NCBI GenBank assembly: GCA_963695855.1
Contig: CAVOHZ010000004.1
Coordinates: 1 to 64,000, forward strand
Source of the DNA: an uncultured Nitrososphaerales archaeon
GTDB lineage: Archaea; Thermoproteota; Nitrososphaeria; Nitrososphaerales; Nitrososphaeraceae
Length of the DNA: 64,000 nucleotides
Direction of reading: 5' to 3'
Shown: piece after piece, positions 1-64,000 of the stretch
Position numbering within the stretch: the stretch's first letter is position 1
How the letters are laid out: every line of letters begins with the position of its first letter
Translations under genes and position numbers: made by a program
The notes under the pieces: model-generated
The model's database searches: none
Told to the model about the DNA's origin: nothing
The model's input: the letters and a program-made list of their open reading frames with translations, nothing else

Positions 1-1643
1 ACTAAACTAATATCTCAAAAGATAGGAAAGCCAAATCTAATTCAACAAGAAATCATCATTTCAGATATTGAGATAGACAATGCCAAAAAATGTATTTTGT
101 TACTAAAACAAAAAATTAATGAATTATGTTCAAAAAATAATAATGGTAAAATTTCTGTTTGGATACCTTATGCTGAGCTTTTAGAGAAAGAATTACCATC
201 AAACAAAGTAGATATGTAAGACTTCAAAAAAGAGTATTTTCTCTACTTAGGATTGTTCCAATAATAAAGTTAAATCATAGAAAATTACTTGTATTAGGAA
301 AGGAGACTTCAGTCATTGCAGATTTGGATGATTTAAGAGAAGTGTTATCTATAACTCAAAATTATGAGGGGATTCCAAAATATAAAATTGAATTCTTTAA
401 TGAAATATTTTATCCTTGTTACAAAGGAAAAAGATGTTGTTGATTCAAGCAAAGATGGTACAAAGCAAGAAGATAGAGCAGCAGTAACTGCTAGGCAACT
501 ATGTGAAGAATTCAAAAAAATAAAAGGCAAGTCAATAACTACCGATAATTTGAAAAAGACTTACCTTGATGAATTGATGATTAACGGCTTGATAGACTAT
601 GACAAGTCAAACATTGATTCTAAACAGTATATCTATTATCCAATAGTAGAACCTTTTTCATCATCAGCAATACCAGTAGCAGGAAATGAAGAATCATTAT
701 CTTTGTTATCGAATTCAGACCAATTCGATAACGTTTCACAATATTCATCAACAATTTATGAAAAAATTATAAAAATTATTAATGAAACATGGGTATTCTG
801 TGAAATTATGAAGTTAGTGCGATATCGAATCGATTTGAACAATATACAAGGTCCATTGGCAGATTATCTAAATAATCATGAAGAATTCCAATTCTTAGAT
901 AATAATAATTATTGTTCTTATAAGGTTGACAAAGAAAAGAAGAAAAAGAATCTATCGTTTCAGAAGTCGATATGAAAGAAATAAGCAATTCACACAAAGC
1001 AAAAGAAGAGGAATGTTGCTGTAATAATATCAACAAGTATACAAATGGTAGTAAACTAACAATCAGACAATTCATCAAAAAATATACTGATATCTCTTCT
1101 TATCGATTCGATAACAAACGGGGCTCAAATATTACTCCTTTTGGCAAAATAAGCCCAATCAAATCGAAACTGCCTAATTTCGATAATAAAGATAATAGAA
1201 GTCATGACAAAATAGAAAAAAATGAATCCTTAGAAACAACTTTAACCACAGAACAAGCGGTTTCTAATTCTGAAACAATAACAATTACAATACAGGATGA
1301 ACATGAAAAAAATGTAAATAATAGTGAAAATGAGATTGCCCTTAGAACACTCACAACTTCACAGCAGTATATGCTATCAAAAATAAAAGCAGGATTATTT
1401 ACTAATCATTTGATTTCTGAATCTGATTTATTGATTGAAGATTATAATTATAACCATGAAATTATAAATGATATAGATAGAGTCAAAGGAACAGACGGCT
1501 GGTTTTGCATAAAGTGCACAATGAAGGGAGACAAATGGTTCATGATGAAACATCCATGCAAGAATAAAATAATTTTTCAAAGAATTATTTCATTCAATAT
1601 CTTTCAATTATGTATCAATACTGAGTATCATTTCTTGTTATAA
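1..1643 (+). pseudogene. 3' part of a large mobile-element protein (possibly replication primase/helicase-associated), split by frameshifts; C-terminal Cys/His motif
   Basis: Frame 1 is open from base 1 to about 219 (VWIPYAELLEKELPSNK). Coding continues via shifts into ORFs 364..975 and 972..1643, the last carrying WFCIKC...KHPC. It lies inside the element that ends at 8658. Function is inference. Confidence 0.4.
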
Positions 1644-2278
1644 ATCTCCATGTAATGGGTGGTATTCCATATGGACAAGGTCCAGGATTTGATATCTTCT
1701 CAATAATCCACCGATTATTATTATTTTGATAATTATTTTTAGTTTGTTCTAGTTTTTCTGTTTCTGTCTTTAGATTCGAATGCATCTGATATAATTTACT
1801 TGTATCATAGGCAATTCCAAGAACATTTTCAAAATTTTTTCTATCTACTTGATTACGTAATAAAAAATAGTATACTCTAAATAAATCGTCAAGATGATAT
1901 TCATTATCAACATAGATCTGATATAATTCATTCATTTTTTGCAATCTTAAAAATTCTGTCCAATATTTTCTTGCCTCTTCAAAATCTAAATTCAATTCAA
2001 TTGCAACCTCTACTGGCGTCTTTGCTTGGAGCAATAGTTCATAAGTTCTACTACTTTTTGAAATTTTATTAATGGGTTTAGGCTTGATTATCCCCTTTTC
2101 TTTTTGTTTCTGATTTTAATTTTCGTTCGAATTTTTTTAAGATAGGTTTTATATCCCTTATCGATACATGAGCGATGTGGGCTATTTCACTATATGTTCT
2201 TCCTTCCTTATGTAACTTCATAACTAAATCGCGTTTTTCAAATTTATTCAAAGATGGAACTTCCATTTCGAGATTCAA
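1615..2278 (-). pseudogene. HTH-domain protein, split into two ORFs (2078..2278 and 1615..2034)
   Basis: Both parts have HTH-like segments (KEGRTYSEIAHIAHVSIRDI; KTPVEVAIELNLD). They are on the same strand and 43 bp apart. Confidence 0.55.
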
Positions 2279-2599
2279 TTAAAAAAGCGGCTAATAAACA
2301 TATGGTAGTGTATTTTCAACTGTCTATCTTTTCATACCATTTGATACCTATTAATACCTGCTATTTTTGTCCAATTCAGTTTATTTGAATAATACCACTA
2401 ACTATGTGAATAAGAATTTTTTCGATTTTTGAATTTTTAAAATAGTCAGAAGATTAATATTCAATTTTCTTACTGTTATTTGTTAGAATATTATGGTTAA
2501 ACAAATTATATAAGAATTTAAATAAGTCTATCAATTCTTAAATTAAAGAAGATTGTTTAAACCAATTCTTCATAAAAAACAATTACTTTTTAGGTTGTG

Positions 2600-3520
2600 T
2601 TGAATCTACCGTTGTTTATTTCAGTTGTTGGGAATCAGTTGGTATTATTCATGTGGTCTGCCAAATGCTATAGTAAAAATACTGATGGGTCAATATTGTG
2701 TGCTAGTAATAATAGATGAAAGCAGGATTCAGATGAAGTTTTCTGTAATTATTTGTCTTGCCTTCTTGCAAGATTTTTCTATATCTGTTAAAGAGAGAGG
2801 ATGAGCTCTTCAGACCATCTCGCATAATGATTTACACTAGCTCCAATTGAACCATGGCGTGCTAAAATACCACAAGCAGCTGACAAGAAAATGATTATAA
2901 AACATGAGTCTTTCGTATCCATGGCCTCTACTTTGATATCTTGCAAAGTTTTTCTCAACTGCTTCTTGTATTGGATTTCTAATTGATGGAGATTTACATT
3001 CTATTATAACCAGTGGAATACCATTAACAAAAACTACAATATCTGGATAAATTGGTTCTTTTAATCCTTCTAGTTGAAATTGATTTGTTACTAAAAAATC
3101 ATTATTTTCAACATTATCAAAATCAAATAATCTTACAGTTTTGTCTACATTTCCTTCTCCAAAGTTTTGGGTTACTGTAATTGGGTCCAATCCACCTGAA
3201 CGAGAAAGACCAACAAGTTTTGCTCTTATTTGCTCATTTGTATCCATTGCATCCAACGTTGCTGGATAATAATCTTCCTTTATCTGGTCTAAAGCATCAT
3301 AAACACCATCTTCATCTATTTCTGGATTTAATTTCCTGATTGTTTTTTCTAGTCTGTCATAAAGTAAAATTTGTCTGTAATCTTTTCTTTCAATATTGAG
3401 TTCTTGTTGAGTTTTATATTCATACCCCATTACTTGGAGTTGTTCTAATGCTGGTTTTTCAGATTCAATAAATTCTTCGCTTTCTTCTCTTCCTGAAATA
3501 AAAAAATCTTTTTTTAACAA
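2600..3520 (-). pseudogene. hsdR: Type I restriction subunit R, N-terminal nuclease region only (truncated)
   Basis: HsdR_N motifs (NDFLVTNQF; YPDIVVFVNGIPLVIIECKSP). Frameshift near 2880, then decayed sequence. No helicase motifs follow. The left boundary is approximate. Confidence 0.85.
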
Positions 3521-3522
3521 GA

Positions 3523-4748
3523 CTATAATTTAACCCTTATTTTTCCAGTTAGAAGTTGCTGCATTAAACCTTTTTTGAGGTTTTCAAGTAGTATTTTTTC
3601 TCTTATATTATGAAAAATTAAATCATCTGTACCTAATAATATAGAAGAAATTAGATTTTGTTCTTCTTTTGAAGGGAGAGGAACTAAAAGAGGGTTTAAT
3701 GTTTGAAGGTTAATATTCGATTGGGCACTAATAGTTGCCTTTGATTGTAAAAATTTTTTTTGTGTTCTTAGAAAATATTCTAAAAATTTGATATTCATTT
3801 TAGAGGTAGAGATACCAACTATGCTGTCAGGAAAATAAACTGGAAAAGTAGTAATTGCAGTACTTCCTATATTTGCTGCTATAGTAATAACTATTGTATC
3901 TTTTGGAAATAATTTGCTGACTGATATCCCTTTTTCATTTAATGTTTGAGAATAATTTTTTATATAACCATCAGAATTTTCTACATCTCCTGTTGAATAA
4001 AAGGATATTTTCCACCGTAATAGGCAGGGTCATTTCTTGGTCTGTGTGAAAACTTTCCTCTTTCAATTTTAGATATTTCTCCCAATTTGGCAATTTCCCA
4101 CTCATCAGGAATTTCTCCTAGTTCTGTTTTCTTAAATTTAGTATGTCCTATTCCTTTAGTCAATAATCTTTGCATTAATTCTTTTTTGAGTCTTTGAGTT
4201 TGTTCAATTATTTGTTCTGTTTTTTGTATTAGTTCATCTATATTTGAAAGAATAGTTGCAATTTTCTCTGTTGTTCATTTTTTTGGAGAAGCGGTAATTA
4301 AGTTCTTGACATATTTTGCTATTTTAGGAGGATAAGTAGGTCCAGTCATATGCATATTTAACTGAGATTCTTAATATCACTTTAATAAAGTTAAAGATGA
4401 AGTTAAGTTCGTAAATTACTTAAACTTTAGCACTGCAAATGTTGTAAAAGGTATTGAAGAATTGCACTCTACTATTGTTGTCTTGATGAAGATATGGTCT
4501 TACTGTAGAGACAATTATTTCATTTTTTCTGACCATTCTTTGTGTCTCTCTTGGACGTTTAGTAATTTAATATATTCTATTTTTTAGGGAAGTTTTCAGT
4601 AGAGCCAATGCAATATTTCCATTTCATCAAACGAATACTTTTTATCAGTAGTTTCGGGTTCATTTCAACAATTTCATCTAGATGTTTTTATTTCCCATCC
4701 TCTGGAATTTTCTAATTTAGTTTGTTAAATCTCTTTTACTTTTTGCAT
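3523..4748 (-). pseudogene. hsdS: Type I restriction-modification specificity subunit S, multiply frameshifted
   Basis: Fragments LMQRLLTKGIGHTKFKKTELGEIPDEWE and PLPSKEEQ...LKKGLMQQLLTGKIRV. Lies between hsdM and hsdR. Confidence 0.85.
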
Positions 4749-4749
4749 T

Positions 4750-6298
4750 CTATATCTTAAATCCTAATTCCTTTAGATTCTTGGTTACTTGAATTTCTAT
4801 TACTTGTTTGTCTCTTTCTAATTTCTTTAATTCATTAATTGTCTTTTGAATATCAATTTCATCTTCTGCTTCTGAAATATCTACATATCTTGGAACATTT
4901 AGATTGAATTCATTTTCTTTCAACTCTTCAAAATCGGCAATATGACAATATCCATCAATATCTTGATATTTCTGGAAAGCGGAAACAATTTTCTTTATAT
5001 CATCTTGCCTTAACAGATTCCTAACTTTTCCTTCTTCATACTCTTTTGCTGCATATATGAGAATTACCTTATTTTTTCTCTTTTGGGGGTTTATTTTTAT
5101 TTAATATAAGAACACAACCTGGAATCCCCGTTCCATAAAATAACTTCGGAGGTAATGCAATTATTCCTTCAATTACATCCTCTTTCATCATATTTTCTCT
5201 TATTCTGGATTCTTCATTTCCTCTAAACAAAACACCTTGCGAACATATTACAGCAACTTGTCCTTTATCATTTAAAGAAGAATACATATGTTGGATAAAA
5301 GCAAAATCTGCCTTATCTTGTCCAGGTGGAATTCCGAATTTAAAACGATTGTATGGGTCCTTTGAAGCAATTTTGTTATCCCAATCCATACTAAAAGGAA
5401 AATTCGCTAGAACTCTATCATATTTCTTCAGTTGACCTCCTTCTACTAGCTTAGGATTTGCCAAAATATCGCCATACTCGATTTTAAAATCAATAATATT
5501 GTGAAGAACCATATTCATTTTACACATTGCAAGATTGCCATAATTGCTTTCCTGTCCCTCTAAAACTAAGTCTCTAGGATTTCCACCATTCCTTTCAACA
5601 TATTTTCTGGATTCAATAAGCATACCACCAGAACCACATGTAGGGTCACAAATTCTCATCCCTTCTTTTGGTTCTACTAAATTAACAAGCAAACTGACAA
5701 TTTCTCTAGGAGTAAAAAATTCTCCTCCTTTCTTTTTTGTCTCGTCAGCAAATTCTGCTAAAAGATATTCATATGCATCTCCAAAGATATCTTCTTTTTC
5801 TAAATCTTCATTCCTTAGTCGCGGAGAATTAAAATGAGATATTAATGCTCTGAGCTTATCGTCAGGATATTTCCTTTTATCGTTGTATTTTGTATTTGTG
5901 AGAACACCTTCTAAATCAGGATTTTCTCTTTCAATTATTCTACAGACATCATCTATTTTTTCACCTATATTTTCTGCTGTAGAAGAAAGGATTGACCATC
6001 GAGCATTGTCAGGAATATAAAAATAATGTCTACGTTTGCTGTACGCTTCTTTTTGATTCATACCTTTTTTTATCAGTTTCTCAGCATTTTCTTCAAAGGT
6101 ATCATTCAAACGTTTCAAAAATAGCAAAGTCATTACAGGTTGTCTATACTCAGAAGCATCAAGTGAACCTCTCAAAATATCTGCTGCACTCCAAAGATGA
6201 GATTTTAAAAAGTCAAAAGTAATTTTATTTGGCTTATCTAAAGTATAATTAGTTGGCTTGACTGTATTTGCTTTCTGTAGTTGCTCCTTTTTTGGCAA
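4750..6298 (-). CDS. hsdM: Type I restriction-modification N6-adenine methyltransferase subunit M (one frameshift near 5075)
   Basis: GEFFTP, DPTCGSGG and ANFPFS motifs. After the stop at 5069 another frame continues YAAKEYEEGK...NLNVPRYV to a stop at 4750. Confidence 0.9.
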
Positions 6299-6897
6299 TT
6301 TATAATTAGGTAATATTGATTGTTTATTTGTTTTTCTAAAAAATTACAATTCAATCAGTAATCCACTTCCAGAAAATGTTTACATTTAATACTTATAATA
6401 AAATGCCGGCTACTGGTCAATCAGTTTATCTATATATGTATATAAGAAATAATTCAATATTGATAATAAATGAAATCTTTGAATTGCTATTTTGAATATT
6501 TACCATCATTAGTAATCCAATAGACTGTTCCTTGTGATTTTTGTTATTATTGTAGAGAATTTTTATGTTTTCATAATGATAAGACGTATTTTTAGGTTCT
6601 TTCGAATCATCGAGTGTTACATTGGATGTTTGAAGTTTGCCAAAAAAAGTTCTATTAATTATACTTGAAAAAATTAAAAGATATAGTTCAAAGCATCTTG
6701 AGGATGACCTTGAAATGATGTATGTAATTAGACTCTGATGAGAATAGAATAAAAGAATTCACAAATAACATATAAGTCAGGTATGCTGTAAGCTGCTAGA
6801 CGAGATAAGAGAATTACGTCAGAAGAACAAATGAAGTTTTAGAGAAAACGTGTTGTGGAATTAGGTTTAATTCAGCTTTATGCCGAATTTGTAATTT

Positions 6898-7299
6898 CTA
6901 TTTTGATTGTACGTGATTTTGAAGTTTTTGTTGTCCAAAAAATTTTTCTGACTTGGTATTTGGATTCTTGATAAACTCGATATTTTCTTTGAGTGCTATT
7001 TTGCAATATTTTTCTAATAATCTACCTTTTTCAGAGTTATTATTGAACATGTACATATACGCTTTTCCACTTTTTCCAGTTTTAATAACTAGTTTCTCTT
7101 CTAGCAGTACAGGTAATATTCTATCCAAACTACGTGGAGATATTCCTGCAGATTTACAGATATCAGAATGAGAATAATCAAAATGTTGATTCATGATAAG
7201 AAAATCTAAAACTCTAGCATGTGTACTATTAAACACTCTTTCCAAAATCCGTTTAGGATTCTGTTGTAAATTTCGTGTTAGATTTTGTTGTGTTGCCAT
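6898..7299 (-). CDS. Winged-helix transcriptional regulator
   Basis: ARVLDFL...YSHSDICKSAGISPRSLDRILPVLLEEKLVIKTGKSGKAYMY is a typical wHTH. Confidence 0.75.
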   Translation of the reverse strand: MATQQNLTRNLQQNPKRILERVFNSTHARVLDFLIMNQHFDYSHSDICKSAGISPRSLDRILPVLLEEKLVIKTGKSGKAYMYMFNNNSEKGRLLEKYCKIALKENIEFIKNPNTKSEKFFGQQKLQNHVQSK

Positions 7300-7431
7300 A
7301 GGTGAAAATATCTATCATGATATCTGTATAAAAATATTACGCTTATTGTGACATATAATAATGATTATCAGATATTTTTTTACGTAAAATATGGCATAGT
7401 TTATATGTGTGAGAAGTAAAAGCTTATCAAA

Positions 7432-8229
7432 TTGTTATCAGTAAAAGAATGGAGAATCCATATTCTTTTATATTTTCTCCCAGGCGGAAAAGAGTATTAT
7501 ATTTGTACTAAAGAATCAATTATACAAAATTTTACAGGACATTTAGATGAAAATTTTTATATCGCTTTTCAATCTCTCATAAACGATAATTATATAATAA
7601 GTCCAACTGAATATCACTCTGTCTTTGCAATAAATCTTCAAAAAATATCTACTATTGAAGAAGAGCTGTTTGGTTCTAACAAAGAAATTGACACTGATAT
7701 AGTTCAACCATTTGACCGTAACTTTAGTAACATGGCATTTGTGTTTGAAAGCGAAACTGACAGAAACTTACCAAATAAAGGAAAGTACTATCATTTTACA
7801 AAGAAAGGAGATAATTCTTTCTGGGTATCTGTAGTAAAAACCAAAGGAAGTTCAAAATCAAATAAACTTATCTTAGGTTCACTTGACAATCCAAAAAGCC
7901 GAATTTATAGAATTCGTAGAGCGATAATAAAGATAATACGTGAATCAGGAAACGATACTTTCATCAAGAAGAATATAGAAGATATTGAACCAAATGCTTG
8001 TGGTAATACTCGTCAGTATTCCAGAGCAGCATTGGATATCTTAGAGTATCTAGGATTAGTTCGGGCAATCAAATCTAAGGGTAGGTCGCCAATTTATATT
8101 ATTACAGAAAAAATATCCATAGGAATTGAAGACACATACGTAAAACAATTGAGACATTCAACCAGACAAACAACGTTACCAGAGATATTCAAAATATTAA
8201 TTAATTCTTCTACAAATATCACAAAATAA
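7432..8229 (+). CDS. Hypothetical protein with a probable C-terminal winged helix
   Basis: 265-aa ORF with YSRAALDILEYLGLVRAIKSKGRSPIY; divergent from the wHTH gene. Confidence 0.55.
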   Translation: MLSVKEWRIHILLYFLPGGKEYYICTKESIIQNFTGHLDENFYIAFQSLINDNYIISPTEYHSVFAINLQKISTIEEELFGSNKEIDTDIVQPFDRNFSNMAFVFESETDRNLPNKGKYYHFTKKGDNSFWVSVVKTKGSSKSNKLILGSLDNPKSRIYRIRRAIIKIIRESGNDTFIKKNIEDIEPNACGNTRQYSRAALDILEYLGLVRAIKSKGRSPIYIITEKISIGIEDTYVKQLRHSTRQTTLPEIFKILINSSTNITK

Positions 8230-8639
8230 TATTGAATCAGTCGACTTGCACCACCAGTCTGAATCAGTTGGATATGCAGTAGAACTTAATTTTAATTAAT
8301 TAATCTATTATTCTAGCGAGGTTAGATAACCCTTGGCGTACACCTTCAGGATTCTGGTCCCAATCCAGCAGCTCAACTTAGCAATTGTCTTTTTAAGATA
8401 ATAGCAGTAGACGTAAGAAATATTTATTATAAATATTAAATTTAAAAACATACGTTTCCTTACAGCTGGTGATAAACTGTAAGTTAATTGTCGGAGCAAA
8501 CTTGTATAAAGCTAATTAAATTTATTTTTATAACTTTCTTTTGATAATTATTAAAAACCTAATTCTTGAAAACACATAATAGATGGGCTGCATTATCCTA
8601 AATCAATGAATCCAAAATATCGGATTCGCAGCGGGCATA

Positions 8640-8658
8640 CAAATCCCGGCCCGGGCGC
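8640..8658 (+). other. Putative attR site: copy of an archaeal tRNA 3' end (most like tRNA-Asp)
   Basis: CAAATCCCGGCCCGGGCGC resembles the T-loop and acceptor 3' half of archaeal tRNA-Asp. It is a GC-rich spot at the end of the mobile region, with no tRNA 5' half. Confidence 0.6.
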
Positions 8659-8981
8659 TATTTTAAGTTCCAATGCCTCATCAATATCTAAAAATTTCTT
8701 TAATTTGGTATAATTTCAAGAATTCCAAATAGACTCTTTTTATACTAATAATAACTCGAGTTTTTGCATCTATAGGAATAAGCGTCATAAATAAAGATAA
8801 GTTAATCTATTTATCCAACAACAATATTCTCTACTCTTCTATACTTAATGCTAGTAAAATCAATATAGTATTTTGCATTAAGGTATATGTTGGTTTGATC
8901 AATGCTTAGTAAAACAATTAATTTTGTTAATTTTAAGTAGAATAGATGTTTATTAATTATAAATTAAAATTTAGCGAGTTT

Positions 8982-10331
8982 TTATTTCTTATCATCTTCT
9001 TTTTTTGTTTCTTTAAAAACAAAGTCTACGTATTTTTTTAATGCTCTTTCATCAAATTCTATTGGTATATTTGTTTCTCTTTCTATACTACCTTTACGTT
9101 GAGTAATTGCTTTGACAGTTTTTTCAATTTCTTTTTTCATTTCAGCGTATCCAATTAATCCTAAAAGCCTTGATTCTGTTGCATGTTTGTAGATAGATTT
9201 ACGTAACTTATAATTAGCTGAAACAAGAGCAGCCGAATTATAAATTCCTAACAACATCAAAAATGCTGCTATAGGTAAAACAGAGATAGTAACAAGTCCA
9301 AATGGTGGATATGGAGCAAGTGTTTGTATTAATGCTTGATTTGCACCAAATATTAAAAGAACCCCCCAACCAGAGAAAATCATATATAGTCTTATATTTT
9401 TTTCATAACTTACAGTCTTTGATATGTTCCAAAATGCAATGGCAAATGTTAATCCTCCAATCGGTTTACTTAATGATAGAAAGGTTGTTAATACGATAGA
9501 AACAGAAATAGGATCAATTGTTAAATACGAAATTAATAGATCAGATAATATAATTTGATAAATGGAATTTACTAAAAAATACAAAAGAGGTATAAATAGG
9601 ATAGACCAGGACACTATAACATTAATTAGCTTTTCTCTATAAGAATTCATTAATAGGGCTGTTGTAATCCATATACTAACAAATGATATAATAGAAGATA
9701 CTTTGTAAATACTGTCCAAAATTACATATTTACCAACAGATAGATCTACTGTCCCCCCTACAAATTTTCGGATTTCATCTGGTCTATCGTTTAACTTGAT
9801 GACTGTAACAGTAGCCATCATTATTAAATTAAATGCTATCAATAGCATAGAAATAAAATATAGAAAAACTATCCAATTATGATTACATTTGAACCAAGAA
9901 ATAAACAAAATAGACAATCTAAGTATAAAAGATGATGCTATTCCATAACTTATAATGATAATCAATATAGGAAGTGATATCTTGTAGTAGTTATTGTAGA
10001 ACTGTTGAAATATTAATACTCCCATTAACGTTCCTATTACGACTAAGGATACTAATAAAATTCTAAACAACATATTAACATTTAGTGTCTTAATTATTAG
10101 ATGTCTTTTAAATGACCTTTCTAAATAATTTATTAAAATAAATTGTAATATTATACATATAAACACATTTATAGAAAATAAGAAAAACTTTACTTGGTCA
10201 GGAATAAAAGACTTATCTACCAAATCATAAACTTTGACAATAGAAGTATCAATTACTATAGTAACAATCAGACCCATCATAAGGAAGAGCAATTTTTTAT
10301 AGTTAACTGGATCTTCATATTGTTTGAGCAA
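8982..10331 (-). CDS. Polytopic membrane protein (about 11 TM helices) with a charged C-terminal tail
   Basis: 449-aa ORF with many hydrophobic segments. Confidence 0.8.
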   Translation of the reverse strand: MLKQYEDPVNYKKLLFLMMGLIVTIVIDTSIVKVYDLVDKSFIPDQVKFFLFSINVFICIILQFILINYLERSFKRHLIIKTLNVNMLFRILLVSLVVIGTLMGVLIFQQFYNNYYKISLPILIIIISYGIASSFILRLSILFISWFKCNHNWIVFLYFISMLLIAFNLIMMATVTVIKLNDRPDEIRKFVGGTVDLSVGKYVILDSIYKVSSIISFVSIWITTALLMNSYREKLINVIVSWSILFIPLLYFLVNSIYQIILSDLLISYLTIDPISVSIVLTTFLSLSKPIGGLTFAIAFWNISKTVSYEKNIRLYMIFSGWGVLLIFGANQALIQTLAPYPPFGLVTISVLPIAAFLMLLGIYNSAALVSANYKLRKSIYKHATESRLLGLIGYAEMKKEIEKTVKAITQRKGSIERETNIPIEFDERALKKYVDFVFKETKKEDDKK

Positions 10332-11109
10332 ACTTGATATTTATAATAAAAGACCCAAACATAACGTTTTTGTATGCCTAAGGTCATTTTGGTATAGATT
10401 GATAAAAATCTTTTATGGTGCAATCTCTCTTATGATTATATTATTAATCTCTTCCCTAATGTTATCCTCATCTGTCTCTGCAGCTACTTCAATCAATATT
10501 TTTAACCCAGAAAGCAATCCTTATGGCTTACCGTATGAACAACATGTTAAAGACTTCTGGAAATGGATAATATCTATACCACAAGATAAGAGTCCATGGG
10601 AAGATGAGACAGGAGAAAACTGCAATATTGGACAATTAGACACAAATTCATCAATTTTTTATCTAAGTAGTAATGGTGGCGGTAAATCTGATAGAACATG
10701 TAAAGTGCCAGCAGGAAAAGGTCTCTTTATACCAGTTTCACCAATGGAGATATCTGACAAGGAAGCTCCAAATAGATCATTAGAGGATTTACACAAAATT
10801 GCAAAGAAAGATCAAGATAGTGTTACAAGTTTGTATCTTAAAATAGACGATAAAGAATATACTCGCCAAGATCTTAGCAAGTATAGAATACCTACAGAGA
10901 ATTTTGAAGTAACTTTTCCCAAGAATGCAGTTTTCGGAGCTACTGAAGGTATTTCTAAGGCTGTAGCCGATGGTTATTATGTAATTACGGAACCGCTTGA
11001 AAAGGGCAATTATACTATTTTGTATAAATCAAGTTTAATATGTCCAGAAATAGATTGTATACAACCTAATTTTGCTCAAGATATAAAGTATACATTGGTA
11101 GTTGAATAA
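10324..11109 (+). CDS. Secreted hypothetical protein (true start probably about 10431)
   Basis: Signal-like LMIILLISSLMLSSSVSA followed by PYG...FWKW...C...RTCKVPAGKGLFIPV...ADGYYV. Confidence 0.75.
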   Translation: MSKLDIYNKRPKHNVFVCLRSFWYRLIKIFYGAISLMIILLISSLMLSSSVSAATSINIFNPESNPYGLPYEQHVKDFWKWIISIPQDKSPWEDETGENCNIGQLDTNSSIFYLSSNGGGKSDRTCKVPAGKGLFIPVSPMEISDKEAPNRSLEDLHKIAKKDQDSVTSLYLKIDDKEYTRQDLSKYRIPTENFEVTFPKNAVFGATEGISKAVADGYYVITEPLEKGNYTILYKSSLICPEIDCIQPNFAQDIKYTLVVE

Positions 11110-11332
11110 AAAACTGTGTATGACATTTTAACTCATGTGCTCGTTGTTAATTAAATAGAAAAGTAAATTATCAAAGATAACTTAATTTTAGAAAATTTAG
11201 AAGATTTTATATAAAATTATTAGATAGATTTGCTTTAAACTAATATTAATGCTATATCTGACGCTTATATAATTGAAGTTCACAGTAAATAAAAAATTAG
11301 GAAATATTTAATATTAATCTAATATTTAATAG

Positions 11333-11379
11333 ATATATGTTTAGAGTTGATATCAACGCTGTGCCCCGACCCGGGCGCT
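11333..11379 (+). repeat. att-like motif copy 2: palindrome GTTGATATCAAC followed by CCCGACCCGGGCGCT
   Basis: The 3' part matches the 8644-8659 region with one mismatch. The 5' 34 bp match 14191-14224 at 27/34 positions. Confidence 0.55.
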
Positions 11380-11772
11380 CTTTACAGATATAACTTTTGC
11401 CAACCCACAAGTTTAATAGTATAAAGTTCATCTAATAATTCTCATTCTATTGAACCTTCTCTAATCAGGGTTGTAATAGTGTCTTAATACTTATAGTATT
11501 TTGCCTTGAAATAAGTCAATTAGTTTTTGTTCTCTTCTTCAGGTTTTTTAATAAAAGAATATAAAAATTTTTAAAAGAATTATGTTTAGAGCTAAAGATT
11601 TGACTATATTAGATAACGAAATAATATCAGATATTAATTTTATATTAAATTTATATAATTAAAAAAATATTTATATTAATTGAAGATTTTCTTCATGAAT
11701 TGAGTGGAAAAAGCTATAATATCTTGAATTAGATATTATATGAGAATCTAAATAAAAAATTTTATTATTAGG

Positions 11773-12825
11773 TGTTGTACTTACATAGATCGGTAACAGA
11801 TTCACTTACCAACATGGGTAACACTTTTTATCTGCTTGATTTTCTTGTTACCTTTATGATTATTTAATCTTCCTTTCCTAAGAAACATTTCAGATGGTGT
11901 GTGACCATTGATGCCACCATGTTCTCTTTCTTCATTGTATGCTTTTACAAACATGGCATACATTCTCTTTCCATCTTCTACATTAGGAATATTTTCTGCT
12001 GCTAAAAATTCGTTTTTTACTATCTTGTTATATGCTTCTATCTTTCCCTGTAGTTGCGGATATCTGGCAGGTATGGATTTATCTTTAATGTTATTACGTT
12101 GTAGAAAACGTCTAAATATTCTGGATGTAAACTGTTTACCATTATCATGCATTACCTTTTCTGGTTTCCCATTCTCTACAATATAGTCTTCTAGTACATG
12201 CAATACATCTATGCTTCTTTTTCTTTCAGACCAGTCACTTGATACCTTTCTTGAACAATCGTCTTCACAACTGATAAAATAGTTCTTTTGAGCACAATTT
12301 TCTAGATAAAAAGGACCTAAAATATCCATCTGTACCATTTGATTGGGTTTTTTCATTGCAAACCTATTCCATTTTCTTTTATTCCTTATCTTGCATTCCA
12401 GGATATTCAGACCATGTCTTTTCAATATCTTGTATATGATTCTTGTACTTAGTGACATCTCCTCTAGTCTTTTTAACCTGAATCTGATCCGGTTACATCC
12501 AAATCTTTTTGTTATACGTAAATCCAATATTTCTTCTTCTATCTCTTTTGTTATTTTTGCAGGTTGTATATTGTGTGGTTTTCTACTTCTATCATGTAGA
12601 CCATTTATTCCATACTTTAGGTACCTGTTCCTCCACTTGTAGTATATCTTTCTGGATATTTGATATCTAGTACAAATATCAGTTACCGTATCTCCAGTCC
12701 ATTCTTTTTCATGAATTAAATTATATCTTGTTTGTATTTCTATTTTTTATACACTTCCTAGCAGAACTAGAAAGTGTTACCCATGTCAGTAAATGAAATT
12801 GTAACCTATGTTAGCAAGTACAACA
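11773..12825 (-). mobile_element. IS481-family insertion sequence
   Basis: TGT...ACA ends, about 54-bp imperfect terminal inverted repeats (TGTTGTACTT...CATGGGTAACACTT), and a 6-bp target duplication ATTAGG (11767-11772, 12826-12831). Confidence 0.92.
11802..12746 (-). CDS. IS481-family DDE transposase (HTH plus rve integrase core)
   Basis: QMD...DDCSR...HDNGKQF...PQLQGKIEAYN...YNEEREHGGING.TP. The frame stays open upstream of the listed 12527 start to 12746, adding an HTH (DICTRYQISRKIYYKWRNRY). Confidence 0.9.
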   Translation of the reverse strand, partial: KIEIQTRYNLIHEKEWTGDTVTDICTRYQISRKIYYKWRNRYLKYGINGLHDRSRKPHNIQPAKITKEIEEEILDLRITKRFGCNRIRFRLKRLEEMSLSTRIIYKILKRHGLNILECKIRNKRKWNRFAMKKPNQMVQMDILGPFYLENCAQKNYFISCEDDCSRKVSSDWSERKRSIDVLHVLEDYIVENGKPEKVMHDNGKQFTSRIFRRFLQRNNIKDKSIPARYPQLQGKIEAYNKIVKNEFLAAENIPNVEDGKRMYAMFVKAYNEEREHGGINGHTPSEMFLRKGRLNNHKGNKKIKQIKSVTHVGK

Positions 12826-12842
12826 ATTAGGTATATTTACGG

Positions 12843-13943
12843 CTAAGGTTTTGCTTCATAGATTAAATTGAATGGTGTCTGAGTTGCACGCCTGAATTTG
12901 GTAAATCCAGCTGCTTCTACTATCTCTTTTATTTTCTTTTCACCTGCCTGTGCACCTAATGCAGGACCATTATCTGCTAAAGAATTTGGGACACATACAA
13001 GAGTAGACGCTGCATAATATGTTCTGCCTACCACATTAAGGTTCTCTTCTATCTTGTCATTAGCCATTGGTTCTATGATCATACAGGTTCCATCTGGTTT
13101 AAGTGATTGCTTTGCAAATTGCATTGCTCCGATAGGATCACCCATATCATGTAAGCAATCAAAAAAAGTAATTAGATCATAATCATTGCCAATTGATTTA
13201 TCGTTTGCAGAGACGGACCTAAATTCTATATTGCCTGTTATTCCTTCTTTTCTTGCTTGTTCTTTAGCTTGTTCAATAGATGGAATATGATTATCAAAAC
13301 CATAAAATTTAGAATTTGGATAAGCTTTAGCCATAAGAATTGTTGATATACCAAATCCGCATCCTATGTCGGCAACTTTAGCTCCTTGCTTTAGTTTTTC
13401 TTCGACTCCGTCCAGTGAAGGAATCCATGAACTCACAAGATTGCCTACGTAATTAGGTTTAAAAAATCGTGCAGTACCTTCAAAGAGATCATGGTGATGC
13501 TCTCCCCATCTTAACCCCTTTCCAGTTTTGAACATTTCTACAAGCTTATCTTCATCTTTAAAATAAGACCTTATAGCTTGATATGCTCCATGAATATACA
13601 CAGGACTATTCTCATCTGCTAATGCCATTGCTTGTTCAGGCGGAAGAGTATATTTTCCATCTGATGAATTGTATATTATATAGCCTCCAGCAGCTTGATT
13701 TGCTAACCATTCTCTAATAAGTCGTTCATTTGTGTTAGTCTTTTTTGCTAATTCTTCTGATGTAATAGGCTTTCCAGATTCTGCCATTGCCTTGTATAAG
13801 CCAAGTCTGTCTCCAATAATCAGAAGGATTGAACTCAGAGTACTTGCAATATCTCCACCAGCTTTTAGCATAAAGTCATGAAGTTTTTGTTCATCAATGT
13901 TACTAGAGGTAGTATTTCCTTGCATTTTGTTATGGAGTACCAT
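12843..13943 (-). CDS. Class I SAM-dependent methyltransferase with N-terminal winged helix (Rv2258c-like)
   Basis: VADIGCGFG motif I, FFDCLHD, and N-terminal GDRLGLYKAM...ERLIREWL. Confidence 0.9.
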   Translation of the reverse strand: MVLHNKMQGNTTSSNIDEQKLHDFMLKAGGDIASTLSSILLIIGDRLGLYKAMAESGKPITSEELAKKTNTNERLIREWLANQAAGGYIIYNSSDGKYTLPPEQAMALADENSPVYIHGAYQAIRSYFKDEDKLVEMFKTGKGLRWGEHHHDLFEGTARFFKPNYVGNLVSSWIPSLDGVEEKLKQGAKVADIGCGFGISTILMAKAYPNSKFYGFDNHIPSIEQAKEQARKEGITGNIEFRSVSANDKSIGNDYDLITFFDCLHDMGDPIGAMQFAKQSLKPDGTCMIIEPMANDKIEENLNVVGRTYYAASTLVCVPNSLADNGPALGAQAGEKKIKEIVEAAGFTKFRRATQTPFNLIYEAKP

Positions 13944-14190
13944 ATATATATTATTTATTCTTTTAATTTATCTTAAAGAAAAAGAAAAAGAGTAGTTCGT
14001 AAATTTTAAATTATATAGAAAATGTAAGTGAACTCCAGTTTATAATATTTAATTATCTAGTAATACAGAATAACAATAAAAAAATAAATTATTCTCATAA
14101 ATTAAGAAATAAACTATTGATAATCTTGATAAATATATAATAACAATAATTAAATTAGAAATTATTAATACAATGAATATCTATACAATA

Positions 14191-14231
14191 ATACATGCTT
14201 AAAGTTAATATCAACGTCATGCCCTGGCGCT
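14191..14231 (+). repeat. att-like motif copy 3 (degenerate)
   Basis: ATACATGCTTAAAGTTAATATCAACGTCATGCCCTGGCGCT aligns with 11333-11379, with a short deletion in the GC-rich part. Confidence 0.45.
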
Positions 14232-14264
14232 TTTTTAGGTTATAACGTTTAATCAATATCTAAA

Positions 14265-14744
14265 AATTGCAATTTTCCAGAAATTTCAAAAAAACGAACA
14301 GATGAACTTTGAATTTGGATGCAAAAAATTCTATAAAGGATAGATGGTTCTGCTTCATTTGTCGGATTTGTTAGTGTTCTAGCAGGATAATTTGGAATTC
14401 CATATATAGATTGAATAGGAAGTACGAGAATAGCAGGATACATATTTTTTATGGCTTATGTAGCTCTAAAAGAATCCACATCAATTCTAGTTGATTCAGT
14501 AAATGATATTTTGTTAAGAAACAAAATAAAAAGACACATAGAAAAGAGGTGTAATGTACGAGTATCAAATATAATGATGATAAAACCACGAGGATATTCT
14601 TTTACAGCTGAGGCTAGTATTAAATTGGATAAAAATATTATTTTAGGAGAAAGTACAAAGATTGTAGAAGATATTGAATCATCTGTAGTCAAGACTTTTA
14701 AAACAGCAAATACATTAATTGTACCGCTTCTGGATTTTGTTTAA
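14265..14744 (+). pseudogene. Cation diffusion facilitator (CDF) transporter, 3' fragment
   Basis: DGSASFVGFVSVLAG*FGIPYID*IGS...GYIFFMAYVALKES is closely similar to the CDF at 37700..38575. It has in-frame stops and no 5' half. Confidence 0.8.
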
Positions 14745-14835
14745 AAAGATTCTTATTTGTAACTTAATTCTATTTTATATTTCACAGTAGATTAAAACTG
14801 TTTTTGATCATTTATATTGTTCACAATGATGAAGG

Positions 14836-15555
14836 TCATCCAAATAAACCGAAAAAGGGCTTATTTTTGGCTTTATCATTATCTTTTGCAATTGTATTAG
14901 TTTTATCAACATTTTTTGTATCACTACTATATTTTATATTCTCACAATCATTTTCTGGAGTGGTATCTTTTTGTGTGAGGTTAAAATCAGTAACTGTGTC
15001 CGTCGTCTCCTCGCCACACATGAATATGTCTTTACCAAATCCACCTGTTAGTGTATCATTTCCAGGACCTCCTATCAATACATCATTTCCTCTATCTCCA
15101 AATATTCTATCATTACCTTTTCCTCCATCTATGCGATCGTCTCCTGCCTTTCCTTTTAAGACATCTCTACCTTCATTTCCATATAGGATATCATCACCAT
15201 TTCCACCGCTTATATCATCTCCAGCTTCTTTTCCATCTATCGTATCATTTCCACCAAATCCTCTGATAGTATCTTGATTCAATGTGCCAACAATATTGTC
15301 TGGGTTTTCTGTTCCGTTTATCTCCTCTGCCCATACCATTGGGAGTCTATCATCATATTGTTGTCCTTCTTTATTAGATCCTGTTTCCAAAAATACAGTA
15401 AAACAGGATAGTAGTAGTAATACACAAAACAAGGATATGTAAAATATTGAGATATTTGGATGTATAGTATTTGAAACAATCGAGTTATCCATTCTTCTTC
15501 TTCGTCGTATATGGATATTATTATTACCAATAAAGAATGTATGACTTGGTCTCAT
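14836..15555 (-). CDS. Exported protein with hemolysin-type (RTX) Ca-binding repeats
   Basis: Repeated GGxGxDxLx nonapeptides (GGNGDDILY, GGKGNDRIF, GGPGNDTLT) after an N-terminal hydrophobic segment. Start may be 15492. Confidence 0.85.
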   Translation of the reverse strand: MRPSHTFFIGNNNIHIRRRRRMDNSIVSNTIHPNISIFYISLFCVLLLLSCFTVFLETGSNKEGQQYDDRLPMVWAEEINGTENPDNIVGTLNQDTIRGFGGNDTIDGKEAGDDISGGNGDDILYGNEGRDVLKGKAGDDRIDGGKGNDRIFGDRGNDVLIGGPGNDTLTGGFGKDIFMCGEETTDTVTDFNLTQKDTTPENDCENIKYSSDTKNVDKTNTIAKDNDKAKNKPFFGLFG

Positions 15556-16114
15556 CTATTATAATAATAAATAGTAAAAAGCGATTTAAAGAATTATTGC
15601 AGGATACTTGCATAAAAAATGTGTGGTATTATTGTCAATAGAATTTTATGGGTAGATGGGTAGATAATTTATCAGTGTACCGTAATCTACTATAGTCAGG
15701 CTGATTAATATTTACAAAATAGATTTGAGTTTTCAGTGAAATGGTTAACTGCAAAAGATGATGAGTAAATTAGAAAAGTTACCTCGAGGGAAAAGGAGAT
15801 TTTCTAAAGCATATTTGTATGTCAACCCACATATATTTAATAAATACATATTAAATCAGAAATTAAATATGGAAATATATATATGTCATCGTATAAGGGA
15901 TCAAGTCGAATCGGAAAATATAGAGTTGAAGTAAGAAGAAATAGCTAATAGAATTAAGTAAATTTCTGAGGTCACAAATATAAATTTAGACCTTTAGCAA
16001 TGATAATTTGAACATAGTAGTACTTGGTATAGATAGCTTTTGTATATTACAGCGATCATTATATTTATAAAATTTTAATAAAGTATAATAAAGTACTATT
16101 GAAAATAAAAAAAT

Positions 16115-16252
16115 TTAGTGACTGTGCCCACAGCCACAACCTGTATCTCCATGTCCTTGTCTTTCCATACAAGAAGGACAAATAGCAACATTATTTTCAG
16201 ACATAAAGGAAACACCACATGATGTACACTTTAATTTTTGAATTCCTTCCAT
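16115..16252 (-). CDS. 45-aa zinc-finger microprotein with a Cys/His-rich tail (not in ORF track)
   Basis: Hand translation: MEGIQKLKCTSCGVSFMSENNVAICPSCMERQGHGDTGCGCGHSH*. Confidence 0.75.
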   Translation of the reverse strand: MEGIQKLKCTSCGVSFMSENNVAICPSCMERQGHGDTGCGCGHSH

Positions 16253-16940
16253 GTCCTACAATGATATTTATCCCTATTAAAACGTTAGCAACTTTTATAA
16301 TCTAATATTATTTTATATGAGATCGGAATAAATTTAAATATGATTCATTCTTTTTTACCAATTGTAAATTTATTAAAAAATGAAATACGGTTGTTGATAT
16401 CCCTATCCATATATAATCTAATAATATTGGGTTTATGCCTGGTGGGACCAAGAATACTTTGTATCGCTAAAAGCTTTATAGGTCATACTTATCAAATGTG
16501 TTCATGTCATAATTGAAGCCCGATTTCAACGGAATAATCTAATAAATAAATCTCCAGATCCTCTTATGGGATCAATTTTCTGATTATCAAAAAGGACTAA
16601 GTTGTAACTCCAAAACAGATGTAATCATATAAGGAAGATAAATAACCACAGATTAAGTTCCATCAATATCTCCAAGAATAGAATAAGTAAATCTAAAATA
16701 TCCTTGTTTTGATTTGAGTATACGATACCCCAGGTGAGACCCAATAGTTTTTTTAATTAAATCTATTTTATTATTACTTCAAATAATGATATTACTTAAG
16801 GATTCGAAGAGAATAATAAGTTATATATTATTTTATATAATTTAATTGACTCTATTATTTTGCATAATGATATTCCCAGACATTTGTATCAAATATTTAA
16901 AACTTTTAAATTCAATATAAAGTAAACATTAAGGCTAACA

Positions 16941-17792
16941 ATGAAAAGAGGAGAGAGAGTAGTCATAGTGACGGGGGCATCAAGTGGAATAGGATTCGAA
17001 ACATCTTTACTATTAGCTAGAAACGGTTTCATGACATATGCAACCATGAGAAATCTAGATAAATCCACAAGATTATCAAAACTAGCAAATAAAGAAAAAC
17101 TAGACATAAAAATTAGAAAACTAGATGTCAATGATGAAACTGGAATAAACAAAACTATCGATCAAGTAATATCTGAAACGGGCAGAATAGATGTACTTGT
17201 AAATAATGCAGGATATGCCATTTTCGGGGCACTCGAAGATATCGCTTTGGACGAGATAAGAGAACAATTTGAAACAAACTTTTTTGGACCTGTCAGGACT
17301 ATCAAGGCGGTAATACCAATAATGAAAAAGCAAAAGAGCGGTAAGATAATAAATATAAGTTCTATCGTAGGCAAATTTGGTGTACCTTTCAATTCCGCCT
17401 ACGTAGCTAGCAAATTCGCATTAGAGGGAATTACGGAATCTATAAGATATGAATTACATGATTATAATATTAAAATTATTTTAGTGGAACCTGGCATAAT
17501 CAAATCACATTTTTTTCAGAATGTTAAACTATCAAACCAATCAACTTCTAGCTATTCCAAGTTATTAAAAAAGAGAATTGAAGGCATAGAAACTATGTTA
17601 AAACAAGCTACGGACCCAGTAATAGTGGCTCAAGCAATATTAGATATAATTAATTCTAGGATTACAAATATCCGATATCCTGTAGGTCATGATGCTAAAT
17701 TCATCATAAAATTAAAGAAAAATGTTACAGAAGAAGAATTTGAAGACCGACTAAGAAATACTTTTTCAAGTGGTAAAGGATATATCAACTAA
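16941..17792 (+). CDS. Short-chain dehydrogenase/reductase
   Basis: TGASSGIG, NNAG and YVASK motifs. Confidence 0.93.
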   Translation: MKRGERVVIVTGASSGIGFETSLLLARNGFMTYATMRNLDKSTRLSKLANKEKLDIKIRKLDVNDETGINKTIDQVISETGRIDVLVNNAGYAIFGALEDIALDEIREQFETNFFGPVRTIKAVIPIMKKQKSGKIINISSIVGKFGVPFNSAYVASKFALEGITESIRYELHDYNIKIILVEPGIIKSHFFQNVKLSNQSTSSYSKLLKKRIEGIETMLKQATDPVIVAQAILDIINSRITNIRYPVGHDAKFIIKLKKNVTEEEFEDRLRNTFSSGKGYIN

Positions 17793-18159
17793 TATTTTTT
17801 CTCGGAAAAATAAAAAATTGTTAATGTAAACAAGTGGTACAAAAAAAAGCAGAACATCAAAAATAAAATAATTTCAAGAGTGGCATTCAAAGTTTTTTAG
17901 TCGTTCTTATTCTCTTCTAGACAATTATTAAATAGATTAAGAAAATATATAATAGAGAAAAGATTAGCTTGGTTGGAATAATTTTTTCTGAAATTAATTT
18001 ATTTTTAAATCTATCAAAAAATAGTCTTGTGGAAATATTGATGACTAGAAGAGATCAAATACGATCTTGATACCCCCCCTCTCTCCCTCCTCGAAGTGAT
18101 CCTATATTAAAATAACCAAAAAATTGAGATCTTATTGATTTGCGAGGTATTGAAATAAA

Positions 18160-18492
18160 ATGATTGTAGGATTTGAAACTAATTTAGAAGAAATGGCAAA
18201 TAAAGTAATTCTAGAATCCAAATCCAATATGAGCATAGAAGATGACAATCCTACTCATAATCAGTTTTTGGAACTTGAAATAGAGGTACTGCAATGGGTC
18301 TTGGCTGTAAAAAGCAAACAAGATAATGATCTACATTCTTTGAAGAGAATAATTCAGGAAAGAATAAATAAACTGTACATAGAACTAGAAAAGACGGGAA
18401 ATATCTCGAACATAAACAAAATTTCATATATCATTAACATATTGAAACCATGTTTGTTTATAATAAGTCTGAATTTGGGAGAGAAACGCTGA
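18160..18492 (+). CDS. Hypothetical helical protein
   Basis: 110-aa ATG-initiated ORF with no recognised motif. Confidence 0.5.
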   Translation: MIVGFETNLEEMANKVILESKSNMSIEDDNPTHNQFLELEIEVLQWVLAVKSKQDNDLHSLKRIIQERINKLYIELEKTGNISNINKISYIINILKPCLFIISLNLGEKR

Positions 18493-18737
18493 GAAAATTT
18501 TATTAAAAAATATTAATCTGTAAAGTCTTAGTAGAATCATTCAAAATAGTACTTTTAAAAAATAAAATATAAATTTAAAAAATTAAAAACAAGCTATTAA
18601 ATTAATATAAAATTGCTAAAATTGAATGTCCTGCAGTATTATTGAATATTGGGTGACGATCCAGACGTTTGTGTAATAATTGAATTTGGTCAAAAAATAT
18701 AGGAAATTCTAAATCATCGACAATATATTATATTATT

Positions 18738-19712
18738 ATGGCTGTCACAAGACATATGGTTGATTCAAATGATAGAATAGTAAGTAGAAGAGGAACTAGT
18801 GGTTTATTTATTGTTGGAATTTTTGTAATTATTATTGGGTTGGGAATAGGATTTTTTTTAATTGATGATAATACAGTTGAAATCTTATCGGTAATAGGTG
18901 GAATTTTATTAATTATTTCATCATTTATTTTCATAATCAAACAGTATGAAAGATCGATTATTTTGAGATTAGGAAAATTTACTAAGCAAAGAGATCCTGG
19001 TATCCATAGCAGAATTCCATTTATTGATAACGTACTTGTAGTAGACATAAGAGAAAAAGTTAGAGAATTTAATGCTGAGAGAATGTTGACAAAAGATAAT
19101 GTTCCAGTTACAATCGATGCAATATTGAGATACAAAATTATTGAGGAGAGAACTAAAGATGCTATATTAAATGTAGAAAATTTTAATGAGATGATTAAAC
19201 AGGTTTCACAAACTACTTTAAGAAATAACATTGGTTCATCTTTATTTCAGGATGTATTATCTAAAAGAGAGGAAATTAATTACCATATCAGATCCATAAT
19301 ATCAAGTGAGGCAAGTAATTGGGGGATTGAAGTTACAGGTGTAGAAATTCGCCAGGTAATCATACCACAAGAATTAGAAGCGGCTATGTCGAAACAAGCA
19401 CAAGCTGAAAGAGAGAAAAGTGCCAGGATTACATATAGTGAATCAGAGGTTCTAGTTGCAAAAAAATTTCAAGAGGCATCCAAAACCTATGCAAATAACC
19501 CAATTGCATATGCGTTAAGACAATCCAATATGTTATTCGAATCGATAAAAGTTCAAGGAAACACTATTGTAATGGTGCCTTCAGAAAGCTTGAATTCTAT
19601 GGGATTTGGAAATTTAGCAATGACTGTTGCATATCTAGAGAACACAAAAAAAGCTGCAACTCTCAAAGAACAAACAGAAAAGGAAATTGAAATAAATAAA
19701 TTCAAGGAATAG
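18738..19712 (+). CDS. SPFH/band 7 (stomatin-like) membrane protein
   Basis: YERSIILRLGK, LTKDNVPVTIDA, WGIEVTGVEIR, AMSKQAQAEREK. Confidence 0.92.
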   Translation: MAVTRHMVDSNDRIVSRRGTSGLFIVGIFVIIIGLGIGFFLIDDNTVEILSVIGGILLIISSFIFIIKQYERSIILRLGKFTKQRDPGIHSRIPFIDNVLVVDIREKVREFNAERMLTKDNVPVTIDAILRYKIIEERTKDAILNVENFNEMIKQVSQTTLRNNIGSSLFQDVLSKREEINYHIRSIISSEASNWGIEVTGVEIRQVIIPQELEAAMSKQAQAEREKSARITYSESEVLVAKKFQEASKTYANNPIAYALRQSNMLFESIKVQGNTIVMVPSESLNSMGFGNLAMTVAYLENTKKAATLKEQTEKEIEINKFKE

Positions 19713-19740
19713 ATTGTGGTTAAATTTTATAATAAAAATT

Positions 19741-20020
19741 AGAGTTGCGTAACTAACTACGGCTAACACATTTAGCTACCTATTTTAGTCATAATTTGGG
19801 GAACTGGAGAAATTATAATTAATATATGCTAAAGAGGTGAAATATTACTTGATATTGACGTTATTGATAACTAGCATATTGAATTAGAAAAGATGAACAA
19901 AAACAAGCAAGGCCGAAAATTTGTATATCCAGATTCATTTATTTATCAAATTACTTGGTTATATGATGATATATTTTCATTTACTACCAGATAGACAGAA
20001 TGAAGGTGTAGTAGAACACA
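19741..20020 (+). mobile_element. Decayed IS5-like transposase remnant
   Basis: Fragmentary MNKNKQGRKFVYPDSFI...LLGYM..YFHL...RQ.EG resembles the N-terminus of archaeal IS5-type transposases. There are many frameshifts and a possible left end near 19741. Confidence 0.5.
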
Positions 20021-20081
20021 TCAAATTGGTTCGGCGTATACCACAAATTCAATATATACCTCAATTGCATTCATTTTAGTC

Positions 20082-21065
20082 TTGTTCAAGGATCTTTCAA
20101 AAAATAGAATAGATAATAAAAAGCCACGAAAGGAGGGATTAACTTACATTATAGACAAACTATCATCACTTGATAAAGATACCTTTGAAATTTTATCACC
20201 AGAAATAGATATGGTAAAAATTTACAATGTATTTCCATTATTAATGTCAGAATCTCAATTAGCAAAACGAATTAACTTCTATCATGATTTTAATATTCTT
20301 GTATCTACAGGAAGCACATTTGCAGAATATGCAATAATGAATAAATCACTTGATAATTTTGTAAAGGATATTTCTAAGATGGGATTTGACATCATAGAGA
20401 TAGGAGAAAGTCATGTAGATTTGACTCTGGAACAGAAAGAAAAAATCCGCGATATGATATTATCCAATAACTTAGAGATTCATTGGAAAATAGGAAAAAA
20501 GGATCCACGTCATCAACTTGGAGTAAGTACCATAATTACAAAGATAGATGAGGCAATAAAAGTTGGAGCAAATAAAATAATTTTAGAAGCCAATCAGGGA
20601 TATAATGTAGGTATATATGATGAAAAAGGTCTAGTAAAATGGACTTTTATTAGAGCTCTCACAGCTAAGTTTCCACCAAGTACATTTATTTTTGAAGCTC
20701 CTCTTGAATCTCAACAATCTGCATTATTAGCCGAATTTGGTGAGCGAGTAAATCTCTCAGAAATAGGAATAGAATTTCTGGCATCAATAGAATCCCAAAG
20801 ATTAGGGTTTTTATCTAAATCAAGTTTCAGTTTAACGTATCTTAAACCACCAGATGGAGGACCAGCATTAAAGTTTGTGTATTATATAATCAAAAATAAA
20901 AATCCAATAGATCAAACAGAATTGATAAATCTAACTCATATGCCAAGAAGAACTGTTCAGAGTGCGTTGGATGAACTTTTATCTCAGGGACTGATATCTG
21001 AAAGGTCAAGTTTAGATGATGCAAGAAAAAAAGTATATTACCCTATTCAATCTGATTGGCTTTAG
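20082..21065 (+). CDS. comA: Phosphosulfolactate synthase (ComA) family protein fused to a C-terminal winged HTH
   Basis: KPRKEGLTYIIDK, STGSTFAE, GFDIIEIGE, IGKKD, IILEA, FEAP...Q...FGERVNL...ESQRLG, followed by DQTELINLTHMPRRTVQSALDELLSQGLI...DARKKVY. Confidence 0.85.
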   Translation: MFKDLSKNRIDNKKPRKEGLTYIIDKLSSLDKDTFEILSPEIDMVKIYNVFPLLMSESQLAKRINFYHDFNILVSTGSTFAEYAIMNKSLDNFVKDISKMGFDIIEIGESHVDLTLEQKEKIRDMILSNNLEIHWKIGKKDPRHQLGVSTIITKIDEAIKVGANKIILEANQGYNVGIYDEKGLVKWTFIRALTAKFPPSTFIFEAPLESQQSALLAEFGERVNLSEIGIEFLASIESQRLGFLSKSSFSLTYLKPPDGGPALKFVYYIIKNKNPIDQTELINLTHMPRRTVQSALDELLSQGLISERSSLDDARKKVYYPIQSDWL

Positions 21066-21488
21066 ATTTAGTTCTTCTTCTAGTACATAAATGAATAAAA
21101 TATTAAGAGCAATATGAGATTAATTAGATTCTTTGAATTACAATCGCAATCAACAGGTATCCAAAATGTATTATATAAAAAAATAAATAATGATTGTTAT
21201 TTATCTGTGTTGACATTAAATTTTGTTTTGATCCATATACATCAAAACAAACCAACATGTAATCATCAAAATATAATGTTCTTAAGTATTTTCATTTTTT
21301 TACAAATTGGGCATATATCTCTGCGATTTTTATTTTTTAGTATTGTGGCAAACCAATAACAATATTCGCAAAGTACAAATCGACAATCTTTTTTTTCATA
21401 ATAACTTCTATTTTCAATTATGTATTGGTTCTGCAAAACATTTAAACTCTCGATATTTGAGGATATTATCTATACAACCATAATCATA

Positions 21489-22139
21489 TTATGTTTTCTT
21501 CACTTGACTAATTTGTAGAATGTTTGAATCTTTCATGCTATCATTTGAAATCCTGCGAATTTCTTTTAGATATGCATCATATCTTATATTAAATCCATCC
21601 TTATTTATATCAAAATAGACGTCAATATTATTTGGTTCAGATATCATTGCCAGGAGCGTTAATAGTCTTCTAACATCATTATCGTTATTTATAATTGAGG
21701 GTTCAAATACTATAGAAGACAATAATGTGACTAAATTCCTACGAAGTCCAAGAAGATGGAATGAATGAGTAAGGAATAATTTGGCATCAAAGGTATCGCC
21801 TGCTAATGCGGATAAACAAAAATCAAATAATAGATTTTTCAAAGGAACTCCAGAACTATTCTTTTGTAATTCTCTATAACGTCTAGGATTTTCCACTAAC
21901 TCCTCTATCCCTGAATCTTTCAGAAATTTATTAAGAAGTTTGATGATATCTCTCAGGCTAATAGTGTTGCTCCCGACGTCTAGTATCCCTAGCCTAGTTG
22001 CTATTCCGTCTATATCCGTAAAATTATATTTAGAATCTATAGATGTATTAGGAGCTAGTTCTCCAATTCCTGAAATGTCTACTTCTATAGGTATATATTC
22101 AATTAGTCTTTCTATTTCTTTGAATATTCCATGACTCAT
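21489..22139 (-). CDS. Hypothetical protein
   Basis: 216-aa ORF with no recognised motif. Confidence 0.65.
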   Translation of the reverse strand: MSHGIFKEIERLIEYIPIEVDISGIGELAPNTSIDSKYNFTDIDGIATRLGILDVGSNTISLRDIIKLLNKFLKDSGIEELVENPRRYRELQKNSSGVPLKNLLFDFCLSALAGDTFDAKLFLTHSFHLLGLRRNLVTLLSSIVFEPSIINNDNDVRRLLTLLAMISEPNNIDVYFDINKDGFNIRYDAYLKEIRRISNDSMKDSNILQISQVKKT

Positions 22140-22434
22140 TGACTTGTCAATGTTAAATATGCTTTATTTCATTTATTATTCTTAGGAAAGATGCAAGTTT
22201 TGGACAATATATGCAAATTAAAACAATTCAAATAACATTATTCATACTTTTCACTTTAAAACATATAAATATCCCATATTTTACTTAAAATACGCAATAT
22301 TTGCATTATGATATATGTAATATATACACATATTTGAATTTAATATGTAATTTAGACAATATTTGTGTATAAATTGCATATATATTGCAATTTTTGTTAT
22401 AAGTTTATACACATAGGATTAATAATAAAATTTA

Positions 22435-22788
22435 ATGAATACTTCAGTTTTAAAAGATCAAAAATACCAAACTTGTATTGATTCATGTAACAATTGTGCA
22501 GAATGTTGTGAAGCTTGTTGTACAGAATGCATGTCTAATAAAGAGATGGCAGGAATGATGACTAGATGCATGATGATGTGTCGTGACTGTGCAGATATGT
22601 GCAGAATGGCTTCTATGATGATGGCAAGAGGTAGCGAATACGTAAAACAGATGTGCAATATGTGTGCTGAGATGTGTGACGCATGTGCCATGGAATGTGA
22701 GAAAATGGGTGGAAAAATGGAGATGTGTAAAACATGTGCAGAGATGTGCAGAATGTGTGCACAAGAATGTCGTAACATGACAAGATAA
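22435..22788 (+). CDS. Four-helix-bundle copper storage protein (Csp3/DUF326-like)
   Basis: Repeated CxxxC/CxxC along four helices (CIDSCNNCAECCEAC, CRDCADMC, CAEMCDACAMEC, CAEMCRMCAQEC). No signal peptide. Confidence 0.88.
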   Translation: MNTSVLKDQKYQTCIDSCNNCAECCEACCTECMSNKEMAGMMTRCMMMCRDCADMCRMASMMMARGSEYVKQMCNMCAEMCDACAMECEKMGGKMEMCKTCAEMCRMCAQECRNMTR

Positions 22789-22913
22789 AAGTATACATTA
22801 GAAATTATAAACTAGAAAACAAAAATAATTTATAATTTATCTTTTTTTGTAAAATAATAATTTAATATGAAATTTCATCAAATTAATAAAAATAAGATAC
22901 AGTTTTATTTTTA

Positions 22914-23824
22914 GAGCCTATCCCAAAATTATCCTCCTGTAAACAATTATGCTATTTGCTAATTGTACAAGACCTAGATAGTTCTCATCCTTCTTTTCAT
23001 ATCTTGTAAATAACCTCCTCAATCTATTGTGCCATGAATTTGTTCTCTCTACAACCCATCTTCTTGAGGGATGTTTTGTAGAAAATATTCTTTCTTTTTC
23101 TCTTCTGTGTCGTATATGCGGTATGTATCCCCTTTTGACCATTTCTTGTTCTACTTCGTTGGAATGATATGCTTTGTCAATGCACAGAATCTGTTTCTTC
23201 TGTTTATGCTTTACTTTGGGAGATGATGATGGTCTTTTGATTACAATGTTATCAACTGTATCAATTGCAACAGTAACATCATTGTGAGTATTCGCAGATG
23301 TTATAACAGTAGAGAGAGGAATACCATCTTTATCTGTAAGAATATGTCTTTTACTGCCTAATTTGCTTCTATCTGTAGTAGGATTATGGCCTGTCCTCGC
23401 CCCCCTAAAGGTGACTTTATAGAGATGCTGTCAAGTGATTGCCAGTTCCATTTGATTCCCTTCGTTAAATCATACATTTGTAGCAATATTGTCCAGATTC
23501 TATCAAATATATCTGATTGTACCCATTCTTGAAATTTTCTATGACATGTTGAACCAGAACCATATTCTTTGTTTGGGTAACATTTTCCACTGACATCCAG
23601 TTCTTAGTATAAACATTATTCCATCAAGGACTTTTCTGTATGGAACAATTGGACGACCTATGGTGTTCTCCGGTTTCTCATCTGGTAAAATATCTTCAAT
23701 TTCATTCCAAAGATCATCTGGAATACGTATAATTGTTCTACTAACAGACTTTTTACTCTTTAGCATTACCATGTATGATAAGAAACAAACGAGCTATATT
23801 CCTATCTATTTTTGGGATAGGCTC
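22914..23824 (-). mobile_element. IS5-family insertion sequence (IS1031/IS427-like), transposase frameshifted
   Basis: 15-bp terminal inverted repeats GAGCCTATCCCAAAA / TTTTGGGATAGGCTC with TTA on both flanks. Transposase motifs LRTGCQWKMLP and RWVVERTNSW...RYEK. Confidence 0.92.
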
Positions 23825-24393
23825 TTAAATTAAAGAAACATACTAAAAGAATTGAATTAAAAATTAAAATGAGTTGGCAGGACTTATTGCGTAGCATACA
23901 AGGTCATACCAACTCATTGACCAAGGTGTAAAGGTTTGTCGTCGCTTGCCGACTATTCATCCTATGAATGACAATATTTTTCCATACCACCATATAGGAA
24001 CGTAACATATATAATTGATTGCAAAGATGCAAAATAAACATATTATGTGATAGTTAGACATATTAAAGATGGAAAATTACTTATTCGCTGCTTTTGATCC
24101 CATTTATATGCAAGAGAAGATGTTAAAACCATGAAAATATTTACATTGATTTTTTTTTTTGGAAATGTGTAATAATTTCTTATATTATATAGCTTTATGA
24201 AGGATACATGGAAGTTTTCATTAAATTAATTCCAACTTATAATTTATAATTACTGTCTTAAGATAAACCAATTTCAATAAAAATGTGCAAATGTTACATA
24301 TATGCAAAATTAGTATTATCTACATAAAAAACACTAATAATGTTTTAGTATTTAATTCAAAAAAAATTAGAGAAGTATTTAAATATCCAAATT

Positions 24394-24819
24394 ATGGTAA
24401 TAAATACAATGAACACAGCAATGTTTGTAATATCCGTAATACTGAGCTTTACCCTACTGGGCTCTTTTTCTCTTGGAAAAGTGTTTGCACTCAAGGATGA
24501 AGATGGCAGATATATCATAGTAACAGTAGAAAATGTCAAAAGCAGAGATATAGATGTTACAGCATATGTATATGATAAAGATAAGGATAAAAAAATTGAA
24601 GGCAGTCCTGACCCTATTGACGAAACTGCTTCACAAATTAAACACGTATTTAAATTTGATGTTGACGATCTTCCTAATGATGTAGGACCAGGCACACAAT
24701 TCATTGTCTGTTTAGAGTTCAAGAGTGGCGCAGGAGAACCATCATGTTGGACAGACACCTTTAAGTCAGAAAGTCAGCCAAACAGAGTAACATTGGACGC
24801 AGATTATATACGGGATTAA
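24394..24819 (+). CDS. Secreted hypothetical protein
   Basis: Signal peptide ending in VFA, then a beta-rich domain with two Cys. Confidence 0.7.
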   Translation: MVINTMNTAMFVISVILSFTLLGSFSLGKVFALKDEDGRYIIVTVENVKSRDIDVTAYVYDKDKDKKIEGSPDPIDETASQIKHVFKFDVDDLPNDVGPGTQFIVCLEFKSGAGEPSCWTDTFKSESQPNRVTLDADYIRD

Positions 24820-25064
24820 TTTTATTTGTTTGTGACAAAATTTTTATTATTTTTTGCATAAAAGATATTTTTTTCTAGTTATTCCATTTGAAATCATATA
24901 AGACTAACAATAGATTAAATAAAAACATACCAGAAATGTAAGTATTAATCTTTTATAATATGTATCAAATAGTGTTTCTCAAAGCTCTACCAAACATTTA
25001 CAAAAGTTATTATATTTTGATTGTTTACATCTAAATATTACTTTTAACTAATATTAGGTCAGTT

Positions 25065-26054
25065 TTAAGAACTTGTGGGAATTAGAGCGTATATTTTTTT
25101 TCTTCCATCATTTGGATCCAAACTTTCAGATATTAATCCTTGCCGTTTCAGATCGTTTATTGAAGCTTGGATTGTTCTTCTAGGAAGCTCGGTAACACGT
25201 ACTAATTCTGTCTGATCAATAGGATGGTAAGATTTAATCATAAAATAAATAAATTTTGCCGATGGCCCTCCTAAAATATTTTTATGGATAGATATAGTAT
25301 TTTCAGTGGATGGTATTTCTAATTTAGAATAATATTTTCTTCGAGTCCACTCTATCAGTCCTACTTGAAAGAGATCGACTAGTCCTAAATTTACTCGCTC
25401 CCCCAATTTCGAAATTAGACGAATTTGTTGAGGTTCAATTGAAGTGTCAAATACAAAATATTTTTGAGAAAATGTTGATGTCAATAATGAAATTAACTTC
25501 CAATTAATATTTCTGTCAAATATTTCTGAACTGAATTTTTCTTCTACCTCGAGAACTATTTTATTTCTATTAATTTTAAGTAAATTTCCAATTCTTTCGA
25601 AGATTTTTTTATCTGATATATTGTTACATAAATTTCTTTTATTAAATTTCCATTGTAGTTCAAAATTGTATGAATTTATTATATCAATAATTTTTTCATT
25701 ATCTTCTAAGCTATTACTAATATTATCCTCTATTTCTATGATATCAAACCCAAATGATAATAATTCACGCACACATTCGTCAAAAGAATTATTCATAATA
25801 GCAAATTCTGTAATTTTACTATCTACAGAAACTCGAATATCATATTCGTGGTAAAATTTTATACGTCTTTCCAGTTCAGTTGGTGAATATAAAAGTAAAT
25901 TTGATTCAGGTATCTTAACATAATCAATAAATAAAGCCATTTTTTTAAAATTATCAATATCGGCTGGTTGTAATTTATCGGTAATAGATGTTATACCTTC
26001 CTGACGTGGTTTTTTAACATCTGTACGCTCTAAAGCCAATATTTTATTAAACAT
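25065..26054 (-). CDS. Divergent ComA-family/winged-HTH fusion paralogue
   Basis: KPRQEGITSITDK, GFDIIEIE, LGERVNLG and GGPSAKFIYF...DQTELVRVTELPRRTIQ...DGRKKIY align with 20082..21065. Several barrel motifs are altered. Confidence 0.8.
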   Translation of the reverse strand: MFNKILALERTDVKKPRQEGITSITDKLQPADIDNFKKMALFIDYVKIPESNLLLYSPTELERRIKFYHEYDIRVSVDSKITEFAIMNNSFDECVRELLSFGFDIIEIEDNISNSLEDNEKIIDIINSYNFELQWKFNKRNLCNNISDKKIFERIGNLLKINRNKIVLEVEEKFSSEIFDRNINWKLISLLTSTFSQKYFVFDTSIEPQQIRLISKLGERVNLGLVDLFQVGLIEWTRRKYYSKLEIPSTENTISIHKNILGGPSAKFIYFMIKSYHPIDQTELVRVTELPRRTIQASINDLKRQGLISESLDPNDGRKKIYALIPTSS

Positions 26055-26419
26055 GAATTTTGATATCCTTAAACGGTTATAAAATAATTATTAAATATGC
26101 AGAAAATAGATCATATGCGAAAGTTACGCATATAATACTAAATAATTCTCTATAATAAAATTTGTAGCATTGTAATATTCTAATAATTGAATAACGATCC
26201 GATGATGTATGTTTTAATATTTACTTTTTTTGGAAAATATATTTTCTAATTCATTAAAATGGGAAGGATTACCATTTTCACCATAACAATAATCTAAAAA
26301 AATAAGCTATTAGACTCTATTATTGAACTTATGTCATTGGATGCCAATTTTACATATAATTGAATTTTTAAGCACATTTGAATTGAATTAAATATAATGA
26401 GATGTAATCAAAGGAAAAG

Positions 26420-27205
26420 ATGTACTGCAAAAATGATTATTCCAACCCAAAAGTATACTTAGATTTAAAAGAAGTATCTAAAAATTTTTTACATACAAAT
26501 TCTAATATGATGAATGTCGTATTAGAAAATGTAAATGTTCAAATTTTAGATGGTGAATTTGTTACAATTCTAGGGAAATCGGGTTGTGGGAAGACTACAC
26601 TCCTTAACATAATTGCAGGTTTTGAAAATTCATTTGGTGGAGAAATACTAATTGACGGCCAACCAATTAGAAATATTAGTCCAGATAGGGTTATGTTATT
26701 TCAAGAATCTGCGCTTTTTCCATGGTTTACAGCCTTTCAAAACATAGATGTTGCCTTGAAAATGGCAAAAATTCCAAAGGATCAAAGGAAACAAATAATA
26801 AAACATTACCTGAAGATTGTTGATTTAACGGATTATTCCGATTCCTATATTCATCAACTTTCAGGAGGCATGAAACAACGAGTCTCTCTGGCTAGGGCGC
26901 TCGCGTTAAATCCTAAAATTTTACTTATGGATGAACCATTTGCTGCTTTAGATATTTCAATTAAAAACTCTCTTTACAAAGAGCTTTTAGAGTTACATAA
27001 AAAAACTAGAAAAACAATCCTATTCGTAACTCACAATATTAACGAAGCTGTATTATTAGGAGATAGGGTTATATTAATGTCTCCAAAATTATGCAGTATA
27101 AAGAAAGAGTATATTATTGATATTCCTAAAGAGGAAAGACTCAATAATCCAGATATCAAAAATTTAATTGACCAAATTACCTTAGATTTATATGAAGATG
27201 AATAA
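26420..27205 (+). CDS. ABC transporter ATP-binding protein (SsuB/TauB/NrtD type)
   Basis: GKSGCGKT, LSGGMKQR, LLMDEPFAALD, FVTH. Confidence 0.93.
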   Translation: MYCKNDYSNPKVYLDLKEVSKNFLHTNSNMMNVVLENVNVQILDGEFVTILGKSGCGKTTLLNIIAGFENSFGGEILIDGQPIRNISPDRVMLFQESALFPWFTAFQNIDVALKMAKIPKDQRKQIIKHYLKIVDLTDYSDSYIHQLSGGMKQRVSLARALALNPKILLMDEPFAALDISIKNSLYKELLELHKKTRKTILFVTHNINEAVLLGDRVILMSPKLCSIKKEYIIDIPKEERLNNPDIKNLIDQITLDLYEDE

Positions 27206-27234
27206 ACAAGACCTGACGCTGGAGACTAGAAAGC

Positions 27235-28062
27235 TTGGAATCAAAAATACAACGTAGTAAAAAAAAATATAATCTAAGTAAAAACATAATAAACAAGGAT
27301 ACATTAAGTTTAATAGTTTTTATCGTAGCTTTCTTAGCTCTATGGCAATTAGTTTACATGTTAGAAATATGGCCAAAAGTATCTCTACCATCTCCGTTTG
27401 CGGTAGGACAGACAATTGTAGATTTATTATTGGATTTCACATTAGTTAAAGGTACAGCAATTTCACTATGGAGGTTATTTTTAGGTTTTCTAATGTCTAT
27501 TTCAATAGGACTAATTGTAGGTTTGATCATGGTCAAGTTTTTACATTTTGGAAAAACTATGAGTTCATTTGCTTTAGGCTTGCAGTCATTTCCAAGTATT
27601 GCTTGGATTCCATTTGCTATTTTATTAATAGGCTTTAATGATTATGGAATATTGTTCGTAGTTGTTATGAGTTCTGTTTTTTCAGTGATGCTCTCAACTT
27701 ATAGTGGGATTCAAAATATTTCTCCAATATATATAAAAGCTGCCAAGAATATGGGTGCAAAGGGATTTTCATTATTTATATATGTATTGATTCCTGCTGC
27801 CACTCCTTCTTTGATTATAGGTATGAGGCAGGCATGGTCATTTGCTTGGCATGCACTAATTGGTGCAGAAATGCTAATAACTACTCTTGTCGGTTTGGGT
27901 CACATATTATCCGTGGGAAGAGAATTCTCTAATATGAGTCAAATAATTGCAACGATGCTGGTTATATTTGCCATAGGTTTAGTTTTTGATAGATTCGTTT
28001 TTTCAAAAATTGAAGAAAAGGTACGCGATAGATGGGGATTAAATCAACAGATCGGGCAATAA
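27235..28062 (+). CDS. ABC transporter permease (SsuC/TauC type)
   Basis: LPSP, PSIAWIP, AAKNMGA EAA-like loop, AWHALIGAEM. Confidence 0.92.
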   Translation: MESKIQRSKKKYNLSKNIINKDTLSLIVFIVAFLALWQLVYMLEIWPKVSLPSPFAVGQTIVDLLLDFTLVKGTAISLWRLFLGFLMSISIGLIVGLIMVKFLHFGKTMSSFALGLQSFPSIAWIPFAILLIGFNDYGILFVVVMSSVFSVMLSTYSGIQNISPIYIKAAKNMGAKGFSLFIYVLIPAATPSLIIGMRQAWSFAWHALIGAEMLITTLVGLGHILSVGREFSNMSQIIATMLVIFAIGLVFDRFVFSKIEEKVRDRWGLNQQIGQ

Positions 28063-28450
28063 TATTTTTAAAGAATATTAGATTTATTGCGTAATTAGCA
28101 ACCATCTAAAAATCCAGGTGATTAAATATGTTTCATGGTAAAAACCAATATGGAATTTATAATATTCCCAGTTTTTAGTCCAGATTTTAGGAAAATTTTA
28201 TCCATGGTTAATTACACAATAGATCTATTCATTTACTAATAATAAGGGTGGTTATAAATAATAATATTAGGCATGATCTTGATAACATTATGTCTGGATA
28301 ACATTAAATTATGTATGTAAACTAAGTTATTTGCTTTTTTATTATGGAATTTTATATAGACACATATATTGAAAATAATAATTTTTTCATATACTATCTT
28401 ATTATTTGCAAGATTGTTTGCCCACTTTTTTAGTTAGTTAATGGAAAAAA

Positions 28451-29596
28451 ATGCATATAAATGTTAAATTATGCGTATTCAACAGCATTCTTATATACAT
28501 TTTAACAAGTTTATTTATGGACAAAAACATTAGATCCAGCGAAAATGCAATCCTGTTAATTATTCTAGCAGTAATGATCCTTTTTCCAATATCACAACAA
28601 TCATTTTCTCAGACAGAGGATAAAAAAGTATTAAGAATTGGTTATTTCCCGAATATCAATCATGCTCAAGCAGTAATAGGAATAGGAAATGGAGATTTTC
28701 AAAAAGTATTAGGTAATAATATTGAAATAAAGTCTCTTGTATTTAATGCAGGTCCTTCTGCAATAGAAGCGTTATTTGCCAAACAAGTTGATGTTACATA
28801 TGTCGGACCAAATCCAGCTATTAATGGATATGTTGTGTCAGGTGGTGAAGATATTAGAATAATATCAGGTGCCTCTAGTGGAGGAGCAGTATTCATTATC
28901 AGAGCTGATTCAGGTATAGAATCTACTAAAGATTTTGCAAATAAGAAATTTGCATCGCCTCAACTAGGTAACACGCAAGACGTAGCGTTAAGAAATTATC
29001 TTATAGAGAATGGATATAAGACGACAGAAAACGGTGGAAATGTTACCGTTCTACCTGCAAAGAATCCAGATATACTAACATTATTTCTGAAAAAGGATAT
29101 TGATGGTGCATGGGTTCCAGAGCCATGGGGAGAACGATTGATTAAGGAAGCTAATGGAAAATTATTCTTGGATGAACGTGATTTATGGCCTGATGGAAAA
29201 TTTGTGACTGGTCTAATTGTTGCAAGATCCGAGTATCTAAAACAAAATCCTGATGTGATTGAAAAATTTCTTAAAGCTCATGTAGAAGAGACTCAATGGA
29301 TAAATAAGAATAAACAAGAAGCAGTAAAGGCTTTTAATACTGAGCTCAAGAAGTTAACTGGACAGATAATACCAGAAGACACCTTGAAAGTATCATTGAC
29401 AAGGCTCGAACTAACTTATGACCCTATACAACAATCACTATACAAATCGGCTAATGATGCTTTTGATATAGGATTTCTTGGAAAAACAAAACCTGATCTT
29501 TCCAATATATTTGATCTAAATATACAGAACAAAATATTACAAGAAAAGGCTTTGGTTAGCATAAATAGTACGAGTAATCTCACTTCCCAAAAATAG
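28451..29596 (+). CDS. ABC substrate-binding protein, aliphatic sulfonate (SsuA-like); start probably 28517
   Basis: RIGYFPNINHAQA, FNAGPSAIEAL, YVGPNPAING, PQLGNTQDVALR, DGAWVPEPW. Confidence 0.88.
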   Translation: MHINVKLCVFNSILIYILTSLFMDKNIRSSENAILLIILAVMILFPISQQSFSQTEDKKVLRIGYFPNINHAQAVIGIGNGDFQKVLGNNIEIKSLVFNAGPSAIEALFAKQVDVTYVGPNPAINGYVVSGGEDIRIISGASSGGAVFIIRADSGIESTKDFANKKFASPQLGNTQDVALRNYLIENGYKTTENGGNVTVLPAKNPDILTLFLKKDIDGAWVPEPWGERLIKEANGKLFLDERDLWPDGKFVTGLIVARSEYLKQNPDVIEKFLKAHVEETQWINKNKQEAVKAFNTELKKLTGQIIPEDTLKVSLTRLELTYDPIQQSLYKSANDAFDIGFLGKTKPDLSNIFDLNIQNKILQEKALVSINSTSNLTSQK

Positions 29597-30550
29597 ATTT
29601 CTTCTCAATGTTACATAGGACAAATACAATAACATTAAAAAATCTGGCTGGAAAGATATTTCCTGTCATCTTCCTAGTTTTTTCATTGTTATTCCTGTCA
29701 TTTCTTTTCATAGTAACTATCTACGAAACTTTGACCTATGGTCATTTAACTGAAAAACCTATCAACTAGAACTTCAAAAAATATGGACTACTTCAAATGG
29801 GTAATTGTCTAGTATTTATTTGAATTTGAAATTATGAACTCGATAAATGTTGCTATATTATCCGGTGCTTCTCGTAAAAGTTTTTATTTTTATACATCGT
29901 TCAATGACATACATATTTTGTAGATGATAATTTTGTTGATTTTTTGATAAAAGAATTTCAATTATTAAATTTTCGATTCTAACTTTAGCGTAGCACATTA
30001 TCTATTATATTAAAATTTTTCAGTAGTGAATGTACCCATGTTTTATATGCAGAAAAGTACAGAGTGAAGGGTAGCAAGTACATTTGGATATCTGCAGAAT
30101 CAAACCTTTAAATTAATTTCTATATATCTAAAATAATTTAGTTTCATTTATTAGAAGTCATTAAAACAAAGAAAATACAATTATATAATAAATCATGATA
30201 ATTTCAAGTTTTTTGACAACCATTCAATAAATATTATCAATTTTGTGCTTTATTCAATTCCAAATTTCATTGATAAAGATAACAAAGATTTATCTAAAAA
30301 TTAGTCACTAAATCATCTCTACTATTAATTAGGGTATTTTGTTATTTTTATTTAGACATATCATATTGCTACGATCATATTGGGAACGACTTATCAATCC
30401 CTTAGAAAGTATAGTAATATTTTGACTGATAATTAATATATTGATTTATTATTAGCATTATTTATAACGTAAGCTATAGTAACAATAAAACTGGTAATAG
30501 CGTTATAATGTTAAAATAAATAGGCGACGATATTTTCATGTTTAAGAAGT

Positions 30551-32020
30551 TTGGAAGTCAATAATTATAATATTCTTCATTTGATAATCATATTAGCTTT
30601 ATTTTCTATAATAATATATAGTAATAATCTTAATTTAAAAAGAAACGTATCTGATGAATATTATACTTTATTAGATGTTAATATTCATAACAAAAATGCA
30701 GAGGCAGTAGAATTTGCAGGTAATGCAGAGAATTCTTTCGATTATATCTTTGATCCATCTGAATATATAGCATTTGTGGATTCTAAAAATATAACCGATT
30801 CTGATAACAATGATAGAAAAAATGATACTGAATCGATGATAGCATTTGTGGATTCTAAAAATATAACCGATTCTGATAACAATGATAGAAAAAATGATAC
30901 TGAATCGATGATAGCATTTGTGGATTCTAAAAATATAACCGATTCTGATAACAATGATAGAAAAAATGATACTGAATCGATGATAGCATTTGTGGATTCT
31001 AAAAATATAACCGATTCTGATAACAATGATAGAAAAAATGATACTGAATCGATGATAGCATTTGTGGATTCTAAAAATATAACTGATTCTGATAACAATG
31101 ATAGAAAAAATGATACTGAATCGATGATAGCATTTGATAGATTTGATTCCAATAATGATGATGAAAATTCAAAATCAAACAAAGAATCTAACCACAAATC
31201 AGATTTCAATTTCGTAGCTGTAGGCGATTGGGACTGTAACTCTGAAACTAAAGATACGGTGGAAAACATTTTGGAACAAGATCCAGAAGTGGTACTGGCA
31301 CTAGGAGACCTTTCATATAATGGTAAAGCAAAGTGTTGGCTTAATATAATAGAACCAATATCAGACAAAACCAAAATCGTGATTGGAAACCATGAAACTG
31401 ATTCATCAAAAATTTTGAAAGATTATATGAATTATTTTGGATTGGAGAAACAGTACTATTCTTTTAATTATAAAAATGTCCACTTCATAGCATTATCTAC
31501 AGAAATTCCATATGAAGAAGGATCACAGCAATATGAATTTGTAGTTCAGGATCTTGAAAAGTATTTTAAAGATCGAACAATTGACTGGATTGTCGCATTT
31601 TACCATAGACAAGCATACAGTTCCGGAGGTGGTCCAGACGATGAGGATGATTATACAGAAACATATCATCCATTGTTTGATAAATACAATGTGGTTTTGG
31701 CCCTACAAGGTCATTTGCATGCATATGAAAGATCATATCCAATTACTTTTAACGATGATGATGAAGGTAAACCGATAGTAACTAATACAGACTCAGATAC
31801 CTACGAAAATCCAAAAGGAACAATTTTCGTAACTGCCGGAACTGGAGGAGCACATACTATGAAGATTTCAAAAAGCAAACCATTTTCTGCTTATGGATTG
31901 GACGGAGAATTTGGAATAATTAATATTTCTGTAGAGAATGATGGAACAGTATTAAAAAGTTCATTTATAGAGAATAACGGTGATGAAGATGTATATGACC
32001 AGTTTGATATTATTAAATAA
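30551..32020 (+). CDS. Exported calcineurin-like metallophosphoesterase (purple acid phosphatase-like)
   Basis: AVGDW, GDLSY, GNHE, YHR and GHLHAYER motifs, with an N-terminal hydrophobic anchor. Confidence 0.9.
   Translation: MEVNNYNILHLIIILALFSIIIYSNNLNLKRNVSDEYYTLLDVNIHNKNAEAVEFAGNAENSFDYIFDPSEYIAFVDSKNITDSDNNDRKNDTESMIAFVDSKNITDSDNNDRKNDTESMIAFVDSKNITDSDNNDRKNDTESMIAFVDSKNITDSDNNDRKNDTESMIAFVDSKNITDSDNNDRKNDTESMIAFDRFDSNNDDENSKSNKESNHKSDFNFVAVGDWDCNSETKDTVENILEQDPEVVLALGDLSYNGKAKCWLNIIEPISDKTKIVIGNHETDSSKILKDYMNYFGLEKQYYSFNYKNVHFIALSTEIPYEEGSQQYEFVVQDLEKYFKDRTIDWIVAFYHRQAYSSGGGPDDEDDYTETYHPLFDKYNVVLALQGHLHAYERSYPITFNDDDEGKPIVTNTDSDTYENPKGTIFVTAGTGGAHTMKISKSKPFSAYGLDGEFGIINISVENDGTVLKSSFIENNGDEDVYDQFDIIK
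30767..31136 (+). repeat. 72-bp coding tandem repeat, 5 copies plus a partial
   Basis: Unit encodes IAFVDSKNITDSDNNDRKNDTESM. Copies are near-identical (one ACC/ACT change in copy 5). Confidence 0.95.
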
Positions 32021-33086
32021 AGAAAAAAAATAAAAAATAAAAAACAATCATAGTCACCACTATTTTCTAGAATTAAAAATTATAACGAATTGTAGAGTTG
32101 GAACAGATATTCCTACACATTTTATCATCACACAAGGAGATAAAACACCAAAGAATGACTTAAATATCAAATATAGTAAAGAATTAGCAAAAAGAAATCA
32201 AAATAAAATTGAAAAACACAAATGCCTTAGGAAGAAGAACTTCTTTTTTGTTTATATTTATATTTTTTAGTAATTAAACATCAAAGAAAATATTTGTTAT
32301 TATATTCTTTAATTATAATTTCTTATATGTTGTTTTTCCTTTGTTTTTTTTTTTGATGTAGGTTATTATTTTCCTTCAGAATAGGTCTAATTGAAATGGC
32401 GATTAACTACTCCGATAAATAAGTAAATAATGAATCCAAGTGAAAACGCAGAAAAAGCCTGATTAATTATTTTTGATTTTATGTTCTTAACTAATTTTAA
32501 TCCAATTCTATCATCTGCAAATCTAAATGTTATTCTGGACATATTTAATATTAGTAATTATTAAAAAATCAATATATTATGGATTTTTCCATTTTTTTCT
32601 AATTATATATATGTATCTCCTTATATGATACATTTATTCTATACTTTGTATGAATGATGCGAATAAACTTTTCTTGTACAAACATATTTCTTTCTCAGCG
32701 ATGTTGATACCATCGATTCCTTTGTGGACTGTTTCAATAAGAATTCTGGTTCATATATGTTTACGAGCCCAGTGTATTTTTGTTTCATCTAATACAAAAT
32801 TATTGGAAATAAAATAAAAATGTAAAAACAATCAAAGTATCCTATTTCTAATGAAATCGATCATTTATTAGATTCGAAATTGATAGCTAAGTGAATGTCA
32901 TTGAATTAATAGAGACAGAAAATAGTCTCGGCTATCTCAAGAATAAAATAATATTTATAAGATATTTTCGAAAATATTTCCTTCTGTATTTAAGAAGAAT
33001 TTATTAATTTCGGTTTATTACTCTCCGTACCTAACAAAGTCAGAAATTTATAATATAATAAAAATTAAGAAATCTTAAAGTACGTT

Positions 33087-33527
33087 TTAACTGATAGGCT
33101 TTCCGCTTGCGACTATCTTGTAATCACCTAATTTATTAAAGGCAATAACTTCTGTAATATCGAAAGGCACTTGTTTATCCGGTTTTAAAATAGCAGGAGA
33201 AGTAATAAAATGATCGACTTTTTCTAATAAAACTCCATTTTTATCATAATATTCTGCATGAATTTTTATTTCATGTAAATCATCTGTACTATTATTCTTT
33301 ATATCACCCTTTATTTCAACTAAATTAGTTCCGCCTCTATCTACAAGAAGATTTTCAATTGTCACATTTATTTTATCGACTCTTATAGTTGCAGTACTAT
33401 TTTCTGAGGAGGTTTGTGATTCTATGTCCAAACTAAAAAAAGGAAAAGTAAATGAAACCAACGACAATATAGAAATATATCGAATTTTTTGATATTTATA
33501 TGAACTAGACAGTATATTCCTTATCAT
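33087..33527 (-). CDS. FxLYD-like domain exported protein
   Basis: IKGDIKNNS...IHAEYYDKNG...LKPDKQVPF. Confidence 0.7.
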   Translation of the reverse strand: MIRNILSSSYKYQKIRYISILSLVSFTFPFFSLDIESQTSSENSTATIRVDKINVTIENLLVDRGGTNLVEIKGDIKNNSTDDLHEIKIHAEYYDKNGVLLEKVDHFITSPAILKPDKQVPFDITEVIAFNKLGDYKIVASGKPIS

Positions 33528-33827
33528 GCTGAATAATTTATGGAAGCAGGCTATTTAAATTAATTGAAAATTAAATGATTGTTTATCATTCTTTGTTTTG
33601 TACTACGCAAGTCATAAAGAATTTTAATGAAAATACTCACAGATAATTTATTATAATTTGTAATGAGTTCAGTTTCTCATGTAATTTTTTATTTGCCATC
33701 TAATTCTCATTTGTATATTCGTAAAAATGATCTGGCTAACAATATATATTACAATATGTTTATTATGCTCTTACGGTAATCATCGATAAAAGATAATCCT
33801 TGTTCAACATTAATACTATAATTATAT

Positions 33828-34991
33828 GAGGCTGGGTCATAATTATTCCATTTTCATAACGAATAAAGCTAGTTTATTGGTGTATGATGTTTTGGTGAAA
33901 AACCATCCAAACAAACAAACTAGCACAGCAGAAGAGATCAACATCTATTCTAATTAGTATTTTGTATTTGATTGGCTTGATTCATTGGCCACATAATAAT
34001 AGAGGAGGAGGACGTGGGAGACCATATGTCTATTCTCCTACTGTTATTTTGAGATGCTTTATAGTGCGTATATGGTTCAGATTAGATTCTAACAGAGCAT
34101 TGTATGAATACCTTGCTATGGAGATGCCATACAACAAAAAGATAATGAAAGGATGTGGATTATCAAGAGTACCTAGTAGAAGAACTTTTGATAGGCGTCT
34201 TGTAACAATATCTAAAGATATTAAAAACAGAATAACTACAATGGGCAAACTTTTTGTACGTGATAAAATAGTTGATCCGCATATTCTTTCAGCAGACAGT
34301 ACACTTATCAAGACTAAAGGCTATGTCTGGCATAAATCATCTATGACTGAAGGAGTAGTACCACGTTCTGGTATTGATACAGATGCAATGTGGGGATTCA
34401 GTCATACAAAGGGTTGGATATTTGGATACAAATTACATTTGATATCCAGTACTGGTTCCATTGTTGTACCTCTGACAGCAGATTTTACTACTGCAAATAT
34501 ACCAGACAACCAGATGTACAGTATATTGACAGCAAGTCCACCTCTTGCAATAATCAGAAGAACATTATACATGTCTGCAGATCCTGGATACGATGATCAT
34601 AAACTTTATGATCTCAGTAGCAGTATGGGATTTCAATTGGTGTGTCCAGTACAGAGATATGAAAATACTCCTGTTGACAGGATAAAATTGGTTGAATTTT
34701 ATGAATCTAATGTTGGACAGGCTATCTATTCGTTGAGAAGTAAATCAATTGAACCGTTGATAGAACATATCAAATCTGTTTTCAGGATAGACCCATTACC
34801 TGTACGAGGATATGATAGGGTTTGTGCTATAGTACTACTATCAGTACTACTATACCAGATACTTGTATACTACAACTGTAAGACAGACAAAGATAATCCT
34901 AGAGCAATCAAATACATGTTAGGAACATAACATTCATTACATAATATTAATAGCGGTATGATGCTTGTTTATAGAATTATGACCCAGCCTC
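33828..34991 (+). mobile_element. Insertion sequence with DDE_Tnp_1-type transposase (family uncertain)
   Basis: Perfect 17-bp terminal inverted repeats GAGGCTGGGTCATAATT and an 8-bp target duplication AATTATAT (33820-33827, 34992-34999). Confidence 0.92.
33962..34930 (+). CDS. DDE transposase
   Basis: SADST, FGYKLH, ADPGYD, Y..R..IEPLIEHIK. Confidence 0.9.
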   Translation: MYLIGLIHWPHNNRGGGRGRPYVYSPTVILRCFIVRIWFRLDSNRALYEYLAMEMPYNKKIMKGCGLSRVPSRRTFDRRLVTISKDIKNRITTMGKLFVRDKIVDPHILSADSTLIKTKGYVWHKSSMTEGVVPRSGIDTDAMWGFSHTKGWIFGYKLHLISSTGSIVVPLTADFTTANIPDNQMYSILTASPPLAIIRRTLYMSADPGYDDHKLYDLSSSMGFQLVCPVQRYENTPVDRIKLVEFYESNVGQAIYSLRSKSIEPLIEHIKSVFRIDPLPVRGYDRVCAIVLLSVLLYQILVYYNCKTDKDNPRAIKYMLGT

Positions 34992-35524
34992 AATTATATA
35001 TCTAGTGGTAGGAGATGCTGTGCTGTAGTTGTTCCCAACATATTTACCAAATCAATTCTAGTCACAATAGGTAAGAAATTAGAAGAATTATAATAAATAT
35101 CTATTTAGGAGAGAAGAAGTATTATTTGATTTTAATGCTATTGATAAATGGGATTATCGATTTTGTTATCAACCTTAAGAATTAAATCCAAACACGTACA
35201 TTTTCTCGTATTACTAGAATAAGCTAAGAATTATACTCACCAATAAAGATTAATTTAAAAATTTTCTCTACAAAAAGGTAAAGTGTCTCTTATCCTTGAA
35301 AATTGATTTGCCATATTTATAGAATATAGCAAAGTAGATAGATTAGAATTCTAGCCAAGAAAGTACAAAAAAATAGAAAGAGCATTTTAGAATTTTGTAT
35401 GTTGTATTTCTGGTAAGTCTGAGTACGATTTCTAGAATAGCAAAATTCACAACAAATATGTCCTTATATAAACATGATTTAATAAGCAGATTTTATTCTA
35501 TATTAATTAATTGTTCTTTCTGGT

Positions 35525-36202
35525 TCAAACTAAAATATCTCTTATTTGTTTAAAAATATTAGTCCACATAGACCAAGTTAATTTTCCTGTGTTGGTATTT
35601 TGTTTGCTTGGATGATATGATACTATTAATATCTTATTATTATCCATATGGTACATTAATCCATGCTTAAATTTTATATTTTTAATTTTATGAATATTAC
35701 AAAATTCATCAAAAGCTAATTTCCCTAAAGTTAGAAATATTTTGCTATTTTTACTTAATAGTTTTAATTCTTTAGTTAAATATTCATTACAGTTGCTAAT
35801 TTCTACTGGCAACGGTTTGTTTTTGGGTGGAGCACATTTTACTATAGAGGTCACATAAACATTGTTTAATACCAATCCATCATTTATATAATTGCTAAAA
35901 GGTTGATTACAAAAATTATATTGGTATAAAACCTTCACAAGCCAGTCTCCAGAACTATCTCCAGTAAACATTCTTCCTGTTCTATTTCCTCCATGCGCAG
36001 CAGGAGCTAGACCGATTATGATTAAACCAGCATTTAGATCTCCGAAACCACATACTGGTTTGCACCAATAATCGAGATTTCTATATCGTTTAACTTTTTT
36101 GTTTTCAACATTTTTGATGTATTGCGCCAACCTCAAACATCTTTTACAATTTATAATTCTTTGATTTACAAGAATTAAATCATTAAAAGAGTCCTCAGAC
36201 AA
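35525..36202 (-). CDS. udgB: Uracil-DNA glycosylase family 5 (Fe-S, UdgB)
   Basis: CKRCLRL, GLAPAAHGGNRTGRMFTGDSSG, KCAPP, YHPSKQNTNTG. Confidence 0.9.
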   Translation of the reverse strand: MSEDSFNDLILVNQRIINCKRCLRLAQYIKNVENKKVKRYRNLDYWCKPVCGFGDLNAGLIIIGLAPAAHGGNRTGRMFTGDSSGDWLVKVLYQYNFCNQPFSNYINDGLVLNNVYVTSIVKCAPPKNKPLPVEISNCNEYLTKELKLLSKNSKIFLTLGKLAFDEFCNIHKIKNIKFKHGLMYHMDNNKILIVSYHPSKQNTNTGKLTWSMWTNIFKQIRDILV

Positions 36203-36271
36203 TAGAAATACATAACATTAATAAAATTTAATCTTATGGACAAACTTAATTGTGAGAAAATATACAAGAAA

Positions 36272-36736
36272 TTAATTAATTTCTATTGCTGAATGTAAGA
36301 ATCTAAACCTCTTATAATCATCTAATATAATTTTTGATAGATGTCTAGTTATATCACTCATACTTAATATTCCTATTACCTTATAATTTTCTTCCATTAC
36401 GGGAAGTCTTTTTATTTTATTTTTATTCATTTTCTTCGTGGCAGAATCTATTGAATCATAGGACATTATTGTGATAATAGGAGAAGTCATTATTTCTTTA
36501 CATTGTATTTTATCTGGAACAAGATTTTTAGCACAAATCTTTCTTACAATATCATGCTCGGTTATAATTCCAACTGGTAGATCCTTGGAATCCAATACTA
36601 TTACAGATCCAACATTCTTTTTTATCATCAATTTAGAAATATGTAATACACTTAAATTTGAATCCAGTTTTACGGTAAGAACGGTCTTATTTGACATTAT
36701 TTCGCTTACTGCACTCATAATTTTATTGTGAATCAA
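36272..36736 (-). CDS. CBS-domain pair protein
   Basis: VGSVIV...PVGIITEHDI...IMTSPII...IKRLPV...GILSMSDI. Confidence 0.9.
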   Translation of the reverse strand: MIHNKIMSAVSEIMSNKTVLTVKLDSNLSVLHISKLMIKKNVGSVIVLDSKDLPVGIITEHDIVRKICAKNLVPDKIQCKEIMTSPIITIMSYDSIDSATKKMNKNKIKRLPVMEENYKVIGILSMSDITRHLSKIILDDYKRFRFLHSAIEIN

Positions 36737-36829
36737 GTCATTTTTTTAGTTAACTAATGTTAATCTCATAAACATACGCGAATAATATGACCTCTAAAAA
36801 AAGATTATGTTAGTTAAAAAAATATATTT

Positions 36830-37204
36830 AGTTTGAAAATCTGAGATAGAAATATAATAGCTGCTACTATGGCCAGAACTATTCCTATTAATTTTTTAAG
36901 ATTTGTCGGACTAAGACGATTCGGATATCTAGCTCCAAGAAACCCACCATTCATTGCGGAAGGTCCTAAAATAATTAAATAAAGTAAATTCACTTCGTTG
37001 CTAACGACATACTACATGACCAATAAATCCGAATGTGCCCATAATTGCTGATGTAGCCATATTAGTGCCAACCGCTATTTTTGGTTCAGTTTTAAGAATT
37101 TTTATCATTATAGGAAGTCTTATACTACCAAGAACAAGACCTACTAATCCATGAATATTATGAAATGGTAGCACCAGTAATAATATTGATAATGAGGTTT
37201 TCAA
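36830..37204 (-). pseudogene. TauE/SafE sulfite exporter remnant
   Basis: GLVGLVLGSIRLP...PKIAVGTN, then past a stop GGFLGARY...LKKLIGIVLAIVA. Confidence 0.7.
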
Positions 37205-37699
37205 ACAACAGTAAATGTTTATGATAAAAATACAATAATCGAAATATAGTTAATTCAACTGGAAACAATTCCTCTAGTCTTTCCCTTTCCACCAAATTTT
37301 CAAGTTCTGAGATATTAATAAAAATCTGTTAATTAGATGAATGCTACTAGAAAAAATAATACCATCCAAAAAGGAAACCGTGACCGAACTTATATTAAGT
37401 ATATTAGACACATATAATATAATCATTTATCTAAAAAATACCTTCGAATAGTAAAGAGGATATCTGTCAAACAATTATCTATTTTCGTATTGTATCTTAG
37501 ATTCGTCAAGTCAATTTTCAAGTTATCTAATATTCTGTATTTATTTTTTCTAAATACTTGATTTCATACAGAAAGCAGTTATTTCAAGGTATGTCAACCT
37601 CTTCTTTTTCATGAATTGTTATTCCAATTTTCTTGCAGAACCTTGTCATAGACTTTCGACTTCAGGGTTGTGATATTGAAAATATGGTGATAGATTCTA

Positions 37700-38575
37700 C
37701 TACATTGGATATGGTATTACCAGTACTTCTGTATTTTTAAATTTCTTGATGATAGCTGTTCGTATAACTTTAACAATTTCATGACTATCTTTTAGTGTCG
37801 AATTCGGATCTAATTTGATGTGAACTTCAATATCAAAAGAATAACCTAATGGTCTTAACAAAACCTTTGATACAGGAACAGAGAAATTTTTTTCCACAAA
37901 GTTCTTAATATTATCACTTAATTGCGGATTGGCTACTGCATCCAATAATACAAATGTAGATTGCTTCAGTGCCACATAAGCCATAAAAAATATGTATCCT
38001 GCTATTATTATACTTCCAATTGAATCCATATATGGTATCCCAAAATATCCAGCAAGGACACTTCCAAACCCAACAAATGAAACAGATCCATCCTTTATAG
38101 AATTTTTTGCATCCAATTTCAGGGAGATTAAATTATACTTTTTAGCAATCTTGTGTACACGAAATGCTCTATGTAGTGATATGATTCCTGCTGCCAATAG
38201 GATTATCAATGTTATTTCCGGAGATGTAGTCTCGACTGGATGTAGTATTCTCTCATAAGCATTGTAAATAATGAATAGACCCAAGATAATTACTACTACT
38301 GCAACAAATGCGGCAAAACTTTCTACTTTAGCATATCCATATTGGAATAATCTGCTCTTTGGTTTTTGTATCATGTAAATTCCAAATCATACAATAAATG
38401 AGATTAGTGCATCAGCCATGGAGTCCAGACCATCTGCAAAAAGAGTTAGGCTAGATGTATAAAATGAGACAAGTAATTCTGCTATACCTATTCCTAATAG
38501 CGTCCACATCTAGAGCCAAGCTGCATTTCTTCCCTCTTGAAATGCTAAGGTAGGTGACGACGAGGATTCACTCAA
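37700..38575 (-). pseudogene. Cation diffusion facilitator (FieF-like) transporter with two in-frame stops in the 5' part
   Basis: The frame extends upstream of ORF 37700..38374 through TAG and TGA (SLTLFADGLDSMAD...IV*FG). It contains FQYGYAKVE and a C-terminal dimerisation domain. Confidence 0.82.
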
Positions 38576-38757
38576 GAATTAAATAATATTTATTTTATTT
38601 ATGATAATAATAATCTTTATTTTATTATGATTTATAAAAAAATCTATATAGATGTTATCTAAATATCAGGAAAAAGCCATCGATATTTAGAAATTATTTT
38701 GTTCGTAAAAAGAAAAAGAGTATAGTGTATCATCTTCTGTTATATGATGACATACTC

Positions 38758-39672
38758 TTATTGTTTATAGCCACCGTAGGATAATAGAAATACCTGACCT
38801 GTTGTATTGAATTTGTTTTCTGTGTATGCTTTTTCTACCTCTGATAACGTCAAAGGCCTATCCCATACTCTTATTTCGTCGATATCACCTGTAAAGAATT
38901 TGTCTAGATTCAAAGAGTTAGCTCCAATTCTTAATGGTTGAGTACCATTATTATCTATCGTTGTATTATTGGTGGCTAGTTTTCCTATTTCTTTTCCATC
39001 CACATAAAGTGACACAGCTGACCCATTATACGTAACAGCAGCATGATGCCACTTCCCGTCATTATATTTATTTGGTGTCTTTACAAAGAAATTATCTCCT
39101 GACGTTGCTTCAAAACCTCCCTCTACTTCATTACTATCTGTAATCCATAGCCCGTAATTCATGTTCATCCCTGTCTCGTCGGTACCCATTCCTCCTTTGT
39201 TTACCATATGACCAGGTTCAGTATAATTATGAGATGTTTTAAACCAAGTAACTATGCTGAATTTGGTCAATTGTGGCGAAAGGTTAGCTGGAAGATCTTG
39301 AAACTTTGAATCTTTAAGCGTATTAAATGGTTCGTACTGATATTTTCCTGTAATATTCGTTGGCAACACTGCTGTAGCATTCGTTGGCAACACTGCTGTA
39401 GCATTCGTTGGCAACACTGCTGTAGCATTCGTTGGCAACACTGCTGTAGCATTCGTTGGCAACACTGCTGTAGCATTCGTTGGCAACACTGCTGTAGCGT
39501 TTTGTCCATGAACAGGCAATACTGAAAAAGACAGGAAGACCGTTAAAAAAATCGAAGTGACAGCGACTGGAGTCATAGCTAGCAGTACTACATTACTTTT
39601 ATTTTTCATATTCACTAATAGAAATGAGAAAGGTATTATAAAGATAGTGCAAGAAAATACAGATATATTCAT
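38758..39672 (-). CDS. Exported LamG/concanavalin A-like domain protein
   Basis: NDGKWHHAAVTY, LYVDG, LRIGAN, FTGDIDEIRVWDRPLT. Signal peptide; start probably about 39609. Confidence 0.88.
   Translation of the reverse strand: MNISVFSCTIFIIPFSFLLVNMKNKSNVVLLAMTPVAVTSIFLTVFLSFSVLPVHGQNATAVLPTNATAVLPTNATAVLPTNATAVLPTNATAVLPTNATAVLPTNITGKYQYEPFNTLKDSKFQDLPANLSPQLTKFSIVTWFKTSHNYTEPGHMVNKGGMGTDETGMNMNYGLWITDSNEVEGGFEATSGDNFFVKTPNKYNDGKWHHAAVTYNGSAVSLYVDGKEIGKLATNNTTIDNNGTQPLRIGANSLNLDKFFTGDIDEIRVWDRPLTLSEVEKAYTENKFNTTGQVFLLSYGGYKQ
39355..39498 (-). repeat. 24-bp coding tandem repeat, 6 copies (NATAVLPT)
   Basis: ATTCGTTGGCAACACTGCTGTAGC repeated 6 times on the + strand. Confidence 0.95.
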
Positions 39673-40033
39673 AGTTTAAAATAGTGGAAAATAATTCTGA
39701 AATTTCTTATAATCATTTTTACAGATTGTAATTTAATATTAATGATTTAATTATTATTTATCAGATTCATAGACTTTTGCACATAATATTCACAGAATGG
39801 TATATTTGTCATTTATTGCTAGATGTTTTCTACGACGCCAATATTCGCAACTTGGCAAAGTATTATTACTGAACGGGGATGAAATAATTTTCTTGAAAAA
39901 AGTAGAGTGGTAAAGCATATCGAAAATGCTACAAATTAATATTCGATCTTTTTATTTGGTATAACAAGAAACATAGCTAAACAAAAATAAATATTATTTA
40001 GGATTTCTTACATAAATGATGTTTTCAGCATCA

Positions 40034-42283
40034 TTATGTTATACTTTTACCGATAAAGCTATCAAGACTAGGTTTTCCAAATCGTTCAGCTATCTTTTCA
40101 TACATACTTATCTCTTGAACAGACAATGGTCTAATTTTTTTCATTGCTTCTTCAAAATGGTGCATTGTTATTTTTAATTCATTCTTTTTATCCTCTGCTT
40201 CTTTTGGATCTTTATACTTTGTTATATGTTCTCTTAATGCCAACATAACTGCAGCTGAGGCCAGAGCAGCAATATCTGCACCTGTATAACCTTTGGTTTT
40301 CTCTACCAAGTCTTTTATATTTACATCATCAGCAAGAGGCTTCTTTTTAGTATGAATTGAAAAAATTTGTGTCCTTGATTCATCATCTGGAGGAGCAACA
40401 TACAGTAATCTGTCAAATCTTCCTGGACGAAGCAATGCTGGATCTATTATATCAGGTCGATTGGTAGATGCGATCACCACAACATTTGTCAATATCTCCA
40501 AACCATCTAGTTCTGTTAATAGCTGACTAATTACACGTTCTGTCACATGAGAATCACTTCCAGATCCTCCCCGTGCTGGGGTAATTGCATCGATTTCATC
40601 AAAAAAGATCATACATGGAGCTGCCTGTCGCGCTTTTCTAAATACTTCTCTTACTCCTTTTTCAGATTCGCCAACCCATTTGGAAAGAAGTTCCGGTCCT
40701 TTTATACTAATGAAGTTAGCTTCGCTTTCATTAGCTGTAGCTTTTGCAATAAGTGTTTTTCCTGTGCCAGGCGGTCCGTATAAAAGAATTCCTTTTGGTG
40801 GAGTTGCATCAGTATGGTTAAAAAGACCTTGATATTTTAGTGGCCATTCTACTGCTTCCTGTAGCTCTTGCTTAATTGTGGTAAGCCCACCTATGTCATC
40901 CCATTTAACATCTGGAACTTCAACAAAAACCTCTCTGAGAGCAGAAGGTTCCATTTCTTTGATCACTTCTAGAAAATCTTGCATGGTCACCACTATTTTC
41001 TTTAAGGTTTCAGAAGGAATGCTTTCAGTTGCAAGGTCTATTTCTGGTAATACCTTTCTCAAAGAGCGCATCGCGGCTTCTTTTGCAAGTGCATGAAGAT
41101 CAGCACCTACAAAACCATGAGACATACTGGCTAACTTTTCAAGGTCTACATCCTTCGAAAGGGGCATTCCCCTGGTATGAATCTGAAGAATTTCAAATCT
41201 CCCTTCTTTATCAGGAACACCGATCTCGATTTCTCTATCAAATCTTCCAGGACGCCTAAGAGCTGGATCTATGGCATTTATCCTGTTCGTTGCCCCTATT
41301 ACAACAACTTTTCCTCTTGAAGACATTCCATCCATCAAGAATAACAGCTGTGCAACAATTCTTCGTTCAACCTCTCCACTGACTTCATCCCTATTTGGTG
41401 CGATAGAATCAATCTCATCAATAAAAATTATTGAAGGTGCATTTTGTTCTGCTTGTTTGAACACATTTCGTAGTTTTTCTTCTGATTCTCCATAAAATTT
41501 GCTCATTATCTCAGGACCACCGATGGTATAATAGCTTGCATTAGTTTCATTTGCAATAGCCTTTGCAAGCAAAGTTTTACCAGTGCCAGGAGGTCCATGT
41601 AATAACACACCTTTTGGTGCTTCTACACCAAGCCGTCTAAACAATTCAGGATGCCTCAATGGAAGTTCTATCATCTCTCTTACCCGGGATACTTGGCCCT
41701 TGATCCCTCCAATATCCTCATATGTTATTGATGGAGCAATTCCTTCTTTGGCAATCTGTACAGCTTTAGCACTTTCTTCTGAAATAATTATTTCGGTTGA
41801 TTCATTAATTAATACCGGACCTGATGGTCTTGTAGATATTACGACCAAATCCACACGTTGACTCATTATAATGAGCGGAATGACATCGCCAGTAGTTACC
41901 AGATTACCAAGTAAATATTCTCCAAGATATTCCTCTGCACCTACAATTCTAAGAGGTTCAGTTGGTGCAAGGGTGATACTTTGAGCATCTTTGGATTCTA
42001 TTTTTTTAAGATCAACAAGATCATTTATACCTACATCAAGTCTATTTCTAATATATCCATCAATCCGTATTAGCCCTTTTCCTCTATCATTTTCTCTTGC
42101 CGGCCAATTTAATACCGTTACTTTTTTACCCAGAGAAGAGACCTCTATAACATCACCTGACGATATTTGTAATTGATGTGCGATATCTGGGTCTATACGT
42201 GCAATTTTTCTTCCCACATCTCTTTGTTCTGCTTCTGCAACTTTGAGACTTGGATTTAATTTATTGTTACCGTTTTGACTCAT
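40034..42283 (-). CDS. cdc48: CDC48/VAT family AAA+ ATPase
   Basis: N-domain plus two AAA modules (GPPGTGKT twice, FIDEID/FFDEID, RPGRFDR twice). Confidence 0.96.
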
Positions 42284-42756
42284 ATTTATGTTTATTTATT
42301 GGTTTGTCACCTTATTTAAAGAAATCAGGCTATTACAATAAAAGAAAAGAATTAAAAATTAAATCATATATCGTGTAGCTAATAGATTAAACGAAACTCG
42401 GATATTAAATACAATTATTGAATATTATATTACATAAGATAATATATTCAAACCAATAAAATGAGAAAGCTAGAACAAACAAGGAAGCTAACAAAAACGA
42501 ATTTTACTAAATTAGATGGAGATAAATCAGAGACCATCAAATGATCCAAATTTCTAGATCGTTTTAATGATTACGTAATCACCAAATTTTTTTTCGAAAT
42601 CCACTATATGTATTATTTTAATTGTATCAGATTCTTTATATAAAGCAAAAAAACAGAAGAATTAATATGATAATTAATAGGATTTCTCTTACTGGATAAA
42701 ATGGTTAAATCCCTGAAAACACGGCTATATAAATATATTGGTAACAAAACATGAAA

Positions 42757-42774
42757 TTTTTCGGCGCCGAAAAA
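42757..42774. promoter_or_regulatory. Perfect 18-bp palindrome TTTTTCGGCGCCGAAAAA (copy 1)
   Basis: Read directly. Intergenic, about 90 bp upstream of ORF 42865. The regulatory role is inferred. Confidence 0.55.
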
Positions 42775-42864
42775 GATTCAGAATCAAAATATGAATTGAC
42801 CTTAACAGCATGAATATCTTTATAGGTATAAATAACGTTAAAAAACTATGGTGAAGAAATTAAA

Positions 42865-43272
42865 GTGATAATAATAGATGAAAAGTTGATAATTGACCAT
42901 GATCAGAATAGAAAACTTGCCAATGTAACTGTTACTGGAGAAATCAGATTTTCACCACAAGAGATGTATCAAATGATTAATTATGAAGAAAAGTTGTTTA
43001 AATTGAAATGTGAATTATGGGGACAGGATATGGTTGGTAAAGACAAGTTATACACATTCAATCCCCTAAAATATTATCCAAGTTATACACCCAACGTCAC
43101 TGAAAGATTTACGTTCAAAGAAATGCTAGGACAAGGAGTTTTAGATGAGGATATAGGAAAAGAACAGATATACGCAAAACTCATTTTGACTAATTTACTT
43201 ACGGGAAATCAAGTTATTGATAAAACTGAAGCTATAAGCTTTGTAAAAAAAATTTATGCCAATTCATTTTGA
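42865..43272 (+). CDS. Hypothetical protein
   Basis: 135-aa ORF (FKLKCELWGQD...LDEDIGKEQIYAKL). Confidence 0.65.
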   Translation: MIIIDEKLIIDHDQNRKLANVTVTGEIRFSPQEMYQMINYEEKLFKLKCELWGQDMVGKDKLYTFNPLKYYPSYTPNVTERFTFKEMLGQGVLDEDIGKEQIYAKLILTNLLTGNQVIDKTEAISFVKKIYANSF

Positions 43273-43313
43273 CTAATTTACTTACGGGAAATCAAGTTAT
43301 TGATAAAACTGAA
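43181..43313 (+). repeat. Exact 50-bp direct repeat (43181-43230 and 43264-43313)
   Basis: TCATTTTGACTAATTTACTTACGGGAAATCAAGTTATTGATAAAACTGAA occurs twice. Confidence 0.92.
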
Positions 43314-43540
43314 ACGTAAAATGACTTTGTCATTATTAGATAATAAACTAAAACTATTGTTCTGAAACACAGGAACTTCTTAAAATAATAATCCTAGATA
43401 ATATAATATACATTTCTCTAAAATCTATTTTATTTTATTTTATTTTGTTATGGTCATGTAAATTATGTTTATCCTTATTTTTTCTTATCTTGATAGTAAA
43501 TTGTATTATTCTTTCAATTTGAATTTCATTTTCAACCAAC

Positions 43541-43780
43541 TTAAATGTTAAAAAAAATTTTCCCTATATGTTTTCTCACATCTCTGGGCATATTAGGATC
43601 TTCAATTATTTTATGAAGATCGTTTCGTTTAATGCACAAACCATTTTTGTTTATTTTGTAAAACCAATCAATATCCAAAGGACTAATAACAGTAGTATTT
43701 TTGTTGCATCCCTTCATTCCACAAAAAGGTAAGTCATCTTTAGTGAAACAAACATGATCGTCTTGACAGCCATAAATCAT
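43541..43780 (-). CDS. Small Cys-containing hypothetical protein
   Basis: YGCQDDHVCF...CGMKGC pattern suggests metal binding. Confidence 0.65.
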   Translation of the reverse strand: MIYGCQDDHVCFTKDDLPFCGMKGCNKNTTVISPLDIDWFYKINKNGLCIKRNDLHKIIEDPNMPRDVRKHIGKIFFNI

Positions 43781-44174
43781 ATCCTTATTTATATGAAGTT
43801 GATCATAATAAATTTTGGGCTAAAAAACGGCAAAAGTAACAACTAATTATTTTTTAATTTTCCACGATGATCAAATGGCAGGTACAACTTAGTTTACAGA
43901 TCTAATTTGTCATAACAGAAGATATACATAATATATTTATTTTAACACTAGTAAATAGAATCAATATTAATACATTTTGTACAAGAGGTTTTTATATTTG
44001 AACAGATTGGAGATCGGTAGGAAAGAAATTATTATTATATATTATATTAGTATAAACAAAAAATATCATATTAAAACATAAACCAAATCAAAAACATTAC
44101 TTTTTTAATCCATACTAATTGTATTTATTCAAACTAACCAATAAAAAAATTACAATTGTTACGCATCTTTTATA

Positions 44175-44420
44175 TTGATTTGTTTAATAATACAAAGTAT
44201 GGAGCTAACATCTATAAAGAAATTGCAAGATTTAATTGATAATAATTATAAAATCGAAAAAATTTACCCTCCTATTTTTGGATCGGATGCAGAAATTAAC
44301 ATAGTAACTATTACATTAGTTTCCCCTGAGGGAAAAAAAGAAAATTTAAGAGCTTTTAGAGAAGAATCTCATCAGTTAAGAGAATATATTAAAAATAACA
44401 AGCTCTTTCAGCAATATTGA
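44175..44420 (+). CDS. Small hypothetical protein (start probably 44199)
   Basis: ORF with plausible composition; no recognised motif. Confidence 0.6.
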   Translation: MICLIIQSMELTSIKKLQDLIDNNYKIEKIYPPIFGSDAEINIVTITLVSPEGKKENLRAFREESHQLREYIKNNKLFQQY

Positions 44421-44657
44421 GTTGCAAATAACTAGATTTGATTATTAAAAATTAGTTATTTTATGACAACATGCAGTAAAGTATACATCATAAAATCAAA
44501 TGTATCTTTAAATAAATTTTCTCTATATTTTTTGGGGTATGTTAAAATGAAAACCGTTTTAAAATACTAGTATTTGTATATTTGTCCTATTAGTTATGAA
44601 AATGGATGGATAATATAATTTTCAAATATAATTTTAATATGGGAAATAATATGAAAA

Positions 44658-45875
44658 TTATACCCATCCTTTGATTCTAAAATAGACAATCATTCCACCC
44701 CCTACAGCTAATAATAGTCCCAAAGCGTAGTAGTAACCATATGGAGATACTAATTCTGGCATGAATTCAAAATTCATTCCATAAATTCCAGTTATCAAAG
44801 TAAGGGGTAGAACTATGGTTGCTATTACAGTCAAAGTCCTGATTGTTTCATTTAAATTGGAACTTAATGACGAGTTGTATGCTTCGCGTAAGTTAATTAC
44901 CCTATTCTGAATATTTGTTAAATCATTACGCAGATAGTTAATTTTGCCCTTTAACCAATGCATATGTCTAAAAGTCTCGATTGTAAGGATATCTTGTTTA
45001 TCTTTGGTTTTGTTCATGTGAGATTTATTAGAAAAATCTATAGTAAAAATATCATTGTCTATTAGACCGACATCACTTAGAAAATTATCAACAGCCCTTG
45101 ATATCATATCCATGGTTCTTTCAACAGAATTAATCTTCCTTTTCAGTAAAAGGATATCTGTTAATTGATTTCTTGTAACTTTATTTTTTCCCTTATTATA
45201 ATCTAGAATATAGTCTTCGGCCTGTTCAAGATTTTCTCTTATATTATCTAACACAGGATAGTAGGTCGATATCATTTCTTCTAATGCCAGACGAAATACA
45301 ATTTCGTTCATATTTACTATCTGGACTTGTTCAGAAGTTATGATATTATCAGTAGTAGCAGTAGAAGATGAAGAGGATGATGGTGCAGATGATGATGGAA
45401 CAATTAAGGATTGATGAATAATATGTTTGATTCTTTTCTTTATATTTTCTTCAATATCATGATTATGAAAATTTATTGTAATTATCCATCGATGTTCAAG
45501 GAAGATAAATAGATCATCTTCAACAAGTATTTCTTCCCCTTTTTCTATTTTATTTGCATCGTTTTGGGATTTGTACCCGTCTTGATTAGTGTAACTAGCC
45601 TTCTTTTCCTCCTTAATGCCGTCAATTATTGCAAAGATATAATTTTCATAATTTTCGATTTTAGATGGGAGACTGTGATGTATGACAGAGTCTACTTCTA
45701 ATGGATGGAGGTTAAATATGTCTTGAAGTTGAAATATGTCTTGAACTTCAGTGGCATGAACCCATAGACTTTCATTCTGGTTGGATTTCATTTCAGACCT
45801 TATTGATGTGGCCTCAAGTGTAATATTTACTGCTTTTATTGTCTTTGAACTTATGAGATAAGAAGTTATTGTCAA
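44658..45875 (-). CDS. corA: CorA-family Mg/Co transporter
   Basis: LHPL, TLTVIATIVLPLTLITGIYGMNF signature, MPEL. Confidence 0.93.
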   Translation of the reverse strand: MTITSYLISSKTIKAVNITLEATSIRSEMKSNQNESLWVHATEVQDIFQLQDIFNLHPLEVDSVIHHSLPSKIENYENYIFAIIDGIKEEKKASYTNQDGYKSQNDANKIEKGEEILVEDDLFIFLEHRWIITINFHNHDIEENIKKRIKHIIHQSLIVPSSSAPSSSSSSTATTDNIITSEQVQIVNMNEIVFRLALEEMISTYYPVLDNIRENLEQAEDYILDYNKGKNKVTRNQLTDILLLKRKINSVERTMDMISRAVDNFLSDVGLIDNDIFTIDFSNKSHMNKTKDKQDILTIETFRHMHWLKGKINYLRNDLTNIQNRVINLREAYNSSLSSNLNETIRTLTVIATIVLPLTLITGIYGMNFEFMPELVSPYGYYYALGLLLAVGGGMIVYFRIKGWV

Positions 45876-45989
45876 CTGTTATTCATCTTGAATCAAAATC
45901 ACTTTAATAAATAAAGCTTTCAAATTAAAAAATAAACATGACAGACGGAGATAATGATTTAACATAATCAGAAATATTCAAAAATATAT

Positions 45990-46929
45990 TTATAAATTTG
46001 TATTTTTTATTCTTTCTACGAATCTCAAAACTTGCAATTTAACTTTTGATCGAATTTCTATTGGAGAATGTTCATGAATAGTTTTGTCAAATATGGATAT
46101 GTCAAAAAATCTGTCTACAGATTCAAGAATCGTTTTTTTAAATTCATGTGGAGCTACTGCCGGAAATGCATCTAATTCAATATGCAAATTCTTATTATTT
46201 TTATCCCTAAATGATTTTATGGTGGGATCTATTTTTTTTGATTTACGTAATCTTACTATTTTGTAGCTTTCGGGCAAATCATATTTTTTTATTTGTTCCT
46301 CATTTATAGCAATTCGTTTAAAATCTATATCCAGACCATCTTGTAGAAATTTATTAGTAAATATCTGGCAAATATTTTCAGAGAAAGAATCTAGGTCGCA
46401 AAAATAATTGATATGTACTTTTTTGTCTTGTTCTATATATGATCTAAGTCTTTTAACATTTTCATTTATCAAACTAAAAGGATTAGATCGGTTAATTGGA
46501 ACAATCCTTACTTGCCGTTCCCTTAAAATTGACCTAAAAGTCGGCATTAGTTTTTCTTTTTCAATCCATATTTCTACATAATGACGTTGATTATGCCACC
46601 GTGGTATTGTCCTTGCATAGATGTATGGTATATTCTCCAAGACTGCAATTTCATGATTTATGTATTCAGTCAATGGTACATATCTGTCATCAAGGTCTTG
46701 CACAAAATTTATACCCTGATCTTAAATTTTTAGTAGAAAGCTTACCAGTTTTTTGTGCTCGGGAGATATATTTTCCTAGACGTCGATATTGACTGCAAGA
46801 ATTAGATATGATTCCAAGAGAAACAAGTGTATAAAACAACATAGAAAAAGTTGGAACAATATTATGGTGTTTGTATACCTCTAATCTTTTTTCTATTGTA
46901 TTTCTCAAATCTTTTTTATTCCAATTCAT
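45990..46929 (-). pseudogene. Topo VI-A/DUF2399-like TOPRIM protein, split by a frameshift near 46700
   Basis: VEIWIEKE, YFCDLD, RIAINEEQIKKYDLP and ELDA in 45990..46703. The upstream ORF 46690..46929 supplies a helix-rich N-terminus (MLFYTLVSLG...YRRL). Confidence 0.6.
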
Positions 46930-47008
46930 CTAATTTTGCAATGGTTAATAACGGTTATAAACATTTCGTAGGCGTTAGATTTATTAATATTTATAACTAT
47001 ATTAGAAT

Positions 47009-47366
47009 ATTGCCCCAACCAGGTCAAAAGACGATTACTGTTAGCGGAAAAATACTAAAAAGGCTAGAAGAACTTTATAGTTTAGAAAAAACTAAAAATC
47101 CTAATATTTCATTTTCCTTGTTCGTATCTGAATCAGCGATAATAGAAATAGAGAGGAGACAAATTCTAAAAGAAGCACAGTTAATATCATTAATTAGCCT
47201 AACTGAAGATACAATCATTTTAAAGGATGTAAGAAAAAATAATAGACTTGTAGAAGTACAAATTAGGAACAAAAATTTAAAATGTATTACTGAAGATAAA
47301 TTTGATTGTATTCATGTTGGTTTTGCGTTAGCTCTTCCAGAAGTTAGAAAAGCATTGAATAAGTAA
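47009..47366 (+). CDS. Small protein with an N-terminal RHH-like segment and a C-terminal SWIM-like motif
   Basis: PQPGQKTITVS...; LKCITEDKFDCIHVGFALALPEV. TTG start chosen within ORF 46851..47366. Confidence 0.6.
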
Positions 47367-47914
47367 AATGCAAGAAGACGGATTGAGTGTTGAAGATAAT
47401 AAAAGAATTTTCAATCTCAAAAATATTTTGTAATTGCATCTAAATTATACTTTTAAAGATATCGGAGATTATTTATTTGCAATTTAATATATAGAATTCT
47501 ATTCTTCATAACTGTTGTAAGAATATAAAATGACTTGAATCAAAATATTAAATAAAAGCAATGTAAAGCTAAATATGCAGTTTAACTTATTTAATTTAAA
47601 TTGGGAATTCCATATTTTTTTATCTTTAATATCTAGACTAACTTTAGATCCAAAACTATACTACATAAGAAAAAATATAATGATTGGTCTCAAAAGAAAC
47701 AAACTTGGCAAAAACTAGTATTAACATTATATAGACATAATAAAGGAAGTGAAAACATTTTGTTCAAAAATATAAAATCAATTTATCCTGATAATGGATC
47801 CTAGAATCTTTACTCAAGAAATAAGATTCAGAAGATATAATATAATAACAACAATTTTTGACAGGATTAAATTCTGCAATGATATTAGATCTTTAAATAA
47901 GAAAATTTAAAAGA

Positions 47915-49627
47915 ATGAATAATATTACATTGGATACGAAGGACATTCTAATCTTATCTATCTTAATTCTGTCATTTTTTTATTCACTTTATTTTGATAA
48001 AACTTTCGCAGAATCTCCTTCTTTTATAACCCAGGAAATAGCTGACAGTAACGCGGATTCGACCTTTAAACCAGGTACTAACCATTTATGTAATACAATT
48101 GACGAGTTCATAAAGCCTGCAGAGATCGATTCTGTCAAGTACTATAGTAACGGGAAAGAAATAACCTCACGAATATATCTTTCAAAACCCCTTTATGATC
48201 CTAACCAAATAGCGGAATTTATTAAAATTCCTGAAACAAAAATTACTACTAGTATCCTACTTTCAGAAATCGAAGAAAATTCTTCTTTATTAGACTATTT
48301 AAATATAAAGTTGACACATAATTCAACACATCAACAAAATCCAAGGTCGGGAGAGTACAATATGGAATCCTATAAAATTGGAGGATCCAAAGCTGGATAT
48401 GAAACAGTTTATTATAAAATTGGCAATAAGCTCTTGACATTTAACTATCAGGCACCATTATTTGAATATGCATCATATCATAGTGGATTCAAAAAAGTAA
48501 TTAACAACGTCATCTATAAATTGTCTAATATAACTGCATATAAAAAAACCCTTGATTTTATTAACGAGACCCTATTCATTGATTCGTTTGATCTTAAAAA
48601 ATTAAGGTTGAATTGGAACAATTTACAAAATTCTTTTAATCAGGTTAGTTTTAGTTTTTATCCCTTCAATTACCAATATCAATACTATACTATGAATATA
48701 GATATTAAATCAATTTTTGATCCAGGATCTGACTATAAGCTAAAATATGGTAGAGAAATATACAGGGGAAACAATCAATGGTATAGATCTCTTTACGAAG
48801 TTTCATCCGATCAACAAGGAATCCTTATTACCAATAATCCCGTTGATCCCTTTTTGAATTCTAGTGGAATGAATTATTTTCCATTAGAGTTAGATCCCTT
48901 TTCGAATTCTAGTGGAATGAATTATTTTCCCTTAGAGTTAGATCTTGGATTATTACACTATCCCAGTGAATATAACGTAAATATTATATTTGAATTTGGA
49001 ATCAGGGGTTTTGTTAATGGAACGGAAATTTCTTGTGACAAGTTTGATACCTTACAGTGGCTTTCAGTTCCACCACCTAATATGGATATTAGTCTATCTA
49101 AATATTCTGTCAATCTCAGGCCTGGAGAAACAGAGGATATAAAACTGAAAATTAAAAACGATGCAAATCTTCAAACCACAATCATTCCCAAGGTGTTGGA
49201 TTCCAAAGATCTAGTTCTGAAGTTCGAACATCCTAAAATTTCCATTCCAAAATCTACAAACGGAACTCTCACATTTTCTGTCACCGCACCAGACACATCA
49301 CAAAAGAAAACGGTTACAGTTCCTATAGTATCTCAGATAGAGTTTCCACAAAACGAAACAATATACGGATCGAAAAGTAAGGAAAATGTGAAACTGCAGC
49401 CACCAATAACATTGACAGAGTATCTTACTGTAACTACTTTATCACATTTTACATTTGATGAGCAGCTTGCTAATTTTGTAGAAAAGTATATCACACCTGT
49501 AAATAGTCTTTGGACATTTTTTATTGGGGTAGCAGCAGTCCTTTCTCCAAAAATAATTCAAGCAATTAGGAGGTTATTATCTAGTAAAAGTAAGAAAGAT
49601 GATTTAGAAGTAGAAGATAGTAAATAG
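47915..49627 (+). CDS. Exported, membrane-anchored protein with an Ig-like C-terminal domain
   Basis: Signal peptide, VNLRPGETEDIKLKIKN Ig-like segment and C-terminal TM helix. Confidence 0.75.
   Translation: MNNITLDTKDILILSILILSFFYSLYFDKTFAESPSFITQEIADSNADSTFKPGTNHLCNTIDEFIKPAEIDSVKYYSNGKEITSRIYLSKPLYDPNQIAEFIKIPETKITTSILLSEIEENSSLLDYLNIKLTHNSTHQQNPRSGEYNMESYKIGGSKAGYETVYYKIGNKLLTFNYQAPLFEYASYHSGFKKVINNVIYKLSNITAYKKTLDFINETLFIDSFDLKKLRLNWNNLQNSFNQVSFSFYPFNYQYQYYTMNIDIKSIFDPGSDYKLKYGREIYRGNNQWYRSLYEVSSDQQGILITNNPVDPFLNSSGMNYFPLELDPFSNSSGMNYFPLELDLGLLHYPSEYNVNIIFEFGIRGFVNGTEISCDKFDTLQWLSVPPPNMDISLSKYSVNLRPGETEDIKLKIKNDANLQTTIIPKVLDSKDLVLKFEHPKISIPKSTNGTLTFSVTAPDTSQKKTVTVPIVSQIEFPQNETIYGSKSKENVKLQPPITLTEYLTVTTLSHFTFDEQLANFVEKYITPVNSLWTFFIGVAAVLSPKIIQAIRRLLSSKSKKDDLEVEDSK
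48845..48940 (+). repeat. 48-bp in-frame tandem duplication
   Basis: DPFLNSSGMNYFPLEL / DPFSNSSGMNYFPLEL. Confidence 0.9.
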
Positions 49628-50226
49628 ATATGTTAAGAAAGAAATATTGTATCTTTATTTTACAAGTAACATAACCTAAAAAATAATTATCAATACAGGC
49701 ATATACATAAATTTAAAAAAATAACCATATTAAAACTTTAAATTTGATTTTTGTTTAGAATTACATTTAAAAGTTGTATAATTTTTTAACAAATACTGGT
49801 ATAATATTTTCAATAATATGTTTCACTTTATCATTATTTATTCTGGTTTCTTTATGTTCTTTTTCAAGAGATCGTATTCATTGGTCATTTAATTTTCTTT
49901 GATCTCATTTCTTTTTCAGACAACATTATTTTTAACAATTTTATGTTACTTTCTATGCGTGCGGTTGTATGTAGATAATATTTTATCTTTGCCATCCAGC
50001 CTTAGCAATATGCTTAGACCGGTCCAGAAATATAAAGGGAACAATTACTATAAAAAAAATGCAAACACTCTGCAAGATGAGTTCAGAGATATTAAAATTG
50101 TAGCTAAAATATACCAATACCAATTAGCATAACGATACATACAATTACTATCGTTATTGAAGCCGTAATTATTATAATTTTGTCATTGAACTTTTGCTAA
50201 CTGGTATAGGATATTGAAATTGACAA

Positions 50227-51654
50227 TCAAGAAATTTTATTGGCTGTTTCTGATAACCATATTCTCTCGAATAAATTAGTATAAATTAGTATTTGTGATT
50301 TATTGTCTGTAGATGTTACATCGTAATCATTTTCACTATTTATATTATTTGATTCTGTAGAAATAATAAATAATAATGTATTATCAACAATAAAAAAAAT
50401 AGCATCAAAATGTATATTTCTCTCAAAGTACTTGATTAGAATATTGTCACTTTTTTCTGAAAATATAATATTACTATCTCTATTTTTTAGCAATGTTCCT
50501 CTATTTTTCAGAACTGGTGCTAGGATCCTAATATTTATTCGATTCTGTTTATTAGATATTATATTTAAAAAGTTAATAAACTCATCCATGTAACTAATCA
50601 GTAAAAGTGATTCCTTCGTAAATAGTACATCAATTTCTCTTTCTGCTTTTTTGAGTATATTTACTGTAGTTTCGAAGGTCTCTTTTTTATCTTTGAAATT
50701 TTTCTTAATTTCTCTTTTATGATCAAAGCCATCAAAATGAGAAAAATCGTATTTACTCAGATTTTTGTGAAAATTGCAGGTATTCTGTAAAATATTTTCA
50801 ATCTCTTCATCGTATAATATACTTTTAATTTTTCCATACCAAAAAATACCTGCTATTATTAACATATCCGCAATTGCATATAAAATATTCCAGAAGGAAT
50901 GTGTTTGTAATATCAATTGCTCGCTTATTTGTGCTGAGTATGTATATCCAAGGTCGGCAACTGTTAGAAATGTTATTCCCAATGTCAATGATAGCCAATG
51001 AAAAATAAGTACATTGTTTTTCTTTATAGTAATGATAATAACAACGGAAGAAACCAATAAGAAAATATCTTCTACATAATAAAGAATATCAGTCAAAAAA
51101 TAAATAGGATCAGTAGTGATACTTATATCTGAAATATATATTAGATTGAAAACAAAGTATAGCGGAACGATAGAAACTGCTACACTGATCAGGAAAATAT
51201 TCATCAATTGTATATTGCCTTCTTTTTTCAAGGAAACAAGATTAGTTAACAAATGATATCCAAGAAATAAATAGGCAGATAAATATCCGATATCGGAAAT
51301 AGATGGATAAGGTACTGAAATTGATAAGACAGATTGTTGATAAGCATATATAAATTCAGCAATAAAGCTGATTAATAAGTATAAAGATATTGCCATAAAT
51401 TTTTTAATTTCATGTCTTTCAAGTACGCCACGAAAAAGCACCATTATTGAAATTACTAGACCAATTCCAAGAATCGATACAGTGGGAAATGAATTATAAC
51501 TTAATGTATTATCCCGGTCAGCAAAGGAGATTATTATATAAACAAATATAATGATAGAAGTTGTAGGAAGTAAAATGCTGGATATGAAATTTCGGAATTC
51601 ACTGCTTGTTTTGGCAAGTAATTTGTCTGTGACTATATTCGTTTTCCTTCCCAT
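50227..51654 (-). CDS. Membrane sensor-like protein: about 8 TM helices plus a cytoplasmic TrmB/PLD-like domain
   Basis: VPYPSISDIGYL within the TM region. C-terminal LKKAEREIDVLF...INIRILAP...FFIVDN...YTNLFERIW. No kinase domain. Confidence 0.65.
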   Translation of the reverse strand: MGRKTNIVTDKLLAKTSSEFRNFISSILLPTTSIIIFVYIIISFADRDNTLSYNSFPTVSILGIGLVISIMVLFRGVLERHEIKKFMAISLYLLISFIAEFIYAYQQSVLSISVPYPSISDIGYLSAYLFLGYHLLTNLVSLKKEGNIQLMNIFLISVAVSIVPLYFVFNLIYISDISITTDPIYFLTDILYYVEDIFLLVSSVVIIITIKKNNVLIFHWLSLTLGITFLTVADLGYTYSAQISEQLILQTHSFWNILYAIADMLIIAGIFWYGKIKSILYDEEIENILQNTCNFHKNLSKYDFSHFDGFDHKREIKKNFKDKKETFETTVNILKKAEREIDVLFTKESLLLISYMDEFINFLNIISNKQNRINIRILAPVLKNRGTLLKNRDSNIIFSEKSDNILIKYFERNIHFDAIFFIVDNTLLFIISTESNNINSENDYDVTSTDNKSQILIYTNLFERIWLSETANKIS

Positions 51655-51900
51655 GGTCTTCTGATCTTCGTTTGATTTTATATTGCAAATAAGTCTTTTT
51701 GCTGCTCATTAGGAAATTTCATGAGGTTTAGTATTATTGATCTGTTTTTGATTTAATTATCTGTAAACATAACATTATCAACAGTCAGAAAAAGAAAATA
51801 TAAAGTTTATATAGAAAATAAATTTGTTAGAAGTAAATTTTAACATATCTCCAAAAATTATAAATAAATTAAATGAGATAATTAATATAAAAGAGAGAAA

Positions 51901-52038
51901 ATGCGAATCAAAAAATGTCAAAAATGTGGTAATAAAATAAATGAGCTAGTGACGATAAACGTTGGTAAAAATATTTTTCTTTATTGGTGCAAAAATTGTG
52001 TATTTGTAGAAATGGAAAAAAGAATAGGAAGGATTTAA
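51901..52038 (+). CDS. 45-aa zinc-ribbon microprotein (not in ORF track)
   Basis: Hand translation: MRIKKCQKCGNKINELVTINVGKNIFLYWCKNCVFVEMEKRIGRI*. Confidence 0.65.
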   Translation: MRIKKCQKCGNKINELVTINVGKNIFLYWCKNCVFVEMEKRIGRI

Positions 52039-52058
52039 GGTCATTTTTCATTCTTTTC

Positions 52059-52247
52059 CTAGTTTAGTCTTTTAGAGGCTTTGATTATTCTTGGATATTC
52101 GTTATACGTTATATTGCAAAACAAACAAGAATAAATTTCCATTCTTAAATGATCGTCCCTTTCTTTGCTAACAACATACTTTAAATCATTTTGACAAAAT
52201 GAGCACTTCATCTTGTAAATCTTATCAATCTCGATGAATTGTTTCAA
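52059..52247 (-). CDS. Zinc-ribbon microprotein
   Basis: CSFC...YSCLFC. Start may be the ATG at about 52211. Confidence 0.65.
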   Translation of the reverse strand: MKQFIEIDKIYKMKCSFCQNDLKYVVSKERDDHLRMEIYSCLFCNITYNEYPRIIKASKRLN

Positions 52248-52256
52248 TTAAAATTC

Positions 52257-52284
52257 AACTCTGTTAACATCTATTAACAGAGTT
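52257..52284. promoter_or_regulatory. 11-bp inverted repeat (AACTCTGTTAA-N6-TTAACAGAGTT), possible operator
   Basis: Read directly; just upstream of 52059..52247. Confidence 0.45.
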
Positions 52285-52439
52285 ATTAAATTAATTGTAT
52301 CAAAAAAATGAAAAAGATAGTTTATTAAAAAGGACAAAACAATTTTACAAGATAAACAGTTGATTTTGAAATAGTTGATCTAGATATCAAAAGACAAGAA
52401 TACCGAAAAAGGAATAATTTTTTAATCGCTAATATTCGT

Positions 52440-52461
52440 AATTTTTCGGCGCCGAAAAATT
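52440..52461. promoter_or_regulatory. Perfect 22-bp palindrome AATTTTTCGGCGCCGAAAAATT (copy 2)
   Basis: Contains the same 18-mer as 42757-42774; intergenic. Confidence 0.55.
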
Positions 52462-53244
52462 TCAGACTTATTTATAAAAATAGATTTAAAATAACTCTTT
52501 TAACAAATCATTTCAGTTTTTTATATCAAGACATAATTGATAAAGTCTAACAATATATTTTTACGACCATTTCCTGATTTGTCAAATAATTATAAATAGA
52601 CTCATTCGTGTTGCAGAAGAAACTTCAATTCCTAATTTATTTGAAACTATGAAAAAATGACTGCCATATTCTATGGAGATATCATGTGTTACTTGGGTAT
52701 TATCAACTTTTTTTAACAATTATTTAGCTTGAAAGAAAAAATAATGGAATACAAGCATACGAGGAGGAAAAGGTCTGATTGAGGGGTTTCTCGTATTCAC
52801 AAGATAAAATAGAATTACTAGGTAAAGTAATAATATACAATCAAATAACGATATTTGAATTTCAAAGGAAATAAGACTCATAAATAGCAAATAAATTTTC
52901 TCTGCAATAAGGAACTAAAATTGAATTATGGAAAGTATTTGGTTTTGTTATAAATAAAGATTGATCACATTTATGATTCACGAAATTCATAATGACATAT
53001 CTATAGTTTAGTGTCAAGGAATTTTTTACGGATAGAGGATAGTAGAGATATAGAATCTAGATACCAAATCTTTTTTATAATTAGTTTAGAATACAATATT
53101 ATGAGTATTCTTACTATAGATATAGTATTCTTAGGTTATAGTTATTTGGCAAATTATGTTTTTTCGAAAAATAATGAATACAAATTTTTCAATTTAGTAG
53201 AAAGACATATTTTTTCAATTAAAGGAGGACATTAATAGAGAAAC

Positions 53245-54363
53245 ATGAGATTTTTTGGTTCGAAAGGAGTCAGATTTTCAGAGAGCAATATAAAATGTTG
53301 TATATGTTTTATTGATCTTGTAGATTCAACAAAAAATACTTTAAAATTTAGTAATTCAAGTGATACAAGAGAATATTACTCGACATTTATTAACGCGATA
53401 TATGAAATAGTAAAAAAGAATAATGCAAAGGTTGTAAAAAATATTGGTGATTCATTACTATTTTATTTTCCTAATACATCCGATACTACAAATATTTCCG
53501 GTTTTCAGAAGGTTATAGAATGTGGTTTGGAAATATTGGAAAACCGAGAAAATATTAACCAGAAAATGTCAAGTGAAAACTTTCCGCCATTCAATTATAG
53601 AATTAGTATAGATTATGGGGTGGTTGAATTAGCCTTGTCTGGAGAGTACAATCAATTAGATATTTTTGGATCCGCGGTAAATATATGTGCCAAAATTAAT
53701 GTGTTATCTAAACCAAATGAATTAGTAATAGGGGATAATTTCTATAGAATACTAAAAGCCTATTCAGCATTTTTTGAAAAGCATTACCTGTTTGATTTAT
53801 CTGGAGAGTATAAGATACTGGAAGATAGTACATATTCTGCCTACGTCATTAAAAAGAAATCCACTGAAGATACGTTACTCAATAGTCGGGATATCACATA
53901 CAGCTCAAATAACGGAGCTACCTCTGTCGGTTCTATTTCACTAAATAAGCATCAAATTGAACAAGAGACAAGTCACAGAATTTATGACAGTAAGAAAAAA
54001 ATTATTCTGATAGATGATGATCCTGATGTGTTATACAGTTTAGAATTATTTTTGAGTGAATGTAAGTACAATGTTATTTCCTTTACAGATTGCAGATTTG
54101 CTCTAGAATATATGAGGTCAAATCCATTCTACCACAATCTCTTGATAATAGCAGATATTAGGTTAAAAAAAATGAATGGACTGCAACTTTACCTACAAGT
54201 AAAAAGCATAGATCCAACTATAAAATTTCTTTTTATTACGGCCCTAGATATTGTGGATGAGGTAACATCTGTAATACCTGGATTGGATAAGAGTCACATA
54301 ATTAGGAAACCTATAGAAAAAAATGTATTTGTAAATAAAATAAAGACACTATTACCTATGTAA
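53245..54363 (+). CDS. Class III adenylate/guanylate cyclase fused to a C-terminal receiver domain
   Basis: FIDLVDST, KNIGDSL and DIFGSAVN cyclase motifs; LIDDD...IADIRL...FITA...KP receiver motifs. Confidence 0.88.
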   Translation: MRFFGSKGVRFSESNIKCCICFIDLVDSTKNTLKFSNSSDTREYYSTFINAIYEIVKKNNAKVVKNIGDSLLFYFPNTSDTTNISGFQKVIECGLEILENRENINQKMSSENFPPFNYRISIDYGVVELALSGEYNQLDIFGSAVNICAKINVLSKPNELVIGDNFYRILKAYSAFFEKHYLFDLSGEYKILEDSTYSAYVIKKKSTEDTLLNSRDITYSSNNGATSVGSISLNKHQIEQETSHRIYDSKKKIILIDDDPDVLYSLELFLSECKYNVISFTDCRFALEYMRSNPFYHNLLIIADIRLKKMNGLQLYLQVKSIDPTIKFLFITALDIVDEVTSVIPGLDKSHIIRKPIEKNVFVNKIKTLLPM

Positions 54364-54833
54364 TCATTTACATTTTGAAGTTGCTTTTATAAAAAAGGAA
54401 ATATAAATATTGATATTGTACAAATGTGAAAGATTAATGAGATGTAGATTGTGAATTTTGCAGAAATAGAATTATCATCTCTTGATTGGTCAAAGTAGTA
54501 TATTTCTTTTGTAACCAATAGATTTCATCTTGTTATATATAATTCTAAATTTTCAAAATTATAGATTTAATTAATTCAATTCTACGGGTCTTTTTAACGG
54601 GGTAAAAATCGTGAAAGATAATAAATATTAAGGATTTGAAATTTTGGATCAACCTGATTTAGTATATGAGAAATTAAATATAGATGAAATTGTTTAATAT
54701 GTTTCTCTTATCGATAATATGTGTTAGCTATTAACATAAGAATATCGCTGAGTTTAGCAAGTTTTGTAATTTTTTAGTTAATATTTAAGTAACCGAAGAT
54801 TTTAAATATATTATAAACATGAAATAATACAAA

Positions 54834-55703
54834 ATGACCGAAATTACATTAGAAAAAATTAATGAAGCAATAAAAAATTCAAACGCTAAATGGAAAACCA
54901 GAGACCATCCACTGTTAAGGGCATCTCCCACCGAAAAGAAAAGGTCGCTAGGATTGAGAATAAATGAGAGTCAATTGAAATCACTTAGAGCAAAAGCTGC
55001 CCTAGATATCAAAACAGTTATAGAAGATTTTGGCAGACAGGTAAAAAGATTAAATGAAGTAGATTGGAGAAATAATGAAAATAAAAATTATGTAACTTCA
55101 ATAAAAAATCAAAAAAATTGCGGTTCTTGTGTGGGTTTTGGGGTTACAGCAACTCTAGAATCTATGGTACTTTTAGAACAGGGTAAAGAATGTGATCTTT
55201 CAGAGTCTGAATTATTCTTTTGTGGAGGTAAGGATGATGCAAGTTGCTCTAATGGGTGGTGGCCGAGTAGGGCTATACCATATTTGGTCGATAAAGGTCT
55301 ATCACCAGAAGAATGCTTTCCGTATGATGACAATGATATTCCTTGTATCACTTGTCAGGAGCGTGACAATCAGGCAATAAGGATAAGTAAACATGTAGAG
55401 ATAATGAATGTAGAGGATAGAAAAGTATATTTGTCTAGTGTTGGTCCACTTATAGGTGGAATGAGGGTGTTTTCAGACTTTATGTCATATGGTGAAGGAA
55501 TATATTCCCACGTCACTGGAGAAGAAGAAGGAGGACATTGTATACAAATAGTAGGTTTTAGCGATATGGAAAAATGCTGGATATGCAAAAATAGTTGGGG
55601 TCCAAATTGGGGAGAAAATGGATTCTTTAGAATAGAATACAATCAATGTGGACTTGATACTGAATTCCCAATGTGGGGGATAGCTAAAACTCAAATCCAA
55701 TAA
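54834..55703 (+). CDS. Papain-like cysteine protease (C1A), no signal peptide
   Basis: VDWR, IKNQKNCGSC, LSE, GGHC and KNSWG.WGE.GFF; the catalytic Q/C/H/N residues are intact. Confidence 0.93.
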   Translation: MTEITLEKINEAIKNSNAKWKTRDHPLLRASPTEKKRSLGLRINESQLKSLRAKAALDIKTVIEDFGRQVKRLNEVDWRNNENKNYVTSIKNQKNCGSCVGFGVTATLESMVLLEQGKECDLSESELFFCGGKDDASCSNGWWPSRAIPYLVDKGLSPEECFPYDDNDIPCITCQERDNQAIRISKHVEIMNVEDRKVYLSSVGPLIGGMRVFSDFMSYGEGIYSHVTGEEEGGHCIQIVGFSDMEKCWICKNSWGPNWGENGFFRIEYNQCGLDTEFPMWGIAKTQIQ

Positions 55704-55782
55704 AAAGAATGTATAAAAATTTCTTTTTTTTAAAAAAAATATCGTGAGACAATTATCTGCAAAAAGATAAGATAATAGATAA

Positions 55783-56106
55783 TCAAGATTTAATAATATT
55801 TAAAATAAATTCTTTTTCTTCTTTTATCTCTTTTTCCCATGTCTGTTTATATATAAATTTAATTTTGGTTTTCCCTACCTTTATAGTTCTAAACTTTATA
55901 GATTGAATTGAACTACTGCCCATAGTGGTAGTAGCATCTGTGGATTTTTCGTTTTTATCAGAAATTAATTCTAAAAATTCATTGTCAAATATGTAAGTCC
56001 ATCGATAACCGGCAGTTCCTCTTTTTTCGAGTCGGATATCAAAATCCTGGCCCAGAATTACTGAAAATTCATCTGGACCATGATTTGATACCGATCTGTA
56101 ATTCAT
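55783..56106 (-). CDS. Chagasin-family (I42) cysteine protease inhibitor
   Basis: GTAGYRW, MGSSS and YKQTWE correspond to the three chagasin binding loops. Confidence 0.82.
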   Translation of the reverse strand: MNYRSVSNHGPDEFSVILGQDFDIRLEKRGTAGYRWTYIFDNEFLELISDKNEKSTDATTTMGSSSIQSIKFRTIKVGKTKIKFIYKQTWEKEIKEEKEFILNIIKS

Positions 56107-56130
56107 GATATTTTCATTTATATCATATCT

Positions 56131-57042
56131 TTATAATATTATATCACTTGCATTACCTATAGTTACAATTGGAGTCTTCATAGTTGTCATAGGATCAAAT
56201 TTACTGAGAATTCCAAAATCTAGATCAGTAAGAGATGCTATCGTTTTTATTTGAACTTGATATGTTTCATATTTGCCATATACAAATTTTAGTCCATCAA
56301 TCAATTTTTTTTGAGTTTGAATATATGCAGTGGCCGAAATATTTCTATCTTTCTTTATGATTGTGACTACTTTCCAAAAATCTGCAGGAATAAGGAAACG
56401 ATCTTTATAGAGTAGGTCATCTTTTCGAAAAACTGGACCAGTGAAAACATTGACTTTAAGATCATAAAGATCGGCATTTTCTAATATATAATCTTCTAAT
56501 TTTAGCCATGTTTTTTGATTAAGATCTTTGTGTTGTGGTGAACAGTTAGTAAAATGAAATGTATCTTCATTTGCATTCACATAATTATCTCCCCAAACAG
56601 GATCCAATCTACGAACCAGATGACCTCTGTCAAGATCATTTTTTGAATAGACTTCTGGTCCATATTGATACTTTTTATCAATTCTAGGATCAAAATACCA
56701 TATGTCTTTTTCTCTATCTAATTTCTTTAACTTTGAACCATCAATATTTACAGCAGTAAAGAACGCAAGACACCTAGATTTACTCATAACTACGGAAAAA
56801 TTGGCATATTTTAGTTCATGATCATCATTTTTTCTCAATTTTACACAATCTACAATCATAGGATCAGATAAATTGGGTAAAGGAATGGTCTCTTCTAAAA
56901 AATCCAAGTTATAGCCTTCGCGATTGTTATAGAGACTAGGATCTTTTTCAATAATATTCATCTGTTCAAATGGAAGATTTCCTGACATTGGATATTTATG
57001 ATTTATAATATTTTTAAATATTCTCATTCCTCTCTTAAACAA
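56131..57042 (-). CDS. DNA/RNA non-specific endonuclease (NucA/EndoG, His-Me finger)
   Basis: LDRGHLVRR, TFHFTNCSPQH..LNQ..W..LE, VFTGP, IPADFWKV. Confidence 0.93.
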   Translation of the reverse strand: MFKRGMRIFKNIINHKYPMSGNLPFEQMNIIEKDPSLYNNREGYNLDFLEETIPLPNLSDPMIVDCVKLRKNDDHELKYANFSVVMSKSRCLAFFTAVNIDGSKLKKLDREKDIWYFDPRIDKKYQYGPEVYSKNDLDRGHLVRRLDPVWGDNYVNANEDTFHFTNCSPQHKDLNQKTWLKLEDYILENADLYDLKVNVFTGPVFRKDDLLYKDRFLIPADFWKVVTIIKKDRNISATAYIQTQKKLIDGLKFVYGKYETYQVQIKTIASLTDLDFGILSKFDPMTTMKTPIVTIGNASDIIL

Positions 57043-57368
57043 ACTGTTGATTATATTTCAACTTCTTTGGTTTTTACATAATTCAGAAAACTAAAATTTT
57101 CATAATAAGAATATTTCGACATATTTTATTTCAAAGATAATTAATAAATATTTAGAGAACAATAAGATCAAGTTATCCTTAAAGAGACCATTATCGATAA
57201 TCTTTTTAATTGTAATTAACCAATAAAACAACTATACAATATTATACATTAAAATGCAGATAATATAATAGATAAGATCCAAATGTGATTAATTAAATTA
57301 TGGACTTATGTAAATATGAAATTCTTGAAATCTAAAAAATTTAAATACAATTGTTTTAAACAACTAAC

Positions 57369-58229
57369 ATGACAATCGGATTATCGTTAAACATTGGATT
57401 AAATAAAGTAGATCCAAATCATTATGAAGGATGGGATGGTCAATTAAGCGCTTGTGAGTTTGATGCAGATGATATGGCTGAAATAGCTAGAGCAGAAGGT
57501 TTTGAGATACAAAAGCTTATTACGACAGATGCAACTGTAAAAAATGTTGTAAAAAATATCACAGATGCTTCTGAAAAGTTAGAATCAGGAGACATATTCC
57601 TTTTAACATATTCAGGTCATGGGGGAAAATTAAAAGATTTAAATAGAGACGAAAAAGATTTTGAGGATGAAACTTGGTGTCTGTATGATAGACAGTTTGT
57701 AGATGATGAGTTAAATGACTGTCTTTCAAAATTCAAAGAGGGTGTACGTATCTTTGTACTATCAGATAGCTGTCATAGTGGTACAGTAATAAGAGAAATT
57801 AATGGAACATTTATACAAGTTAATCCTCAGTATGAAAAAATTGATGTCAGAAATACTAATGTGGATAAGAACGGAGTCAAGTATAGATTTGTTCCTGATG
57901 CCGTACTAAATAGAGTTTATAGTCGTCATAAAGGACTATATGATCAAATCCTTTCCGATAAAAATTTAAAAGAGTCAGAAGATAAAGTTAAAGCCTCAGC
58001 GATTTTGATTTCAGGATGTCAGGATAATCAATTTTCACAAGATGGGACATATAATGGACTTTTTACAGCTAATCTGCTAAATGTTTGGGACGATGGACAA
58101 TTTAAGGATTCATATAAAACCTTTCATAAAAGAATCGTAAGTCAAATGCCATCAGAGCAGACTCCAAATTATTATGTAATTGGTAAACCTAACCTGGATT
58201 TCGAGAAGAAAATTCCCTTTAAAATATAG
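57369..58229 (+). CDS. Caspase-family (C14, metacaspase-like) protease
   Basis: TYSGHG and SDSCHSG dyad, with a p10-like ISGCQDNQFSQD...NGLFT...QTPN. Confidence 0.93.
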   Translation: MTIGLSLNIGLNKVDPNHYEGWDGQLSACEFDADDMAEIARAEGFEIQKLITTDATVKNVVKNITDASEKLESGDIFLLTYSGHGGKLKDLNRDEKDFEDETWCLYDRQFVDDELNDCLSKFKEGVRIFVLSDSCHSGTVIREINGTFIQVNPQYEKIDVRNTNVDKNGVKYRFVPDAVLNRVYSRHKGLYDQILSDKNLKESEDKVKASAILISGCQDNQFSQDGTYNGLFTANLLNVWDDGQFKDSYKTFHKRIVSQMPSEQTPNYYVIGKPNLDFEKKIPFKI

Positions 58230-58358
58230 TAATCGACTGAAATTTTTCAGTTTTTATAATTTTTTTATTTTTTATTTCAAAAATATATGATATTTCTTGA
58301 TAATTAAACATACGCATGACAACAATCTCTTTATACAAGAATTTCAATTGAAAACATA

Positions 58359-59828
58359 TTGGTCCTGAGAACAAAAATATTGTTTGTTTCATCGGTACCA
58401 GAAGATAAAAATTATATCGATGTTGGTCAAGAGAGCGATATAATATCTGAAGTTCTTGGAATAATGAAGCAAGATAGCAAATTTCAGTTTATTCATAAAC
58501 ATGGCATAATCAGGGGAAAATTTCGAGAAATTCTACAAGATTATAAACCAGATATAATTCATTTTTCAGGACACGGAGGAGAAAAAGAAGGTCTTGTATT
58601 TCAAGATAATGAAGAAATTTCAAAGGAGATGTTAAGAGATATTTTTGATGGTTTACATAATGTACAATTAATTTATCTAAATGCATGTTATTCAGCAAAA
58701 CAGACAGATGCAATCAAAAATTTAACTAATGTCAAAAATATTATTGGGATGAATAAATCAATAGCTGATTATATTGCTATTCAATTTTCTACAAATTTTT
58801 ATAAAAATTATAAAAGAATCGAAATGATAAAAGAATCTTTCAGAGACACGTTTAACAATTTTAGACAAGAATATCCAGATATAGTTAATTTACCTGAACT
58901 AGTTAAAATAGATGAAAAAATAGAGATCAACGATTCTTTGGATAATCAAGATGAAATTGATCTCAAGAAAAAAAGTTCAAGAAGATTGGTTCAGAATCGG
59001 CAAATTTCTATAGACCTTTTATCACAAATTGATCAATCAATAAAAATATTTGATGAAAAAGTTGTTAAAAATGAAGTTGAACCAGAAAAGTTCTGGAAAG
59101 GAGAAACTTCTGTTAACCTCTCAAAAATTTTAATTATATTAGATTCATATTCAGAAGAATATGGTCTTTCCGATATTGAATTAAAAATAGTGAGAGGCAA
59201 TTTTAGAACAGCTGAAACCTTATTTCATACACTTACTTTTAAATCGAATTCAACAGAACTTGCAAGTAAAGAAATAATGCAAAGAAAGATGATAAAATGT
59301 TATGAGGAAATTATAAAAGTGTTAAGAAAATTACTTTTTAATTATAAACTTGATTCTATTCAAAAAATTCAACCCCTTTTCCCACAGGATTCTAGCAGGA
59401 ATATGTTATCTGATACATTATACAAGATTCAATCTTTATCTATTTCGTTAAATACTCTAAAGAATAAAATATTACAATCTATCTTAAGAAATGACGATCC
59501 ACTTGTTCAATCTAATTCTAAGGCCGAATATTTTAATATTTTATTTCATTTAAAGATAGAATATAATAATTTTATAAAATTTATGGAAAAAGAATTTGAT
59601 CCGAACATAGTAGAGAGGAATGTGAATGTCACGAACCTATTTTCAAACCTGAATGATAAATTAATCCTCGAACGAATAAATACAATAGGACTCTATGAAA
59701 GTTTAACCAATATTTATGATATTCAAGATGAATTAGGAAAAATTTTTGAAACATGTGTAGTATTTTTGGATAATATTAACAGAAAGATGAAGTCTGGGAT
59801 ATCGAACTATGAACCAGGAAACAGATAA
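58359..59828 (+). CDS. CHAT-domain (caspase-like) protein with a long helical C-terminal region
   Basis: KILFVSSVP, PDIIHFSGHG, LIYLNACYS, IIGM...AIQFSTNFY. Confidence 0.87.
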   Translation: MVLRTKILFVSSVPEDKNYIDVGQESDIISEVLGIMKQDSKFQFIHKHGIIRGKFREILQDYKPDIIHFSGHGGEKEGLVFQDNEEISKEMLRDIFDGLHNVQLIYLNACYSAKQTDAIKNLTNVKNIIGMNKSIADYIAIQFSTNFYKNYKRIEMIKESFRDTFNNFRQEYPDIVNLPELVKIDEKIEINDSLDNQDEIDLKKKSSRRLVQNRQISIDLLSQIDQSIKIFDEKVVKNEVEPEKFWKGETSVNLSKILIILDSYSEEYGLSDIELKIVRGNFRTAETLFHTLTFKSNSTELASKEIMQRKMIKCYEEIIKVLRKLLFNYKLDSIQKIQPLFPQDSSRNMLSDTLYKIQSLSISLNTLKNKILQSILRNDDPLVQSNSKAEYFNILFHLKIEYNNFIKFMEKEFDPNIVERNVNVTNLFSNLNDKLILERINTIGLYESLTNIYDIQDELGKIFETCVVFLDNINRKMKSGISNYEPGNR

Positions 59829-61428
59829 TTATATTAAAAAAGGTTCTCAAGATACCCAATCTTTAGAATCAGAAAGGGAGGAATTTAATAAAGAATTATT
59901 AGAGCTTTTGAAAAAGATAGATATTGACCAAAAAGATCCTCTAGTAATTAATCAACTATTTGTAGAAATAACAAAAAAAGTCAATGAAATTTGTGAAGTC
60001 TATTACGAATATGAGGAATATGAGAAGATTCTTTCTTATTATAATGCAGTATATGAGAAATATTTAGTGGCATTAGATTCACTGGAGGATTCAGAGGCAC
60101 AATATGGATATTATCTTCCAATAATAAGAGAATCATTTGAATACTGGAAGACAAGAATCCACTGGCTAAAAAAGGAACATACAAGAAAAACTATCAATAA
60201 TGGGAACCTGTTCTTGATCGAAGGCAAATTTGAGAGTGCTTTATATAACTTTGATCACGCATTGAAATATGATAGAAATAATCAGGAATTATTAAACAAA
60301 AAAGGCATTTCGCTATTTTTTCTTGAAAAATATAATGAATCATTAAAATGTTTTGAGGATGCATCAAGGTTATCAGAAAATCGTATACATATATTATATA
60401 ATATAGCTCTTACAAATGAACAATTAAAAAACATTTCAAAAGCTATTGAATTTTATAATAAGATATTAGAGGTTGACGAAAATAATCCATATGCGATGAC
60501 ATCGTTGGGTATTCTTTACTATGAAGAAGAAAATTATAAACTGGCTAAAGAGTACATCCAAAGGGCTTACCAAATTCAAAAGAATGATTGGAGGATCCCT
60601 CTTGCACTAGGATGTATATTAAGTGAAGGATTTGCAGAATATAATAGTGCAAAGAAATATTTTGAAACAGCCATTATGTTGAATCCCAATTCATCCTTAA
60701 TAAAATTGAATTTGGCAAATGTATTGCTCCTTCTTGGAGAATACAACAAAAGTGTAGAGATTTTGAAGAATGTTTCAATAGGAATGGAAAATGTCGAAGA
60801 CAGGTCAAGAGCAATAATATTGAGAATACTACAAATATGCACCAATTACCTCCTCAAAAAAGAAATATCAAATGATCTAATTGAAGAATTGGTCAAATAT
60901 TGCAATTTAAAAGATTTGAATCTTGTTAGCTGGAATTTTAAGAATCTAAAAAATTATGTTTTGAAAATAAATATGGAGTCGAAAACAAAAGACATATTAT
61001 GTTCTATCCTTTCTATTTCAGAGTTAGATGAAAACAGTAAAAAAATTTATTTAGATAGAATCCTTGCAGATTCAGAGAGTATTTTACTTCAAAAAAATAA
61101 TGTAACAAATGTGGATCAGGTAAAAGAGATTTTATTTATAGATCCGGAACAAATAGAGATATCACAAGACACAGAGCCAAACATAATAGAAAAAGGTTCG
61201 TATAATTGGAGACTTTATGTAAAAGCACCTGAACATATATTGTCTTTATTTGAATCTGTTGAATATATTTTAGATCCTAACTATTCAAAAAATATTCAAA
61301 GTGCATTTTCCAAAGATAATGGATTTGCGATCGAGGGAACTGGAAGATTTAATTCTAATGTTGAGATCAAAATAATGATGAAAGACAAATCAATCATCAA
61401 GAAATATATAAAATTGAAGTTCTCGTAA
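59809..61428 (+). CDS. TPR-repeat protein with a C-terminal pYEATS-like domain
   Basis: About 6 TPR motifs. The last ~75 aa (YNWRLYV...ESVEYILDPNY...DNGFAIEGTG...VEIKI) follow the YEATS pattern (V.Y.LHP.F...F.....GWG). Overlaps the CHAT gene by 20 nt. Confidence 0.82.
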   Translation: MNQETDNYIKKGSQDTQSLESEREEFNKELLELLKKIDIDQKDPLVINQLFVEITKKVNEICEVYYEYEEYEKILSYYNAVYEKYLVALDSLEDSEAQYGYYLPIIRESFEYWKTRIHWLKKEHTRKTINNGNLFLIEGKFESALYNFDHALKYDRNNQELLNKKGISLFFLEKYNESLKCFEDASRLSENRIHILYNIALTNEQLKNISKAIEFYNKILEVDENNPYAMTSLGILYYEEENYKLAKEYIQRAYQIQKNDWRIPLALGCILSEGFAEYNSAKKYFETAIMLNPNSSLIKLNLANVLLLLGEYNKSVEILKNVSIGMENVEDRSRAIILRILQICTNYLLKKEISNDLIEELVKYCNLKDLNLVSWNFKNLKNYVLKINMESKTKDILCSILSISELDENSKKIYLDRILADSESILLQKNNVTNVDQVKEILFIDPEQIEISQDTEPNIIEKGSYNWRLYVKAPEHILSLFESVEYILDPNYSKNIQSAFSKDNGFAIEGTGRFNSNVEIKIMMKDKSIIKKYIKLKFS

Positions 61429-61959
61429 AACGATATTTGAAACCATGACTAAAAATAAAAATTTAAATTGATATTTTCAATTCTATTTTTTGAATCAAAT
61501 TAAAAACATTCATTCGTAAATTGTGGATTCAATAAATTTGTCAAACCCTAAATAGAAATTATATTACAGAATTACTTTGATATGACACAATAATTTGAAA
61601 AATAATAATAAAATATTTTTTTAAAATATTTTTTTAATTAATATGTCGTGTCTATTATTATAAAAAAATTCAGGTATTCATCTGTTTCTATACACTGCCT
61701 GAGATACTAGATATGACGAATAGTACTATAATAATAAAAGAACATAAAATAAAAATTGTTTATTTTTAAATCATTATTCGCAATGTAATTAGTATCCTTA
61801 ATATAATTAATATTTAGTTTTATCTGTTTTATAGAAATAATAGTCTTTCAATATATAAATAACGTAAAACTATGAATCTTGTATTACCTTTGATTATTTG
61901 AATTGAGTTATCAAATTATAAAAATGTTAATAATATGTTTGTTTTGAATAAAGTAAAGC

Positions 61960-63048
61960 ATGAGATATAAAAAAATAACTAACTCGAATTTGATAACAGA
62001 TTACAAATGTTTTTGTTCCTACATACCTATTTCGGTACTTGAAAATTTAGCACGTGCAGGAGTAAAAGAAGCGTTACTAAGTATTAATCAAAGTAAAATT
62101 TATCGTGAAAAAAGAGATTTGAAGGATGTAAAAATAGAAAATTTTATGAAAGAATTTACCTCAACAAAAATGGTAGGAAATGCATCAAGAAGTGTCTATG
62201 ACTGTAACAAATGGGAACAGAGAGTATGAAAGCCGGTTAGAAAAGAGAACGGAGGACCCAGTTCAGACGAAACAGTAAATACAGTTTATGATTATGCGGG
62301 AAAAGTTAGAGATTATTTTCTAGAGAAACACAATAATAGAAAATCAATAGATGATGCCAATATGAATCTGTTACTAAATGTCCATTATGGGGAAAAGTAT
62401 CAGAATGCATACTGGGATGGTGATGAAATGACTTTTGGAGATGGAGACGGCGAAATATTTTTGGATTTTGCCAATTCACTAGATGTTATTGCTCATGAAC
62501 TGACACACGGTATAACACAATCGGAAGCCAATCTAGAATATAAAGGTCAATCAGGTGCATTGAATGAACATTTTTCTGATGTATTCGGTACGGTAATAAC
62601 GCAATTTGTTGAGGGACATACAGCAGAAACTGCAGATTGGCTAATAGGCGATGAAATAATGGGTCCTAAACTACGCGGTGAGGCTTTACGGTCTATGATC
62701 GAACCTGGAACTGCATATGATAACAACCTTATGGGAAAGGATCCTCAACCTTCGCATATGAAAGATTATTACAGTGGTGAGGAAGACAATTTTGGTGTTC
62801 ATATTAATAGCGGAATATTGAACAAGACATTCTATCTAGTAGCAAAGGAGATGGAATTAGGTACGAGTACCTCTGCCATCATTTGGTATGATGCATTAGA
62901 AAACCTTTGGCCAACTGCAAAGTTCAATGATGCGGTAAAAGTTATTGTTAGATCGGCACAAACACTGACTGAAAAGAAGAAGGTTCCGAAAGGTTCTGCT
63001 CAAAAAATACGTGCAGCTTTTAGAGAGGTTGGACTTCCCTCTTTATAA
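61960..63048 (+). CDS. Protealysin-like M4 metalloprotease, split by a frameshift near 62225
   Basis: Propeptide-like CSYIPISVL in 61960..62229. NAYWDG, HELTHG, GALNEHFSD and GVHINSG in 62362..63048, whose frame is open back to about 62230. Confidence 0.88.
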
Positions 63049-63137
63049 GATACTAAGACTATACAATGATTTTGATAGTTTTTTATTTCTTGACGATAAC
63101 AAAATATATTTGAAATTTATCTGGATATCATCGATAA

Positions 63138-63460
63138 ATGATAGAAATAGATTTTTCTTTTTCTGGTGGATATGCGAATCTGAGAGGTTCTTTTAAAGGA
63201 AAAATAGAAAATTTACCAGACAACATCACCAGTGAGATAAATAAGATTTTGGAAGAATCTAAAATATTTGATTCAGATTTTGAACCGAAACAACAAAAAA
63301 ATTCATCGTGTCCTCCAGATGTATCTTCATATACGCTTGTCCTAAATAAGAACAGGGAAAAAAAGGAACTATCTTTTAATGACACACAATTCCTAAAGCT
63401 TTACATCCATTAATAGCTCATTTAAGAGAATTCACACTACATAAAAAAAGTTTCCGTTAG
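63138..63460 (+). CDS. Emfourin-like (M4in) protealysin inhibitor; probable frameshift near 63389
   Basis: I.F..SGGYA, PDVSSYTLV and SFND. An alternative frame continues IPKALHPLIAHL to a stop at 63460. Directly follows the M4 gene. Confidence 0.75.
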
Positions 63461-64000
63461 ATAATCATAAAAATATGTATTGCGTATCTAAATTTTATGA
63501 TAATATAGTATAGTTTCCTATTTTTAGGATTATATTTCTTGTATCTGTATAAATTAATTTCAACAATATTGAATTAAAAATAGTTCAAACAATGAGTAAC
63601 CAAATAATTCAATGTTTTTTGGTAAAATATTTACGTGATCAGTACAACATCATATTTAAAATCCTTAATATATTCTTTAAAGTGGATATAGCAGAATCCC
63701 TAAAGATTTGAACAAAAAGATATTAATTTGGAAATAATCGTAACTACACAAAACCTTTATTTTTGATATAACCCAAATTAGAAAATAATATGAATTTATG
63801 TTAGTTAATACTGGCTATGATTTTGTGATTCTCATACATTAGAAACATTATTCTAATATGTTTTAATTCAAAAATTTTACATCCTCTTACTAACAGTAAT
63901 AATATTTGGGGTACTATTATCATATGGTTTGAAAGTATTCATATCTCTAAAACTTTTTAAATACTTCCAACCAGATTTTTTTAACATATTCTTTAATTCG

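Follow-up and report, generated by a model that had tools for sequence, protein, structure and literature searches.

Which of the eight adjacent genes encoding four proteases, two protease inhibitors, a nuclease and a TPR-pYEATS protein in this archaeal genome belong together, and what could they do? The host is a soil ammonia-oxidising archaeon of the Nitrososphaeraceae. The original prediction took all eight genes for a single system, in which two protease-inhibitor pairs bracket a core of caspase-clan proteases and a nuclease. Pfam matches were obtained for every domain call in the window (the whole 64,000-nucleotide stretch that was analysed), so that gene content, domain identities and positions are as had been claimed:

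54376-61960, no strand assigned: 7.6-kb block, from the papain gene to the TPR-pYEATS gene, present here and absent from congener G012
54834-55703, forward strand: papain-family C1 cysteine protease (Pfam Peptidase_C1, 152.6 bits)
55783-56106, reverse strand: chagasin (Inhibitor_I42; Pfam, 64.1 bits)
56131-57042, reverse strand: NucA/EndoG-type non-specific DNA/RNA endonuclease (Pfam Endonuclease_NS, 168 bits)
57369-58229, forward strand: metacaspase of 286 aa (Peptidase_C14; Pfam, 85.1 bits)
58359-59828, forward strand: CHAT protease with a helical domain (Pfam CHAT, 30.8 bits; cut-off 24)
59809-61428, forward strand: TPR-pYEATS protein (Pfam TPR families; pYEATS, 27.2 bits; cut-off 26.9)
61960-63048, forward strand: protealysin-like M4 metalloprotease, interrupted (Pfam Peptidase_M4/M4_C on the downstream part, 62362-63048)
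63138-63413, forward strand: emfourin, an M4 inhibitor (Pfam, 25.2 bits over positions 3-78 of 91; cut-off 27)

Catalytic motifs are readable in the translations of all four proteases and the nuclease (CGSC, GGHC and NSWG in the papain-like protease, DRGH in the nuclease, SGHG and DSCHSG in the metacaspase, SGHG and NACYS in the CHAT protein, HELTH and NEHFSD in the M4 protease). They had been described as intact, which is true of the motifs but not of the M4 gene itself, which is interrupted by an in-frame TGA. The expected lack of evident signal peptides was borne out by a crude Kyte-Doolittle hydropathy scan, used in place of SignalP, that recorded the maximal 15-residue mean within the first 60 residues: no N-terminal hydrophobic segment was found in the island peptidases and nucleases scanned, the papain-like protease included. 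Their maxima did not exceed 1.5, compared with 1.95 for a small unannotated flanking ORF (cl16) and at least 2.4 for evident secreted or membrane neighbours. The nuclease gene is divergent from the metacaspase gene, and its true start is probably an internal Met at residue 19. A free non-specific nuclease in the cytoplasm needs restraint. The chagasin gene lies 24 nt downstream of the nuclease gene on the same strand and is convergent with the papain gene. The chagasin motifs have diverged (RGTAGYRW, GSSS and QTW versus NPTTGYRW, GGGG and RPW in family relatives).

Each of the eight genes is the sole close copy in the 3.55-Mb genome (tblastn, E ≤ 0.01; generic TPR matches and two marginal partial matches of ~35 bits were set aside). 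Since these near single-copy genes are packed within 8.6 kb, their clustering exceeds chance. We then asked which of them stay together elsewhere and collected 27 loci, which come from related lineages rather than being independent samples. Four contigs end inside the CHAT gene; in all 23 remaining, assessable loci the CHAT and TPR-pYEATS genes are adjacent or fused. The six fused proteins are ~1000-1130 aa long, with the domain order CHAT-helical-TPR-pYEATS. A metacaspase ortholog (57-65% identity) adjoins the pair in 16 of the 27 loci, either upstream and co-directional or downstream and convergent; in 10 of the 11 loci lacking it, the contig runs out at the pair or within it. The NucA nuclease is adjacent to the module in four of the 27 loci, on either side. 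Its orthologs in loci L024 and L115 are 57-64% identical, and a broken copy is present in L118. Inspection of the other 26 loci revealed no papain and chagasin genes next to the trio.

The conserved unit therefore comprises three genes, those of the metacaspase, the CHAT protease with its new helical domain and the TPR-pYEATS protein, and is smaller than the eight genes proposed. The predicted caspase-clan core is a real gene module whose linkage has been kept through rearrangement and gene fusion, and only part of the cluster belongs to it. Could the eight genes be unrelated neighbours, brought together by chance or hitch-hiking and sharing no function? The M4/emfourin pair is indeed a resident independent of the block (see below). 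Papain/chagasin pairs occur with no metacaspase nearby in four loci of three other genomes, and in other genera of the family metacaspase orthologs (52-55% identity) are found on their own in housekeeping surroundings (Lhr helicase, CDC48, methyltransferase), from which it follows that this protease also works outside the module. We nevertheless regard mere juxtaposition as very improbable, considering the persistence of the three core genes through fusion and inversion, the recurrence of NucA at either side of them, the tight packing of near single-copy genes and the repeated presence of peptidase cargo both in this chromosomal position and near the trio.

M4 and emfourin form a resident pair that has decayed and lies outside both the module and the block. 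Frames 61957-62229 and 62230-63048 form a single M4 reading frame, split by the TGA at 62227-62229. TGA terminates 254 of 1030 long open frames of the genome and is thus an ordinary stop here. The ortholog in congener G012 is 81% identical, uninterrupted, 360 aa long and carries Asp at the TGA position. The emfourin gene is also broken, by a frameshift near 63385, with the last ~25 residues continuing in another frame; the G012 ortholog matches the Pfam family with 40.3 bits over positions 3-90. The pair is conserved in four other Nitrososphaeraceae genomes checked. In G012, where the trio is absent, it directly follows the same cyclase-receiver gene that precedes the block here, so that the symmetric bracketing of the core by two protease-inhibitor pairs is a coincidence. 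According to PMC9505478, certain archaea have protealysin-like proteases, and the protealysin-emfourin operon of Serratia proteamaculans, as described in PMC9505478 and PMC6778150, has the same layout, an M4 protease without a signal peptide followed by an emfourin inhibitor gene. The pair studied here differs from it in the premature stop of the protease gene, in the frameshift of the inhibitor gene and in its position outside the caspase block.

Comparison with congeners shows how the block is placed. The nucleotide identity between the window and the genome G112 is ~90% up to 54362 and is followed by unrelated cargo (blastn), and the left edge of the block coincides with this end of synteny. 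In G012, the M4 gene is found within ~140 bp of the cyclase-receiver gene (tblastx). No flanking repeats, tRNA genes or multicopy elements were found at the block edges. At the same site, G012 carries M4/emfourin, M43 and M28 genes, while G112 carries two M14, a C11, an S8 and an S1 gene; the trio is absent from both. The best explanation is that the window contains one of the cargo sets of a hypervariable island, which sits immediately after a conserved cyclase-receiver gene in this soil ammonia-oxidising genus. The presence of other peptidases at the site in both trio-free genomes means that the flanking peptidases do not depend on the trio, and their role as cascade substrates or effectors cannot be taken for granted.

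Such cargo raises the question of whether the island stocks degradative enzymes that stay inside the cell and digest its contents in a controlled way, unrelated to invaders, for example by turning over proteome and nucleic acids in starvation, dormancy or biofilm growth, with caspase-like proteases as regulators of the turnover and the inhibitors as buffers of cytoplasmic protease activity. The site does carry exo- and endopeptidases that could jointly degrade proteins fully (M14 carboxypeptidase, M28 aminopeptidase, S1, S8, M12A, M43), whether or not the trio is present; the metacaspase has orthologs among housekeeping genes; and a Pfam scan of the block revealed no NTPase, cyclase-sensor domain or other known trigger module, and no known invader sensor. 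However, the cargo differs between congeners whose flanks are ~90% identical, and it decays, as is seen in the broken M4 and emfourin genes and in a trio disrupted by a transposase in another genome (G138). Turnover of this kind is typical of conflict genes, not of core physiology. Moreover, the trio is rare: CHAT relatives are present in 14 of 151 genomes of the family, about five of them with full-length proteins, and a protein database search found full-length relatives only in the Nitrososphaeraceae. In a related cluster of congener G048, a CHAT-domain protein is encoded together with a TIR-SIR2 protein, an nSTAND1 NTPase and a TPR-S protein, and the same M14/M12A peptidase genes adjoin it, again in disagreement with a purely digestive role. 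On balance, we consider self-digestion unlikely, and we think it somewhat probable that the three-gene module is a triggered self-destruct or defence protease cascade that aborts infection.

The three proteins themselves are consistent with a cascade. The Pfam match of the CHAT protein covers only its first ~170 residues; a CHAT domain (residues ~1-180) is followed by a ~270-residue helical domain of no known family, which was present in 13 of the 150 best representatives from a search of 1.84 billion proteins. All 14 sequences compared keep the dyad His72/Cys110. Among PDB folds, the AF2 model (pLDDT 71) best matches 8TL0, the activated SAVED-CHAT filament (E 3.9e-7), with caspases next; SAVED-CHAT is also the best sequence match, though a weak one (E 0.013). 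The metacaspase is matched over its full length by 3BIJ, an uncharacterised Geobacter protein (E 3e-83). We propose that CHAT is the first-tier protease of the module and the metacaspase its second-tier, broad-specificity protease.

The TPR-pYEATS gene overlaps the CHAT gene by 20 nt. Its product consists of a TPR superhelix (~130-430) and a C-terminal prokaryotic YEATS domain (~450-535). Among homologs, the C-terminal domain is matched by pYEATS in 13 of 13 and by the eukaryotic Pfam YEATS family in 12 of 13, and its profile matches YEATS2, Yaf9, Taf14 and GAS41 in the PDB (best E 1.1e-5). In the AF2 model (pLDDT 82.8), whose fold matches are TPR proteins, this domain is a predicted beta sandwich, as in the eukaryotic acyl-lysine readers (YEATS2, AF9/Yaf9, Taf14, GAS41). 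Unlike those readers, which serve in chromatin complexes, it is joined to TPR repeats as part of a protease module, and the window copy has Arg at a position where the 12 other homologs keep Trp, which may weaken ligand binding. Modeling of the CHAT helical domain with the N-terminal part of the TPR region gave a score of 0.62 versus 0.22 for the best control; 58 of 80 solved complexes and two of 110 mismatched pairs attained that level, counts that apply here only approximately, since the modelling used alignments of our own. At least 26% of contacts were common to the runs, and partner pLDDT was at least 78. The predicted complex suggests that TPR-pYEATS binds the CHAT helical domain, and we propose it as a sensor or scaffold.

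PADLOC returned no named defence system at the locus, in agreement with the view that it is not one, and gave only weak matches of a sub-threshold type (caspase, 22.8 bits; BovA, 22.1 bits). Craspase is a type III-E gRAMP with the TPR-CHAT protein Csx29, a specific protease activated by a sensor. It likewise combines a CHAT protease with TPR repeats, but the fused forms described here have the opposite domain order, gRAMP/Cas7-11, Csx30 and Csx31 were absent from the block in the Pfam scan, and a second caspase-type protease belongs to our module. The closest experimentally studied relative is the SAVED-CHAT/PCaspase cascade of a Haliangium ochraceum type III-B CRISPR locus, in which SAVED-CHAT is described as cleaving and activating the adjacent caspase, leading to the cutting of many proteins and an abortive phenotype (10.1101/2023.06.23.546230). 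Both systems encode a CHAT protease with a conserved His/Cys dyad beside a C14 caspase, and that gene cluster, too, is described as encoding a protease inhibitor, one acting on the caspase (10.1101/2023.06.23.546230). In contrast, the host here is an archaeon; its protein has no SAVED domain, the CHAT domain being N-terminal and followed by the helical domain; the putative sensor role falls to a TPR-pYEATS protein that is either separate or fused; the Pfam scan found no CRISPR or CD-NTase genes in the block; and cleavage of the metacaspase by CHAT is something we infer here.

By analogy, the module would be an archaeal protease-cascade conflict system of an already known kind. The trigger sensed by TPR-pYEATS would be an acylated ligand or else an invader or stress-related protein (10.64898/2026.10.19.760177 counts a pYEATS domain among the ligand-binding sensors of conflict systems). 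Once triggered, TPR-pYEATS would switch on the CHAT protease, which would cleave and activate the metacaspase. The active metacaspase would cut many cell proteins and license leaderless hydrolases encoded alongside it, through removal of an extension or destruction of the chagasin inhibitor; protease-licensed latent effectors have been described (PMC12642450). The licensed hydrolases would be the NucA nuclease, our proposed effector of the module, and perhaps the papain-like protease, which is accessory cargo in the block and may be an effector restrained by chagasin. Cell death or growth arrest would follow, aborting infection.

The leaderless hydrolases might instead be toxins of inter-microbe competition, exported non-classically, with chagasin, emfourin and perhaps a NigD_C-like protein providing immunity and the caspase/CHAT module processing or releasing them. 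The enzyme-inhibitor gene pairs resemble toxin-immunity pairs, such a role has already been proposed for protealysin/emfourin (PMC9505478), and polymorphic toxin loci, too, typically have cargo that varies while the site stays fixed. Yet the block ORFs that were scanned (Pfam, hydropathy) showed neither secretion-system genes nor toxin-delivery domains nor signal peptides, no conserved small gene accompanies NucA in L024 and L115, and M4/emfourin is undergoing decay here, all of which makes this role quite improbable. A cascade that would deploy NucA has a counterpart in "System 3" of Kaur et al. 2020 (PMC7159879), where NucA/Endonuclease_NS nucleases are linked to peptidase genes and their deployment through a proteolytic cascade was predicted. 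The core peptidase described there is trypsin-like, often membrane-anchored and mostly alphaproteobacterial, whereas the proteases linked here are of the caspase clan, and EAD1 or Death-like domains were not detected. In related islands of two further genomes, G041 and G073, NucA is paired with a trypsin-like peptidase.

The window covers the initial 64 kb of contig C4 in a genome of 3.55 Mb (11 contigs, ca. 30% G+C) that encodes an archaeal AmoA. According to the original prediction, eight genes between positions 54834 and 63460 form one symmetric proteolytic conflict/cell-death island. ORF listing and Pfam searches recovered all eight genes with their domains at these positions, and the translations show the catalytic motifs; the M4 gene, however, which had been taken to be intact, is interrupted by an in-frame TGA. 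The absence of signal peptides was also upheld: a crude hydropathy scan revealed no signal-peptide-like N-terminus in the island enzymes, unlike in evident secreted neighbours. By tblastn, each of the eight genes is the sole close copy in the genome, generic TPR matches and two marginal partial matches aside. Sampled words of the region were found at shares of 0.2-0.4 in soil metagenome runs and of 0.05 in two RNA runs, shares that are not evidence of habitat. The features discussed below are as follows.

53245-54363, class III cyclase and receiver gene
54376-61960, block of papain, chagasin, NucA (Endonuclease_NS) nuclease and the next three genes
57369-58229, plus strand, metacaspase
58359-59828, plus strand, CHAT protease with a helical domain
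59809-61428, plus strand, TPR-pYEATS protein
62227-62229, in-frame TGA that splits one reading frame, that of the M4 gene
near 63385, frameshift in the emfourin gene, the tail of which is readable in another frame

The metacaspase, CHAT and TPR-pYEATS genes (the trio) keep company in other genomes. The CHAT query matched 14 of 151 family genomes, about five of them at full length (G000, G093, G134, G005 and G100); in these, tblastn places the three genes together, and in two the CHAT and TPR-pYEATS parts form one protein of ca. 1000-1100 aa. When one genome per species was scanned (185,579 species), 63 related loci were retrieved. Four covered the helical domain, all in Nitrososphaeraceae or Nitrososphaerales MAGs, and the remainder, mainly from Nostocales, have only the CHAT domain (ca. 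150 residues) in common. A profile search of 1.84 billion representatives returned 20,172 matches at E<=0.001, the helical domain being reached by 13 of the best 150, and a metagenome scan added 22 further loci with full-length relatives. In viral contigs, the CHAT domain was found by itself at four loci and the helical domain at none, which gives no sign of a virus-borne module.

Genes linked to CHAT at 27 loci (the window, four MAG loci and 22 metagenome contigs; related lineages, not strictly dereplicated)
TPR-pYEATS after or fused to CHAT: 23 of 23 assessable loci; 4 contigs end within CHAT
CHAT and TPR-pYEATS fused: 6 loci
Metacaspase ortholog (57-65% identity) adjoining: 16 of 27
NucA ortholog beside the module: 4 of 27 (the window, L024, L115 and L118, the last broken)

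The adjoining metacaspase occurs in two arrangements, upstream and co-directional or downstream and convergent. At 10 of the 11 loci without it, the contig stops at or within the CHAT/TPR-pYEATS pair; at locus L025 an M36 peptidase lies downstream of the pair, and the metacaspase ortholog of that genome is on a separate short contig. NucA was found at either side of the module. Of the predicted eight-gene unit, the linkage of the trio holds in the neighbourhood comparison; NucA stands beside it at the four tabulated loci, and papain/chagasin and M4/emfourin also occur without it. One decayed module (L090, G138:C176, 6644-10826) retains a split M14 gene, a CHAT remnant with stops and an intact metacaspase, with a DDE transposase between the last two.

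The CHAT protein scores 30.8 bits with Pfam, and H72 and C110 are shared by all 14 sequences. Its predicted model (pLDDT 71) comprises a caspase-like alpha/beta domain (residues 1-180) and a helical bundle (218-478). The best PDB match by Foldseek is 8TL0, the activated SAVED-CHAT filament (E 3.9e-7, rmsd 3.5 Å over 194 columns), with caspases ranking next; for the helical part, no convincing PDB fold match was obtained. The TPR-pYEATS model (pLDDT 82.8) is a TPR superhelix with a beta sandwich at its end. Since a fold search with the whole model returned TPR proteins only, the YEATS assignment is based on profile searches: of 13 homologs, all match PF20305 (pYEATS) over the last 100 residues and 12 match PF03366 (eukaryotic YEATS), and the profile of this region matches YEATS2, Yaf9, Taf14 and GAS41 in the PDB (best E 1.1e-5). 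Residue 513 (window 61345-61347) is Arg, and in all 12 other homologs it is the Trp of a G-W motif. We take this position to be the conserved aromatic of the YEATS binding loop, with a role in ligand binding; the window copy has no aromatic residue there.

Of the pairwise complex models called for by the original prediction, one was run, pairing the helical domain of CHAT with residues 1-440 of the TPR protein. It scored 0.62, compared to 0.22 for the best control. Of 80 solved complexes, 58 attained that mark, as did 2 of 110 mismatched pairs; these counts apply only roughly here, because custom alignments were supplied for the model. Separate runs had at least 26% of contacts in common, with a partner pLDDT of at least 78. 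The modelling supports binding of the CHAT helical domain to the TPR protein, and this predicted contact agrees with the natural fusions.

The metacaspase belongs to family C14 (clan CD) by fold and motifs: it scores 85.1 bits with Pfam C14, and its His and Cys lie in SGHG and DSCHSG contexts. Over its full length it aligns with an uncharacterised Geobacter protein, PDB 3BIJ (E 3e-83); matches to plant and yeast metacaspases are weaker (E 1e-14 to 1e-11). Orthologs with 52-55% identity stand alone amid housekeeping genes in other genera. In one different genus (L091, G087:C15, 1386-5506), an ortholog is divergent from the gene of a 1024-aa protein in which an N-terminal CHAT-like domain is followed by HYR, PKD and Ig-like domains, without the helical/TPR-pYEATS part.

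The block was compared with two congeners. G012 (98% complete) has no CHAT or metacaspase match and is colinear with the window: its cyclase-receiver gene (window 53239-54375) is followed within ca. 140 bp by M4 and then by emfourin. It follows that the papain to TPR-pYEATS segment is a 7.6-kb indel block, and M4/emfourin, judged by this alignment, is a resident pair. Thus, the proposed symmetry, in which two protease-inhibitor pairs bracket a core, is coincidental, M4/emfourin following the cyclase-receiver gene directly in a genome that has no trio.

Selenocysteine or tryptophan recoding of the TGA in M4 was rejected, because TGA ends 254 of 1030 long frames of this genome, as a normal stop, and the G012 ortholog (81% identical, uninterrupted) has Asp at this site. 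The window emfourin scores 25.2 bits over positions 3-78 of the 91-position Pfam model vs. 40.3 bits over 3-90 in G012, where both genes are intact. As in the protealysin-emfourin operon, an M4 peptidase with HEXXH is followed on its 3' side by an emfourin gene (Pfam M4/M4_C and Emfourin), here after 89 nt; the intact frames expected of that operon are, in contrast, broken in both window genes. M4 homologs occur in 27 of 151 family genomes, a count that takes in the unpublished G077.

The second congener, G112, also without a CHAT or metacaspase match, is ca. 90% identical to the window in nucleotide sequence until 54362, the end of the cyclase-receiver gene. Beyond this position it carries an Ig/cadherin-like protein, two M14 carboxypeptidases, a C11 clostripain-like peptidase, an S8 subtilase with an I9 propeptide and a trypsin-like peptidase. 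By eye, none of these peptidases at the site of the window block (L199, G112:C31, 7425-19586) has an evident signal peptide. After M4/emfourin, G012 has a small ORF and M43 and M28 peptidases, and the same three flank the metacaspase at L114 and L116. Elsewhere, the peptidase neighbours of the trio are M14, S1 with a small NigD_C-like protein, M12A (astacin-like), M28, M43, M36 and S41. Islands without the trio in other genera hold S1, a NigD_C-like protein, NucA, M28 and M4 with emfourin (G041) or a 633-aa NucA protein, M6, M14, a NigD_C-like protein and S1 (G073). This differing cargo makes the region 3' of the cyclase-receiver gene a variable island, one in which leaderless hydrolases and inhibitors abound. 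On the genomes compared, the trio is best described as its facultative tenant, of which the flanking peptidases are independent.

In G048 (L026, G048:C48, 2551-17551), the gene of a 330-aa CHAT-domain protein is grouped with genes for a TIR-SIR2 protein, an nSTAND1 NTPase that has a beta-propeller and a TPR-S/MAP3K_TRAF_bd protein, beside M14, cl6 and M12A peptidase genes. The set resembles a conflict system of its own, in an island of the same type. Repeats at the edges of the window block are only short, AT-rich and at chance level; no multicopy element was found there and no tRNA in 40000-64000. The cyclase-receiver gene was rejected as a part of the system on two grounds: at least 10 paralogs, full-length or partial, are spread over 8 contigs (46-66% identity), and the gene is kept at the site whatever the cargo. 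It has PycC-like PADLOC matches and marks the left island edge in three congeners.

Among the remaining block genes, the C1 papain (Pfam 152.6 bits) has the catalytic Cys, His and Asn, and its I42 chagasin inhibitor scores 64.1 bits. The canonical chagasin loop motifs are NPTTG, GXGG and RPW; the window protein has RGTAG, GSSS and QTW, and relatives at L100 and L102 have NPTTG or NPGTG and RPW or REW. Papain homologs are present in 17 of 151 family genomes, and chagasin adjoins papain at four of the five papain loci examined, with no metacaspase nearby; at one locus, in G132, a metacaspase ortholog lies next to a papain-like gene, with stops in both. In another genus, the NucA domain is C-terminal in proteins of 633-644 aa (L201, G073:C7, 4415-6316, with matches in G132, G082 and G001); an M14 gene lies 3-4 kb away in G073, G082 and G132, and M6 and S1 are annotated only in G073. 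A trypsin-like gene is repeatedly paired with that of a ca. 130-aa NigD_C beta-sandwich protein (32.6 bits), at L022 6801-8301, L122 2340-3868, L200 1891-3669 and L201 10351-12086, which may be another protease-inhibitor pair.

No named defence system was detected by PADLOC: six of nine proteins had no match in PADLOC-DB v2, and those of the metacaspase (22.8 bits, caspase model) and CHAT (22.1 bits, BovA) were partial. NCBIfam was uninformative (best, caspase_w_EACC1 at 24.8 bits vs. a cut-off of 140). The module, or caspase/CHAT systems in ammonia-oxidising archaea, is undescribed in the literature searched, which covers few subscription journals and whose supplementary tables may list such architectures.

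The closest known relative is SAVED-CHAT, which, according to its preprint, cleaves and activates PCaspase, so that many proteins are cut with an abortive phenotype, and whose cluster encodes an inhibitor, PCi (10.1101/2023.06.23.546230). The CHAT fold with its His/Cys dyad is shared by the window module. In SAVED-CHAT, however, a SAVED domain that binds a cyclic oligonucleotide is fused to CHAT, whereas the window CHAT has no Pfam SAVED match; the adjacent C14 caspase is cleaved by CHAT there, whereas here adjacency holds at the 16 tabulated loci and cleavage is presumed; and type III CRISPR or CD-NTase genes, which belong to that system, are absent from the ORFs of 53245-63413 and the flanks. 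Craspase combines gRAMP/Cas7-11 and Csx30/31 with TPR-CHAT; the block has no such genes, and fused forms of the window proteins run CHAT, then TPR. System 3 of Kaur et al. 2020 has a core of NucA and a trypsin-like peptidase; the block has NucA without a trypsin-like gene, but S1 and NucA are both present in the related islands of G041 and G073. In published work, peptidase-plus-NucA systems are predicted to deploy NucA via a proteolytic cascade (PMC7159879), protease-licensed effectors are described (PMC12642450), and pYEATS is listed as a ligand-binding sensor in conflict systems (10.64898/2026.10.19.760177). A definition of pYEATS was not found in the accessible text of PMC7159879, the three "YEATS" matches there being an author's name.

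Because of the conserved linkage and fusion, the fold kinship to SAVED-CHAT and the published work on related systems, the best-supported reading of the trio is a two-tier protease cascade. The TPR-pYEATS sensor would hold the CHAT protease; CHAT would activate the neighbouring metacaspase; and the metacaspase would carry out broad proteolysis and license adjacent latent hydrolases, above all NucA. Trigger, cleavage order, substrates and outcome are what we infer for such a cascade. A CHAT-metacaspase module with a candidate YEATS-type sensor offers a testable archaeal cascade and also a test of the prokaryotic YEATS ligand; in the literature searched, the experimentally shown caspase-type cascades of prokaryotic immunity are so far bacterial.

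We consider unlikely a wider proposal, in which soil ammonia-oxidising archaea would maintain, at a fixed locus, a fast-exchanging arsenal where leaderless hydrolases are matched by inhibitors. In some lineages, it would be under the command of an apoptosis-like two-tier caspase cascade. There, a TPR-YEATS reader would sense an acylated or invader-derived protein and hold CHAT, which would act through the metacaspase on interchangeable executioners (NucA, papain, M14, S1 and other peptidases). If true, these archaea would possess a hub for programmed death or immunity that is triggered via a YEATS-type reader, a combination undescribed in the literature searched. Ammonia-oxidising archaea are major soil nitrifiers, and to our knowledge little is known of their defences and death pathways. 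The differing sets of cytoplasmic peptidases at one site among congeners point to a variable island type that standard defence-finders do not flag.

The window differs from G112 by a second indel, at 47457-49826. The segment encodes, at 47915-49627, a protein of 570 aa with a hydrophobic stretch at the N-terminus; at L024, L113 and L123, its relatives are likewise neighbours of the trio. In the G112 island (L199 and L202, G112:C31), stretches of 200-400 nt at ca. 14135-14360, 15999-16219, 29980-30235 and 33367-33776 recur at 70-80% identity in the genome of the window, at from 7 to more than 25 places, and may represent a dispersed repeat family.
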